IMG/VR virus record: IMGVR_UViG_3300005436_000501
Coordinates: 1 to 64,000 of that record
Reading direction: 5' to 3' (one strand)
Length of the DNA: 64,000 bases
Source of the DNA: a virus
Part shown: positions 1 to 64,000 of the stretch, piece after piece
Layout: the number at the start of each line of letters is the position of its first letter
Position numbering within the stretch: position 1 is the first letter of the stretch
Made by a program: the position numbers and the translations under genes
The notes under the pieces: model-generated
Seen by the model: the letters and a program-made list of their open reading frames with translations, nothing else
Told to the model about the DNA's origin: nothing
Databases searched by the model: none

Positions 1-27
1 ATCGCGGTCATCACCGGCCGCCTGGAC

Positions 28-3000
28 ATGCCGCGGCTTTACAAGAGCGACCTGCGTCTGCTGCTGGCCACGCTCGACCGGTACGACGCCGTCGAGGAGT
101 CCGTGTTCGAGACCGCGCGGCAGGTAGCCGAATTCGCCGAACGCCACGGGCCGGTGCCGGACCGCGTGGAGGTCACCTACAGCGCGGCCCCTGTGCGGCG
201 AGGCGAGGGCGCCCCCAACCCGTACAGCGGCACACCGCAGGGGATCGTGCGGCGCGTCATCACGGACAAACGCGCGGGCGCATCCGACCAGGCGATCGCC
301 CGCAACGCCGTCACCGAGGCCCTGCACCTGATCACAGGCCACGACGGGGACGCGGCCGGCTGCGACACCTGCCGCGACGCCACGGACCGGGCGGTCCGTG
401 ACGTGCGCACCCCGCGCCCGTTCGACCCGACCGGATGCTCCATCGTCGTGCCGCAGGGCAACGGCGGCGGGGCGTGCACGTGCGCGCTGCGCGGCGTCCA
501 GGACTGCCCGTGCCTGACGGGCGACGCCGATGTGTGAGACCTGCTGGGTCGAGCACGGCCGCCCCGACACCTGGAACCCCGACATCGCCCGCGCCCTCGA
601 ACTGATCCGCGCGATCTACGAGGTCGAACCCGTCGGCGCACCGCTGCACGTCGTCCTAGATGACTGGAACATCGAAGACGGACACATCAAGATCTGGCCC
701 GACCCCGAGACTGACCCGCAAGCCATGGCCGCAGCGGAGGAGTTGGTGCCGCTGCTGCGCCGCATGAGCGTCACGCAGCGTGCTGCGGCGCTCGCCTACC
801 ACGACGGACTCCTGGAGGTCCCGGCCACATGACCGCGCCGACGGCCCGTACCGACAATCCGTTCCCGGACAAGCCCTGTTACGTATGCGAAACGAAGGGC
901 CCGACGGCCTGTCGCGTGTGCGGCGACCGGTGTGCGCACCAGATCCGGGTCGTGGGCGACCGGGAGGTTCGCATGCACCGCGAACCGTGCGCGAGGCTGT
1001 TCTCGGACATCGTGCACATCGGCCTCTACGGGACGGACTTCCAGGCATGACCGACCTGCTCGGCGAGATCCGCGGCCGCGGCGCACGCCTGACCGGGTCC
1101 CATATCGACGACTGCGGCGAGAGCAGCGCCTACCGGGACCGGCGCACCCTGCTGCGGCTGCTCGACGTCACCCGCGAAGAACTCGCCGACACGATCGCCA
1201 GGGTCGACCGGGTGCGCACGATCCACAACCGCGCCGAGTGCTGCAACGTGCGCTGTGAGCTGGGCGGCTGGTGTATCGGCTGCGACCCGGACGGTGACGA
1301 GCCGTGCAGCGAACACCCCTGGCCGTGCCCGACCGTGCTCGCACTGGAACCGGACGCGAAACTGCCCGACCAGTACGCGGCGTGGGTGCTCAAGCGCGAC
1401 CACGACGCCGTGAAGGCTGAGCGTGACCGGGTCGTCGCCGAGAACCGGCTCCTGCGCGCTGCGCGACGACCCCCGCTCCGACGGCCAGTGCAGCCAGCGG
1501 TGTGGGCCCACGCCCCGCACCGCTGGCTGCCCAACCGTGTCGCCCTGGAGTGTCCGGGCATCCCCAAGCCAGGCGAAGCACGCGACGACCACGACGGAGA
1601 AGACGATGACTGAAACCGGCGCGGCCGCGCTCGATGGCCCGTACACCTGGGGCGAGTCGGTCACCTGGACCGCCGGACGGATCCTGGTGCCGCTGAACCG
1701 TGACGGCGCGAGCGTCGCGGACCTCGAACTCGACGAAGCCGGCGCGCGGGAACTCGCCGCGCACCTCACCGGCGTCCTCGAAGGCGACCTGTCGATCAAA
1801 CGCGGGCTCGTGCACTTCCCCGCCGACTGGACCGAGGGGCAGCGTGCCCGGTTCCGCGCCGCATGGGACGAGGCACAGCGGTGAGTGACGACGACGTGGA
1901 CGACCTCGACATCCTCAGCCGTGCGGACCTCGCGGAACTGTCCGGCCCCGCGTACTGCTCGCCGCCGAGGGCTGGCGCGTCACCCCGATCGACCCCGGGC
2001 CGCCGATCGGCGAACTACTGCCCCCGCCGACGGAGTGAGGACGCGATGACCGACGACGTAGACGCGGCCGCCGAGGTGACCGAGTTCCTCGGCCTGTACG
2101 AGCAGCACGGCCACCCCGACCTGATCAGCCACCACATGCGGCCGAGTAAGCCCGGGTTCCTCGTGCCCCCGGCGGAACTTCGCGCCAGCCACCTGCGCGC
2201 GATCCTCGCGCAGAACGCGCGCATGCTCAGCCTCCTGCTCGGCCACCCGAAAGACCCGGATCCGGCGCCCTGGACCGACCCCGACAGCGGCGCCACGTTC
2301 GACCTGATGCGCCCGTTCACCGACGCGCACGGCGGCACGTGGGAACACGCCGGCTGGCTGCACCACCTCGGCCCCGACGCAGCCCCCGAACCCGTGCTCG
2401 TGCTACTCAGCGAAGACCCGCCGACCGAGGACACGTACGCGCGGATCAGCGGGCAATGGGGGCCGCTCACGCAGGCCGAACCCGAGGGGTCGTCGTGATC
2501 GTCGCCGTTCTGGTCGCCATCGGCGGGGCGCTGGGTGCTGGGATCATCATCGGCATCGCTGTCGGGCGCCCGGTCTGGAACCGGGTCGAGCGGTGGGTCA
2601 ACGACGTCCCGGACGTGACCAAGAACGGCCAGCAGTCGCCGAGGGGCGTGGACCGGCCGCCCGTGATCACCGTCCAGGGCGAGACGCCGCCACCCGTCCA
2701 CTACATCCCGGAGGGCCGATGACCTGGCGCGAACCAGAACCGGGCGGCTGGGGCGCCATCCCGGAGCGCACCGAAGCCCCGCGCTTCGACCAGGCACCGA
2801 CCCTGCGCCTCGTGGTCGACGAGAGAGTGCCACCCGGCACCGTGGCCATGATCGGCGCGGACGGCGCCGTGCACACGATCCGCAACATCGGCGCTGAGGC
2901 CGACGCGCGCTACCCGGACTGGATCGGTGTCGGCGACGGACCCGGCATCCCATGCCGTGTGCTCGGGATCGACTTCGCCCCGGACGGTGGCGGCCCGCCC

Positions 3001-4521
3001 GTCGTCGGCCACCGGGACGCGGACGGCGTGCTGCACATCGACAGCGCGGCCACCGCCCGGCGCCCGAGCCACGGCGAGATCGTCGCGCACTTCTCGCGCC
3101 TGCGCCCCGCCGCCGGTTTCCTGGTGGACATCAGCGCCCCGCCGAACAGTTGCGCCCGCTGCGGCACGGACCAGCGCGGCCACGACGGCGACCACGCCTA
3201 CACCCAGCCCGATGACGCGCTGCGGCTCGCCCGGATGAAGGAACGGCGCCGCGCCCGGCTCAACCCGCCGCCCACGGTCGCGGCACTGCCCGACGTGCTC
3301 GTGACGTTCGCTGTGGACACCACACGCCTCGCCGAGTCCATGCGGCGCCTAGGGGAGGCGATCAGCGGCGCGCTGCAACCCGCCGTCGCAGCCGAACGTG
3401 CCCGGCAGGCGGCCATCACGACCGGAGCCGCCGCGCCGGCCGAGTCCCCGGGCTACGAGGCGATGCGCCGCGCGATCCTGGCGCTGCCGACGTCCGGGCC
3501 GATCCTCGCGTCCGACGCGGACTGGGACGCGCAAGGCAGTGTGTGCGCGCACGTCTGCGGCGGTTCACCGGACCATGTGTGCGACGCCCGCGCGACCACC
3601 ACGATCCGGTACCGGCTGCCGTCCGGCGGAACCCGGGCGCTCCCGCTGTGTGCACCCTGTGCGGAGGCCGAAACCGCGGCGGCGGGCGTGGCATCCTGAA
3701 GCGGTGACCGCCAACCCGATGATTGACCAGCTCGCCGCCGAGGTGCGCAGACGCTCGGCGCACCGACCCGAAGCCGCCACCCGCATCGCCGAGTTCATCG
3801 CCAGCCGGCTGCGCAGCGAACTCGGCGACCAGCTCACCGACCAGCAGATCGGCGCCGTCCTGCTGTGCAGCGCGTGCGCCGCGATGTCGCTCGCCAAGGA
3901 GTTCGGTTTGAGCGGACGCGCGATCGCCAACGGGATCGCGGTCGCGGGCGAGCAGGTCTACCACCACCCGGTCGACCGTGGCTAACTCGATGGATGCCTG
4001 GCGCAGGTCCCGGCGCGACCTGTTGGAGATCGAGAACCCGGGCGCCCAGTGCGGGCACTGCGGCTTCGGAAACCGGCTCAAGGGTGCCTGGTCGGTGGAG
4101 GGCGGGCGGCTGGTGTTCCGTGCCGATGCGAACCCGCTGCGCTCCCGAGGCCCGGACTTCGAGTCGTGCGGCGAGTCGGACGAGATCGCCGAATTCCGGA
4201 AGATCACCGTCAATGGGGAGCCGCTCACACCCGAGCAGGTCGCTGAACTCCAGGCGGCTGCCCGCGCGGCCGACGGGACGGAGTTCGACGATGCCTGATC
4301 TCGATGTCGCGCTTCTGCGCTCGGTTCCCGTCCCCGCTGCGATTACCGAAGTGGCCGGCTGTTCGTGCGGCGGCCTCGACTGGCACAAGCAGGACTGCAC
4401 CATCTGGTCGACGCCGGCCGACGACGCCATCGCGGCGGTAGAAGCCGCGCGCAGACGCGTGCGCGAGTACGGCGACGAACTCAACCGGCAGCTTCGCGCA
4501 GCCCTCGGAGGTCTGGCATGA
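28..4521 (+). other. Run of about 11 translationally coupled small hypothetical phage genes (28-537, 530-832, 829-1050, 1047-1613, 1606-1884, 2046-2498, 2495-2722, 2719-3699, 3704-3985, 3978-4298, 4291-4521)
   Basis: Start/stop overlaps, protein-like composition, several CxxC pairs; no family recognised. Confidence 0.6.
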
Positions 4522-4638
4522 CGATAATGGGCTGCGACCAGCGGAAACAGCCCCCACCCTTAGCCGTGGCCGAGAAGATTTCGCGCCGAAACTTAAGGTT
4601 CCAGCGCGAGTGCTGGTTTTGCATCAGCGAGGTCGCCG

Positions 4639-5157
4639 ATGCCTGACGACGCGACGGAACTGGTGCTGTTCGTCGAGGCGTGCCTCGCGCAGGACGAAGC
4701 CGCCGCGCTCGGCTGCCCCTCACACGACTGGGTCGCCTCCGGCGCGACCGTGCGCGGAGGGCCGCGTGTCCGGACGGCCGGACCGGGGCCACTCATGTCG
4801 CAGTTCGTCGGCGAGCCGTTCCCGGACACGGTGGCGGTGCCGCTGCCGCGCGAGCCGCGCCCAGACGACTTCTGGACGCAGGTCAACCTGCACGGCACGA
4901 CGGGCAAGTTCGAGTCGGAGATGCGCGTCGCCGAGTACATCGCCAGTTGGGACCCGTCGCGGGTGCTCGCCGAGGTGGAGGCGAAACGTGAGGTGCTGCG
5001 CCTGCATCACCGGATGAATCCGGGCGAGTGCGTCCGCTGCCACGAGATGATCGGGCCGGACCTCGTCAGCGAACGGTATCCGTGCAGGACACTGCGCGCG
5101 GTGATCTCCCTGTACGCGGGCAGTCCCGGGTTCCGGCCCGAGTGGGCGATGGCGTGA
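4639..5157 (+). CDS. DUF6221-like actinophage protein
   Basis: YIASWDPSRVLAEVEAKREVLRLH followed by CxxC and PCRTLR...YAGSPGFRPEW. Confidence 0.7.
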   Translation: MPDDATELVLFVEACLAQDEAAALGCPSHDWVASGATVRGGPRVRTAGPGPLMSQFVGEPFPDTVAVPLPREPRPDDFWTQVNLHGTTGKFESEMRVAEYIASWDPSRVLAEVEAKREVLRLHHRMNPGECVRCHEMIGPDLVSERYPCRTLRAVISLYAGSPGFRPEWAMA

Positions 5158-5618
5158 CCTCTGAACCGCGGCCCACGCCCGGCCGCTGGGTTGATGAGCC
5201 GGTGCTGCCCGAACTGCCCACGGGCCCGCCGCCGCATCTGATCCGGGTGGAGGGCGCCCGGCTGATCCGGGTCATGAATGTGGACGCCCACAACCCCGCG
5301 TCCCGTGACGGCTACACCGAGGCTGTCGTCCTCGCGACCGCGCCCCTGGGCGGCGGCACAGGCGTGCTGGTAGCGTGGCTCGGAGGCTGGCAGGAGGGCC
5401 ACCGGGCGACCGGGAGAGGCCGCTACGCCTGGTGCCGGCTGCTCGAGGACCGGGTGCGCGAAGTGGCGCCGCCACGCGCCAAAATCGACGGCGCCGAATG
5501 GCACGGCCACCACGCCGAGGGCGAGTTCGCGGGGGCGGTGCGGCAGGCCGCGGAGCTGCTGCCCGAGGAGATGCGGGCGGCCGCGCTCACACCCAGGCCG
5601 GTCGACGGGTCGGCGTAA
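5154..5618 (+). CDS. Hypothetical protein
   Basis: GTGA overlap with upstream gene; globular-looking sequence. Confidence 0.55.
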   Translation: MTSEPRPTPGRWVDEPVLPELPTGPPPHLIRVEGARLIRVMNVDAHNPASRDGYTEAVVLATAPLGGGTGVLVAWLGGWQEGHRATGRGRYAWCRLLEDRVREVAPPRAKIDGAEWHGHHAEGEFAGAVRQAAELLPEEMRAAALTPRPVDGSA

Positions 5619-5639
5619 GCACACCGCACGCCCACACCC

Positions 5640-6647
5640 TCAGCGCCGCCACACGTTCACCCGCTCCGTCTCCAACAGCGGCGCCCCGTCCGGACCCTTC
5701 ACATACGACGGGATCCACGTCTGGCGCCGCAGCGACCGCGCCGGGCCGAACGCTTGATTTCGCCAATGCCCGGACACGACCCACCTATACCGGTAACGGC
5801 GCGCCGAACCCTCGCCGCCCTCCTCGTCGGGAACCTGCGGCCGGTACAGGCGCCGCAGGTCGATCAGGGTCACCGCCGGCTCCGGGCGCCCATCCCGCCG
5901 AGCGCGCCGGGCATCGTCCTTCGGCGCGTCCACGCGCGAGCGCTCGGCCAGCTTCGGCTGCTGCATCAGCGCCCACGCCGCCGCCATCGCCAGGCACACC
6001 GTCAGTAGCGCGGGTTCGTCGATCATCTCGGCGATCTCGGTCGCTGTGTGTGCGACGGGGTCGGCGGGCAGGTCCCAGCCCTGCATCGGCATCAGCGGGG
6101 GCATCGCGACCCCGCCGGGCAGCGGGACACGGCCCGGCAGCGCCGCCTCGATGCGGTCCCACCGCACCCAGCCGACCAGCAGCATCCCGCCCTCGCGGGG
6201 GCCCCAGGACACGGCGTCGAACGGCACACGCACACTGAGGCGCTCGGGCACCGTCCCGAGGGCCGTGTCGACGGTGCGCCCCCGGGTGTCGAACATCGAT
6301 CCCACGTCGAGGGACTGGCCGATGCCTCCGTCCCACACCAGTAGTCCGCTGGCGCTGGGCCGGTAGGCGTGCGCGAAGCACACCTCGGGCAGTGACGCCC
6401 CCGCGGCCATGGCCAGGGCGGACATGTCGGGTGTCGCCCAGTACAGCTCCGCGGTGGAGATCGAGGAGGCGGCGGTCGTGAAACGGGTCGCGTAGTCGGG
6501 GCGCAGCCGCTCGAGCGAGCCGTCGGTGAGCCTGCGCCAACTCTGCGTCCGGGTCCGCGGCAGCGCGGCGGGCGACCATCGGCGCGTCGGCGCGTGCGCG
6601 CCCGGCCCCTGCTGGCCCCGCGCTGCCGCAGCCCCGGGCCCGGTCAC
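5640..6647 (-). CDS. Conserved phage hypothetical protein with C-terminal RWxVxGHWRxQ...WIxxYVKGP motif
   Basis: RYRYRWVVSGHWRNQAFGPARSLRRQTWIPSYVKGP; start set at the GTGA overlap with 6644-6919. Confidence 0.7.
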   Translation of the reverse strand: MTGPGAAAARGQQGPGAHAPTRRWSPAALPRTRTQSWRRLTDGSLERLRPDYATRFTTAASSISTAELYWATPDMSALAMAAGASLPEVCFAHAYRPSASGLLVWDGGIGQSLDVGSMFDTRGRTVDTALGTVPERLSVRVPFDAVSWGPREGGMLLVGWVRWDRIEAALPGRVPLPGGVAMPPLMPMQGWDLPADPVAHTATEIAEMIDEPALLTVCLAMAAAWALMQQPKLAERSRVDAPKDDARRARRDGRPEPAVTLIDLRRLYRPQVPDEEGGEGSARRYRYRWVVSGHWRNQAFGPARSLRRQTWIPSYVKGPDGAPLLETERVNVWRR

Positions 6648-6919
6648 CGCCGTCTCGTCTCGCGCTCGATCTCCTGGTGCTTGCGCGTGAGGAACGCGTC
6701 GAAACGGGCCGCGCACTTCGGGGCGATTCGGTCCGCGGCTTTCAGCGCGGCCGCGGCGGGCAGCGCGGCCGGCCACAGGACCGCGGTGACCAGGTATGTC
6801 GCCGCGAAGAACAACCGGCCCTGCCCGCCGCGCCGGTCGGCGACCCACATCGCGCGCCCGATCAGCAAGGGCGCGAGGGGCGCGAGCACCGCGAAGTAGA
6901 CCACGACGAGGCTATGCAC
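6644..6919 (-). CDS. Small membrane protein (2 predicted TM segments)
   Basis: Two hydrophobic stretches and a basic tail. Confidence 0.55.
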   Translation of the reverse strand: MHSLVVVYFAVLAPLAPLLIGRAMWVADRRGGQGRLFFAATYLVTAVLWPAALPAAAALKAADRIAPKCAARFDAFLTRKHQEIERETRRR

Positions 6920-6967
6920 GGCCGTCTCCGTCTTCGGCGAACTTTGGCGCCGGGTGCTGTGCCTGGT

Positions 6968-7669
6968 TCATCCGCGGGGGTCCTCCGGGTATCCGGCGGC
7001 GCGCAGCCCGTCGCCGTGCTCGCCGCCGGCCCGTGTCGCGGACCGATAGCGCACCGCCGCGTCCAGGACCCCGGCGGCCTGCCTCGGCGTCCAGGCGCGT
7101 GCCGCGTCCAGCAGGTCCGGGTACACGGTAGTGCCGGTGACGTCGTCAGTGAGGTCGGCGATCTCGCCGAGCAGGAACCCGCGCGGGTCCTCGAGCGCGA
7201 CCTCGTCGACGAGGATGCCCTGAAGGACGTCGAGCAACTGACAGAACAGGGCGATCGGGAATGCGGGGATCACGGCCGGGGCCGTCGGCTCGGCGTAGAC
7301 GACGCAGGCGTCGGGCAGCAGGTCGCGCACGCGCGCCACGGCGGCGCGGTGCCAGGACGCGGGCAGTGCGCCCTGGGGGTCGTGTTCGCGGTAGTCCGCG
7401 TCGGTGCGGTAGGTCTCGATCAGCGGGGCCGGGCGGTCCGCGAGGCTGTCGGCGAGTTGGCGCACGAAGTCCGCGGTGTGCGTCTCGAGTTTGGCGATCT
7501 CGGTGGCGACGCCGCCGGGCACGGGGTATTTGCCCTCTTCCCAGTGGCGTACGGTGCGTCCGGACACGCGTAGGTGTGCGGCGAGGGCGTCGCCGGTCAG
7601 GCCGAGGTGTTCGCGGATGACGCGCAGTTCGGCGGCGTTCATCCGGTCGGGTTCGCGGGCGGTGGGCAT
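6968..7669 (-). CDS. Aca2/YdiL (DUF1870)-like HTH regulator with extra C-terminal domain
   Basis: MNAAELRVIREHLGLTGDALAAHLRVSGRTVRHWEEGKYPVPGGV HTH, then YRTDADY...ASWHRAAVARV. Confidence 0.7.
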   Translation of the reverse strand: MPTAREPDRMNAAELRVIREHLGLTGDALAAHLRVSGRTVRHWEEGKYPVPGGVATEIAKLETHTADFVRQLADSLADRPAPLIETYRTDADYREHDPQGALPASWHRAAVARVRDLLPDACVVYAEPTAPAVIPAFPIALFCQLLDVLQGILVDEVALEDPRGFLLGEIADLTDDVTGTTVYPDLLDAARAWTPRQAAGVLDAAVRYRSATRAGGEHGDGLRAAGYPEDPRG

Positions 7670-7741
7670 GGGTGTGCTCCCTGGGCGTAGACGGGCGCGC
7701 CGCCGCGGAACGTGGTCCGGGCGGCGCGGCGCCGGGGTGCG

Positions 7742-8044
7742 TCAGATGCGCTCGACGGTGGCGACGTAGCCGGTGTCGACGCCGTCCCAGGGCTCGGCGA
7801 CGGACCAGCCGGCGTCGCGCAGCATCTTCTCTGCCTGGTGGATCAGTGCGTCGCGGTCGCCGTCGCGTGCGTCGATGTCGGTCTCGGCGTAGAACAGCGG
7901 GTCGCCGGTGGAGCCCCAGACGGGGGTTTCGTCGTTCTCGCCCTTGTAGCCGGTGATCTCGTCGGCGAGGACGGTGACGTCGATGTTGCCGTGGGGCAGT
8001 GCGCTGGCGTCGGTGGTGATCCACGCGGTGAAGTGCTCGCTCAT
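7742..8044 (-). CDS. Small acidic protein, candidate anti-CRISPR/anti-defence protein
   Basis: 100 aa, D/E-rich, GAAGGA RBS, first gene after a strong promoter and directly upstream of the Aca2-like HTH. Confidence 0.6.
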   Translation of the reverse strand: MSEHFTAWITTDASALPHGNIDVTVLADEITGYKGENDETPVWGSTGDPLFYAETDIDARDGDRDALIHQAEKMLRDAGWSVAEPWDGVDTGYVATVERI

Positions 8045-8095
8045 GGCCGGTTCCTTCCGGGTGGGTCTGGGGCTTTCCCCTGACCTCTTGACACC

Positions 8096-8124
8096 ATCAT
8101 AGCTTCCTAAAGTAGGAAGCGCAA
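8096..8124 (-). promoter_or_regulatory. Sigma70-type promoter with palindromic operator in the spacer
   Basis: Minus strand TTGCGC-17 bp-TATGAT; inverted repeat GCTTCCTA-aag-TAGGAAGC at 8102-8120. Confidence 0.8.
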
Positions 8125-8198
8125 GGGTTCTGATAAACGATCACGCAGAGCTGCCACGACGTGGACAATGGCCGTGCAGCCACCGAACGGAGCACCAC

Positions 8199-9576
8199 GT
8201 GACCACACCCCAGATCGCGGAACTCGCCGCGGAGATCCGCCGCCGCAGCCGCGGCCAGTCCCCTGCGACGAAGAAGCAGACCCGCCAGTCCGCCGCCGAC
8301 TTCCATCGCGACCTTCCTGGTATCGGCGACGAGGTGATCGGCGAGGTGCTGCTGCGCGCCGCGGTGTTCGCGTCCGCCGTGTTCCAGGCCAGCCCGGGGG
8401 CGAGCGTCCGGGACCTGTCCAGCCTGCTCGGCGCGATCGGGCAGCACATGTTCCACCACCCGCAGGGCGCCGACACGGACTGCCCCGACGAGGCGGCCGA
8501 CGGTGGCCAAGCCTGAGGACTGCGTCCACCCGTACCCCCGGCCCATGAGGGACGGGCAACGCTACTGCCCGTCCTGCCGCGCGAGACTGCCCGCACTCAC
8601 CCCGGATGAGACCGCCGAAGCGCACGACCAGCGCCAGGCGACCCGGCCGATGTCGCGATTTACCGGCTCCGGGCGCTGCGGGCACTGCGACACCACCGTG
8701 GGCCTCGACGAACGCCACCGCATCGGATTCCACTTCCAAGACGGCATCGCGGCCCCTTGCGCGGGCGTCGGCACCGACCCGCAAGCACCCAGCCCCTACG
8801 ACCGCGGCAGGCCGCTACGCGAACGCACGGTCACGTTCTGGCCCGGCGACCTGTCGGCGCTCATCGACGCCGTGGCGCACGGCCGCGAGTCGGTGTTCTG
8901 CGAGACGGCGCGCTGGCCGTGCGCAACCAGGCTGCACCCGATCTACCAGGTGCGCGCGGGCGGGCATCCGCGCGAGTTCCAGTTGGCGACCGACGGGCCG
9001 GACCGGTTGTTCGCTGACCCGGTGCTGTGGTCCGCCGGGCAGTCGATGGACACGGCGGCCCTGCTGTGGTGCCCGTGGACGCATTTCCCGGGGCGCGACT
9101 GCCGCTGCGAGACGCTGGCGCGGGAAGCGGCGCAGTGCAGTGCCCTGTCCACCGGGCTTCGACGCAGCGGCGCCTGCGAGGCGGAACTGTCCGCGCTGCG
9201 CGGTGAGGGATGATGAAGCGTGACTGACGCCGATACCTGCCGCCCGGTGACGCTCCCGTCAGGCGAGACGATCCCGGTGCGCGGCCGCGGGGGTCTCGGT
9301 CCGGCCGGTGTCGCGGCGCTCGCCGAGGTCATTGAAGCGGCCCGCGCCAAGCACGCGGCCGAGCATCCGTCCGACCCCGGCGCCGAGGACCTGTACGGGC
9401 GCGTGGACGCCGTGTGCGGGCGACTACGGCTGCCCCGGTACCGGGCGGCCAAGGCGATCGGCGTGAGGCACAGCGTGCTTGTGCGGCTCGCGCAGGGGCG
9501 CATGCCGGGCGGTGCCGAACGGGCCGCGATCGAGACGTGGCTCGCCGCTCAGAACCCGCCGGCGCCCGGCACCTGA
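8199..9576 (+). other. Three hypothetical genes (8199-8516; 8503-9213 Cys-rich; 9220-9576 with a possible C-terminal HTH)
   Basis: GGAG RBS before 8199; coupled ORFs; RYRAAKAIGVRHSVLVRLAQG HTH-like segment. Confidence 0.55.
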
Positions 9577-10342
9577 CCCGCGTCCGGTCCCGACGTGGGC
9601 GCGTCCGCGGTGCTCGCCCGCATCAACGCCACCACCGCCTCCAACCGCGCGACCGCGTCCGACTCGAACTCGCCACTGCCCGTGAACGGCGAGATGCCGT
9701 GCCCCTGCAGGTCCCGCCACAGATCCGGCACGAACCGCCCCACCGCGATCCCGAACGGCGCCAGGGCGTCACGCAGCGCCGACACCACGTCGAGCAGCGG
9801 ATCCGTGCTGTCACGCCGCCCGTTGCCCGTCACGAGGCCCGCGCCGATGCGTCCTCGGCCGCACCCGCACCGAGCCGCCGGCGCACCTCGTCGGGCACCT
9901 CGTGCTCCGGCACCAGATGCACCCGCACCGCCGGACCCCGCAGCGACACCGGCGGCGCCAACGCCAGATCCATCCGGCCCGGGTAGAACACGAACCGCGT
10001 CTCGAGGTCCCCGTCGAAACCCTCCGTGCCCCGATACTCCTCGAACAGGGCCCGCGCGTCGGCCTCGGACACGAAATCCCCGGTTATCCCCGCCCGATCC
10101 ACGTAGTACACGCGCGCGAGCGGCAGCGGCGCCGGATACACCGCGTACACCCAGCGGGCACCCACCTGCGCCGCGACCAGGCCCGGCGCCGCCACATCGA
10201 TCGGACACAGCGCCCCCGCCGCCCGCTCCACCGTGTCGAACACCCACCGCGACGCCGCGGGCCGCTCACTCATCGCCTGGATCGCGGCGGCCGCGTCCTC
10301 GTCCGTGACGCCCCACACCACCACCCGCACCCGCGCGCTCAC
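9549..10342 (-). other. Two hypothetical genes (9549-9833, 9830-10342)
   Basis: GTGA-coupled to the resolvase-like gene. Confidence 0.5.
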
Positions 10343-10761
10343 AGCGCACCGACCCGCAGCACGCACTGAAACCGGGACGCCTCCACCAGTCCGCGCCCCA
10401 CCCGCAGAACCCGGCCGCCGACCCGCGCCACCACCATGCGGCGGCACCCGCTGTACGCCGAGAGCCGGTCCGGATGCCACACCAGCAGCCACGTGTCCGC
10501 CCTCGACGCCCGCGCCACCGCGTCGCGCAGCGCCTCCCGTACCGCGGCGACGTCCAGCCAGCCGCCCGCGGTGCGCCCGTCGAGGGTCGCCGCATGCCCG
10601 TAGTCCACGCACACCGCCACCACCGCGCAGTCCTGTGTCGCGGCGTATTGGCGGCATTGGCGCAGCCGGTCCGCGAGCAGCGGGTCGTCGGGGGTCACGC
10701 ACCGGTCGTAGAGCACCACCGGCTGGCCCCGCCAGGGCGCGGTGTCGTTCTGTTTCGGCAT
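10339..10761 (-). CDS. Stand-alone serine-resolvase-like catalytic domain, degenerate
   Basis: VVLYDRCVT...RLRQCRQYAATQDCAVVAVCVD...LLVWHPDRLS; the YxRxS serine is missing. Confidence 0.6.
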   Translation of the reverse strand: MPKQNDTAPWRGQPVVLYDRCVTPDDPLLADRLRQCRQYAATQDCAVVAVCVDYGHAATLDGRTAGGWLDVAAVREALRDAVARASRADTWLLVWHPDRLSAYSGCRRMVVARVGGRVLRVGRGLVEASRFQCVLRVGAL

Positions 10762-10821
10762 GCGGTGACCGTAGAACCGTGCGGCCACGGCTTCACCAGC
10801 GTCACTGGTATCCGTGCGGGT

Positions 10822-18700: not shown

Positions 18701-20213
18701 CCTGCTCGGGCACGTGCTCGCCGCGGCCGACTGGGCGTTGGAGAACGAGGATGTCGACGAGCGGGCGCGCTACCGGGTGCTGGTCGCGATGGCGCTCGGC
18801 GGCCCGTCTCCGGTGGACGCGGAGTTGCGGCAGCAGCGGGAAGCCGAGTATCTGAGGCAGTACGAGACGCTGGCGGTGCCGCGGGCCACGGTCGTGTCGG
18901 CGGAGGTGTTCAACCGGCTCGCGGCCGAGGCCGACCAGCAGCGGGGCAGCGATGACTGAGCCCGCGGACGTGCTGCGGCGCCTGACGCTCGACCTGGAGT
19001 TTGCCCTGCGCGCCGAGGGCGTGCCCGCCGACGTCCGCGAGCGTGTCGTGTCCCGGGTCCTGTACGGCGAACCGGACGCGCCGCACCGCATCCACCACTA
19101 CCGGACCCTGCCGTACGGCACAGTGTTCGGGTTCCTCGCCGACTGGCTCGTGGCACACCGGGAGATCACCGCGGGCGGGCCGGCGCCGGCTGTGAGCGTT
19201 CCGCCGTGTCCCGGGTGCGGCGAACCCGCGACGATCCTGACCGCCGCCGCAGCGTTACCGGGCTGGTTTCAGGTGCGCCCCTGCGGGTGCCTGTTCGACG
19301 TGGCGCCAAGACCGATTCCGGAGCGCGACCCGCACAGCCCGTACCTGGCGAAAGAGACGACGTACGGCGTGCCCATCGCGCCGACGCTGTTACCGCCGAT
19401 GACGCGGCCGGAGCCGGACCGGACCTTCACCCGCGACGGGCGGCGCCGCGATGGCTGAGCGCCCGAACTTCCCGGACGAGCCAGCGTGAGCGACGACCAC
19501 GGCTGGGGCGCTAAGTTCCTGCGACGCTGCGGCGTCGACCCGGACGACCCCGCCGACGTGCGCGCCGCCTACGAGGGCGCCCGTGAGGCGTACGGGCGCT
19601 GGCTGGCCGGCCACGGCGGGGAGATCGACGACGAGACCTACTACACGCTCGTGGGCGCGATCAAGGATCTGTACGGCTGGGCGATGTTCCCGTACGACTG
19701 GCCCGCGCCGACGCTGGTGCTGATGAACCAGCCGCTGCGCAACCTGCTGCCGCGTAAGCCTGCGGGATCGGCGTGAGTTGGCCGACTCCGGGCGTGGACC
19801 CGTGCATGCGTCTGGCGTACCGGTGGCCCGTCCGGCGGTTCAACTGGGTGCGCGCCCTGGTCGCCCGGGTGCGGCGGCGCTGCTACGGCGAGCCGTACCC
19901 GTGCGGACTGCTGCACGGGCATCCGGGGCGCTGCGTGTGGTTCACGCCCGGCGAGTATCTGAAGCTCGCCGTACCGATCCTGCATCCGCTCGAGCCGCTG
20001 CCCGGGCCGCGCGTCGGCATGCCCGACTGCCCCGACTGCGGACGGGTGGTGTTCGGGGTCGAGTGCGTCGCCGAGGGGTGGGTGGTGCGCGACGCGAACA
20101 CCGTGGCCGTGTACGAGCGGCAGGTGCCGGGTGCGGTGTATGAGCGGTGGCTGCGGTTCGACCCGTGCGACTGCGAACGCCGCGTGATCGTCCCGGCGGC
20201 GCCTAACCCGTGA
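15782..20213 (+). other. Run of 9 coupled hypothetical genes (15782-16030, 16017-16253, 16246-17037, 17034-17462, 17455-18600, 18597-18959, 18952-19458, 19486-19776, 19773-20213)
   Basis: Overlapping starts and stops, many CxxC/CxC motifs; first gene apparently leaderless (CACACT just upstream of the ATG). Confidence 0.6.
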
Positions 20214-22998
20214 CCGTGAGCGGCGGCGCGGCATGCGCCAGCATCGGCGGGTGACCCCGCAACCGCCACCCGCGGCGCTCCTTCGCGAGACCACCGCAGT
20301 AGCAGCACCGGCAGTCCTGCTTGAGCCGGTGAGACCACGACCACCCGTCGCCGGGATGCCCGGCCTCGGTCACCTTCCGGTGGTCCCACGTGTACCGCCC
20401 GGTGACGAGCAGCGGCGCGCAGTCCTCGCACACATACCCGTCGTCGTTGATCCACGCGATGCCCGAACCTGGCTCGGGTTCCTCGCGCGGACCGCAGTGG
20501 CAGTACAGCACCGTGCCCTCGTGGCTGACCCAGTGGGTGCGGTGCCAGGACTTGTGCCACGCGTCCGCGTCCGGTTCGGGGCACACGCACAGGCCCTCAA
20601 TCCGGCGTCCCTCCCGCCGGTCGTCGCAGCGGATGAGCGGCTGGTTCGGGCAGTGCGGCAGCCGCACCACCGGATACGGGCAGTCGGGCCGGGCGGCCTG
20701 TTGTTCGCACCAGGCGCGCAGCACGACGTTGCGCCACTCCCATTCGAAGATCCCGAGATGTTGCGCGGCGGCACGGTCCTCGCCCCAGGCCAGAGAGTCG
20801 GCGGGATGCCAGACGCCGCGTTTAAGCCGGTCGAGCAGCCATGTGCAGCGCTCGGAGCGCTGCGGCGGGGCCTGCCAGGATGGGTGTTCGCCGACGTCGG
20901 CGGCTGGCGGCTTCACCCGTGCCACGTCGCCACCTGCGCCGTCCACCATTCACGCTGCTCGGCCAGTTCTGCGTCACTCGCCTGCACCGGATACCCGATG
21001 CGTTCGCACGCGGCCCGATACCTCTCCGAGAGCAGAAACGGGACGCTGATGTCGCGCCACGACGCCGGGCCGACCAGGTCTGAGATCGCCTTGACGCGTT
21101 CGAGCAGGTTCTCCTGACCCATCGACCAGGCTCCGGCGGGTGCGCGCGAGTCGCGGGACGCGTGCTCCAGGTCCGCCCACAGGGCGACGAGTTCCGTGCG
21201 CAGCGCGGACGCCAGGTCTTCGCGGGACACCTGTTCCCACGCGTCCGTACTCACGCCTTCGCCTCCGACTCCCGCAGCACCTGCGCGCGGTAGGCCCGCA
21301 ACTCGGCTTCGACCGGCGGTTCGAGCGGGTCACGCGGCACCCACGCCCGGTGTGCTCCCTTGGCGATGTTCCCGGCGCGGATGTCGGCACGCAAGGCCTC
21401 GACCGCTTGGCGAGCCGCGTCCTCGGCGTCGTCCTCGATGAGTCCGAGCGCGTACACGCTCCACCCGATCTCGATCGCGTCGCCGCTGCGCCGGAACCAG
21501 CTCGGCGATTCGAACCGGTCAGCCTGGATCAGCACGTACGGCCGCTCGACCAGGGTGTGCGCCTCGTCCACCGTCACGGCGACGCGGGTGAACGTCCAGG
21601 TTTCGGAGTCATCCATGTCGTAGAGGCTGACGGTCGTCGAGCAGCCGAACACCTCGACCGTGACGGGTGTTCTACGGGTGCGCATCTCTCAGTGGCCCGC
21701 ATCGTGTCGCCCCTGACGGCGCCCCTGCTCGTACGCAGCCGCGATATGACCCGGCCCGAATCCGGGTGGCTGCGCCGGCGTGCTCGGCGAACCCGCCATG
21801 TTGATCTGGATCGGGTTACGCCCGTCCACGCGCTGCCGCCACCGGCGCAGGCATGCTGTCGGGTCCCGCGCGTCGGCCGCCTCGTCGAGCATCTGCCACC
21901 GCTCGTCCACGCTCAGGCGCGCAGCCCACGGCAAGACCGCGAGTAGTGGGATCGACGCCTTTGACAGTGACGGATGCCCGTCCTGCATGACCGTGGTGCG
22001 CCAGAACCCGAACTCCGGATCCGGGCGGGGCGGCTCGGACGCATGTCCGCAGCGGCCCCACACGAGCGTGTGGGTTCCGGTCGTGCGGCAGTCGCGGGAG
22101 CAGCCGTCGAAGTCGCCGGAAGGCGGGGGTGCGGCGTCGGGCATGGCTCCGAGTGTTGCACGCCCCGCAACACGGCTCACAGCCCCCGGCGCTGCGGGAA
22201 GCGGCGTATGTGCACGCGCAGGAAGTCGGCCGGCCCGAGCTCGACGGGCGCGCTGAGCGGCACGAGGAAGCCCGATCCCGCGGCCACGGGCTCACCCCGG
22301 TACGCGACCGCGTCCAGTAGTTCCCCGAACCGCCCGGTGACGAGCAGGACTCTGCCGGGCCGGATCTCCCCGTCCCGGTACGCGCCCAGGGTTCGGGCGT
22401 GCGCGTTGGTGTTGTCGACGTGCTCGACGATCGCGACGTACGGCCAGCCGTGCGGCACGCGTCCGCCGACGCGCAACCCGAGGGTGGCGAGGGTCAGTGG
22501 CGGGAACGCTTTGCCCGCGCAGAACGCGTGGGCGGGCACGCCCCGGTAGCGGCTCGCGGCGGTCGGCGCCGGGTCCGACTCGCCGCACAGCGGGCACTGC
22601 CCCGGCGCGCACGGCCATGCGGCGGGTTCGGCGAGCCAGAGCCGGTGGCGCAGCAGCCGGTCACGGGACGCGCGCGGCGACAGGGTGAAGCCGGGGCGCA
22701 GCATGCTGTGACGGTATCGGGCGGCGGCGACGGTGCGCGGCGAGGTGACGTGACCGTGACCCGCAACCGGGGTGGCGCGGGCTGGCGCGGATCAGGCTGC
22801 TTGCGTCCGGGCGCCAGGGCCGACCCAGCCGGCTTCCAGTTCCACGACCAGGCGCCGCAGCAGTCCCGGCACCCCGCATGAGCACGGGCCGGGCTCGTCC
22901 TCGTCGAACCGCTCGCACAGGTCGTGGTGACAGGACTCTGCGTCTTCGCCCGCGGCTATGAGGTCGGCGCGCAGGTCTGCGGACAGCTCGGTCGGCAC
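20203..22998 (-). other. Hypothetical genes (20203-20949 Cys/His-rich, 20913-21254, 21251-21685, 21689-22143, 22177-22704, 22792-22998)
   Basis: Protein-like ORFs at the end of the leftward arm, converging on the + strand run. Confidence 0.5.
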
Positions 22999-23310
22999 GC
23001 TCCTGTTGTACCCGTATCCGCCGACAGGCGCAGCGAAAACACCCGGACCGGTGCCGCGCCGCCAGAGCGCCACGGGGTGGGTGTGCTGGCCGGTGCGGGC
23101 GTGCGTCGCAGTGTTCGCGCCCGCCGACCGGGTGGCGAACGGCGGCGAACCCGCGCAGAGCACGCCACAGGGCGCGTGCGCCGCGCTACGCTGGGCCTGC
23201 GCGGCTCGATCTCCCCGGATCGCCGCGTGCCCCCCGAGGTCCGCACGCACGGACCCGCCGCCCCGGCCCAGCCCCGTGAGCCGGGGCGGCACCGCACCCG
23301 GAGGACTCTC

Positions 23311-23490
23311 GTGGACAGCCCCGCCGAAACCGCCGCAGACGCGGGCCGTGCGCTGGTGTCCGCGACCCTCGACGTGCGTGAGGTGCCGCTGGACCGGCTG
23401 CGCGGCGAGCACCAGAACCCCGCGCCAGCCGACAGCGGCGGCGCGACCCGCCCCGTGCTGCCCATGGCGGCGTTCAACGCGAGCCTCTAG
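23311..23490 (+). CDS. FxSxx-COOH-like RiPP precursor peptide 1 (59 aa, ends AAFNASL)
   Basis: GGAGG RBS; MDSPAETAADAGRALVSATLDVREVPLDRL...VLPMAAFNASL-stop. Confidence 0.75.
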   Translation: MDSPAETAADAGRALVSATLDVREVPLDRLRGEHQNPAPADSGGATRPVLPMAAFNASL

Positions 23491-23498
23491 GAGCACCC

Positions 23499-23672
23499 AT
23501 GAACCACGACACCGGGCGTGAGGCGTCCACGGTCGCAGACACGCGCACGGTGCCGCTGCGGACGCTGCTGACGCGCACGCGGGTGGGCGCCGGGTCGGAC
23601 GCTCCGGCGCGGGTCACGGGCGAAGGCGGCCCCGGGGTGCTCCCGAAGGCCGCCTTCACATCCGCGATCTGA
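23499..23672 (+). CDS. FxSxx-COOH RiPP precursor peptide 2 (57 aa, ends AAFTSAI)
   Basis: AGGAG RBS; MNHDTGREASTVADTRTVPLRTL...VLPKAAFTSAI-stop; absent from the ORF track. Confidence 0.8.
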   Translation: MNHDTGREASTVADTRTVPLRTLLTRTRVGAGSDAPARVTGEGGPGVLPKAAFTSAI

Positions 23673-23774
23673 CAGCCCCCTACGCGTCCGGGTCCACGAA
23701 CGTCGCGTACGTGTCGATGCTCTTCTGCCGCCCCGCGAACACGGCGCACACCTGCAATCTCGCGCCGCGTCGGC

Positions 23775-24302
23775 TTAGACATCGGGAACCTCCGGTTCGC
23801 TCGCGGCGATGTCCGCGAGCACCTGCAACTCGCCCACGCCCTCGAAGTCGGCCATGTCCACCGCCGTCTCGGCGATGCGCTGCGCGTAGTCGCTGAACCG
23901 GGTCGAGTCCAACACCAGCACGAGCGAATGGTCCGCGTCCCAGCCGCGCCGGATCTTCGTGTCGTGGCGCCAGTGCGACGCCTCCGGGTACTGCTCGTGG
24001 AGCACCCAGCCGCGCGCCGCCAGATACGCCCGCAGCCGACCGGGGGAGTGCACGGCGGGGTCGATCAGCGGTTCGAGGCTGCGCGGCACGATCCGCAGCG
24101 ACCGGGCCTGGTCGAGCAGCGCCAGTACCGCCTCCATGTCGGTGCGGTCCAGCGCGTACACCCCGCGCGGCCACTCCTGCGAGCGGAACGCGTCATTGTG
24201 GACCAACTCGCTGCCGAGGTTGTGCACCTCGGGGCCGAGTTCGGCCAGCAGGGCACGGATGCGCTGCTCGGCGTGCACAGTGCCATGCCTGCGCTCAGCC
24301 AT
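23775..24302 (-). CDS. Hypothetical protein with LxxYLxxxGW...DYxxRIxE domain
   Basis: RLRAYLAARGW...FSDYAQRIAETAVDMADFEG...VLADI. Confidence 0.55.
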   Translation of the reverse strand: MAERRHGTVHAEQRIRALLAELGPEVHNLGSELVHNDAFRSQEWPRGVYALDRTDMEAVLALLDQARSLRIVPRSLEPLIDPAVHSPGRLRAYLAARGWVLHEQYPEASHWRHDTKIRRGWDADHSLVLVLDSTRFSDYAQRIAETAVDMADFEGVGELQVLADIAASEPEVPDV

Positions 24303-24605
24303 TGACCGGCTCCGCTCCTATGGGAACCTCGACCCACTTCCCGACGTGGTGGACGCGGTGCGCGACCACCCACGCGCCGGCGGGCATGAGCGCGACGAAC
24401 TCGCGTGCGTCCGCCTCGTCGTCGCATGGTTTGTCCACGGCACTGCCGTCCGCTGCGCGATGCACCGCCGCCCATTCGATCGAGGGAGGCCCGAGCAAGT
24501 CGAGTAGCGCGTCGACCACGTCCGGGAGTTGCTCGCGCGCTTCGAGCCCGTCGGTGGTGTCCGCGCGGGCCGCAGCAGCCAAGGCACGCGCCCGCGCCGT
24601 GTCGA

Positions 24606-25313
24606 TCACTTCGCCGCCCCTTCCGGCCGGGCCGCGAACAGGATCGGCCGGTTGCCCATCACCGTGCGCTCCTCGACACCCCACCCGGCCTTACGCAGCG
24701 TCTCGGCGTAGGCCGCGGCGGCAGCGATCCGGGCCTCGCACCGCTCCTCGAAGTTCGCCCGGTTCGGGTCGGACAGGTCGGACTCGGGCAGCTTGTGCTC
24801 GACGCGCACCGCGCCGAGGCGGTTGGACGCTTCGACCTTGTAGCCGGGTGTCACGACGCTGCCGTACTCGTTGTAGCCCGCGGGTTCGTGCGCCGCGCCC
24901 CAGAGTTCGGCGGCGGCGTCGAGGATCAGCGCGCGCCCCCGCTCGTCGAGGTCGGCCATCACGCCACCGCTTCCACGCTCGGCCGCACGTCCGCGCGCGA
25001 CGATCCCCGCGACCTTCGCCGCGAGCACACCCCGGGTCACGTCCGCGTCCCGGGTGAAGTGCTGCATCGCGCACAGCGCCGTGAGCGCCACGTCCGCGAG
25101 CTCCGCCAGCAGGTCCGCCTGGGTGTGGGTGACGCCCTTGCGCGGATTCTGGCCCACCATCCCGATGTACGCGGCGGCGGCCTCCCCGGCTTCCTCGACC
25201 AGTTTCAGGACCCGCATGGAGTCCTCGTGCGGACTGTCCGGGTTGGAGCGGTCCAGCCACGCCGTGATGTCCGCGACATCCGCGAACAGGTCCCGGGTCT
25301 CGCCGTGCATCAC
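24606..25313 (-). CDS. MazG-like nucleotide pyrophosphohydrolase fused in frame to a hypothetical domain
   Basis: VLKLVEEAGEAAAAYIGMVGQNPRKG...ELADVALTAL. Confidence 0.8.
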   Translation of the reverse strand: MMHGETRDLFADVADITAWLDRSNPDSPHEDSMRVLKLVEEAGEAAAAYIGMVGQNPRKGVTHTQADLLAELADVALTALCAMQHFTRDADVTRGVLAAKVAGIVARGRAAERGSGGVMADLDERGRALILDAAAELWGAAHEPAGYNEYGSVVTPGYKVEASNRLGAVRVEHKLPESDLSDPNRANFEERCEARIAAAAAYAETLRKAGWGVEERTVMGNRPILFAARPEGAAK

Positions 25314-27788
25314 TCGCTCCCCTCGCCGGCCGCCGCGACGACCCCGGCCGCGCGCAACCGCCGGGTTCGTTCGCGCGCCTCCGCACTCGCGTCATGCCTA
25401 GTGCACCCGCAGCCGCCCACGTCACGGCCCTGCTTCGCCGCCGCGATCGACTCGCGCGAACGCTTGCCGCCCCAATGGCAGCGGCCCTCCACGCAGTCCC
25501 CGCACGTGGCCTCGATGTCCAGCCACATGAGCGCCTCGAGCAGCGCCGTGCGCTTGGGCTCGTAGTCGCCAAGTTCCGGGTCGAGCAGCACCTCGCCGAG
25601 CGCCTCGGCAGCCGCTTCACACCTGAGCTGGTAGGCGTCCATGCGGGCGCCGATGTCGCCGGTCATCACTCGCTCCCTTCGGGCCAGGCCAGTCGCGGCT
25701 TCACGGTAACGACATCCCGGCCGCGCACCAGGTACCGCGACGGCGGCTCACCGAACCCCGGATCCCAGTCCACCTGGATGTGGCCCGCGAACTCGTGGTC
25801 GCCCGCGAACAACTCGACGAGCGCCCTGATCTGCGCCTCGACCTCGTGGCCGCTGCACGCCTGCTCGGGGCCGACGATCGCGTCCGCGGTGTACACCACC
25901 AGCGTTCCGGCGTCGGTTTCGGTTTCGCGCCGGTCGATACGCAGGTGCGCGTCCCATGCGGCGCTTGCGCCGACACCGCCGGGGGCGCGGCGGATCTCGG
26001 CGGCGGTCAGTAGCGGCGTGATGGTGATCGCGCCGCTGTAACGGTTCTCATAACTCACGGTCAGTGTCCTGTCTTGTCGGTGTTCGCTGGTGCTTGCTGT
26101 TCGCGGTCCTGGATGCGCTGGCCGAGCAGGACCCGCGCGGCGGCACGGTCGCCCACGGCCAGGGCTTTGAGGATCGCGTGCTCGGCGGCGGTCACGACGC
26201 GGACCCGGCCCGCTTGGCGAGCAACGCGGCGAGTTCGCGCGCCGCCGGACTCCCAGCCTCGGCGAGCGCCGCCCACAACTCGTCGGCGAACACGAACTTC
26301 TTACGGTCCTCGTTGGTCCACACCCTCAGCGCCTCGACACGGCGCACGGCCTCGCGGGTCTCCTTGACCTCCCGGCTCAGCCGCTCGTTCGCCTTTACCT
26401 GCGCGTCGAGTTGGCGGCGCAGTTCACGGATCAGGCCCTCGTGGCGCTGCTCCTGGCGTGCTGCTGCGGCACGTACTTCCGCGATGCGTGCGTCTGCGTC
26501 TCCCTCGACGGCGCGGATCTGCGGTTCGGCGATCTCCTGTGCGCGCCGCTGGATGTACCCGCCCAGGTTCTGCGTGGCCACGGCCAGGTTCTCGGCCGCC
26601 TCCGCGAGCAGGTACGGCGCCGGATCGGCGGCCATCACTCGTCGTCCGTTCGCGGCGTCGGCCACCGCTCGCGGCACGCAGCCTTGTTCGCGCACTCGGT
26701 CATGCTGCGCGCGGACACGACAACCTTCCCGTCGTGGATCACGTCGCCGTCCGGGAACGCCACGAACCCGCGCGTCCCGGTCCGCCCGCACTGGTGGCAG
26801 CGCCGCTGCGCGTCCGCGTCGACCGGGACGCGCTCGATCTCGACCCCGGTGGGCCACGCCTGCTCGCCGTCGTCCGCGACCTGCCGCAGCCGGCCCGTGG
26901 CCTCGTCGCGGGAGTAGGTGTAGGCGTAGCACTCGGTGTCGCCACAGAACTGGGCGTGCTGCCTGTACGCGTCCACGGCCGCAGTCTTCGCGGCGCGCAG
27001 CAGCGGCTTGTGGGCGAACACCACACCGGTCTTCGGGTGCGTCACACGCCAGAGCATCGCGGTCACCGGGACGCCGCCTTCAATTCGTCGCGGATCTCGT
27101 TCAGGGCCGTGTCGAGCCGGTCGAGCTCCGCGGCCCACGGCGACGACTCGGGCAGCGCCTCACCCGCGTCGATCGAGCACGCCGCTTCCACGGCGTCGGC
27201 CAGGGTCTCGAACGCGGTACGCCAGCGGTCGCAACTGCCGCCGAGGGCCACGACGGCGCGGGTCGCGGCATCCAACTTCGCAGTGAGATCGTCCCGTTCC
27301 TTGAGCGTGAAACGCAGGTCGCCGTACGTCAGGTCGTAGCCGACCACGTCGTACACGGGCGTGTCGTCTCCGCCTGCACCGTTGGCTTCCTCGCAGTCAA
27401 GGAAGCTGCGCAGGCGGTCGGATCCGGTGGTCATGTACTGCTCCTTCTATTGCGGTTCGGTGATGGTGACGACGATGCGGTCCTCGTCCTTCTCCAGGAC
27501 CGCGGCGGTGTACGCGAACACCGGGGTCAGGCGCCCGTGGGCGACGGCCCAGCCGGTGCGGGCGGGCTCGGTGCCGTGCTCGGCGCGGTACACCTTCGCG
27601 GCGACCCTCCCGAAGCTCGACGAGAACCGGCGCCGGAACTCGCTGTCGGCGCCGAGCGCGGCGAGGTAGTCGGCGGCGGTCAGGACGGCGCGGTTGCGGT
27701 AGGCGGCGATGGCGCGCAGCCAGTGGGTGCCGGGCTTGGTGCTGCGGGTGCGCGGCGCCTTGCGCTGGTGGTCCATCGGCTGCTTCAT
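25310..27788 (-). other. Hypothetical genes (25310-25669, 25666-26058, 26192-26635 coiled-coil, 26635-27066, 27063-27434, 27447-27788 basic, possibly DNA-binding)
   Basis: Coupled ORFs downstream of the promoter at about 27850-27879. Confidence 0.55.
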
Positions 27789-27920
27789 CTCGGTCGCCCC
27801 CTGCATAGATCTGACTCTACGGATTCTGTAGAGGTTTGGCTCTAGCTCAACTGTAGACCCATACCTATACTGACTGCAAGGCGTTCCGATGAAATCCAAC
27901 CGAAGAGATTTGGCTCTACA

Positions 27921-28241
27921 ATGCAGACCATGGTCAAGAAGCCCGCGAGCCGACTGGACGACGCCCTCGACGCACTGGAGGCGATCCCCGACGCGGCCAA
28001 ACGCTGGGAAGCCGCCAACGACATGACCGACGCCGTGCGCAAGGCCACCTCGCGCGTAGCCCAGGTCAGATCCGGGATCGTGCGCGAACTGCGTGGACGC
28101 GGAATGACGTACCGGGCGATCGGCGACCTGCTCGGCGTGCACTTCACTCGCGTGAAGCAACTCGAATCGGGCGAGCCCGCGACCCGCTGGGGCAAGTCCG
28201 CGCCCGGTGACGACGAGCCCGCGATCCCGACCGAGGATTGA
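27921..28241 (+). CDS. Small HTH DNA-binding protein against the direction of the arm
   Basis: RSGIVRELRGRGMTYRAIGDLLGVHFTRVKQL. Confidence 0.75.
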   Translation: MQTMVKKPASRLDDALDALEAIPDAAKRWEAANDMTDAVRKATSRVAQVRSGIVRELRGRGMTYRAIGDLLGVHFTRVKQLESGEPATRWGKSAPGDDEPAIPTED

Positions 28242-28529
28242 CCCGCTCACCGCAGCCCCACGAGCCGCAGTAGCACAGCGACACCCTCGGAGCCGAGGAC
28301 CGCGGCGGCGGCGAGCGTGGCCGGCAGTGCGAGCACGGTCACCGGCCACGGCACGCGGCGGCGCCTGCGGCGGGTCACAGGAAGGTCCATCCGAGTGCGA
28401 TGGCGCACACGCCCACGGACCCGGCGAGGCACCCGAGCATGAACGTGCTCGCGAGCAGGCACGCGGTCAGGCGCCGGATGTTGCGCTCGTGCCCGCCGCG
28501 GGGCCCGGCCCGGCCGCACATCGGGCACC

Positions 28530-28991
28530 TCACGGCGCACCGCCGGACTCGAACACCCGCACCGGGATCCCCGCCGCTTTCGCCCGGCGCACGCAGTCCA
28601 TGGTCCCCGCCGACGACCCCACCGGATACGCCATGACGAGCCGGTGGGGCACGTCCGCGAGCACGTCCACCATCCGCTGATTACGCAGCGGCCCGGCGGC
28701 GCGCCCGAACCGGGTCCAGTCGGCCGGACGCGGGTCGGTGGGGTGGCCGGCGGACAGTGCCCAGCGGTGCGCCTGCCAGTCCGCGCCGAGCAGCCGGTCC
28801 GGGTGGATCCCGCAATCCCCGGCCCGGTCCCAGCGAATGACGCGTTTGGTGTCGGGGTGACGCGGGTCGCACTGCCCGTGCACGACCATCAGGTGCTCGC
28901 ACAGTTCCGCGGCGAGCGCGTCGAGGGTCGCGGGCAGCAGCCCGTCGGCGGGCAGGAACCTCGATCCGGTGACGAGCACGAACGCGGTCAT
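28530..28991 (-). CDS. SLOG-family (DUF2493/YspA-like) protein
   Basis: VLVTGSR, VVHG, GADWQAHRWA, PADWTRFGRAAGPLRNQRMVD, SAGTMDCVRRAKAAGIPV. Confidence 0.85.
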   Translation of the reverse strand: MTAFVLVTGSRFLPADGLLPATLDALAAELCEHLMVVHGQCDPRHPDTKRVIRWDRAGDCGIHPDRLLGADWQAHRWALSAGHPTDPRPADWTRFGRAAGPLRNQRMVDVLADVPHRLVMAYPVGSSAGTMDCVRRAKAAGIPVRVFESGGAP

Positions 28992-29482
28992 CCGGCTTCC
29001 TCTTCGTCGGCCTGCGCGACACGCGCCTCCCACTCGCGGCGTGCGCCGTCGATGCCGAGCCACACCGCCGCCGGGGTGCCCGTGGCGTGCGCGAACTTCA
29101 CCGCGACATCCGGGCTCAGACCGACCTTGCCGCTGATGACCTGGTTGACGTGCTTGGCTGTGAGTCCGGTGATCCGGGCGAGCATGATCTGTGTCATGCC
29201 GAGCGACCTGAGGGTGCGCGCGATCGCGTCGCCCACGGTCGGCGGCGGGGGTGGCGGCTTGGGCGTCTCGGTGCGGGTCGCGGCGATCACGATCCGCGCC
29301 AAAACCTCGGCCGAGCCGTGGACGTGCGTGTCGCCTGCGACCTTCGCGGACCAGTTGACCGGGTGCGTGGTCCAGCATTCGTCTTCGGGTGGCCCGCAGT
29401 CGCCGTCGCACTGGTAGGCCGCTTGCCGCAGGGCTTCGGCACCGATTGCGGCGAGCGCGGTGGGGACTTCGTCGGGGGTCAT
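28988..29482 (-). CDS. Protein with C-terminal HigA/XRE-like HTH
   Basis: LRSLGMTQIMLARITGLTAKHVNQVISGKVGLSPDVAVKF...WL. Confidence 0.7.
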   Translation of the reverse strand: MTPDEVPTALAAIGAEALRQAAYQCDGDCGPPEDECWTTHPVNWSAKVAGDTHVHGSAEVLARIVIAATRTETPKPPPPPPTVGDAIARTLRSLGMTQIMLARITGLTAKHVNQVISGKVGLSPDVAVKFAHATGTPAAVWLGIDGARREWEARVAQADEEEAG

Positions 29483-31521
29483 CGTTCGCCCTCCGTGTCC
29501 CGGATCATCAGGTCGACCAGGTCGCCCGGGATGCCGCGTTCGATCGCGTCGGCGCGGTGCTCGGTGAGCCAGTCGCGCCGCTGCTCGGGCGTGTACCGCC
29601 GCCACAGGTCCGAGGCGTTGGGCGGCAGGATGACCAGGCCGCCGGTGCTGTCGGCCTGCGCCTGGAGCCACAGGCGGTGCAGCCGGGCCATCTCCGGGTC
29701 GGACTTGGGCGTGATCGCCAGGAGCGGCGGGCACTGCGTGTCGAGCACGGCCATGACTGCGTCCGCCTGCGCGTCCGGGGTGAGGGTGCGGCAGTCGTCG
29801 AGCACGGTGCGAATACGGGCGCGCAGGTCGTCAGTCATCGCGACCACCCTCGGTGCCGGGCTCGTCGGCGGGTCCGTCGAGGGTTTCGTGCAGGATCCGG
29901 CTCGCCTCCTGGCGCAGCGTGCCGTCGGGCGACGCCGACCAGGTGATCGCGAGTTGCCGGACGCGGGCGACGGTGTCCGTGGCGACGCGCAGGCGGCGTT
30001 CGATCTCGTCGCGCTGCGGGTCGACGCGTTCGTGGATCGCGGCGAGGAACGCGTCCATCTCCTCCGGCGGCACGTCGGCCGGCCCGGCGAGCTCGTCGAT
30101 CGACTCGATCGGGGACACGCCCTGCTCGGCGGCCAGGTCCTCGAGCGTCCGGGTGCGCATCTGGACCTCGATCGTCGAGATCCCGACGGGGAACGGCGAC
30201 CAGGGGACGCGCGCCCACACCCCGCGCCCCAGGTGCGTGTACCCGGCCGTGGTGACCGTGACGTGTTCGCCTGTCTCGTCGGGGTCGTGGCGGGGGCAGT
30301 AGTGCTTGCCGTCGCGGGTGGACCACCCGGCTTCCGCGAGTGCCACCTCGACGGTCTCGGGACTGGGGTCGTCGGGGGTGAGGGTCGGGCAGGCGCCGGC
30401 GAGGGCGTGGGCGGCGCGTTCGCAGGTCACGGTGACGCGGTGCGTGATCACAGCGCGGCCTCGGTCTCGGCCGGTTCGGTCGCGGCGTCGGCGCACTGCT
30501 CGAGCCACGAATGCCCGCAGGTGCGGCACGCCCGCACCACATGCTCCGGATGGCCGGGATCCGCGGTGAACCCACCGCCGGACCACGCCGGGCGGAACTC
30601 GACGGTCGGTGCACGGTTCGCCTCGCCGCACTTCGAGCAGGGGACGTTGCCCCGGCTGAACGGCGGCAGGTCCGGGTGTTCGCCGAAGGTCAGGAGCGCC
30701 GCCGCAGTGGTCAGCGCCCCGGACCAGCCGGGGCGGTCCAGGGTCTCGATCTCCCGGGCGCAGAGCCCCCGCGTCGCCTGCTCGACGACGGCGGCGACGG
30801 CGTGGGCGAGTTCACTGCGCTGCCAGGTGGTGCGGCGCAGCCGGAACTGCCACCAGCGCCACGGGAACCGTTCGAGGGCGATCAGGGCGGCGCCGAGCGC
30901 CTCACTGGAGGGTTCGCGGTCGGTGGTCACAGGGCTCCGTTCAGGGTCGCGGCCGGCTGCCCGGCCTGGTCGGGTTCGAGGGCCGCGCGCAGTTGCGCGA
31001 TCACCCATGCGCCGCCCTGCGCGTACAGGGAGCCGGGTCCGTCCGGGTCGGGCAGCGTCCGCTCGGCCCGGGCGAGTTCGGCACGCACCACCTGGACCAG
31101 GGCGACGGCGGCTTCCCGCTGGGCGGCCTCACCCCGCCAGATGCGGGCCTGGTCGCTCTCCGTCTCGGCGCGGGCGACCGCGCAGTCCAGGGCGCGGGTG
31201 ACGGCCTGGGCGGTGTCGCCGGGCAGGTTCGCGCGCACCCACCGCAGCTCGGCGGCCAGGGTGCGGTGCGCCGGGGGCGCCTGCGTCTCGGTCACCGGGC
31301 ACCCCCGAACAGCACGCCGTGCTCCGCCCACGCGTTGGCCACGGTGGGCCGGTCCAGCCACGGCCCGGACACGTGGTCGTGGCACGGGCACACCCACACC
31401 CAGCGGGCACGCTCGACGAAAGCGCCGCCCTCGAACACGGTGAACGTGCGCGCCTCGACCCGCATCGCGTCCGGGTGCGCCGCGGCGAGACCGGGCGCAG
31501 TAGCGAGGTTCAGCGGCCCGG

Positions 31522-32043
31522 TCACCGTGCGTCCCCGCCGTGCCGGGTGACGCCCAGCGCCCCGCACCCGAAACCGCGGTGCACCAGGTTCGGGCGGTTC
31601 ACCGCCGAGAAGTCCGCCATCAGCTTGCCCAGGTGCCACTTGACGGTGTTCGGCACGAGATACATCTCCCGGGCGATCTGCGGGTTCGTCAACCCGCCGG
31701 CGGCCAGGTCGAGGATCTGCGCGCGCCGCGGCGTCAAAGCCACGGCGGGGCCCGGTTCGGCGTGCAGCAGGCCGCGGTGGTGGGCGAGCGCGACGCCGTG
31801 GGCGCTGTTGGACGCGCCGAGCGCGCGCAGCGCCCGGTACAGGTGGGCTTTGACGGCGTCGGCGCTCGAGTCGAGGCGGCGGGCGGCGCCGGCGGCGGTG
31901 TGGCCGTGGGCGAGCAGGGTCAGGATCTCGGTTTCGCGGGGTGTCAGGTCGCGGGCGCGGTGTCCGAGCGGGCCGAGCGCCAGCGCGAGGGTGGGGGCGT
32001 TCAGGCGCAGCGGCGCGCCCGGACGCTCCAGGGTGGCGGTCAC
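31522..32043 (-). CDS. Tandem LuxR-type HTH regulator
   Basis: LTPRETEILTLLAHG... and LTPRRAQILDLAAGGLTNPQIAREMYLVPNTVKWHL. Confidence 0.85.
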   Translation of the reverse strand: MTATLERPGAPLRLNAPTLALALGPLGHRARDLTPRETEILTLLAHGHTAAGAARRLDSSADAVKAHLYRALRALGASNSAHGVALAHHRGLLHAEPGPAVALTPRRAQILDLAAGGLTNPQIAREMYLVPNTVKWHLGKLMADFSAVNRPNLVHRGFGCGALGVTRHGGDAR

Positions 32044-32435
32044 TTCGAGGCCTTGCGGCGGGCCAGCGCGGCGGAGTCGCCCGGGTAGACCCAGAGTTCC
32101 CCCCACGGCTCCTCGCGGGCGACCATGCCCACCGCGCCGGGCGACACGCACTTGCCGTCCTTCTGGTGCGCGTCGAAGCCCGTGACGCTGCTGATCGTCT
32201 CGTGGCAGGAGCCGCAGTGGTTGCGGTCCCGGCCGGTCCACCACCGCCCGCATGCGCCGTGGCGGATCACCTCGTCCCGGGCGACGCCGAGCGACGCGGG
32301 GTCGGGCTGTGCCCCGGAATGGCCCCGGGAAGCTCCCGGGCGAGCGGATAGAGCGCCTGAGGGGGTCGGGTGCGAGGGATTTTGCATCGGGGGCTCCTGT
32401 CGGTCGTTGGCGGTCTGGTCGTGGAGGTCGGTCAC
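32040..32435 (-). CDS. FDXHR-type zinc-binding phage protein
   Basis: CGRWWTG...HCGSCHETISSVTGFDAHQ...C. Confidence 0.65.
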   Translation of the reverse strand: MTDLHDQTANDRQEPPMQNPSHPTPSGALSARPGASRGHSGAQPDPASLGVARDEVIRHGACGRWWTGRDRNHCGSCHETISSVTGFDAHQKDGKCVSPGAVGMVAREEPWGELWVYPGDSAALARRKASK

Positions 32436-32800
32436 GGGGTGCTCTTCGCGGTCTTCTGGCGTTCGCGGGCGGCGCGGCGCTTGAGTGCGCGGCGCTCGTC
32501 CTCGCTCATCCCGCCCCACACACCCGCGTCCTGGCCGGACTCCAGAGCCCACTGCAAGCACTGGTCGATCACGTCACAGCGGCGGCACACCGCCTTCGCG
32601 TCCTCGATCTGCAGCAGTGCCGGCCCGGTGTTCCCGATCGGGAAGAACAGCTCCGGGTCCTCATCGCGGCACGCGGCGCGGTGGCGCCAGTCCCGGTCGC
32701 CCGCCGGGTCCGGGTTGGTGAACCCGGGGCGCAGCACGGCCGCCACACGCCGGGCGGTGACCGCGGACGCCATCGCCGCGAGACCCTTCGCCTGCGTCAC
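32432..32800 (-). CDS. whiB: WhiB-family Fe-S transcription factor, WhiB1/WblE-like
   Basis: DWRHRAACRDEDPELFFPIGNTGPALLQIEDAKAVCRRC...CLQWALESGQDAGVWGGMSEDERRALKRR. Confidence 0.95.
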   Translation of the reverse strand: MTQAKGLAAMASAVTARRVAAVLRPGFTNPDPAGDRDWRHRAACRDEDPELFFPIGNTGPALLQIEDAKAVCRRCDVIDQCLQWALESGQDAGVWGGMSEDERRALKRRAARERQKTAKSTP

Positions 32801-35448
32801 GACGCACCGCCGGTCGCGTGGCCGCGCAGCAGCTCGGCCGTGAGGTCCTGAATCTCGGCCGCCGCCTCGTGCTGCGCGCGGGACTTCACGCACGCCGGGT
32901 CGGTGCACTCCGCCTCCGGGCCCGGGTGGGTCGGCTCGTCCTGTCCGGGCGCCGGGTGCGGGCCGACCGCGCGCTGGCGGCGCACCACGTCCAGCAGCGA
33001 CTCGGGCGCTGCTGGCGCGGGCTTGATCTCGATGTCGTCCTGGTCGCGGCCCCGCCACCACACCGGGAACGGTGAGACGCGCACCTCGAAGTCGGCGGTG
33101 TCCGGCGCCCACAACTCGTCGTTCTGCCACGTGGACGCGATCTCGGCGAGTACGCACCGGTCCAGGGCCGGGCCGGGGCCGACCAGGTTCCCGTTGTCGT
33201 CGTACTCGTCGGCGTCGCGGCGGCACGCGGGCACGTCGCCGATCGGCAGCACCGTCAGGTCGCGGGTGTCGTGGGGGCAGAGGATCTCGGCGACGAGGGC
33301 GCGGTCCTGCAGGCGCACGCGGGCGGTGTGCCCGTCGTCGAGCCATTCGGTGTCGGACTCGGTGGGGACGGTCATGCTGCTGCGCTCCTGATGGGTGCGG
33401 GGACGGGGTTGGGCGGGCACAGGTCGGCGACCTCGGGCAGGCCAGCCGTGGCGGACGGCGAGTGCGCCGAGCACCACCAGCCCGCTGGGTAGGGCCGCAC
33501 GGGGCCCTCGCATTCGCGGTCGGGCCGGGTGGCGTACCCGCACGGGCCGGTGAAGGCCCGGCGGATACGCGGCGCGCGGAGGTCGGCGGTCACGGGGTCG
33601 CCGTCGCGGGGATCTCGAGTTGACCCGGGACCGGCTCCTGCGGCTCGCCGTCCTCGGGCAGGTCGTCGTTGGCGTCCCCGATCCAGTCCAGGCCGGAGTT
33701 CAGCGCCTCGGACACGATGCGGGCCATTCGCGCGGCCAGGATCGGCCCGGCCGGGTGGTCCGACTCCTGTGCGACCCGCAGCACCGCGGCGAGGGTGAAG
33801 GTGAACACGTTCCCCGCGACCAGACCCTCGGCGGCGTCGCGGATGGCGCGCTCGTGCGGGGGAGTCGGCGCGGCGGCGGGGACGACGAACTGGGCGACGT
33901 AGGGCTGGCTCTGGTCGTACATCCGGTTCGACAGGTTCACGAGGCGGTGGCGCACCTTCGTGACGCCCGGGGCGGCGGCCTGGGTGGTCGTGGTGTCGGT
34001 CACGGGTTCTCCTCGGTGTCGTGGCGGGTGTCGGTCAGGTCGGTGAGGGCTTCGCGGATCGCGGCGTCCCACGTGCGGCGGCTGGTGTGGTGGGTGCGCC
34101 CGGTGTCGGCGCGGCGGTCCGCGTCGAGCAGGACCGCGCGGCGCCGGGTGATCTCGTCGGGGGTGTCGGTGAACGGCGGCGCCCAACCCGCCGAAGCCGT
34201 CGGGCGCGACACGGGCAGCACCGGCTCGACGACGGGCTGCGGCGGCAGGCGTCGGCCCGGGCGGCGGGTGAGTGGGGTCGTCGGGCGCGTCACGCCGCAC
34301 CCTGCGGGACCAGGTCGCGCACCAGCTTCGGCAGCGACGCGTCGGCGTTCACCGGGCACCACCCGGCGCGAGCGGTGCAGCCTCTTCGTCGGCCGACCAT
34401 GCCAGGATCTCCAGGTCGGCGGGGTTGACCTGGTCGAGGCGTTGCGCGCCCGCGAGCTCGTCGACCATGGCGCCCAGGGCGGCTCGGCTGTTCCTGGCGA
34501 AGTACAACTCCTGGGCGAGGTTCGGGCGCCCGGCCAGGCCGAGCAGCTCGCTGGCGGCGCTCGGGATCTCGCGGACGCCGTCCGGGGTCGCGGCCAGCGC
34601 TGAGCCGGGGTTGAGGTGGTAGCCGCCCAGGTGGCACGCCCACCCGGCGAAGCACATCGCGGTGCCGCAGTCGGTCTTGCTGGTCCAGCGGGCCTGGTTC
34701 CACAGGTGGGGTTGCGCGTCGATGGCGGTGAGGATCTGGCGGGCGAGGGTGGCGTTGAACGGGTTGAGGGGCTCGGCGGTTTCGGTTGCGGCGCTCACCG
34801 GGCACCCCCGGTCCCGGCGCACTCGGGGCAGTTGCCGGGCTGGCCGATGTTCAGACCCGTGCCCTGGCACGGCTCGCAGTCACCGGACGCGGCGAGCGTG
34901 ACGGGCGGACCGGTGTACGTCGCGCCGCAGTCGCAGTTGCCGGGCGCGGTCAGGGAACCGTGCGGGGGCTGGATCGGGAACGAGTGCTCGTGCGGGGCGG
35001 CCGGCCGCGTCTCGACCAGGACGCCGCGGTGGAACACGTTCGGGACCAGGTCGTCGGTGTAGCACGGCTTCTGCCCGAACTTCGCCCGGTACCAGGCGTT
35101 GAACCGGTGGATCGAGTCGGCCAGCGCCCACGCGGTCTGCTCGGTCAGGGGCGCGCCGTCGGGGTTGTGCTCGCCCTGGGCGTCGGGCTCGTTGGTGTGC
35201 ACGTCGTCGGGGCCGATGACGTGCACGGCCCATTCGGTGTCGGCGTACTCGCGGGCGAACCAGGCGAGTTCGTCGGGGGTGTAGCCGGTCCAGCCGGTCG
35301 TGGCGGTTTGGGTGGCGGTCTGGTCGTTCATTGGCGAGGGTTCCTTCCGGTTGGGGTGCGTGGTCGGTGTCGGATGGGGTGCGGTTCGTCCCGTTTCATG
35401 ATCAAAACTGCGCCGGTTGGTGGCTCAAATGCGCCAGGTCGAGGCCGT

Positions 35449-35925
35449 TCACGCCGCCTCCCACAGGAAGCGCTGCACGCCGCCCGTGCCGCGGTCCTCA
35501 CGGGGCCGCGATGGCATGTCCCAACCCGGCCGCGCCCTGCGCTCCGCGATCACCCGCCACCCCGCGGCGCGCAGGCTCGACCCGGACTCGCCGTCCTGCG
35601 TGTACGTGACCAGGCGGCTGTAGCCCAGCGCCTTCGCGGCGCGCCACGCCGCCCCGTACAGGCACGAGTTCGCGTTCGCGGTCGCGTCGGTGGCCGTGCG
35701 GATCACCTCGAGCGTGTAGCCGTCGTCCAGGTGCCGGGCGACGGGGCGCCCGACGATCGCGACGCCGCGCAGGACCTTGTCGGCGGTGGCGACGCCCATG
35801 CAGAACTTCATCCCGGGCGGTGGGCGGTGGTGGCGGTGGTGTTCGGCGATGAACGTGCAGGCGTCGTTGAAGGAGACCGGGACCAGGTGCAGGGCTGGCT
35901 TGTCTGGTGCGCTGGTGGCGGTCAC
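35449..35925 (-). CDS. XF1762/Mom-like GNAT-fold protein (putative DNA modification)
   Basis: FIAEHHRHH...GVAIVGRPVAR...LEVIR...NANSCLYGAAWRAAKALGYSRLVTYT..ESGSSLRAAGW. Confidence 0.75.
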   Translation of the reverse strand: MTATSAPDKPALHLVPVSFNDACTFIAEHHRHHRPPPGMKFCMGVATADKVLRGVAIVGRPVARHLDDGYTLEVIRTATDATANANSCLYGAAWRAAKALGYSRLVTYTQDGESGSSLRAAGWRVIAERRARPGWDMPSRPREDRGTGGVQRFLWEAA

Positions 35926-35975
35926 GGCGGCCTCCTTCGGCGGGGTGTCGGGTGGTGTCCGGGCGGGATTCATGA

Positions 35976-36494
35976 TCAGAACGGGGGGCTGCCGTCGGCC
36001 GCCGTGCCGCCCCATCCGCCGTTCCCGGCCCCGCCGCCCGCCCACGGGTCGCCCTGCTGGCTGCCGCGGGTGGCCTGCCCGCCGCCGGGCCGCTGCGTGG
36101 ACGGGGCGCCCCCGCGGTTGCTGTTGCCGGTCGCCTTCGTGACCTTGGCTGTGGCGTATTTGAGGCTCACGCCGATCTCCTCGACGTCGAGTTCGACGAC
36201 GGTGCGCTTCTCGCCCTCACGGGTCTCGTAGGAGCGCTGCTTGAGGCGCCCGGTGACGACGACCCGGCAGCCCTTCTCGAGTCCGCTCTCGGCCAGGTTC
36301 TCGGCGGGCTGGCGCCACAGGGAGCAGCGCATGTAGAGAACGTCAGAGTCTTTCCACTCACTGGCCTGCTTATCGAAGACCCGCGTCGTGGACGCCACCG
36401 TGAACGACGCGACCGCCGCGCCGCTCGGGGTAAAGCGCAGTTCGGGAGCGTCCGTCAGCCCGCCGACAATCGTGATCAAGGTTTCACCGGACAT
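35976..36494 (-). CDS. ssb: Single-stranded DNA-binding protein
   Basis: [36 protein letters not shown]...[27 protein letters not shown]; Gly-rich tail ending PPF. Confidence 0.97.
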
Positions 36495-37096
36495 GGGTCA
36501 CGCTGCTTTCGGAGTCGGGTCGGACGGGATGGAGGGGCTGGCGAGTCCTGCGTCCACGACCTCGCGCAGCCGCTGGCAGGCGTCACGGGCCTGCTCGGGG
36601 CTCAGGTACATGGCCATCAGCGCGGCGGCCCCGTCGACGAGGGTGCGCAGGTACGTCGCGGCGGCTTCCCGGGCGTCGTGTGTGCCGGGCCATCCGTCGC
36701 GGTTGTAGATCGCCCAGTAGGCGGCGTCGAGGTTGCGCAGGTCGTGCAGGGCGCCGTACGCGGCTGGGTCGGCGCTGTTCGCGCAGTGGTCGCAGACGGT
36801 GGCGGCTTGGTCGTCGGCGAGGGCGAACACGGCGGTGTTGAGCTCTTCGGGGATCTCGCCGTCACAGACGGCGCAGGGCGAGGTGAAGGGGCGGGCTGCG
36901 ATCCGCAGCGGGGTTGGGGGAGCGGGCATGGCGAGGCTCATTTCGGGTTGGGGTTCGTCGGGGTTGCGGTCCCGGGTCGGCGGGGCGGCGCAGGGGTGTG
37001 CGGCCTCGATCCGTTCGGCGAGAGCGGTGAGGCGGTCGATGGGTGCGTGGAGGGCTCCGAGGACGTGGCATTCGACGGCCGCACGGGGGGCTTCGG

Positions 37097-37291
37097 CTGT
37101 TCCCGTGCTGCGGACTGTTCCCTCCTTCTGAGGGAAGGACGGAGGGAACAATCCACAGCCATACACCCGGGAACAGGCGCCCCATGCGGCGGGAACAGGC
37201 GTGACCTGCTGTTCCCCGATTCCGGGGAACACTGTTCCCAAGATCGAGGAACAGTCGCCCCAAGAAGGGCTGCTCCCAAGATCAGGGAACA
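37097..37291. repeat. Cluster of about 11 GGGAACA(G)/CTGTTCCC repeats in both orientations; putative replication origin
   Basis: Copies near 37097, 37115, 37144, 37169, 37191, 37209, 37225, 37232, 37248, 37270 and 37285, directly downstream of the helicase. Confidence 0.65.
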
Positions 37292-37320
37292 AAAATCTCG
37301 GCTGAAAGTCGGACATAATT

Positions 37321-38406
37321 TCAGGCCGCCTTCGCCGCTTTGAGCGCCCTGGCGATGTCCGCCAGAACGGGTGCCTTGCCGGGCAGCGGGACCTTGTTGG
37401 CGGCAGCCCACTCGCGCAACTTGTCGCGACCCAGACCGCCCGGCGCCCCAGCCGCCACGAGGGCGTCTACGTGCCGCTGGATCGTCGCGTGGTGATCCAT
37501 CAGCGGACCGGGATCGGTCAACTCGTGGTTGGTACATCCCGGCAGCCATCCGCCGCCGCCCATCTCGCGTACTGCGCGGCGAGTGATGTCAAAGCTGTCC
37601 TGGCCGAGTCCTGACCGTGAGTGGGTTCGGCGCATCTTCAGGTTGGTGATGATCGTCTCTAGGCCGGCCTCGCGGTCGTATTCGTGACGCGGATCCTCAG
37701 CGGTAAACGTGAGTTCCCAGACCTGGTCGACGTCCTGCGCCTTGGCGGATGACCCGCGGGAGCCCTTCTCCTCGTCCTTGCCCATATGGTCGAGGCGGAT
37801 CCCGGCGACCCCGAGCCGCTTGAGCGGCGCGTGCACGAGCCGGTAGAACGACAGCCACGTGTCCGAGTCGTTCTCTTTCCCCGCGATGAACCGGGAGATC
37901 GTGTCGAAGACGACCAGGTCGGGCTTGCTCTGCTCGACGATGTCGAGCAGTTCGGCAACCGCGATGGCCGACTGATCGAGCGCGCCGCTGAAACTCGGGA
38001 AGAGCCGGTAGTCGAGCCCTTCCAGCTCGCGAGGTACGGCGCCGAAGCTGACCATGCGCGTGACGACGTCGCGCAGGTTGTTCTCGCGGTCGAAGTAGAG
38101 GACGCGCAGCGGTTCGTGGCGTTCGTCGGACAGGAATCGCCGTCCGGTGACGATGCGCCAGATCCAATCGTGGACGAGCAGGGTCTTGCCGACCTTCCCG
38201 CCGCCGACGAGCGCCGTTTGCTGGCCGTGTTCCATGAACTTGCCTGGGAGCCAGTTGACCTCGCTGAAGTCCGTGGCGAACGCGGACTCCCAATCGATGC
38301 GCGGGAATCGTTCCCGCTTCTCGTCTTCGGAGACGGGCGGGTCGATCTCCCGCCACGGGTCTTCGTCGGGCGGGAGGCCGGTGTTCGGGATGGCCTGCAT
38401 GGTCAC
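37321..38406 (-). CDS. AAA_25/RepA-like replicative helicase
   Basis: Walker A GGGKVGKT, VLYFDREN, Walker B LVVFDTISR, LDHMGKD...RGSSA. Confidence 0.85.
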   Translation of the reverse strand: MTMQAIPNTGLPPDEDPWREIDPPVSEDEKRERFPRIDWESAFATDFSEVNWLPGKFMEHGQQTALVGGGKVGKTLLVHDWIWRIVTGRRFLSDERHEPLRVLYFDRENNLRDVVTRMVSFGAVPRELEGLDYRLFPSFSGALDQSAIAVAELLDIVEQSKPDLVVFDTISRFIAGKENDSDTWLSFYRLVHAPLKRLGVAGIRLDHMGKDEEKGSRGSSAKAQDVDQVWELTFTAEDPRHEYDREAGLETIITNLKMRRTHSRSGLGQDSFDITRRAVREMGGGGWLPGCTNHELTDPGPLMDHHATIQRHVDALVAAGAPGGLGRDKLREWAAANKVPLPGKAPVLADIARALKAAKAA

Positions 38407-39395
38407 CGGCCACCGGCCTTGGCCATGGCGGTGCGCCACGCGTCGTCGATCTCGCGGCTGTCGCGCCCGGCCGTGTATCCGGCGTCGCGGATCGCGTCGA
38501 GCGCCTGATCCTCGGTAACCCGGCCGTCCGCGACGAGATGCGCCGCCGCGGTCGTGGCGGTGCACAGTTGGGCGTGACGGGTGCCCTCGGGTTCGACTGC
38601 GAGCCGCTGGGCGATGCCGTCGAGGATGCGCAGCCCCGCCCCGTCGTCGGCTTCGGCCCGCGGCCGGTAGTCGCGTCTGGCGCGGGGTTCGGGCATGTGC
38701 CCGGTGGCCTTGAGGTGGTGAAGGAGCCATTCGGGCGCCCGCGCGGGTTCGGTGACGTCGCCGAGGCGGGTGTAGCGCCCGGCCGGTTTGGCGGAGGTGG
38801 GGGCGACGATGAACGCGCCCGCGCTCTTGACGTCGACGAGCGGGCCGAACGCCCCGGCGAGGGACTTGATGGTCAGTCCGCGCGGGATGCGCCAGTACAG
38901 GTGCAGTCCCCCGGAGGGTGTGGCGACCATCATCGTGTCGTCCGGCCAGGGCAGCGATGCGCGGTCGGGGGTGCGGTAGCGGATCAGGGCGAGCGCGAAG
39001 ATGTCGTAGCCGTCGTTGACGCCTTCGATCTGACAACTGGGGTCTTCGATCTTGCCGTGGCTATTCGTGTCGAGGTCGATGACGAGCAGGTGGGCCGGGC
39101 CGGTGGCGATGCCGAGGTTCATCTGCGGGAACCGCTCGCACCAGGTTTCGAAGCGGTCGTGGTCGAGGGTTCCGGCGCGCCAGCCGTGGCAGTAGTCCAG
39201 CGGGTGCGGGCAGTCTTCGGGTCCGACGTGCGGGACGCGCTTGGGGGACTTGCTGCTGCACAGTTCGCAGGCCATGGGCCGGGACTGGCCGGGGACGAGG
39301 GGCAGCACGGGCCAGCCTCGTTGGATGAAGGCGTGACCGGCCCGCCTACGGCGCTCGTGGTCGCTGGCGGGCCGGGTGTCTGCGGGGTCGGTCAC
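38403..39395 (-). CDS. Bifunctional DNA primase/polymerase (Prim-Pol)
   Basis: GWPVLPL, NLGIATG, LLVIDLD, TPSGGLHLYW, VDVKSAGAFIVAPTS. Confidence 0.9.
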   Translation of the reverse strand: MTDPADTRPASDHERRRRAGHAFIQRGWPVLPLVPGQSRPMACELCSSKSPKRVPHVGPEDCPHPLDYCHGWRAGTLDHDRFETWCERFPQMNLGIATGPAHLLVIDLDTNSHGKIEDPSCQIEGVNDGYDIFALALIRYRTPDRASLPWPDDTMMVATPSGGLHLYWRIPRGLTIKSLAGAFGPLVDVKSAGAFIVAPTSAKPAGRYTRLGDVTEPARAPEWLLHHLKATGHMPEPRARRDYRPRAEADDGAGLRILDGIAQRLAVEPEGTRHAQLCTATTAAAHLVADGRVTEDQALDAIRDAGYTAGRDSREIDDAWRTAMAKAGGR

Positions 39396-40058
39396 GGACG
39401 GACGCTCCATGCCTGGTGCTCGTGGGTGGACGGGTGGGTCGCGGGCCGGAGCGGTCTCCGGGTGGGTATTTCGCGGCCTCAGTCCGTCGCGTTGTCCGTG
39501 GTCGGCTTGCGTGGGTATCGGTCGGCGAGCGCGCAGGCTTCGGCGATCTGGGCGATGACCAGGCGCGCACGCGCGGGGGAGACGCTGCCGCGCAGGCAGA
39601 AGTCGGCAAAGGAGACCTGCGCCGGGTGGCCGTCGCGCTGCACCACGCAGAGCCCATCCGGGCCGAAGTAGTCCACGGGGGTGTTGTGCTCGGTGTCGGT
39701 CGAGCGGTCGAGGTGCCCGACGCAGAAAGCGGGGTCGGTGGGCAGCCGCTCGTACCAGTCGTCGAACGAGTCGCGCGAGGCGTAGGCGCGGAGGCCTGTA
39801 CCATCCGGCATTGGATTCACTCCCGGTCAGATCGGGTGATGGGTCCGGGCCCCCGGCTGGTGTTCGCGCACCGGTTGGGGGCCACTTCGCTTTGGGCCGA
39901 TTTAGAGCCGCCGGGACTACCCCCGCCGACTTTCGCTCGGCCACGATGCATACTATCATTGCAACATGACTGAGCATAGGCAAGCGACGCGTCGGCCCGG
40001 AGGGAGGCATGACTTGGTTGCATTCCACCGATGCACCCCGGCGTGCGATCATTCCCCC

Positions 40059-40346
40059 GTGACCGACTACGACCCCGAGATCGAGGCCGCTGCGCTGGCC
40101 GAGCTCGACCGACTCGCAGCCGATTTCAAGGCCGCCACGGACGTCGCAGAGGAGAAGCGCGCAGCGCTCCACGAGGCGATCATCAGGCACCAGCGCGAGC
40201 GCAACGCCCCGCCCGGGAAGATCGCCGAACATGTCCCGTACGACCGCAACCACGTGCGGCGCCTCGCCGACGCGGCTGGCGTCCCGCCCCTGCGCACACC
40301 GACCGTGCAGCCGATCAAGCGGTCGCGGAAGCCGAAGGCGAGCTGA
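40059..40346 (+). CDS. Small HTH-like protein against the direction of the arm
   Basis: RAALHEAI...PPGKIAEHVPYDRNHVRRLADAAGVPP. Confidence 0.65.
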   Translation: MTDYDPEIEAAALAELDRLAADFKAATDVAEEKRAALHEAIIRHQRERNAPPGKIAEHVPYDRNHVRRLADAAGVPPLRTPTVQPIKRSRKPKAS

Positions 40347-40408
40347 CCGGTGCCGACAATCAACGATGCAGCCTCTGCTTCCTCGATGCTGAGCGCATCT
40401 GATTGGTG

Positions 40409-41017
40409 TCACGCCGCCTCCTCGTGCTCGAAGCGGGCGGAACGAGCAGCCTGGTACGCGTACGACACGCCGCCGTCACGCGGCACGAACGGCGCCAACG
40501 CCTCCTTCGGCGCAGTCAACTCCGCGTCCAACGCCCACCGGAACTCCTCATCCGAGGACCGCGAGCGCACCAGCCGCGCCCGGTGCTGCATGTGGCGCAC
40601 GAACGCCCAGCGGCTCTCCACCGCGTACGGCTCGATGTCGTACGCCGGATCCTGGTACGGGTCGAGCCCCAACCAGGTCCACGCATGGTCGGCGGGCCGC
40701 GGGATCGGGCCGAGCAGCAGCAGCCGCGGACCCGGCGTGGGTGCGGGCATCTCGGGCAGGCTGATCGCGGCGGCTTCGAGCCGGCGGCGGTCGAGGTCCG
40801 CGTCGGAGCCCTTTATCTCGGCCCAGGTGCCGTGGTCGGTGAGCAGGAAGTCGGGCAGGTAGAGGCTTGTGGAGCCGGAGCGGTCTTCGATGGCGAATCC
40901 CTGGGGTTCGTATTCCCAGCGGATGCGCAGGGCGTCGAAGCAGGTCGCCCATCGTGCTTCGAGCCGGGAGCGGAACCGGCAGCCGGCGTACTTGGTCTCG
41001 ACCGGTTGAATCTTCAC
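40409..41017 (-). CDS. PD-(D/E)XK nuclease-like protein
   Basis: TKYAGCRFRSRLEARWA..FD...WEYEPQGF...YLPDF...WAEIKG. Confidence 0.8.
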   Translation of the reverse strand: MKIQPVETKYAGCRFRSRLEARWATCFDALRIRWEYEPQGFAIEDRSGSTSLYLPDFLLTDHGTWAEIKGSDADLDRRRLEAAAISLPEMPAPTPGPRLLLLGPIPRPADHAWTWLGLDPYQDPAYDIEPYAVESRWAFVRHMQHRARLVRSRSSDEEFRWALDAELTAPKEALAPFVPRDGGVSYAYQAARSARFEHEEAA

Positions 41018-42469
41018 CCGGCACCGCCCGAATAACAGTCCCCGAGGTATTCGGCCAGCAGGTCGGACGACCATCGGTGGCGGCAGCGCGGGCACCGGTA
41101 TTCGCACCTGATCCACGCGCCGATCTGGACTCTCGACGCGGGCAGTACGAACCGCGCGCTCTCGCAGGCGTAGCAGCGGTCCGAGAACGGGGGAGCGGGC
41201 AGCGCGACCAGGCTCGTCATGACGGGTCAGCCGCCCTCGGCGGCCGGAATGCGCTACAGGTCTCGTCTCCCGCGATGTCCCAGGTCATCCCGTCGAAGTC
41301 GACGCCGACGGGTTGCGTGCGGCCGTTGTCGTAGACGAGCCACATATGGACGGGCAGTCGCTCTTTGTAGCCATCCCGCTTGAAGGTCCAGCCGCCGCCC
41401 GGGAGTGCTGCGACCACCCGGGGTCCCGCGGTATCCGGTGGGGTCGTCCGCGCGCCGACAGGCTGGGCCGCGTCGGCGATTGCGTCGATCAGGTCGTCCG
41501 TGTGGTCGTCGAGCCACACGCTGAACGCCGTCCCGAGTGCCTTGGTGATGAGTTCCGGGATGCTGACGGGGTGTTCGTTGAGCCAGTCGCTCCACGCCCC
41601 GGCCACACCCTCAGCGGTCGCGTCGCCTTTGCTGGTCATGGTCGTCTACTCCTTGTCTTGTCGGCGGTGTCTGGTATCGCGAAGAGCGAGTCCTGCCCGG
41701 GCGGCCCGTTGGGCTCCGGCCGGGAGGTGCCGCGCGTCCTGGCTCGCGCCGCTCCGGTGGCGCACTTGTGCCGGTGGTGGCCGAGGTGCCCCTGCGGGGT
41801 GCGCCACGCCGCGACGACCTCGGCCTTGGTGAACCCGGTCCCGTCCGCTTTGAGCACGCCGAGGCGTGTCGGGTCCGGGTCGAGCAGCCCCGATGGGGTC
41901 GCGAGGACCGGGGCGGCGCAGGACGGGCAGGCGTCAGGCATCCGGGTCACCCCCGAGGTCCAGCGCCCCGCGAACCCGCCGCGCACACGCGTCGAAGCCC
42001 GCCTGCCAGGCGTCAATGCCCGCGCCGTCGTCCGCGTCAAGCCACGCCAGCAGCGGCATCCCGACCCACACGGTCAACGCGAGCAGCGAGCACAGGTCCG
42101 GCGCGATCGCACCGGTCTCGATGCGGCTGATGGTGGTGTCCGCCTGGCAATACCGGTGCAAGTCCCCCGCCTCGCCCGGACCCGACGCCCGCTGCGCGTG
42201 CCAGCACGACGTGGACAGGTAGGCGTGGCCCCGCTTGGGCGCGCCCTCGTCGGGCACGATCCAGCCCTCGAAGGTGCGCACGATCCACTCCTGGTCGACC
42301 GCGAGCGCGAGCAGCGCGAACGTGTTCGCCACCCCCGCGCGCTCACAGGCGCGTTGTAAACGCCGGTACAGCCCGTCCTGCGAGGTCCCGTCGCGGCTGG
42401 CGACCGCCCTGAGCGGCTGCCCGTCGGCGATGCGGGCCGGGTTCCAGCGGTCCCGCATGATCGGTGCGG

Positions 42470-42868
42470 TCATGGCCGCTCCCCGAGGTAGGCGCGGGCG
42501 GCCGCGAGTGTCGCGGTCCATTCGTCGCGCACGCCGACCAGGCATTGCAGTACCCGGCCGTGCTCGTCCTCGTAGGCGCTCCAGTGGGCCATCTCGCGGG
42601 CGGCGGCGTCCCACTGGTCGGCGATGAGCAGTGCGACGCCCGGGTGCATCCCGGCGATGTGCTCGGCGTCGGCGCGCTCATGAACGTCGCTGCCGATCCA
42701 TCGGTACTCGGTTCGCGGTCTTGCGGGCGGGCTCTGGTCGGCGCGCACCTCGTAGAAGTCCCACTCGGGCAGGGTGATGGACTCCCAGCGGCCCGATGTC
42801 GCGGCGGCGGCGCGGTCCCGCATGAGTGCTGCGGCGCGCCTGATCGTGTCGTGCGGCGCCTCAACCAT
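42470..42868 (-). CDS. Ead/Ea22-like phage protein
   Basis: RAAALMRDRAAAATSGRW...DAEHIAGMHPGVALLIAD. Confidence 0.55.
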   Translation of the reverse strand: MVEAPHDTIRRAAALMRDRAAAATSGRWESITLPEWDFYEVRADQSPPARPRTEYRWIGSDVHERADAEHIAGMHPGVALLIADQWDAAAREMAHWSAYEDEHGRVLQCLVGVRDEWTATLAAARAYLGERP

Positions 42869-43772
42869 GGTCGGCCTCGCACTGGGCGAGCAGGCTCAGC
42901 CGCGCGGCCTCACAGGTGTCCGTGGTGATGGCGTCGAGCGCTTCGTAGACCTCGCCGAGGCTCGTCCCGCACTGACCGGCGGGCCAGTCGTTGCCGTCCA
43001 CCCGCCACCCGGTCTGCCCGTCGAACGGGTCGGGCGGCGGCGGGAGCGCCGCGGCGAGCCGGTCGGCGATACGGCGCAGGAATCTAGGCATGGGTGTTCT
43101 CCCGTCGTGTGGCGAACGCCCGTTCGGGGCTGAGCGCCCCGGGGCGGCGGAACGCGAGCGCGGAGCGGACCTCGGGCCGGCCGTGGCCGCGCAACCGGAC
43201 CCGCTCGATCACCAGCCAGAAGCGGGCGCCCGGCCGGACGAGCGGCGCGTCCCGGTCCGACACGAGCGCCAGATCGACGTAGTCGCGCCGCCGCTCGCCC
43301 CGAACGCGCGCCGAGAAGAAGCCGTCGAACACGGCCGTGACCGTGCCCTCGCGGATCTCGCGGCGGGCCACCACCGCGCCGTCGGGGGTGCCCGTAAGCC
43401 ACGACGGGCCGAGGTCTTCGGTCACGACACGCCCCCGATCTCGGGAGCGAAGAATTCCGGCAACGGCTCCGGCCCCGAGTAACGCACGCAGGCGCAGGCG
43501 GCGTATCCGTCCAGCACTTCCTCGCTCCCGTTGTACCTGTACGTCTTCACCCGCGCGTTGCAGCGGCCGGTGGCGGGGTCGTGGGTGTGGATTCCGTGCG
43601 TGCAGCCGCAGATCGGCTTGGCCGGCTTCGGTGGTTTCGGGTGTTTGCGCCGGCTGGGCAGGAACCGGCCGATCAGGACACCGGCCAGGGCGATCAGGGC
43701 GCCTTCGAGCATCGGGGGATCTCCTACGTGCCGAAGGCGCGGCGCCCACCCGGGACGCCGCGCCCGGGTGGG

Positions 43773-44381
43773 CTACTTCTGCAACTGGGGGATGTTCGCG
43801 TACACCGGGATCACGGCGTTGCTCACCAGGAACGGCATGTCCGTCTCGACCAATGCGCCGCCCGCTGTGCGGAAGAACACCCCGAACGATCCGCCCTCGT
43901 CCGGACCGTAGGAGCCGTCGTCACCGGGCGCGAGGTTCGTGCATGAGGTGTTGTTCGCGCAGTTCACGTTGACGTCGGTGCTGGTCATCTGCGAGCCGGT
44001 CGAGGAGACCTTGCCCTGGATGACGTAGTAACCGACCGGTGTCCCGCCGAAGGTGAAGATGTAGACGAAGTTTGTTGATCCGCGGGAGTTGTAAGCCTGG
44101 AGCCGGAACGCGAGGTTCTTCAATTCCAGCGGGTCGGACGGCGGATTGGGGGCACAGTTCCCGGCGCTGTCGCAGTTCGCGAACGGATACGGCACCGCCG
44201 CGTCGAACTCGGCCGCGATCGTGCCGGACTTGTTGTTCTGGAACGTCTGGTTCTTGCTCGCGCTGTTCGAACTGGAGTGGTTGCACGCCGCGAGCGTGAC
44301 GACCAGGCCCAGGCCGATCAGCGCGGACGCGGCCAGGGAGACGATGCGCCGGCGGCGCGAAACAGCACGGGCCTTGTTCAC
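43773..44381 (-). CDS. Putative lipoprotein
   Basis: Basic N-terminus, hydrophobic stretch, lipobox LAAC; KVSSTGSQMT...DDGSYG. Confidence 0.75.
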   Translation of the reverse strand: MNKARAVSRRRRIVSLAASALIGLGLVVTLAACNHSSSNSASKNQTFQNNKSGTIAAEFDAAVPYPFANCDSAGNCAPNPPSDPLELKNLAFRLQAYNSRGSTNFVYIFTFGGTPVGYYVIQGKVSSTGSQMTSTDVNVNCANNTSCTNLAPGDDGSYGPDEGGSFGVFFRTAGGALVETDMPFLVSNAVIPVYANIPQLQK

Positions 44382-44833
44382 GGGGTGACCAGCCTTGTCG
44401 GGTCGGTGGAGCACACGGATGCGGGATCGAGGTGCTGCTTCGGGTAGCCGTCGGGCACGACCGCGAGCGCGTTGTCCAGGTCGCTGTTCCAGGTGGCGAC
44501 GTCGGTGTCGCAGTTCTGCTGGACGCCCTCGAGGTTGACCGCGTCCTGCTTGTCCGCGCCCGGCGCGGCGGCGGCTTTCGTGGCGACCTGGATGTTCTGC
44601 TGGTCGGCCTGCAACTGGGCGTACAGGCCCGTGAAGGTCGCGGACCAGTGCTCGCGGTTGGCGGCGCTACCGCGGTCCTTGCGGACGTCGCCGGTGCCCT
44701 TGACGCTGGCGCTGAACACGCCGAACGCCCACAGGCACAACGGCAGGGCGACGAACAGCAGCAACGCGGCCAGGCAGCCGTACGCCCAGACGCGTTTGGG
44801 GCGCAGGTCGCCGTCGGCGGTGAACACGGACAT
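44378..44833 (-). CDS. Membrane-anchored protein, partner of the lipoprotein
   Basis: N-terminal TM segment, helical ectodomain, coupled to 43773-44381. Confidence 0.7.
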   Translation of the reverse strand: MSVFTADGDLRPKRVWAYGCLAALLLFVALPLCLWAFGVFSASVKGTGDVRKDRGSAANREHWSATFTGLYAQLQADQQNIQVATKAAAAPGADKQDAVNLEGVQQNCDTDVATWNSDLDNALAVVPDGYPKQHLDPASVCSTDPTRLVTP

Positions 44834-45060
44834 GGGTGTGAGGTCTCCTTAGGTGGTGGTGTCGGGTTTGCGCAGGCCCCGGAAGGGGCGCACATCGGTG
44901 CTGCCATCGCCGCGGCGGATCATGACGTTGCGGGGCCCGTGTGCCTTGGTGCGCACCAGGGGCAGCAGCCCGGTCAGGTTGGGCAGGTCGCGTACAGCGC
45001 CGTTCCACGCCGCGACGACGGTGACGGGTTCGCCCCGCTCGAGATACGTGCTCCCGGTGA

Positions 45061-45621
45061 TCACGGGGCCACCGCCTGTCGGGCGACCGGCCGCACCTTC
45101 ACGACCTGCCCCTTGAAGGCGCAGCCGTTCACGTTGCCGACGGTGAGCGGCCCCGGCTCCCTGATCCCGATCGCATAGGAGCGCACCCAGACCCGGAACC
45201 AGGCGTCGGCCGGTTTGCCCGCGACGTGGCTCTGATCGCTCGTCCACCCGCCGCACCCGCAGCCCGGGTCGCCGCACGGCTTGCCGGTCACGTCGTGCGG
45301 CGCCTTGTTGTAGGTCGCCATCGCTCCGGCGACCATCGGGCACGCCGCAACGGAGTAGGCGGCGCACTCCGGGTGTAGCGCCGGCTCGGACGAGAACCCC
45401 TCGTCGATCATCGACTGCGTGGCGAGGAACAGGTACGGCGGCGGGTCCAGGCGCTGCCCGCAGATCTGGCAGAGGTAGTGCGCGACGCACTCGGCGACGC
45501 GTTTGCCGTGGGTGCCGCCCAGGTGTGTGCGGCCCTCGGCGACCAGGCTGATGTACGGCACGACCAGGCCGCCGAGCAGGGGGCGGCGGGCGCAGCGCGC
45601 GGGGATCGGCGGGGCGGTCAC
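45061..45621 (-). CDS. Cys-rich conserved actinophage protein
   Basis: GLVVPYI...LCQICGQRL...EPALHPECAAYSVAACP. Confidence 0.65.
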   Translation of the reverse strand: MTAPPIPARCARRPLLGGLVVPYISLVAEGRTHLGGTHGKRVAECVAHYLCQICGQRLDPPPYLFLATQSMIDEGFSSEPALHPECAAYSVAACPMVAGAMATYNKAPHDVTGKPCGDPGCGCGGWTSDQSHVAGKPADAWFRVWVRSYAIGIREPGPLTVGNVNGCAFKGQVVKVRPVARQAVAP

Positions 45622-47317
45622 GGGGTCGCCTCCGGCAGGTGCGCGCCTTCCCGCGCCCCGCTCTCGGCGTCGGCACCGGATGCGGGCTCGCCGTCGGGGA
45701 CCTCGTCGTCGGTCGCCGCCCGTTTGGCGTGCACGTCGCGCACCCCGCAGCGCGGGCACGGGAGCACAGCAACCCTGTCTCCGGCGCGGAAAAGCATCAG
45801 GATCGGCCCGGACGTGCAGTTGTAACAGGACCCGACCATGCGGTAGATCCCGCAGCCGCCGTGCTGTTCGCATCTGGCGCAGGTGCACACGCCGCTGACG
45901 GTGAGCATCGATTCCTCCTGGATTTCAGGTGGCAGGACGATGGATGCGGCGGGTAGCCCGGTCAGGAACGCGCGCGTCACGCCGCGCGGCACGACCACCA
46001 GGCGCTCCCCGTCGCCGACCGACACCCCGGCGGGCAGCGTCAGCCACGTCTCGGGGCTGGGCTCGTAGCCCACGACCGCGTAGTCACCCGACGGCAGCTC
46101 GGCGATGAGAGGGCAGTTGCCCGACGACGTGCACGCCGCGGCCGGTCCCGGACCGCGGTTCACGGCCGCCTCCCGTCGCGCACAGGCGGCCGCACCAGCA
46201 GCCAGCCGAACCCCGACACCACGGCCACCGAGGCGGCGAGCCCGGCGGACGGGTACTCGGCGGGAAACAGCAGCACGACCGCGATCAGGAAGCACACCCA
46301 CCCGGCCGTGGCCAGCGCCGCGGCGACCATGCCGCGCAGCCACCACGCCCGGTCGAACGCGGCCAGCAGCAGCGCGGCGAGCACACCCGCCACGGCTGCG
46401 GCGGTGGAGACCGGTTCACGGCGGGTCACCGCGACCACCGCAGCCACCGGCCCCACCCGCGCGCCCCGGCCGATGCCGCTTCCGGGCGGACCGGCTTGGG
46501 TTCGTCGCCGCCGCTGCGGCAGTCCGGCCCGCATACGTGTGCTGCGCCCTCGTCGTCATCCGCGTCCTCGGCGGTCTCCCGGTCGATGCGCTCGACCATC
46601 CGCAGCGCCGCATCGTCGCGGCCCGCGGCGGCCTGCGCGCGGCGAAGCTGTCCGATCACGGCCTTCTGGTTGGCGACGCGCCTGCGCAGCGCGCCGGCCT
46701 CGATTTCGAGTTCGGCGACGCGTCGGCGCGCCGCGGTCAGGTCGCCGGCCATGCGCAGCACGCCCACACCGAACAGGTGCCGCCCCTCCTCGTCGAGGTC
46801 GAACGGGTCGACGGCCGCTGCGGTGTGCGCGGGGTCGGCGGTGACAGGGTTCAACGGGTTCTCCTTTGGGTGCGGGCAGTCAGTGGCGGCGCGGCGGACG
46901 GCGCCAGGAGGGGCGCCGTACGGGCCGCTGCGGGGCGTCAGGGATGCTCGGCGGCACGGGCTCCGCGGTGCCGGACTGGGGTGCCTGGAGAGCCTTCTGC
47001 GCGTCGGCGAGCCGGCCGCGCAGTCCCCGGATCTCCGCGTCGCGCGCCCGGATCACGTTGTCCATGGCCACGCCGTACGACTCGCCGAGGTCGGCCCGAT
47101 GTCGGGCGTCGGCGAGATCCTCAGTGGCCTGCGCGAGCCGGATGCGGGCGTCGTCGCGTTCGGCGACGACGCGGCGCACGGTCTTCTCAAGCCCCTGGAT
47201 CTGATCGAGGATGCTCGGCTCGCGCACGGTTACGGGCGGCGCGGTAACGGTTTCTTCGGTGGTGGTGCTCAACGGTGTGCCTTGCTGTTCGATACCGGTT
47301 GACGGACTGTAGTGGAT

Positions 47318-47807
47318 CTAGATGTTCGGTGGCTGATCACCGGGTGTGGTGAGCGGATCCACAGGCGGGAGGGGTTGCGCGGCTATGTCCGCGAGGACCA
47401 CGGCGAGCGCGACGAGATGCTGGCGGTCCCACCCGGCCAGCGCGCCCCGCGCCGCGTCCGCATCCCGGCCGGCGACCGCCGAGACGAGGTCCTCGGCGGG
47501 CCCGGTCATCGTCAGGGCCAGCAGGTCCGCGGCGAGACCGGGTAGGTTGCGGCGGCGCTTCGCGATCCGGTCGTCCAGGCTCGACCTCGAGATCCCGAGC
47601 CCCGCCGCGGTTATCTCGCGGTCCAGGCCGTCGAGGTCGGCGATCACGATCAAGGCGCCGCGTTCCAGCTCGGTCAGCGTGACCGGGTCGCCGAGCAGCG
47701 CCCGGCGGATCGCCCCCCCCGTCGACGAGGTGCACCGCGCGCTCGTGGCGCTGCGCGGCGAGGTCCCGGATCGTGCGCCGGGTCGTCTCGCCCGGGCGGT
47801 CGGTCAC
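47318..47807 (-). pseudogene. HTH-type regulator gene frameshifted at a G8 tract
   Basis: 490 nt from the coupled GTG to the stop (3n+1); removing one G gives VDGGAIRRALLGDPVTLTELER...TAAGLGISRSSLDDR. Confidence 0.55.
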
Positions 47808-48334
47808 GCCGCACCGCCCACGGCCGTAAAGTGCAGGACCAGCTGCGAGCCCTTGACCGGCTCGCCCAGTGTGTACGTGGTGCTCAGGACGTACCGCTCG
47901 TCGTCCCCGGGTAGGTAGCCGGCGACGACGATGCCGTCGATACATGCCTTGACCGTGGGCTGGACATTGTCCGAGTCCTGATGCCTGCGGTCGCGGGGGT
48001 GCAGGACTGCGGTGACGCGGACGCGCTCCAGCTTCGGCAGCCGGTGGGCGCGCGCCATCAGGGCGGCGTCGGCGCGGATCTGCTTGACGATGCGCGCCTT
48101 GGCGCGGAAGTCGTGCCGGTCGTTGGCGGACAGGAGGTCGTAGCCGGCGGGCAGTGCGACGGTGTAGGTGGTGCTCTCCCCGTCCGCACGTGCCGCACAC
48201 CGGTGCGGACGGGGAGAGCCTGGGTCCGGGCCGGCCGTGGGGACCGGCCCGGGGATCGTGGCGGCGAGGAGTTCGTCGAGCGCCGCGCGCGGACAGGCGT
48301 CGACCGGGATCACGGTCTGCTCCGGGGCGCTCAC
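47804..48334 (-). CDS. RusA-like Holliday junction resolvase
   Basis: LLSANDR...RRHQDSDNVQPTVKACIDGIVVAGYLPGDD. Confidence 0.75.
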   Translation of the reverse strand: MSAPEQTVIPVDACPRAALDELLAATIPGPVPTAGPDPGSPRPHRCAARADGESTTYTVALPAGYDLLSANDRHDFRAKARIVKQIRADAALMARAHRLPKLERVRVTAVLHPRDRRHQDSDNVQPTVKACIDGIVVAGYLPGDDERYVLSTTYTLGEPVKGSQLVLHFTAVGGAA

Positions 48335-48873
48335 GACGCCGTCCCGTGCTGCTCGAGCACCGCAGCGAGCGCGGCCGGCTGCGGGCGCCAGAACCCGAGC
48401 GCGCCACGGCATGCCACGGGCTGGGCCAACGCGAACCGCCGGCCGAGCCGCACATGCCAGGCGCCCTGCTCGGCCCACTCGGAGCAGTCGCCGTCGCACC
48501 GGTGGCAGTCCTCGATCACCGCCGCCCCGACGACCGCCCCGGTGGGCATCGTGGACGGAGTGGCGGATCCGGAGGTGAGCCACTGGCACATCACCCAGGA
48601 GCGCGACGCGGCGTCGAGGTCGTAGCGCAAGCCGGCGTGGATGAGGACCAGTCCGCGACGGTTGACCCTGGTTGTCCTGTTCTCGACGGACTTGGGGCCG
48701 CCGTTGCCGCCGGGCTGGCCGACAATCGCGGACGCCCACGGCTGCCGCACGGTCCATGCGCGCAGGTCCACGCGGGCGGCGTCGGCGAGCGCCCGGGTGT
48801 CGATCGGGGGCGCGGGGTGCGCGTCGGCGTCCGCCGCGGCGATACCGGCGAGCAGTTCGGTGTCGGTCGTCAC
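48331..48873 (-). CDS. ASCH domain protein
   Basis: AWTVRQPWASAI...KSVENRT...RGLVLIHAG...PVACRGALGFW. Confidence 0.85.
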   Translation of the reverse strand: MTTDTELLAGIAAADADAHPAPPIDTRALADAARVDLRAWTVRQPWASAIVGQPGGNGGPKSVENRTTRVNRRGLVLIHAGLRYDLDAASRSWVMCQWLTSGSATPSTMPTGAVVGAAVIEDCHRCDGDCSEWAEQGAWHVRLGRRFALAQPVACRGALGFWRPQPAALAAVLEQHGTAS

Positions 48874-49742
48874 GACGCACCGCCCGACTGTTCGGCGTCG
48901 ATAGCCTTGCGCGCGTCAGCGATAGCGGAGCGCAGCAACCGCTCGGTGTCCTCCATGCGCTCCAACGCCTCGGCCGCGGCCTTCACCGCCCGCCCCTTGG
49001 CGATCAACTCCCGCAGCGCAGAGCCCAGAACTTCAGGCGAGACGTACTCGCCGAAGTCGTAGCTGTCCAACTGGAACCCGCAGGACTTCTCCAACTCCTC
49101 CAACCGCTTGAGGCGGCGGTGCGTCTCGGCCGAGCCGGGGGCGGTGGCCTGCCGCCGAAGCGCCTGCATCTGCTTGTGGTGCTCGTTGACGAGGCGGTTG
49201 CGCTGCCGCTCGACTTCTTTGTTGCGGTCGGTTTCCATCGACACCAGCAGCGCCGCGAGTAGAGCCGTGGTGGGGCGCAGTTCGCGGCGCTCGGCCGGGG
49301 TGACCACCTTGAAGCGGCGCGCCTTGCCGGGCACCATCAGGCCCCAGCCGGGCGGCAGCAACTGCGGCGGCGCGACCATGGTGTTCGGGGCGACGATCCA
49401 GAACGTGTTGCTGTGCGCCCACCACGCCTCGGCCTTGTCGGGCTGGTCGAGTTCCCGTTGGAAGTCGGCGCGGCCGGTCTTAAGCTCGCACACGTCCACC
49501 GTGTAGCCCCGGCTCGCCCACAGTCCGACGTGGACAGCGTCCGCACGGTGGATGCGGTCGGGCGCGGTGACCTCGGTGAGGAACACGGCGCCAGGCCGGG
49601 ACTGGCCGGGCATCAGGTAGTGGTCGCGCAGCGCCTCGAGCAACTGCGCCGTGTTCGCCGGTGTCGGTGTGGACTCAGCCTCGGTGACGGCCGACACGCC
49701 GACCGGGGCGGGAAGGTCGAGTTGGGTCTGCGTCTCGGTCAT
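48870..49742 (-). CDS. MmcB-like PD-(D/E)XK nuclease
   Basis: EV...RADAV...CELKTGRADFQREL..PDK...FWIVAP...LPPGWGL. Confidence 0.75.
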   Translation of the reverse strand: MTETQTQLDLPAPVGVSAVTEAESTPTPANTAQLLEALRDHYLMPGQSRPGAVFLTEVTAPDRIHRADAVHVGLWASRGYTVDVCELKTGRADFQRELDQPDKAEAWWAHSNTFWIVAPNTMVAPPQLLPPGWGLMVPGKARRFKVVTPAERRELRPTTALLAALLVSMETDRNKEVERQRNRLVNEHHKQMQALRRQATAPGSAETHRRLKRLEELEKSCGFQLDSYDFGEYVSPEVLGSALRELIAKGRAVKAAAEALERMEDTERLLRSAIADARKAIDAEQSGGAS

Positions 49743-50251
49743 CGGGCACCCCGCCACAGCGTCATCGGCGTGTTCCCCGCGACGTACAGCGGGTGCTTGG
49801 GCGCCCCGGACTTGGTCACGCCGAGGCAGTGCAGGTGCCCCACGCCCGGCTGACGCCCGATCAGGGCCAGCACCTGCGCGACCCGGTCCGGCTTCGCGTT
49901 CGCGCCCCACGCCGCGATCACCTCGTGGCATGAGACGGCGTCGGCGATGTGCCGGTCGTTGTCCGGGCCCACCGGGTCCGCGGCGGTCCACAACTGGGCC
50001 GGGTCCGTGGCGCGTAGCGCGTACAGGTTCGCGACGATCAGCCGCCCGAACCCCCAGCCCCGCGAGAAGACGCTGATCCGGCGGAGGGTCTGGTCGTCGG
50101 TGTCCGCGTCAGCCGTAGACGGGTTCAGCATGATCCAGGCGACGGCGGGGCCGCCGCCCCAACGCCGCTCCAACAGGTACCGGTACACGCCGTCGGGTGA
50201 GATGACCGCGGACCGGGTCACGCCCACGTCGAGGGACTGCTGGCCGGTCAC
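49739..50251 (-). CDS. DUF1643 protein
   Basis: YRYLLERRW...IMLNPSTAD...NLYALRATDP...AAWG...GAPKHPLY. Confidence 0.9.
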   Translation of the reverse strand: MTGQQSLDVGVTRSAVISPDGVYRYLLERRWGGGPAVAWIMLNPSTADADTDDQTLRRISVFSRGWGFGRLIVANLYALRATDPAQLWTAADPVGPDNDRHIADAVSCHEVIAAWGANAKPDRVAQVLALIGRQPGVGHLHCLGVTKSGAPKHPLYVAGNTPMTLWRGAR

Positions 50252-50830
50252 CGGGTCTCACCGCCCGGCGGGACGATCGTGACGCCGCGCGACGCGAACA
50301 GCGCCACGATCGACGCGTCATCCCGGTACCGCTTGACCGACAGCATCGGCACGCCGACCACGTCCATCGTCGCGGCCAGGATGTGCGTCTTGATCCGGTC
50401 CGAGGCGCCCACACGCACCAGCGCGTCGGCCACGGCCTCGAAGGTCTCGGTGTCGCCGGCCATCAGGACGCCCCACCTTCGAGCACGGCCCGCGCCAGCC
50501 TCACCGCGGCGGGCTCCGGGTGCTCCCACGACAGCGCCAACGCGAGACACCAGCGGCAGTGGTGGTGCCCGTCCTCGTCGACGAACCCCTCGTCGAGCTC
50601 GGTCGGACACTTGTACTTCGGCGCGCTACGCGAGGGGCACTTGCGGCCGGGACAGTGGTCGGCGCCGTGCTCGCCCTGGGTCTCCTCGTCAAGCAGGTCG
50701 GCGACGGCGGAGGCGAGCGGGGAGGTGTCAGTCATGCGCAGCCGGAAGGAGGCGCGGCCCATCAGGTCGGCCCAGGTGCGGATCCCGGCGGGGCCGGCGT
50801 CCACGTGGACGCTCGCAGCGGTCGGCGGCG

Positions 50831-51403
50831 TCACGGGGTCACCGCCGGGGCGTCCTCGCGCAGGTACTCGAGCGCCGCCTCGACCGTGGCCGTCCAGTCG
50901 TAGTGCGTGGACTCGCGCTCATCCGCGACGGCCCAAGTCTGCGTACCGTCCACCCGGTCGACCGGGTGGAAGTGGGCGAGCGCCCCGGTCATGTCGTCGG
51001 CCTGGTGCTCCCAGGCGTTCGCGATCGCGTGGGCGGCCTTCGGGGCGAGGCTCGCGACGTATGCGGCCGCGAGTTCGAGCATGTCCCCGACCGCTTCCCA
51101 GGCGGTGCCGCCGGTGTCGGTGGTGAACTCGCCGATCACGCGGTGCGTGTAGCCGTGCGGCTGCGGGTCGCGGACCTCCAGGACGAACCAGGAACCGCGG
51201 GGCGCGTCGTCGGCGCGCTCGTGCATCAGCTTGGCGGCGCGGGTCACGATCCCGGCCGGGCTGTCCGGCAGGATCGGGTTGTCGCTCGCGTACTCGGCGC
51301 GCAACTCGACGAGGTGAGTCGGGTCGAAGCCGAACGGGTCGGGCCTGGGGCCATTACTGACGGCGCTCGGGTCGGGCTTGTGGTCGGTCTGGTACTCGGG
51401 CAT
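50831..51403 (-). CDS. Ead/Ea22-like phage protein (paralog of 42470-42868)
   Basis: RAAKLMHERADDAPRGSW...WTATVEAALEYL. Confidence 0.55.
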   Translation of the reverse strand: MPEYQTDHKPDPSAVSNGPRPDPFGFDPTHLVELRAEYASDNPILPDSPAGIVTRAAKLMHERADDAPRGSWFVLEVRDPQPHGYTHRVIGEFTTDTGGTAWEAVGDMLELAAAYVASLAPKAAHAIANAWEHQADDMTGALAHFHPVDRVDGTQTWAVADERESTHYDWTATVEAALEYLREDAPAVTP

Positions 51404-51552
51404 CGGTTCCCCCAAAGGAATCGGCGGTCGGGATGAGAGGTGGTGCGGTGTTGTCCCCCGGGCCGGGGCCGCCTGGTGCACGGCCCCGGCCGTGCCGCCC
51501 TGGCCTAGGGCGGCTACCGCGACGGTTGGGGGAGCCCGCCGCGGAACCTGAG

Positions 51553-51807
51553 CTACGGAACCCGCTGCGACGCGGGGAACGCCTCACGCACCCGCGCGAG
51601 ACACATCACGCCGAACTTGCGGATCTTGAGCAGTTGCCGGTCGGACAGCGCCGCGACCTGATCCCGTGTCCGGTAACCCGCGCGACAGAGCGCGTTGCGG
51701 GCCTGATGCCCGACACCGTCGTGGCCGAGCAGGTCGTCCAGCTCGGTCGGGGAAAGGCGGCACGAGCCGTTACGGCAGCCGGGCACGGCGGGGTCGTCCT
51801 CAGCCAT
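51553..51807 (-). CDS. Stand-alone RNA polymerase alpha-CTD-like protein
   Basis: ARNALCRAGYRTRDQVAALSDRQLLKIRKFGVMCLARVREA. Confidence 0.75.
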   Translation of the reverse strand: MAEDDPAVPGCRNGSCRLSPTELDDLLGHDGVGHQARNALCRAGYRTRDQVAALSDRQLLKIRKFGVMCLARVREAFPASQRVP

Positions 51808-53415
51808 GAGTGACCGCCAGGACTTCGGTGAGCAGCGCCTGGAACTCCGGGCCGTCGATGTCCGCCGCAGTCCACGGCCCAACTGCGTCGGTCACCCGGG
51901 GCCGGCGCTTCATCGGGTGCTTCTCGGCGAGGTGACCGAGCAGATCCGGATCGGCAGCCCCAGCCGGCGTCGGGTCGACGCGCTCGCAGTGGCGCAACGC
52001 GGCCACCCCGACCGCGGCGAGCGCCGCGAGGATCAGCAGCAGGACCATGCCGTGCAGCAGATGCGTCACGTGGCACCGCCCTGCGCGGCCTCACGGGTGA
52101 ACCGGGTCGCCAGTGTGAGGACCTGCACGACCGCCTCGGAGATTTGCGCGTCGCTCGGCGGGCCACCGAACAAGTCCACCCCGGGCGGATCGATCGGCTC
52201 GGGCAGCACCTCCGCGGGCACATGACTGTCCCGGCCACGGTGCGGCATCAACCAGCCGGGATGCGTCGGCCCGAACACCTCCGACACGGTCACCGGGCCA
52301 AGGTCCGGGTCGAACCAGGGCGCGTCGCCGTCGAAAGGCTCGGCAGCGAGCAGATCCGCAGGCTCGACGCACAGCACCGGATCGGGGAGCGTGGCGGCCA
52401 CCGGCTGCACGTCGCGGTCCCGAGTCAGGTAGCACCAGGCCGCGAACCGCAGCCACGGACCCACCCGGCGGCGCACACCCGCAGCCACGGACACACCCAG
52501 GTTCGACAGCGTCCACAGGCCCGCGCCGAACACGACCACGGCGAGCCCGACACCTGCCTTTGCGGCGGCCGGCAGCGTCCCGGCCTCGTGGAGAGCATGC
52601 GAGAACGTCACGGCGCACCGTCGCCCGGGCCGGAGGACTCCGTGAAGTGCTGCCTGGTGACCTCGTCGGCGTGCTTCGAGGCGCGGCCCATACCGAGCGC
52701 GAGCACCAAACCGGCGCAGGCCAGGACGGCGACGACGATGACGGCGATCCACGCGGCGCTCACGACGCCACCGCCTCGTTGGCGCCGCTCTTGAGCACCC
52801 GCGCGCGCTCGGCGAGCAGCATGTCCAGCGACGACCAGCGCAGCACGTGGCCCGGCGTCACCTCGTCCGCGATCTCGACCTGCACCGTCGGGCTGACCAC
52901 GTACGCCGACAGCGCCCGTGTGCGCTGGCGGAGATACGCCTCGACGTTCGCCCACGCCTCATCGACCGTCGTGGACGGGCCGTCGGCCGCGAGATCCGAG
53001 TAGCCGATGAAGCTCTCGCCCTCCCGTGGCACGGTGCGCTGCACACGCGTCGGGATGTGCCGCGGGAACAGGAAACGCACGACACGCAGGAACTCGGCCA
53101 GGTGCCGCGTGTCCGCCTCGCTCGGCTCGAAACCGAAGTAGGCGGCGAACTCAGCCCGCCGCTCCTGCGCGGTCCAGCGCCAACTCGCCTTCTCGATCTG
53201 CGACCACAAGTCGTCGTCGGTCGCCGCCCGCTCGGCCTCGTCCGTCGTTGCCGTGTCGGGGCGCTGGGATGCGGTCAGCGCCAGCGTCGCGTACGCCTGC
53301 GCGATCCCGGCCGCCACCTCCGAGATCCGCATGTCGCGCGGGTCCTCGGTCAGGTGGCGGGCAGCGGTGTCCGCGAACTTCTCGGCCTGCTGGCCGTACC
53401 AGGTCGCGTCCGCCA

Positions 53416-54333
53416 TCACGCACCCGCCTTCGCTGTCTTGCGCGGACCGGAGACGAAGTACAGTGAGTACCGGTCCGGGAAGTCCGGGCTCGGCCGGAAA
53501 TCCAGCACCCGATCCCCGCACTGCACCCGACCGCCCTCATCCGGGCGCAGACCGTCGAGCGCGCCCTTCAGGCGGCTGGACCTGTCGGTCAGCTCCTTGA
53601 TCTGCTTGCGGACCTGCCACAACTCCTCGGCGAACTTCGCCGCGTCCGGGTCCTCCACGAGCAGCACGGACAGCCGATCCCGCTCGGGAACGTGCCCCTG
53701 CCAGCAGATCCCGCCGTCCTCACCCCCGAACGGGCAGCCGCGGCAGAACACCGAATCCGGGTCGTGGTCGCGCGGCAGCATCCCCAGCTCGGTGTCGCGG
53801 ATCTGCGCGAGCCACGTGAACGCGTCCCGCACGTGCCGAACGTCGAACGGCCCGGACCACACCCACTCCTCGCCCGTGTCGCGGGCGAGGTAGTCCAGCT
53901 GGACGCGCTCAACCGGGTGTCCCTCGGCGATCAGCGCGGCGCCGTAGCAGTTGACCTGCCACATGTGACTGATCTCCGGGCCGTTGAGCATGATGTGCTC
54001 AAGCCAGCGCGACGAGGTGGTCTTCGTGTCTGCGACCTTGCGCTCCGCGGCCTCGTACCGGTCGAGGTGGCCGAGGACTCCCGCGAAGCGCACCTCGTGC
54101 TCGACGAGGTCGTGCGGCCCCTTGGTGTCCTTGAGTACGTCGGCGACCATGTCGTGGATCGCCGACCCCATGACGGCCTGCACGCTGCCGGACGGGTTGA
54201 CCGGCTCGGTGCCGGCGAGCTTGTAGCCCACGCGGCGACGGCACGAACCGAGATCGGACATCCCGATCTCGCGCTGACGGCTGCGCGGCCGCCGCTGGTC
54301 GGCGATCAGCAGGAGCTCTGCGGTGGTCGTCAC
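53416..54333 (-). CDS. Cas4/AddB-like PD-(D/E)XK exonuclease (RecE role)
   Basis: SDLGSCRRR, GSAIH, GHLD, DTKT, QVNCY, CRGCPF...C (4 Cys). Confidence 0.85.
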   Translation of the reverse strand: MTTTAELLLIADQRRPRSRQREIGMSDLGSCRRRVGYKLAGTEPVNPSGSVQAVMGSAIHDMVADVLKDTKGPHDLVEHEVRFAGVLGHLDRYEAAERKVADTKTTSSRWLEHIMLNGPEISHMWQVNCYGAALIAEGHPVERVQLDYLARDTGEEWVWSGPFDVRHVRDAFTWLAQIRDTELGMLPRDHDPDSVFCRGCPFGGEDGGICWQGHVPERDRLSVLLVEDPDAAKFAEELWQVRKQIKELTDRSSRLKGALDGLRPDEGGRVQCGDRVLDFRPSPDFPDRYSLYFVSGPRKTAKAGA

Positions 54334-55226
54334 GGCGCGTCGCCGATCGTGCCCTGGACGCCGCCCATGGCCGGGTCGTGCTCGTCGTCGTAGTGGCCGG
54401 TCTGGCCGCATTCGGTGCACACGTTCATCTCGCGCGCCGGGTCGGCGGTCTGGGTCTGCTGCGTGAAGTCGAACTCCTCGGCGATGCGCCCGACTTCCGC
54501 GCGCGCGGCCGCCGGCTCGACGAGTTCGGCCTCTTCGATCACTGTCGCCGCAGGCGCGGCTGGCGTCGGGTCGGCGGTGTGGAACACGCCGGGGGCGTCC
54601 TCCCCCTGCTCGTCGTCGAGTTCCTCGCCTTCGGCGTAGAAACCCATCGCGACCTCGGGGCAAATGAACCTCGCGCAGTTCGAAACCGCACGGGCGAGGG
54701 TCATACGGCGCGGGTGCGCCTTCCAGATGTCCTTGTTCGCCAGCCCGGCGGTCTTCGCGTCGTCGAGGTCGAACTTCTCCGTGTGCATCGCGCCGGTGTC
54801 GCCGCGCACGATCGTCATACGGCAGTGCCGCTCGTCGTGGTCCGGCTCATACCGGTGGTCGGCGCGCGAGCCGCCCGGCTGGTGCTCCTCGCCGGCGCCG
54901 TCGCACGTCTTGCACGGAACGAACGCGCGGTGGCCGGCGCGGCGCAGCAACGCCAGCCATGTCTGTGCGGCGAGCGTGGGGCGGCTGTTGACGACGTAGA
55001 TGCCCTGGATCGACTGCATCGGGGCCAGACCGACTTCCTGCCCGTAGAGCAGGATCGCGAGCACGTCGGAGGGCTTGCCGCGCAAGTCCTTAGGCATGAG
55101 CCCGGCCATGGCGAGCGCCTGGGAGAGCCGGTAGGCCTCGTCGAGGCCCCTGAGGGGAACTCCGACATTGACGGCGATCTTCTTCGGTTGACGGGTGGCG
55201 ACTTCGGTGCTGGTAGGCGTGCTCAC
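54330..55226 (-). CDS. recT: RecT/Bet-like single-strand annealing protein
   Basis: PKDLRGKPSDVLAILLYGQEVGLAPMQSIQGIYVVNSRP...AKTAGL...WKAHPRRMTLARAVS. Confidence 0.85.
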   Translation of the reverse strand: MSTPTSTEVATRQPKKIAVNVGVPLRGLDEAYRLSQALAMAGLMPKDLRGKPSDVLAILLYGQEVGLAPMQSIQGIYVVNSRPTLAAQTWLALLRRAGHRAFVPCKTCDGAGEEHQPGGSRADHRYEPDHDERHCRMTIVRGDTGAMHTEKFDLDDAKTAGLANKDIWKAHPRRMTLARAVSNCARFICPEVAMGFYAEGEELDDEQGEDAPGVFHTADPTPAAPAATVIEEAELVEPAAARAEVGRIAEEFDFTQQTQTADPAREMNVCTECGQTGHYDDEHDPAMGGVQGTIGDAP

Positions 55227-57338
55227 AGCGACGCCTCCTTCCTTCGTTGGGAGGCGGCCCGCTGGGCGGAGCCGGGGATGGTGAACACGCCGAGCGGTTC
55301 GGCGTTCTTCGCGTCGACTTCGAGGGCGTACATCTCAACGTCGAGCGACAGGCCGGCGAGCGCCTCGTCCAGGGTCGCCAACGCGGACTCCGCGACGGCG
55401 GGCCGCGCGTCCGGGCCGCAGGACTGGGCCCGCGACATGTCGTCCTGTGCGTCACGTGCGACCCGCGCCAGATCCAGCAGTTCCGCGAGCCCCTCCGGGC
55501 AGTGCGCGAGCGCCAGTTCCAGCACCTGCAACGCGACCTTCGCGGTGATCTCGCTCACGGGGCCACCGCCTGCGGGTCGTACACCGCGCGGTAACCGGCG
55601 AACTGGCCGAAACTACGGGTCGCGGTGAACCGGCCGCCGATCCCGGCAACCGGAGTCACCCCTAGGCGGTGCGCGATCTGCGCAACCATCTGGAACCCGT
55701 CCAGGTCGGTCTGCGCCGTGACCCGGTACTCCACGACGACCCGGTGCGGCAACGGAACCTGCGACTGCGCCACGGCCGCGAGCAGGTCCAGGACGTCACG
55801 CACCCGCGGACCCTGCGCAGCGATCTCCGTCTCCGGGGCCAGCGTCACAGCGCACCCCCGGCGGACCCGCCGAGCGCGACGACGATCAGGGCGTCCGCGA
55901 GCTGCCAACACCACACCCGGTCGCCGAACAGCACCGCCCCGCCGACCGTCTCCACCCGGCCGGCGTGCGCCTGCGCGACCCGCAGCCACACGTCCCCGGC
56001 CGACTCGCCGCCGCACAGCACGTAATCGCCGGGCAGTACCTGCGTCGGGTTGAGCGGCACCAGGTCGCCGTGCAACGGCTCGTCCAGGGCCGTGTCCACC
56101 GCCGCAGGCATCGAGTCCGGCAGGTGCAGCGCCGCAGGGGTCTCGTCGAGGGCGGTCACCGGGGCTCACCGCCCTCGGCCGGCTCGTCCGAGACGCGGCG
56201 CCCGCCGATACACCCGGGCGCCGTGTCGTCCCCGTCGGGCCCGTTCTGAGCGCCCTCCGGGTCGGCGGGGACACGACGCGGCAACGGCTCGGCCGCGGCA
56301 GGCGCCTCGTCGGGCATCGGGGGAGCGGAACCGCCGCCATCCGGGTGCACCGGGGACGCAGGGGCTGCAACACCGTCGGCGATCACGGAACCGCCGCCCG
56401 GTCCGACCGCACCCTGCGCCCGCGAACGGGACCGCGCACGCGGGTCCGGCATGTCATCGGTGATCCTCGGCAGGCCGACCAGGGTCTTCTCGCTCAGGTC
56501 GTGCGCGTTCACCCACACCGCGCCGACGCTCTGCCCCAACTGCTCGGGATCCAGGCCCACCTTCACGCCGGTGATGTCCTCGACCTTCACGGCCGCCTCG
56601 ATCGCCGCCGCCGCCTGCCCGGCCGTGCGCTGCGCCTCCCGCCTGCGCCGCTCGATCGCCGCCTCCTGCGCGGCCTCGGCGTTGGCGCCCTTACTGAACC
56701 CGTCCAGTTCGGCGCGCAACCGGTCAAGGCACTTGCGGTAGTCGAGCGTGTGGTCGTCCTGCAGGTCGAGCACCGTGCGGGCCAGGCGCCGCAGTTCGTA
56801 GGCGGGGTGCGAACCGGCCGGGGTGCGCGGCGCCGAAGCCGCCTGCGCCTTGTCGGGGCGGGTCAGGTGGCGGACCTCGGCACGCAGCGCCGAGAGCAGC
56901 CAGCGGGCCTGCTGGTCCGGGATGAACTCGTCGCGGCGGCGGCGGAACAGTCCCCGCCTGGCCTGCGGTTTGGGCTCTTCAGCGAACGCGTGTTTGTGCG
57001 AGCCCTGACGATCGGATACGGTTGGTTGTGAAACCACCGGTTAAACCCCCTTTTGATCCTGATGTGCTGGTGGTTGGATCGCCGCCTCGCCCGGGCTGCC
57101 TCCGGGCCTGGCGGTTTTTTCGTGCGCTACGCGGCGCGCGGGACTCCGCTTGCCGCCGCCTCCTCGGCCTCGCGCCGCATCAGGCGCGCCGCGGCCGGAG
57201 CCCACAGTTGGCGCATCCGCTCGACCAGATCGGTTGACGGCTCCGGCGCCTCGTCCACGCTGCGCGTGACGTCCGCGACCACCTCGGGGCCCAGCAGGGC
57301 CAGGAAGTACTCGTCGGAGAAGTCGCAGTCCGGGGTGC

Positions 57339-57671
57339 TCACGCGACCACGGCCTTGCGCGGCGTGGCCGCAGGTTCGCGGACGTCGACTAGGTCGAACA
57401 GGGCGTTTTCCGCGTCGGCGCGGCTGTGGCCCCGCTGCATCAGCAGGTCGGTCAGCGCGGCCTTGACCCAGATGGACAGGCCGATCTGCCCGTTGACGAT
57501 CTGCAGCAGGGTGGTGGAGTCGAGTCCGGCGGCCAGGCTGATCGCGGATGCGTTGGGCTTGCCGGTGCTGCGGGTGCGCAGCGCGGGCTCGTCGCCCGCG
57601 AGGATCTCGAGCGCGTCGGACTGCAAGACGTACATCTTGCGTCTGATGGCTGCCATGACCTGCCCCTTCAT
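57339..57671 (-). CDS. Cro-like DNA-binding protein, first gene of the leftward early arm
   Basis: NASAISLAAGLDSTTLLQIVNG HTH-like segment; position next to the operators. Confidence 0.6.
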   Translation of the reverse strand: MKGQVMAAIRRKMYVLQSDALEILAGDEPALRTRSTGKPNASAISLAAGLDSTTLLQIVNGQIGLSIWVKAALTDLLMQRGHSRADAENALFDLVDVREPAATPRKAVVA

Positions 57672-57673
57672 CG

Positions 57674-57726
57674 CTGAACTGATTCAGTTCAGTTCCGACT
57701 CTAGCACCTGAACTGAATCAGTTCAG
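57674..57726. promoter_or_regulatory. Two 19-bp palindromic operators flanking a leftward extended -10
   Basis: CTGAACTGA-T-TCAGTTCAG (57674-57692) and CTGAACTGA-A-TCAGTTCAG (57708-57726); minus-strand TGC-TAGAGT between them. Confidence 0.8.
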
Positions 57727-57953
57727 CAACTAGGCCGAGGCTGTGTGTTGCGAATCGGTAACGGGACGCAAGCGGCGCGCCAGGGCGGCCGGGACGTTTT
57801 CGCGCCACTTCGGCCGCACTCTCTGGCGCGCACGTCAGCCGTCTGTGACACTGCCCGCGCAAGGGGGAGTGCTCCGACCGCGCGCGGCGCCCGCTAGACT
57901 GACTGAACAGTTTCAGTCGGTGGCCGCCGCGCACCCGATGGCCAGCGCTCAGA

Positions 57954-58505
57954 ATGGGACGAACGATGCCCCCAGAGGCACGAGACCGACGCAGGGCGAA
58001 ACGCGGCGAGATCGCACAGCAATGGGCCCGCTGGCTCAAAGACGCACTCGCCGCACACCAGCCGCCCATGGCCGCCGCCGACCTCGCCCGCAAATCCGGC
58101 GGAGCCCTCGACACCGGCAAGATCACCCACTGGACCAACGGCGACAACACCGCCGCCCCCGACAGCGCCATCCTCGTCGCCCGGCTGCTCTGCCGGGACC
58201 CCGTCGACGCGCTGCGCGCCGCCGGACACCAGGAGATCGCGTCACTCGCCGAAGACCTGCGCCGCGACGCCCTGACCGCCTACATGAACCGCCAGGAAGC
58301 CGACATCGAGGACGACCCCTGGCTGCGCTGGCTCGACCAGGAGCTCGAACAGGGCGCCATCCCCAAGCCCGAATACGACCGGCTGCGCGAAGATTTCCTG
58401 GCGCGCAAACGCGAGAGCATCAGGCTCATGCGAGCCGACTACGCGGCAGCGCTGGTCCGCATACAACCCGAGGTGAACGGCGACGACGACCGGGCGGCAC
58501 GCTGA
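57954..58505 (+). CDS. Immunity repressor (XRE HTH)
   Basis: WARWLKDAL...AADLARKSGGALDTGKITHWTNG...P...VARLL...DALRAAGH; divergent from the Cro-like gene. Confidence 0.7.
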   Translation: MGRTMPPEARDRRRAKRGEIAQQWARWLKDALAAHQPPMAAADLARKSGGALDTGKITHWTNGDNTAAPDSAILVARLLCRDPVDALRAAGHQEIASLAEDLRRDALTAYMNRQEADIEDDPWLRWLDQELEQGAIPKPEYDRLREDFLARKRESIRLMRADYAAALVRIQPEVNGDDDRAAR

Positions 58506-58699
58506 CACCAAGGCTCTGACGCGTGGTCACACAATCGGGTGACGCCACTCCCGTTTGCGCCACCCGGAGCCTACTGTGACCAGTTGGTGACTAACCGTCC
58601 GACCGCGTCCGACACCCCAGTCCCCGGTGCCAGCGCCGTGTCATACTGGGCCGCCCGGCGGGCCGGCCCATCACCGCGGGAGCGAAGGGGAGAGCACTG

Positions 58700-59173
58700 A
58701 TGCGCGACCGAGCGGCCGACATGCCGACACAACCACTACCCGTGATCAGGCCCCACACCGAGTGCTGGCCGGGCAGCGGCGTGCTCGCGTTCCTCGCCGG
58801 CGAGGCATGGCTGGCCGCGGGAATCCTGCTCGCCGCGCAGGGCACCGTGACCGCCGCCGCGCCGGGTGGCGTACGCGTCGCGGTCTGGGTCAGCGTGTGC
58901 GCCTGCCTCCTGGTCGGGCTGCTCTGCGCAGGCGCCTGCATGGCATCGCTCGCCCTGAGCGCGATCCGCGCGGCCAAGCGCCCCCGGCGCCGGCCCCGCC
59001 TGGTACCCCCGCCCAGGGAGCAGTCCCTGGCCGCCTACCGGGACGAGTGCCGGGATCTCGCCGAGCGCGCAGCGCGCCTGCACGCCGAACCCGGCAGCCA
59101 GCAGCCCTACACCGGGCCCCGCCTGGTCGACGCCCGGCAGGTGCGCGACGAACACCAGGGCGCGGCGGGCTGA
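58700..59173 (+). CDS. Membrane protein in the lysogeny region
   Basis: Two hydrophobic segments; lies between the repressor and the integrase. Confidence 0.55.
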   Translation: MRDRAADMPTQPLPVIRPHTECWPGSGVLAFLAGEAWLAAGILLAAQGTVTAAAPGGVRVAVWVSVCACLLVGLLCAGACMASLALSAIRAAKRPRRRPRLVPPPREQSLAAYRDECRDLAERAARLHAEPGSQQPYTGPRLVDARQVRDEHQGAAG

Positions 59174-59175
59174 GC

Positions 59176-60681
59176 TCAGCGCAGCCAGTCGAACTCGTAC
59201 CGCTGCGGGGTGACCGCGCGCATCCCCTTGCCCCCCGGGAACAGGGTCACCCGCACCAGCCCCCGGATCGCCGCACGCCGCTGACGCATGTCGAACTCGT
59301 CACGCCACACCGTGCGCGCCCCCGGTCCCGCCAGCCGGCGCAGCACCACCGGCACCGTCGCGTCCCGCGCCCGCTCCCGCGCCGCCTCGATCAGCGGCGT
59401 CAGATGCGCCTGCAACGCCATGAACTCGCCGACCGGCAACGCCATCCGCCCGTCCCTCACCGTCGCCGCGAGCACCCGCGCCTGCGCAAGCTGATCCTCC
59501 ATCGCCGCCGCGTCCGCGAGCGCCGCCCGCACCGCGTCGCCGCCGTCCGCGGGCGCCAGCGACGCCGCGAACCCCGGCTGCTCCACCCGCTTGAACACCG
59601 CCATCGTCACCAGCGCGTCCAGGGCCGGCTCCCGCATCGACACCCGGTAGCACTTCCGGCACGTGTACGACCACCCGGCCGCCGACCGGGTGGGGCGCAA
59701 CACCCGCACCGGCTCCTCCGAACCCGGGGCCCGCGTCGCGGCGCACACCCCGCACAGCACCAGCGCGGACAGCAGGTGCGTGACGTCCGAGTCACGGTTC
59801 ACCCGCCGTCCGTCCGCCGTCAGGACCCTGCGCAGACCGTAGTAGGTGACCTCGTCGAGGATCGGCTCCCACGTCGCGTCGACCATGGTCTGGTGGTGCT
59901 GGCGTTTGCCGACGTTCGACAGCCGCAGCAGCAGTCCGCGCACCGCGAGCTGCGACCACTCTTTCGCGTGCGGCGCCGGCACGGCGCGCGCGTTGAGATC
60001 CTTCGCGATCGAGTACATCGACTCGCCCGCGAGGACCCGCGCCGCGCAGTCGCGCACCACCGCGGCCTGCTCCTCGTGCAGGACCTGGCGCAGCAGCGCG
60101 CCCGTGTCCGGGTCGTACTCGCGCCGCCACCCGTACGCGATCCGGCCGTGCGGGCGGCCGCGTTCCGCGTTCAGGCGCACGGTGCGCAGGTTGTTGTCGC
60201 GGATGCGGTCCACGTCGCGTTCCGCGAGCAGCGCGTCGAGGTGTGCGGTGAACCGGTCGTCGGAGCACTCCATGTCGAGCAGGCGCCCGTTGATGCACAG
60301 CAGGATCCCGCGCCGCTCGCACAGGTCTTGCAGCACCAGGTAGGAGCGGGTGTTGCGGTTGGCGCGGGAGGACTCCCACACCACCACCACGTCGCATTCG
60401 CGGACCTCGTCGTCGACGTCCAGGCGCCGGACCATCTCCTCGTAGTCCGGGCGGCCCCGTTTCGCGTAGCGGGACGCGGAGCGTCCCGGGTCTTCGAAGG
60501 TGTCGGCGACGACCCATCCGTGCGCCTCGCACAGGCGCCGGTTCTCCAGGTCCTGGTCGCGGATCGAGGTTCCGCCGCGCGGGTTCAGGCGCGAGTTGCG
60601 GTCGTAGATGAACGCCCGCAGCGGGGTGCCCGGTGCCGGGCGGGCGGCGGCGCCGGGGCGCCGGGTTCGCGGTTTCGCCAT
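59176..60681 (-). CDS. int: Large serine recombinase (integrase)
   Basis: YDRNS catalytic motif, D.GRSAS...RP, WESSR, YGW recombinase domain, LLSALVLCGVC...YTC zinc ribbon, coiled coil. Confidence 0.95.
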   Translation of the reverse strand: MAKPRTRRPGAAARPAPGTPLRAFIYDRNSRLNPRGGTSIRDQDLENRRLCEAHGWVVADTFEDPGRSASRYAKRGRPDYEEMVRRLDVDDEVRECDVVVVWESSRANRNTRSYLVLQDLCERRGILLCINGRLLDMECSDDRFTAHLDALLAERDVDRIRDNNLRTVRLNAERGRPHGRIAYGWRREYDPDTGALLRQVLHEEQAAVVRDCAARVLAGESMYSIAKDLNARAVPAPHAKEWSQLAVRGLLLRLSNVGKRQHHQTMVDATWEPILDEVTYYGLRRVLTADGRRVNRDSDVTHLLSALVLCGVCAATRAPGSEEPVRVLRPTRSAAGWSYTCRKCYRVSMREPALDALVTMAVFKRVEQPGFAASLAPADGGDAVRAALADAAAMEDQLAQARVLAATVRDGRMALPVGEFMALQAHLTPLIEAARERARDATVPVVLRRLAGPGARTVWRDEFDMRQRRAAIRGLVRVTLFPGGKGMRAVTPQRYEFDWLR

Positions 60682-60822
60682 GTCTCAGAGGGTAGCGCGC
60701 ACCTATGCGGGATCATTGGCTTCTCGGTCGAGAGCCGATGTATTGCGCGGTTCTGGTCGTGGGGTGCGTGCACCGATATCCGAACGGCCGCTGTTTCCGC
60801 TGGTCAGTGGCCTGGGAACACG

Positions 60823-60875
60823 AAAAAGCGCGCCCGTCCCCGCTCGCGCACGTGGCGCAAGGGGGACGGGCGCGT
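60823..60875 (-). terminator. Intrinsic terminator after the lysis region
   Basis: GCGCGCCCGTCCCC/GGGGACGGGCGCGT stem followed by a U5 tract on the minus strand. Confidence 0.7.
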
Positions 60876-60909
60876 GGCTCGTCGAGCTAACGGAGTGGTC
60901 GGGTCGTGC

Positions 60910-61389
60910 TCAGTGGTGCGTCAACGCGACGATCATGGCGACGATCGCGCCGAGCATCAGCACCACGGACACCGCGACCGTCCAGCCGGCGTTGAGCCCG
61001 GTGCTGCGGCCCTCGGTGCGGTCGATCCGCGTGGCCAAAGCGTCGATCTTGTCGGCGTTGGTCTGGATCTGCAGCAGCGCTTCGGCGCGGGAGATGAACG
61101 TCGCGGCCTGGTCGGACAGTTGCCCGCGGAACTCGTTGACCCCCTCGAATCTACGTTCTGCCGCGAGTTCGGCTTTGCTCACGGCCCGGTCGGCGGCCGT
61201 GAGCGCCGCGGCGACGGCCTCTTTCTGTGCGGCGAGCGCCGCGGTGACCGCGATCTGCTGGTCTGCGAAGCGCCGCTCGTTGAGTTTCTCGGCGGCTTCG
61301 ATCGCGAGCCTGCTGACTTCGGCGGCGTGTTGGATCGCGGCGTCGGCGTAGACGCGCAGGGTGTCCAGGGTCCAGCCGTCGTCCGGCAC
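60910..61389 (-). CDS. Coiled-coil protein with C-terminal TM segment
   Basis: AQKEAVAAALTAADRAVSKAE...RFEGVNEFRGQLSDQ; hydrophobic C-terminus. Confidence 0.7.
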   Translation of the reverse strand: MPDDGWTLDTLRVYADAAIQHAAEVSRLAIEAAEKLNERRFADQQIAVTAALAAQKEAVAAALTAADRAVSKAELAAERRFEGVNEFRGQLSDQAATFISRAEALLQIQTNADKIDALATRIDRTEGRSTGLNAGWTVAVSVVLMLGAIVAMIVALTHH

Positions 61390-61411
61390 GGCACCCCCGT
61401 CCGGGTGGTGG

Positions 61412-62365
61412 TCAGTCCAGGCGCCGGATGAGCGCGGGCAGGTTGAGGCCGAGCAGGGAAGCGCCGCCTGAGGGTGCGGGCACCGGGGTTCCCGGTGTGG
61501 CGGGTGTCGCCGCGTCGGCCGGGGGCCGGGCCGGGCGGCCGGGGTTTCGGTGCAGGGACTGCGGCGGCGGGGCCGGGGTCGTGCCGGGTGCGGCGGTGGG
61601 CGTGCTCGCGGACGGGGTGGGCGTCGGGGACGCGGGCGTGCAGGTGTAGTGCGGTGCGGGTGTCTGGCCGTCGGGGGCGCACGAGTACTGGTTGCCGCTG
61701 GGGTCGGTCCACGACCATCCGGCGGGCGCGCTGCCGGGGGCGCCCGCGGGTCCGGCGGGCCCTTGTGGGCCGGCGGGCCCTTGTGGGCCGGCGGGCCCTT
61801 GTGGGCCGGCGGGCCCCGGGGCTCCGTCCTGCCCGTTGCCGCCCGGGCTGCCGGGGGCGCCGGACGGTGCGGGGTTCGCGGCCATGTACGCCGCGACGGC
61901 CGCGGCGACCTGCGCGTCGCTCGGCGGCGGCCCGGGTGCGGGGGGGTGCGCGGCCAGGTACTCGGTCACGGCCGCGTCGATGACCGGGGTGGGTACGGTG
62001 CCCGCCGGGGGGTGCTGGCCGAGGTACACGTCGACGGCGGCCTGCACCTGTGCGTCGGACGGGCCCGGGCCCTGCTCGCCCTGGGGGCCGGGCGGTCCGG
62101 CCTGCGCGATGATCGACGCCGGGGGTGGCGCCGACGGGGAGATGCCGTGCGCTTTGAGTTGCTGCTCGGTCGTGCCCAGGGCCGCCGCCAACTGGGCGAT
62201 CGCGGTGCTCTGGACGCTGATCTGCTGGCCTTGCGCGTCCAACTGGTCGCTCGCGGCGCCGAGCCGGGTCACCATCCACACCAGCACCAGCACCGCGAGC
62301 AGCGCGAGCAGCCACACCGACGTCCACAGTCCGCGGCGCCGCACGACATCGCTGACCGGCCTCAT
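61412..62365 (-). CDS. Membrane-anchored collagen-like protein
   Basis: N-terminal TM segment, Gly-X-Y repeats, YSCAPD...YTC domain. Confidence 0.8.
61752..61816. repeat. 18-bp tandem repeat encoding GPAGPQ
   Basis: ccggcgggcccttgtggg three times plus a partial copy. Confidence 0.85.
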
Positions 62366-62367
62366 CG

Positions 62368-62787
62368 CTAATGGATCCCCTTCGATGCGGCGAGCGCGGC
62401 CACGATCACCCCCGCGAGCGCGACCGCCACCGCCAGCAATCCGACCGCGCGCTGCCACGTGAATTCGCTGCGTTTCTCCCGCTCCGCCTTGAGCGCCGCG
62501 ATCTGCGCGCGGTTCTCGGCGCGCGCCTGCTCGATCTCCTTGTCGAGGTCCTCGCGCAGTTCCTTGACGTCGCGTTCGTGGGCGGTGCGCAGGTCGCCGA
62601 CGGCGCGTTCGATGCGTTCGCGGTCCACCACGGACTGCGCGATGTGGTCGGCGAGTGCTTTCTGTAGCGCCTGGTGCGCGGTCTCGTAGAGCCGCGCGGG
62701 TACGGAGTCCGTGGCGAGTTGCCGCTGGGCCTTGTCGAGGCGGTCGAGGTTGCGGGCGAGTTCGCCCAGAGTCAGGTCGTCGGCCAC
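62368..62787 (-). CDS. Coiled-coil protein with C-terminal TM segment (lysis region)
   Basis: [12 protein letters not shown]...; hydrophobic tail. Confidence 0.7.
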
Positions 62788-62838
62788 GGGCGGCCTCTCT
62801 CGTTCGGCCGGGGTCCGGGGCCGACGGGTGGCGCGTGC

Positions 62839-64000: not shown

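What the first reader, a model, noticed from the sequence alone, without database searches (positions are those of the whole stretch)
6968..8124. acr-aca-like operon: candidate new anti-CRISPR or anti-defence protein
A near-consensus promoter (TTGCGC-17-TATGAT) has an 8-bp inverted repeat filling its spacer. It is followed by a 100-aa acidic ORF and an Aca2/YdiL-like HTH. The short 5' UTR has two stem-loops: GGTC-A-GGGG-AAAG-CCCC-A-GACC, and CCGG-AAGGAA-CCGG holding the SD. Known: Aca2 represses acr promoters through inverted repeats and also binds leader stem-loops. Inference: 7742-8044 is an early inhibitor of host defence, and the downstream genes 6644-6919 and 5640-6647 may be co-regulated. 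The HTH carries an extra C-terminal domain of about 100 aa.
Basis: partly seen in the sequence, partly recalled or inferred. Interest (0 to 1): 0.75.

Follow-up and report, generated by a model that had tools for sequence, protein, structure and literature searches.

The report
Aca2-controlled operon with acidic cargo
A Streptomyces-type prophage carries a small self-repressing operon of an already published kind, and it drives an unknown acidic protein and an AcrVA2-like protein that are reasonable but untested candidates for blocking bacterial defences.

Summary
On the minus strand, a promoter with an 8-bp palindrome in its spacer precedes a leader with two hairpins. Four genes follow: a 100-aa acidic protein (pI 4.1), an Aca2-family HTH protein with an extra C-terminal domain of about 100 aa, a 91-aa membrane protein, and a 335-aa protein.

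- **Switch.** The promoter-operator-leader cassette recurs in 48 distinct actinomycete element loci, with compensatory changes in the palindrome and both hairpins.
- **Cargo.** Genes between leader and HTH vary: 57 genes in 11 clusters, 48 of them acidic. None has a known function.
- **Acidic domain.** About 160 cluster representatives exist, with no solved fold match. It is also found fused to Aca2-type HTH and Phd/YefM-type modules.
- **Last gene.** It looks AcrVA2/FinQ-like, with a conserved HxR motif.

The switch is published (Aca2 "actino-motif", as cited by Feussner 2026). This scan has already reported sister loci on other DNA. An anti-defence role for the cargo is plausible but untested.

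Verdict: a new member of a known kind, of moderate interest.

The parts
8119..8124 (-). -35 element TTGCGC; the family consensus is CTTGCGC
   Evidence: Read. The column is conserved in the alignment of 48 loci. It matches TTGACA at only 3 of 6 positions and was not called by the scan.
8102..8120 (.). Palindromic operator GCTTCCTA-N3-TAGGAAGC in the promoter spacer; inferred binding site of the Aca2-like dimer
   Evidence: a perfect 8+8 repeat, unique in the 127-kb record. Symmetric variants occur in other loci, with 3 of 8 pairs changed on both sides. Binding is inferred, not tested.
8096..8101 (-). -10 element TATGAT; TAnnnT across the family
8064..8085 (-). Leader stem-loop 1: GGTC-A-GGGG-AAAG-CCCC-A-GACC
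   Evidence: Minimum-free-energy fold. Across 48 loci, 97.1% of cells are paired and 3 of 8 pairs show compensatory changes.
8047..8060 (-). Leader stem-loop 2: CCGG-AAGGAA-CCGG, with the Shine-Dalgarno sequence in its loop
   Evidence: All cells are paired (100%), and 2 of 4 pairs show compensatory changes.
7742..8044 (-). Cargo gene: 100-aa acidic protein, here called the ACID domain (HFTAW...GW...TGY.ATVER)
   Evidence: pI 4.09. 12 close homologues and 161 representatives by profile search. AlphaFold2 model with pLDDT 86. No solved fold match. No Pfam, PHROG, NCBIfam or PADLOC family.
7694..7733 (-). GC-rich hairpin between the cargo stop and the HTH start
   Evidence: Arms of 13 nt, 85% complementary. 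Intergenic fold -38.4 kcal/mol, z -2.33. A hairpin sits at this position in most sister loci.
7298..7669 (-). Aca2/YdiL-type core of the 233-aa regulator (residues 1-124): HTH plus dimerisation domain
6968..7297 (-). C-terminal extension of the regulator (residues 125-233, helical) plus the stop codon
6644..6919 (-). 91-aa basic protein with hydrophobic segments, probably membrane-bound. Its stop overlaps the next gene's start (GTGA).
   Evidence: pI 11.1. No family found. The membrane character is judged by eye.
5640..6647 (-). 335-aa protein (p335), phrog_15934, AcrVA2/FinQ-like
   Evidence: phrog_15934 at 5.8e-43. ESM Atlas: first hit 0.98, and 29 of 30 hits fall in the PF26125 AcrVA2-like set. 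G293-H294-W295-R296 are invariant in 4 homologues, matching the HxR motif described for AcrVA2. The local Pfam copy gives no match.
5491..5504 (-). Terminator-like hairpin with a T-run, about 135 nt after the last gene
   Evidence: 1 found against 0.8 expected, so weak on its own.

Best explanation
This is an Aca2-governed, self-repressing operon of a Streptomyces-type temperate phage or phage-plasmid.

Proposed working:
1. When the element enters a cell or is induced, a promoter transcribes four genes: the acidic ACID protein, the Aca2-like regulator, a small membrane protein, and an AcrVA2/FinQ-like protein.
2. As the Aca2-like dimer builds up, it binds the palindrome between the -35 and -10 and shuts off transcription.
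3. By analogy with phage ZF40 Aca2, it probably also binds the two leader hairpins. The second hairpin holds the ribosome site, so translation of the first gene would be damped.
4. A GC-rich hairpin after the cargo gene probably keeps regulator levels below cargo levels.
5. The cargo proteins are most likely binders that neutralise a host defence or a rival element. The ACID domain would be a non-enzymatic protein-binding module, and p335 would act like AcrVA2.

Shown here: the family of the regulator; conservation and covariation of the operator and hairpins; variability and acidity of the cargo.

Inferred: DNA binding, RNA binding, the role of the intergenic hairpin, and any anti-defence activity.
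For: Regulator:
- Pfam Aca2_YdiL scores 27.1 bits against a cut-off of 23.8.
- The four best-scoring PDB sequences by sequence search are all Aca2, E 3e-5 to 2e-3, rising to 2e-7 with a 5-sequence profile.

Switch:
- nhmmer with the window's 99-nt promoter-leader found 58 hits. 56 of them fall among the 86 HTH-bearing loci, and 2 are plasmid loci. That gives 47 distinct sequences plus the window.
- On the 48-row alignment, 94.2% of 960 cells pair. 8 of 20 pairs (17 cells) changed on both sides, and 0 of 500 shuffles reached this. Sliding the partners drops pairing to 27-60%.
- The operator is unique in the 127-kb record.

Cargo:
- The 48 operons hold 57 cargo genes in 11 sequence clusters. 48 of the 57 have pI 4.1-4.6.
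- Ten representatives of the non-ACID cargo clusters have no informative Pfam or PHROG match.

ACID domain:
- It is carried on Streptomyces plasmid records of about 88 kb to 1.6 Mb and on IMG/VR virus contigs.
- 87 of 150 listed representatives stand alone, with median pI 4.16. 59 are multidomain.
- Some are fused to the Aca2-type core (P0039, P0044, P0076, P0080) or to a Phd/YefM N-domain (4 of 57 at E<=1e-3; P0036 scores 41 bits against a cut-off of 29.8).

Operon mate p335: AcrVA2-like by ESM features (0.98; 29 of 30 hits) and by its invariant HxR motif.

Literature (passages read):
- Aca2 represses through a promoter inverted repeat and two 5' UTR hairpins, and an 'actino-motif' exists upstream of acr-aca2 operons (PMC13551039).
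- Bifunctional Acr-Aca fusions are known (PMC13530269).
Against: - No cargo protein of this operon family matches a characterised anti-defence protein by HMM or by solved fold.
- The AcrVA2 link for p335 rests on language-model features and one motif. The local Pfam copy and a PDB profile search give nothing.
- In print, only 35 of 1223 Aca2-like proteins sit beside known acr genes (PMC9410906). Aca2 membership alone therefore does not imply an Acr.
- AcrVA2 homologues mostly occur where Cas12a is absent, and one of them, FinQ, inhibits plasmid transfer.
- 9 of 57 cargo genes are basic, HTH_17-like proteins, so not every cargo gene looks like an inhibitor.
- Fusion of the ACID domain to antitoxin-type DNA-binding modules fits a regulatory or toxin-antitoxin-like role equally well.
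- L003 has an SL1-like hairpin but no Aca2 gene (seen by eye). That hairpin may have a general mRNA role.
- The leader's folding energy alone is not significant (z -1.55).
- The host genome and its defence systems are not in hand.
Confidence: 0.55

Rival explanations
1. The ACID protein is not an effector but a partner of the regulator. It would be a co-repressor, an anti-repressor or an antitoxin-like sensing module that binds the DNA-binding protein, or a toxin-like protein, and tunes the element's own gene expression.
For: The ACID domain is repeatedly fused to DNA-binding modules: the Aca2-type core in 4 representatives, Phd/YefM in 4, and HTH_3/HTH_31 in others. In the Phd/YefM fusions only model positions 1-44 of 74 are matched, so ACID sits where the rest of the antitoxin would be. 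In plasmid locus L002 the annotated protein fuses ACID to the Aca2-like core. Aca2 resembles the HigA2 and MqsA antitoxins.
Against: The same regulator, with the same operator and leader, sits behind at least ten unrelated cargo families. That is hard to square with a specific partner. 87 of 150 ACID representatives stand alone. ACID also occurs without any Aca2 gene in L003, L006 and L007. No toxin family is detected in the operon. Known Acr-Aca fusions show that fusion does not imply the two parts bind each other.
Confidence: 0.18
2. The operon serves competition between mobile elements or the element's own maintenance, such as fertility inhibition, exclusion of other phages or plasmids, or host takeover. 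It would not be aimed at host immunity.
For: AcrVA2 homologues are typically found without Cas12a, and FinQ lowers transfer-gene mRNA of the F plasmid (bioRxiv 10.1101/2022.11.29.518452, passages). The carriers are large plasmid or phage-like elements of 80-130 kb with replication, Ku and ligase genes nearby. A small membrane protein and basic HTH_17-like proteins are among the operon genes.
Against: A variable set of small acidic proteins behind an Aca-type regulator is the pattern that has repeatedly led to anti-defence genes. The published analysis of Aca-regulated operons reads them this way (PMC13551039 section 23). Nothing here separates the two readings directly.
Confidence: 0.22
3. The small ORF is not a real gene and the conserved cassette only drives the regulator.
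For: None beyond its small size and the lack of any family annotation.
Against: GC3 is 0.95 in a 72% GC genome. There are 12 close and 161 profile-level homologues with conserved residues. The fold is confident, with pLDDT 86 and pTM 0.76. The start codon lies at a fixed distance from a conserved SD in 48 loci.
Confidence: 0.02

Closest known systems
acrIF8-aca2 operon of Pectobacterium phage ZF40 (Aca2; PDB 7B5J, 7VJO-7VJQ, 8W35)
   Different: Sequence identity is only about 26-27%. The host phylum, the operator sequence and the hairpin sequences all differ. The cargo is unrelated to AcrIF8. This regulator has an extra C-terminal domain of about 100 aa. Two further genes follow the regulator.
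Aca2 'actino-motif' operons (Birkholz et al., Nature 2024, as cited in Feussner et al., NAR 2026, PMC13551039)
   Same: A conserved DNA motif plus a structured 5' UTR RNA motif upstream of aca2 operons, predominantly in Actinobacteria. The published operons also hold many unannotated candidate anti-defence genes and a DEAD-box helicase downstream of aca2 in some cases. L015 here has a 769-aa helicase-like gene at that position, judged by eye from its sequence.
   Different: I could not compare the motif itself. The Nature paper is not held, supplements are closed, and the motif is not in Rfam 15. Identity of this leader with the published actino-motif is therefore likely but unverified.
Bifunctional Acr-Aca proteins (AcrIE10, AcrIIA1, AcrIF24)
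AcrVA2 / FinQ family (PF26125)
   Same: p335 has similar length, the nearest ESM Atlas clusters carry PF26125, and a conserved HxR sits in the C-terminal region (H294, R296 here; H286, R288 in AcrVA2).
   Different: No HMM or PDB sequence match with the tools here. Nothing about the host, including whether it has Cas12a, is known.
Type II antitoxins HigA2, MqsA and Phd/YefM
   Same: The HTH resembles HigA2 and MqsA. The operon is autoregulated through a promoter palindrome. ACID is fused to Phd/YefM N-domains in some relatives.

Membership tests
Aca2/YdiL (Pfam PF08965, formerly DUF1870) | Matches the family HMM above the curated cut-off | tested here: met
   27.1 bits against a cut-off of 23.8, residues 10-100 on profile positions 1-94 of 118.
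Aca2/YdiL (Pfam PF08965, formerly DUF1870) | Two-domain fold: N-terminal HTH plus the Aca2-type dimerisation domain | tested here: met
   [not shown]
Aca2-type autoregulated operon | Inverted repeat overlapping the core promoter of its own operon | tested here: met
   A perfect 8+8 palindrome lies between the -35 and -10. It is conserved with symmetric variants in 48 loci.
Aca2-type autoregulated operon | The regulator binds that repeat and represses transcription | not testable with these tools
   Needs an EMSA or a reporter assay.
Aca2-type autoregulated operon | [quoted passage not shown] | tested here: met
   Minimum-free-energy fold. Helices are 97% and 100% paired, with 3 and 2 compensatory pairs respectively.
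Aca2-type autoregulated operon | The regulator binds the leader RNA and blocks translation | not testable with these tools
   Inferred from the ZF40 system as described in PMC13551039.
Published Aca2 'actino-motif' | Match to the published covariance model or consensus | not testable with these tools
   The Nature 2024 paper is not held. The motif is not in Rfam 15 (0 matches). Supplements are closed.
Anti-CRISPR or anti-defence protein (ACID, 7742-8044) | Inhibits a defined defence system | not testable with these tools
   Needs phage or plasmid interference assays.
Anti-CRISPR or anti-defence protein (ACID, 7742-8044) | Homology or shared fold with a characterised inhibitor | tested here: inconclusive
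   [not shown]
Anti-CRISPR or anti-defence protein (ACID, 7742-8044) | Guilt by association: a variable small gene directly upstream of a conserved Aca regulator on mobile elements | tested here: met
   57 cargo genes in 11 clusters across 48 operons. Carriers are IMG/VR viral contigs and Streptomyces plasmids.
AcrVA2/FinQ (PF26125) for p335 | Family HMM match | tested here: inconclusive
   The local Pfam copy returns nothing, even at E<=10, for 4 homologues. The model may be absent from that copy. The ESM Atlas neighbours carry PF26125 (first hit 0.98; 29 of 30 hits in this set).
AcrVA2/FinQ (PF26125) for p335 | Conserved C-terminal HxR motif needed for activity | tested here: met
   H294-W295-R296 are invariant in 4 homologues. 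The motif is described in the preprint.
Type II toxin-antitoxin pair | A toxin gene adjacent to the HTH antitoxin | tested here: inconclusive
   No toxin family appears in the four operon proteins. The upstream partner is acidic and variable. An unknown toxin cannot be excluded.

The most novel reading that the evidence does not exclude
The regulator may itself be a bifunctional Aca-Acr protein. Its rare C-terminal helical domain of about 100 aa (residues about 130-230) would be an AcrIE10-like module that binds a Cascade subunit. Engaging the host's CRISPR complex would then both inhibit it and release the operator, matching expression of the ACID and AcrVA2-like cargo to the strength of the defence. 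Type I-E systems being common in Streptomyces is my recollection and comes from no call.
Probability: 0.1. Interest if true: 0.75.

Novelty: new member of a known kind. Interest (0 to 1): 0.45.

Why it matters
As far as my searches show, no anti-defence protein carried in one of these actinomycete Aca2 operons has been characterised. The searches were made, and the 2026 paper does not mention Streptomyces or actinomycetes by those words.

This operon family gives a ready-made shortlist of candidates: at least ten families of small acidic proteins behind one conserved switch, with the ACID domain the commonest. Streptomyces phages and plasmids are genetic tools for antibiotic-producing strains. 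Inhibitors of their defences would therefore be useful for strain engineering as well as for understanding phage-host conflict.

The switch itself adds nothing new in kind. It does supply 48 natural variants of operator and hairpins, which could help define how Aca2 recognises DNA and RNA.

Tried and rejected
**Searches that found nothing**
- Related loci for the ACID domain: 0 confirmed among 260 pattern matches in viral contigs and 0 among 38 in genome contigs.
- tblastn of ACID against the phage collection: no match. The plasmid collection gave 5 records.
- Rfam on 7600-8300: 0 matches at E<=1.
- A leader pattern with a fixed loop length found nothing in the window, because the window's own loop is shorter.
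- C-terminal extension of the regulator: no Pfam family at E<=10. No meaningful PDB sequence match, either alone or as a 5-sequence profile. No related loci in metagenome contigs (0 of 599) or viral contigs (0 of 92). No stand-alone short homologue (0 of 14 candidates).
- PDB profile search with p335 homologues: only chance-level rows.

**Jobs with no verdict**
- Complex prediction of the regulator with ACID: no support (score 0.01; mark 0.32), controls not run. This counts neither for nor against binding.
- The look-up of sequencing runs: no RNA holder listed, only 2 DNA runs, one of them possibly the source.

**Ideas considered and dropped**
- That the SD-loop GGAAG mirrors the operator half-site TAGGAAG and is read by the same helix. 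Loci with a changed operator (L030, L032, L069, L077) keep the SD loop (seen by eye), so this has no support.
- That the operator and stem-loop 1 co-vary. L077 and L039 each change one without the other.

**Limits of the method**
- My gene walker missed the HTH in 2 of 48 operons (L036, L041) and over-extended some starts.
- Cargo cluster 0 merges the ACID domain with a separate 60-aa domain because of fusion proteins. In 3 of its 21 HMM-flagged members the HMM matches only 10-20 residues.
- The hairpin statistics use mononucleotide shuffles, and 7 of 45 intergenic regions were skipped for length.
- 30 of the 86 HTH loci gave no leader hit. Most have more divergent HTH proteins or are cut at a contig end. 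L005 has a diverged version seen by eye.

**Unavailable sources**
- The Nature 2024 paper is not held and supplements are closed. The supplementary cluster lists of PMC13551039 may already contain the ACID family.
Full report
**Setting**

The window is the first 64 kb of a 127,094-bp IMG/VR provirus record that CheckV rates 97% complete. Its GC content is 72%. The closest DNA relatives of the region are Streptomyces plasmid records of 88-120 kb and Streptomyces phage Gilgamesh.

**The observation**

The features below lie on the minus strand.

| Feature | Coordinates | Sequence or note |
|---|---|---|
| -35 | 8124-8119 | TTGCGC |
| Spacer | between -35 and -10 | 17 nt |
| -10 | 8101-8096 | TATGAT |
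| Palindrome | 8102-8109 / 8113-8120 | GCTTCCTA/TAGGAAGC, perfect, reaching from the last 2 nt of the -35 to the -10 |

- The -35 matches TTGACA at only 3 of 6 positions, and the consensus scan called no promoter. 'Near-consensus' is therefore too strong.
- The palindrome is unique in the window (0.06 expected) and in the whole record.
Its energy alone is unremarkable, with z -1.55.
- The first ORF (7742-8044) gives a 100-aa protein with pI 4.09.
- The second ORF (6968-7669) gives a 233-aa protein that hits HTH_31 and passes the Pfam cut-off for Aca2_YdiL.

**The regulator**

- Sequence search of the PDB puts Aca2 in all four top places, ahead of HigA2 antitoxins. A 5-sequence profile improves the E-value to 2e-7.
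- The AlphaFold2 model has pLDDT 91.9.
- Membership of the Aca2/YdiL family is thus met by HMM and by fold.
- Residues about 130-230 form an additional helical domain. It occurs in the query and its 4 closest relatives among the 28 proteins found; the others are mostly 134-164 aa, with five longer proteins of other make-up.

**The switch is conserved around variable cargo**

I fetched 86 loci encoding relatives of the regulator: 48 from genome contigs and 38 from viral contigs, with some duplicates.

- nhmmer with the window's promoter-leader found 58 homologous cassettes. 56 fall among those 86 loci, and 2 are plasmid loci. This makes 48 distinct sequences including the window.
- The alignment shows conserved CTTGCGC, the palindrome, a TAnnnT -10, both hairpins and a fixed ATG.
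- The palindrome has symmetric variants in some loci, for example the arm cores TGTCC/GGACA and CACCC/GGGTG.
- Stem-loop 1 shows GGCC/GGCC and GGGA/TCCC variants. The SD hairpin shows TCGG/CCGA and CCGA/TCGG variants.

| Measure | Value |
|---|---|
| Cells paired | 94.2% of 960 |
| Pairs changed on both sides | 8 of 20 (17 cells) |
| Shuffles reaching this | 0 of 500 |
| Pairing when partners are slid | 27-60% |

The rows are related sequences, so the shuffle count is not a probability. The slid control and the compensatory pairs are still convincing.

**Cargo census**

I walked the genes from the conserved ATG to the regulator.

- The 48 operons carry 57 cargo genes in 11 sequence clusters.
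- 21 genes hit the ACID profile, 3 of them only over 10-20 residues.
- 12 belong to a family of about 110 aa starting TSYGTW.
- 9 belong to a basic, HTH_17-like family of about 170 aa that always comes first and is followed by another cargo gene (by an acidic one in the eight operons resolved; in L026 the walker resolved no second gene, though the 300-nt gap translates, by eye, to a TSYGTW-type protein).
- The rest fall into small clusters and singletons.
- 48 of the 57 have pI 4.1-4.6.
- Ten representatives of the non-ACID cargo clusters gave no informative Pfam or PHROG match.

**The ACID domain**

- It has 12 close homologues and 161 representatives at E<=1e-3 in a profile search of 1.84 billion proteins.
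- The model (pLDDT 86, pTM 0.76) is a beta-sheet packed on one helix.
- Of the 150 listed representatives, 87 stand alone (median pI 4.16), 59 are multidomain, and 4 very long repeat proteins are probably spurious.
- Fusion partners include the Aca2-type core in 4 representatives. In a scan of 57 multidomain members (130-499 aa) at E<=1e-3, Phd/YefM N-domains matched in 4, HTH_3 in 3 and HTH_31 in 2.
- Plasmid locus L002 encodes such an ACID-Aca2 fusion.
- The conserved residues are hydrophobic-core positions, with no catalytic-looking motif. I therefore read the domain as a binding module.

**Other operon parts**

- **Intergenic hairpin.** A GC-rich hairpin lies between cargo and regulator (7694-7733). 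At the same place, 30 of 38 sister loci with a 30-120-nt gap have an uninterrupted stem of at least 8 bp, with median z -3.4 against mononucleotide shuffles. I infer a partial terminator or a stabiliser that keeps cargo above regulator.
- **Membrane protein.** After the regulator comes a 91-aa hydrophobic basic protein.
- **p335.** Overlapping the 91-aa protein's stop codon is a 335-aa protein of phrog_15934. The same family follows the regulator in 9 of 42 loci. The ESM Atlas places it among clusters carrying PF26125 AcrVA2-like (first hit 0.98; 29 of 30 hits in this set). H294-W295-R296 are invariant, and the AcrVA2 preprint describes a conserved C-terminal HxR needed for activity. HMM and PDB sequence searches do not confirm this, so membership is probable, not shown.

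**What is known**

- Feussner et al. 2026 (abstract, several passages and section 23 read) state that Aca2 represses its operon through a promoter inverted repeat and two 5' UTR hairpins. They also state that an 'actino-motif' RNA was described by Birkholz et al. 2024 upstream of acr-aca2 operons, and that most Aca-regulated genes are unannotated candidates.
- I could not read the 2024 paper or any supplement. The motif is not in Rfam. Identity with the published motif is therefore likely but unverified.
- This scan has already reported sister loci on other DNA, with the same verdict.

**Reading**

The regulatory half is as good as settled by homology and covariation; I put it at about 0.9. 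An anti-defence function for ACID and p335 is the best-supported reading but is untested; I put it at about 0.5. The rivals are a regulatory or toxin-antitoxin-like partner role, suggested by the fusions, and a role in competition between mobile elements, suggested by FinQ.

**A lead**

Noticed in passing
window 7694-7733; the same position in L008-L082: A strong GC-rich hairpin without a T-run lies between the last cargo gene and the Aca2-like gene. 30 of 38 loci with a 30-120-nt gap have an uninterrupted stem of at least 8 bp. The sequences differ but the position is conserved. It may be a leaky terminator or an mRNA stabiliser that sets the ratio of cargo to regulator.
   Followed up: partly
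[not shown]
   Followed up: partly
window 5640-6647: The last operon gene (phrog_15934) looks AcrVA2/FinQ-like by ESM Atlas neighbours and has an invariant GHWR motif near its C-terminus. The local Pfam copy does not recognise it.
   Followed up: partly
L015, L017, L018, L026, L038, L062, L063, L072, L074 (first gene after the leader): Nine operons start with a basic 167-176-aa protein whose N-terminus weakly matches HTH_17 (E 1e-3). It comes first and is followed by another cargo gene in at least eight of the nine operons (L026 unresolved). Its function is unknown.
   Followed up: no
L003 5500-5640 (Streptomyces sp. NBC_01353 plasmid): Here an ACID homologue is followed by an 80-aa protein instead of Aca2. 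The promoter spacer holds a different palindrome (GCCTCA/TGAGGC), while a stem-loop-1-like hairpin remains. This suggests regulator-operator pairs are swapped as modules.
   Followed up: no
L015 3488-5797: A 769-aa protein that by eye looks like a DEAD/DEAH-type helicase follows the Aca2-like gene. This echoes the helicases reported downstream of aca2 in PMC13551039.
   Followed up: no
P0017, P0019, P0025, P0031, P0051, P0110: ACID-domain proteins share a tail of about 70 aa ending in G-x-G-A-R-T-D. The 80-aa protein of L003 resembles this tail by eye. It may be another DNA-binding module.
   Followed up: no
window 8199-8516 (+) and about 3700-3985 (+): The divergently transcribed 105-aa gene next to the promoter appears, by eye, to have a paralogue a few kb away. 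Both contain an I..LAAE.RRRS stretch and end with HHP. No family was found for the first.
   Followed up: no

Follow-up and report, generated by a model that had tools for sequence, protein, structure and literature searches.

Why would a phage carry two precursor-like peptides of a modified-peptide family in tandem, and none of the enzymes that act on such peptides? The question is raised by two short genes, pep1 and pep2, in a stretch of 64,000 bases (the window), which comprises bases 1-64000 of a 127,094-bp IMG/VR record. Their products resemble FxsA, the precursor of the FxSxx-COOH family. Kaur et al. (2020; PMC7159879, section 24) described FxSxx peptides together with a radical SAM/SPASM enzyme, coupled to VMAP-ternary systems and TIR-AP-ATPase-TPR effectors, and proposed that after processing the peptide serves as a toxin or as an amplifying signal. 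According to a recent preprint (bioRxiv 10.64898/2026.10.19.760177), FxsC is an active TIR and FxsT a fusion of ParA with an inactive TIR; for multicellular actinomycetes, it proposes that the modified peptide is an antiviral molecule or a diffusible alarm signal coupled to TIR-ParA apoptosis. No paper on phage-encoded FxsA-type precursors was found in the literature; supplementary lists of Fxs loci might include phage copies. While the FxsA peptide family is known, the viral, orphan, tandem and swap-slot setting and the diverged sequence type are new.

The phage and its gene order

The record has a GC content of 72%, and it is classed as a provirus with a completeness of 97% (CheckV). Its source is a large soil actinobacterial phage. 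The gene set obtained from a GC3-based gene call and Pfam, with a terminase, further structural genes and a serine integrase (Table 1), identifies the element as a phage of the siphophage type, which agrees with what had been read from the window's sequence alone, and judging by the integrase gene the phage is temperate. The early genes form a leftward block, which includes RecT, a PD-(D/E)XK nuclease, Prim-Pol, an AAA_25 helicase, SSB and WhiB. The region further left of the peptide pair is also phage DNA, and the Ro60/TROVE gene has 82% nucleotide identity to a gene of G002, a related viral record that is 100% complete.

Table 1. Positions of the peptide genes and of other features of the record referred to in the text.
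Feature	Position	Strand	Remarks
HTH_31 protein	10825-12024		400 aa; 11 kb from the pair
HFCD flavoprotein	12050-12586
Ro60/TROVE gene	13631-15301
Gene to the left of the pair	22180-22704	-	GC3-based gene call
Small gene with C-terminal motif GPCSCGVPGLL	~22795-23010	-	left slot flank; start codon tentative; minus-strand coding signature; GC3-based gene call
Upstream intergenic region	23011-23305	.	ends in the pep1 GGAGGA; presumed promoter region
pep1 Shine-Dalgarno sequence GGAGGA	23300-23305	+	spacer 5 nt
Swappable cargo cassette holding pep1 and pep2	23306-23676	+	from metagenome contigs and related phages
pep1, FxsA-like precursor	23311-23490	+	59 aa; GTG start; TAG stop 23488-23490
pep2 Shine-Dalgarno sequence GGAG	23490-23493	+	overlaps the pep1 stop; spacer 5 nt
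pep2, FxsA-like precursor	23499-23672	+	57 aa; ATG start; TGA stop 23670-23672
Conserved small ORF, 3' part	23680-23766	-	right slot border; convergent with pep2
Genes to the right of the pair	from 23775-24278 onward	-	GC3-based gene call
Leftward early-gene block	~57 kb down to 23.8 kb	-	GC3-based gene call and Pfam
Serine integrase	59179-60681		Pfam and GC3-based gene call
Portal-MuF fusion, tail tube protein, tape measure protein			Pfam and GC3-based gene call
Terminase	91206-92702		Pfam

The immediate surroundings of the pair offer little by way of annotation. Pfam and PHROGs gave no match for pep1, pep2 or their immediate neighbours, the neighbours at 23778-24278 and 22180-22704 have no relatives among viral contigs, and the INPHARED phage collection gave no DNA match for positions 22000-25400 and no tblastn match for pep2. 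In addition, no RNA genes were found in the window (Rfam at gathering thresholds; ARAGORN), and consensus scans for promoters and terminators at the locus returned 0 sites, with no sigma-70 consensus.

Two small genes against the leftward block

The sequence-only reading had described two peptides on the plus strand, each led by a ribosome-binding site and inserted against the leftward arm, and the sequence, the GC3 pattern and the minus-strand genes on both sides bear this description out. The GC contents of the three codon positions (GC1/GC2/GC3 of 0.81/0.58/0.92 for pep1 and 0.70/0.65/0.91 for pep2) are a coding signature typical of a 72% GC genome. Long antisense ORFs have the same third-position column, but their GC1/GC2 order is inverted, a discrimination that is clear for pep1 and weak for pep2, and their translations are rich in Arg, Ala and Gly. 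Pep1 and pep2 look like real, co-transcribed small genes, putative ones that are presumably translated.

The leader pattern and the C-terminal ends are exactly those that had been claimed. The leader box is DVREVPLDRL in pep1 and DTRTVPLRTL in pep2, and the chains end in VLPMAAFNASL and VLPKAAFTSAI, respectively, directly at the stop codon. Pep2 satisfies the FxSxx-COOH motif (F-T-S-A-I-stop), and pep1 (F-N-A-S-L-stop) has Ala instead of Ser at the i+2 cross-link position. The two peptides have diverged to 40% identity (BLASTP E 4e-5), yet both motif blocks are kept in each copy.

In word-indexed searches each peptide had a single close relative, P0002 for pep2 and P0009 for the pep1 cluster, and these two lie on one 3.6-kb contig of another genome, where they form the same tandem pair. 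Pep2 and P0002 are 88% identical, while P0009, the counterpart of pep1, has the same 31 C-terminal residues, including the FNASL end. The Ala that had been noted in the first copy at the position of the expected Ser is thus kept in P0009; its interpretation as the mark of a decoy is weakened by the chemistry of related enzymes. According to PMC11002830, MscB (IPR026335) joins Phe C4 to the C-beta of the Ser at i+2, and HaaB and ScaB join His C2 to the C-beta of Ala. The Ala of pep1 would accordingly be compatible with a non-cyclisable competitor, and equally with a cross-link to Ala.

Homology to FxsA beyond the curated models

The lack of an HMM match had been named in advance as something that would count against an FxSxx-COOH assignment, and with the curated models no match is what was obtained: a hmmscan search of NCBIfam with TIGR04268, whose curated cut-off of 28 bits neither peptide reaches, and with the SjiA model gave no match for pep1 or pep2 at E<=10, and a six-frame TIGR04268 search of the whole record returned only an unrelated 10-bit site. 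Two positive controls passed TIGR04268, P0007 with 31.4 bits and the Kitasatospora FxsA with 38.6 bits. It is thus the profile-profile homology, and not the curated model, on which membership of the FxsA family depends.

A HMMER profile built from pep1, pep2 and P0002 matched six of 1.84 billion representative proteins at E<=1e-3, two of which are the window's own pep1 and pep2. The others include P0004, a protein of 57 aa with the end AAFTSAT, and P0007, which has 60 aa and the end AAFNSSI (E 8e-4) and itself exceeds the TIGR04268 cut-off (31.4 vs 28 bits); two long repetitive proteins are taken to be spurious. For a profile-profile test, five window-type peptides were compared with six genuine FxsA peptides, and five bacterial peptides adjoining FxsB were collected. 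Hhalign gave a probability of 97% and an E of 1.1e-10 for columns 9-57 against 13-60, in an alignment that extends over the leader box and on to the final residue, C-terminus to C-terminus. By hhalign and by the HMMER match to P0007, the homology to FxsB-linked FxsA spans both leader and core, and the resemblance suspected from the letters alone goes beyond chance. In the ESM Atlas, the three nearest clusters of pep2 are all named FxSxx-COOH (scores of 0.83-0.85), which serves as a lead only. The Atlas also names PF27839, the Pfam FxSxx-COOH family.

Within the window-type peptides, the residues D, R, V, P, L and L of the leader box are invariant, which makes the box their best conserved segment, and it is common to FxsB-linked FxsA; it is presumed to be the enzyme-recognition element. 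An alignment of the phage peptides (11 phage sequences and 4 proteins) displays a common architecture. The conclusion drawn from these comparisons is that pep1 and pep2 are diverged members of the FxsA lineage that lie beyond the reach of the curated model.

In the FxsA-FxsB systems of TIGR04268/TIGR04269, FxsB is an MscB-type radical SAM/SPASM three-residue cyclophane synthase; triceptides, the three-residue cyclophane RiPPs, carry a carbon-carbon cross-link between an aromatic residue (i) and C-beta at i+2, which a 3-CyFE enzyme installs. These systems resemble the pair in peptide length (~57-60 aa), in the leader box D-x-R-x-V-P-L-x-x-L, in an R-V-L-P-like linker and, as far as pep2 is concerned, in the (V)-A-A-F-x-S-x-x end at the stop codon. 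Unlike bacterial FxsA, the peptides of the window fall below the curated cut-off, are encoded by a phage and in tandem, have no FxsB, HExxH, FxsC or FxsT within 127 kb and, in pep1, carry Ala at i+2. SjiA (NF040585), a characterised FXSXX-COOH subfamily, weakly matches P0004 (E 0.003) and one peptide of the related record G004 (E 3e-4), at 18-21 bits vs a cut-off of 75 bits, and leaves the window's own peptides unmatched.

The window-type alignment found no related loci in genome contigs or viral contigs, and P0004 as a query found none in metagenome contigs. When 401 Streptomycetaceae species genomes were searched with a profile, no close relative of pep1 or pep2 emerged, the best match reaching 25.6 bits, and the weak matches were mostly off-frame or of low complexity, with few reaching the C-terminus of the peptide. 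Because these 401 genomes contain no close relative, the host of the phage may belong outside the Streptomycetaceae.

A swappable cassette between conserved phage genes

To examine the position of the pair, positions 22700-24400 were compared with contigs from four metagenome runs (soil or mine). One contig of run X2 (1272 nt, ~92% identical) matches 22700-23673, with both genes, and diverges from there on, the divergence point at 23673 being one base after the pep2 stop. Contigs of the runs X3, X7 and X8 follow the window over 22770-23305 (or to 23260) at ~96% identity; those of X3 and X7 depart from it into other sequence exactly after the Shine-Dalgarno sequence at 23305, and an X3 contig rejoins it at 23677. 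An exact 23-nt junction word had 0 matches in the metagenome contigs. In the related complete phage G001, the flanking genes are separated by only ~315 nt, which represents an empty site, and a homologue of the left flank gene (GPCxCGVPGLL) lies just beyond it, while in G002 the same gap between the flanks is occupied by other genes. Given the divergence points of the contigs, the empty site of G001 and the other genes of G002, the pair is, as judged from these alignments, cargo that occupies a variable slot and is preceded by a conserved upstream region and ribosome-binding site.

Both borders of the slot are conserved. The upstream region is divergent to the small minus-strand gene on the left and is common to relatives that have other cargo. 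On the right, the stop codon of the conserved small ORF lies 7 nt from that of pep2. This ORF has 84-93% nucleotide identity to G001, G002 and G004 and a GC3 of 0.90-0.97 in its frame; it is ~40 aa long in G001 and G002, whose sequence is interrupted in the window by a gap of 10 nt close to the 5' end of the ORF.

The pair can be set beside the general concept of phage morons and of mimics, encoded by phages, of the immune signals or substrates of a host: like these, it is small and self-contained, lies between conserved phage genes and varies in its presence among relatives. It differs from them in that its anti-defence activity is only putative and that the would-be host target is itself uncharacterised.

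Orphan precursors in other viral records

Related records were found by means of the N-terminal domain of the gene at 24609-25313, which led to nine viral loci, and five of the records were searched with the peptide profile. G004 (91 kb) has a tandem FxsA-like pair with the ends ASFQSSV and AAFNSSI inside an array of 31 tRNA genes, and G002 (129 kb) has one such peptide with the end ASFNSAL; on TIGR04268 the three reach 18.6, 14.4 and 12.8 bits, all under the cut-off. The profile search found no FxsA-like peptide in G001, G003 and G005, and since three of the five related phage records lack such peptides, these are dispensable cargo.

A query with the canonical peptide revealed another FxsA-like peptide on a 30.6-kb viral fragment (G010). 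Furthermore, 22 stretches in IMG/VR matched an exact DNA pattern that encodes AAFNSSI followed by a stop codon. Seven are clearly FxsA-like (leader box and V-x-V-AAFNSSI) and amount to six distinct peptides, two of the seven stretches coming from G004 and a sister contig; seven others all contain the same 57-aa ORF, which lacks a leader box, and eight are not FxsA-like.

The survey of phages for orphan precursors that had been suggested thus turned up FxsA-like peptides in eight other viral records (G002, G004, G010 and G410-G414), in six of which the canonical AAFNSSI end is found, and FxsB is present in none of the nine viral records that carry such peptides when the window's own is counted. 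Like the window pair, the genes of these actinophages stand alone on large high-GC contigs without FxsB, and the tandem arrangement recurs in G004. They mostly have the AAFNSSI end, and several lie in tRNA arrays on the main transcription strand, whereas the window pair is more diverged (AAFTSAI, AAFNASL), runs against the direction of its neighbours and occupies a demonstrable swap slot.

No maturase in the phage, close linkage in bacteria

Searches of the full 127,094-bp record gave 0 matches at E<=1 for FxsB (TIGR04269, which we take to correspond to IPR026335) and for any radical SAM protein (PF04055), and likewise 0 matches at E<=1 for HExxH (TIGR04267), FxsC (TIGR04276) and FxsT (NF040586). 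The sequence-only reading had reported no maturase and no fxs partner in the window, a statement that can now be extended to the whole record. It had also raised the alternative of an ordinary split cluster, with its cognate fxsB cluster elsewhere in the same element. As the rest of the record was checked and no fxsB, HExxH, fxsC or fxsT gene is present anywhere in it, pep1 and pep2 are not a split cluster within the element.

The HFCD flavoprotein was considered as a hidden maturase and rejected, because it is 11 kb away and pep1 and pep2 have no C-terminal Cys. LanD-type enzymes act on a C-terminal Cys.

In bacteria, FxsA lies directly upstream of FxsB in all eight FxsA genes examined. The start of FxsB is less than ~100 nt downstream of the peptide in 4/4 loci tested (three from Kitasatospora and one from an Actinomycetota MAG), which were chosen from six found by the canonical FxsA query, with a 4.9-kb MAG contig and a doubtful match in an Odoribacter MAG omitted. 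Five further genomes with a single FxsB gave a comparable picture: four have one TIGR04268 match each, 34-56 nt upstream of FxsB, the fifth has no TIGR04268 match, and an orphan FxsA copy was found in none of the five at E<=0.01. One locus, that of Kitasatospora humi L022, was annotated in full and comprises FxsA (38.6 bits), an FxsB-HExxH fusion (582 bits), an AAC(3)-like acetyltransferase, a TIR-like FxsC and an FxsT (1062 bits) that consists of a KGGVGR AAA domain and TPR. The HExxH partner is now named an aKG-HExxH-type peptide beta-hydroxylase in NCBIfam, and not a protease. FxsB is above the cut-off in 251/301 sampled Streptomycetaceae genomes.

Possible roles of the pair

The preferred reading, held tentatively and at a little less than an even chance, is that the FxsA-lineage pair of the phage acts by way of the host FxsB and the Fxs peptide pathway. 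Leader box and C-terminal core have been kept in a phage that has no modifying enzyme, which suggests that the peptides are acted on by a host FxsB or occupy it. Inside an infected or lysogenic actinomycete, an FxsB-type radical SAM/SPASM enzyme of the host would recognise pep1 and pep2, and it would either cyclise them (Phe to residue i+2) or be occupied by them, the phage thus feeding look-alike peptides into the FxsAB pathway of its host. This pathway is linked in the genome with the TIR-like FxsC and the ParA/TPR FxsT, a predicted abortive-infection or alarm system, and the phage peptides might blunt, pre-empt or redirect the Fxs system. Whether an effect on FxsC and FxsT would be that of an antagonist or of an agonist, and what its target would be, are guesses.

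An agonist is what would be expected if the pair benefits the lysogen, that is, if it is expressed by the prophage, matured by the host FxsB and used to raise or prime the Fxs response against superinfecting phages rather than to jam it. The temperate nature of the phage with its serine integrase, the moron-like placement of the pair, which is opposite in strand to the early lytic genes and has a conserved upstream region of its own, and the proposal in the preprint (bioRxiv 10.64898/2026.10.19.760177) that the peptide is an alarm signal are all consistent with such a role. The peptides of the other phages, however, lie within tRNA arrays on the main transcription strand and give no hint of lysogeny-specific expression, and a benefit of this kind is considered unlikely.

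Modification by the host might also be dispensable altogether, and the peptides could act as they are by binding a host component, such as the TPR or sensor part of FxsT, FxsC or an unrelated target, with the FxsA ancestry providing a binding epitope only. The element has no maturase, pep1 lacks the Ser at which characterised members are cross-linked (for the chemistry, see PMC11002830), and both peptides are too diverged for the curated models, all of which would fit this idea. It is nevertheless regarded as distinctly unlikely, since the best conserved segment is the leader box, which is common to FxsB-linked FxsA and would be expected for recognition by an enzyme and not for the mature product.

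The failure of the curated HMMs and the Ser-to-Ala change could likewise be read as signs of decay, in which case the pair would be a drifting fragment that was captured from a host fxs locus and has no role, and the absence of the peptides from 3/5 related phage records and their location in a variable slot would agree with a mere passenger. Against this stand two intact frames with ribosome-binding sites and a strong GC3 signal, the retention of both genes with conserved cores in a second genome, and the presence of intact orphan FxsA-like ORFs in at least eight other viral records, six of them with the AAFNSSI end. Moreover, the duplicates have diverged considerably and have still each retained both motif blocks, so that a non-functional pair appears very unlikely. 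Finally, an arbitrium-like peptide for communication between phages, sensed by a phage-encoded receptor, would suit small peptides on a temperate phage that also encodes, 11 kb away, an HTH_31 protein whose C-terminal region is unassigned, but it is extremely improbable, as no receptor gene is adjacent, no TPR or receptor match was found for the HTH_31 protein, and the homology indicates a RiPP family that is modified inside the cell.

A role through the host FxsB may also be put in a broader and bolder form, which is judged unlikely. Large actinophages would, according to this proposal, routinely carry orphan FxsA mimics as a counter-defence; the host FxsB would mature them or be blocked by them, and the product would antagonise or falsely trigger the TIR-ParA suicide or alarm system of FxsC and FxsT in multicellular actinomycetes. 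The window would then hold a two-part device that consists of a cyclisable F-T-S copy and a Ser-to-Ala F-N-A copy.

To conclude, if this proposal is true, the phage would represent the first virus to hijack a RiPP maturase of its host in order to subvert immunity, and the uncharacterised Fxs system would gain a testable function. Fxs is found in most sampled Streptomycetaceae (251/301), and phages with nothing but the precursor gene offer a natural clue to what the Fxs peptide does, implying that the peptide step is a point of conflict between virus and host. RiPP biology would also be extended, namely to precursors that rely on a maturase from another genome.

Genomic surroundings of the phage FxsA-like peptide genes

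In the related 91-kb viral record G004, the tandem pair of FxsA-like peptide genes lies between a tRNA-Val and a tRNA-Arg gene and on the same strand as both, within a region (L087, G004:25000-37000) where 31 tRNA genes are packed into 8.2 kb. tRNA genes are also found close to the peptide in two further viral contigs, L081 and L082.

In the window, pep2, the second of the two tandem precursor genes, faces a small conserved ORF, the copies of which in the related viral records G001 and G002 encode about 40 aa. Close to its 5' end the window copy shows a gap of 10 nt. Because of this gap, the ORF that begins at the RBS-led ATG at 23782 is out of frame; it comprises 102 codons and runs antisense to pep2. 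In the window, this conserved gene may be disrupted, or its start may be an internal TTG or GTG. Further away, the C-terminal 330 residues of the HTH_31 regulator have no assignment, and no connection of either this regulator or the adjoining flavoprotein to pep1 and pep2 was found.

Features of the viral record G000 and of a bacterial fxs locus
Feature	Position	Strand	Remarks
HTH_31 regulator	window 10825-12024	-	400 aa; adjoins HFCD-type flavoprotein gene
HFCD-type flavoprotein (PF02441)	window 12050-12586	+	179 aa
Ro60/TROVE + vWA protein	window 13631-15301	-	557 aa; phage-encoded
Small conserved ORF	window 23680-23790	-	MAQA..VFAGRQ.SIDTYA.FVDPDA in G001 and G002; convergent with pep2
Serine integrase	window 59179-60681		
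GntR/UTRA regulator, second Prim-Pol, two NUDIX proteins, DUF2637, second AAA_25 protein	G000, about 104000-124000		L004, L005; outside window
AAC(3)-like N-acetyltransferase	L022 12586-13404		Kitasatospora humi fxs locus; between FxsB-HExxH and FxsC

Related sequences in other contigs and in bacteria

Viral contigs with a GC content of about 57%, seven in all (L067, L070, L071, L074, L075, L084 and L085), have an identical 57-aa ORF in common; it ends in GAAFNSSI and lacks the FxsA leader box, and could encode a precursor of a very different type or a protein that is unrelated. For the HExxH domain that accompanies FxsB in bacteria, the present NCBIfam name is aKG-HExxH-type peptide beta-hydroxylase.

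Ro60/TROVE gene and organization of the record

The Ro60/TROVE gene shares 82% nucleotide identity with its counterpart in G002, a related viral record that is complete, and neither Y RNAs nor other RNA families were detected in the window with Rfam at gathering thresholds. Towards its right end, the record has genes of the kind usually seen in integrative or conjugative elements of actinomycetes. The serine integrase gene is located in the middle of the record, flanked by structural genes and early genes, which is the order expected of a virion genome rather than of an integrated prophage.
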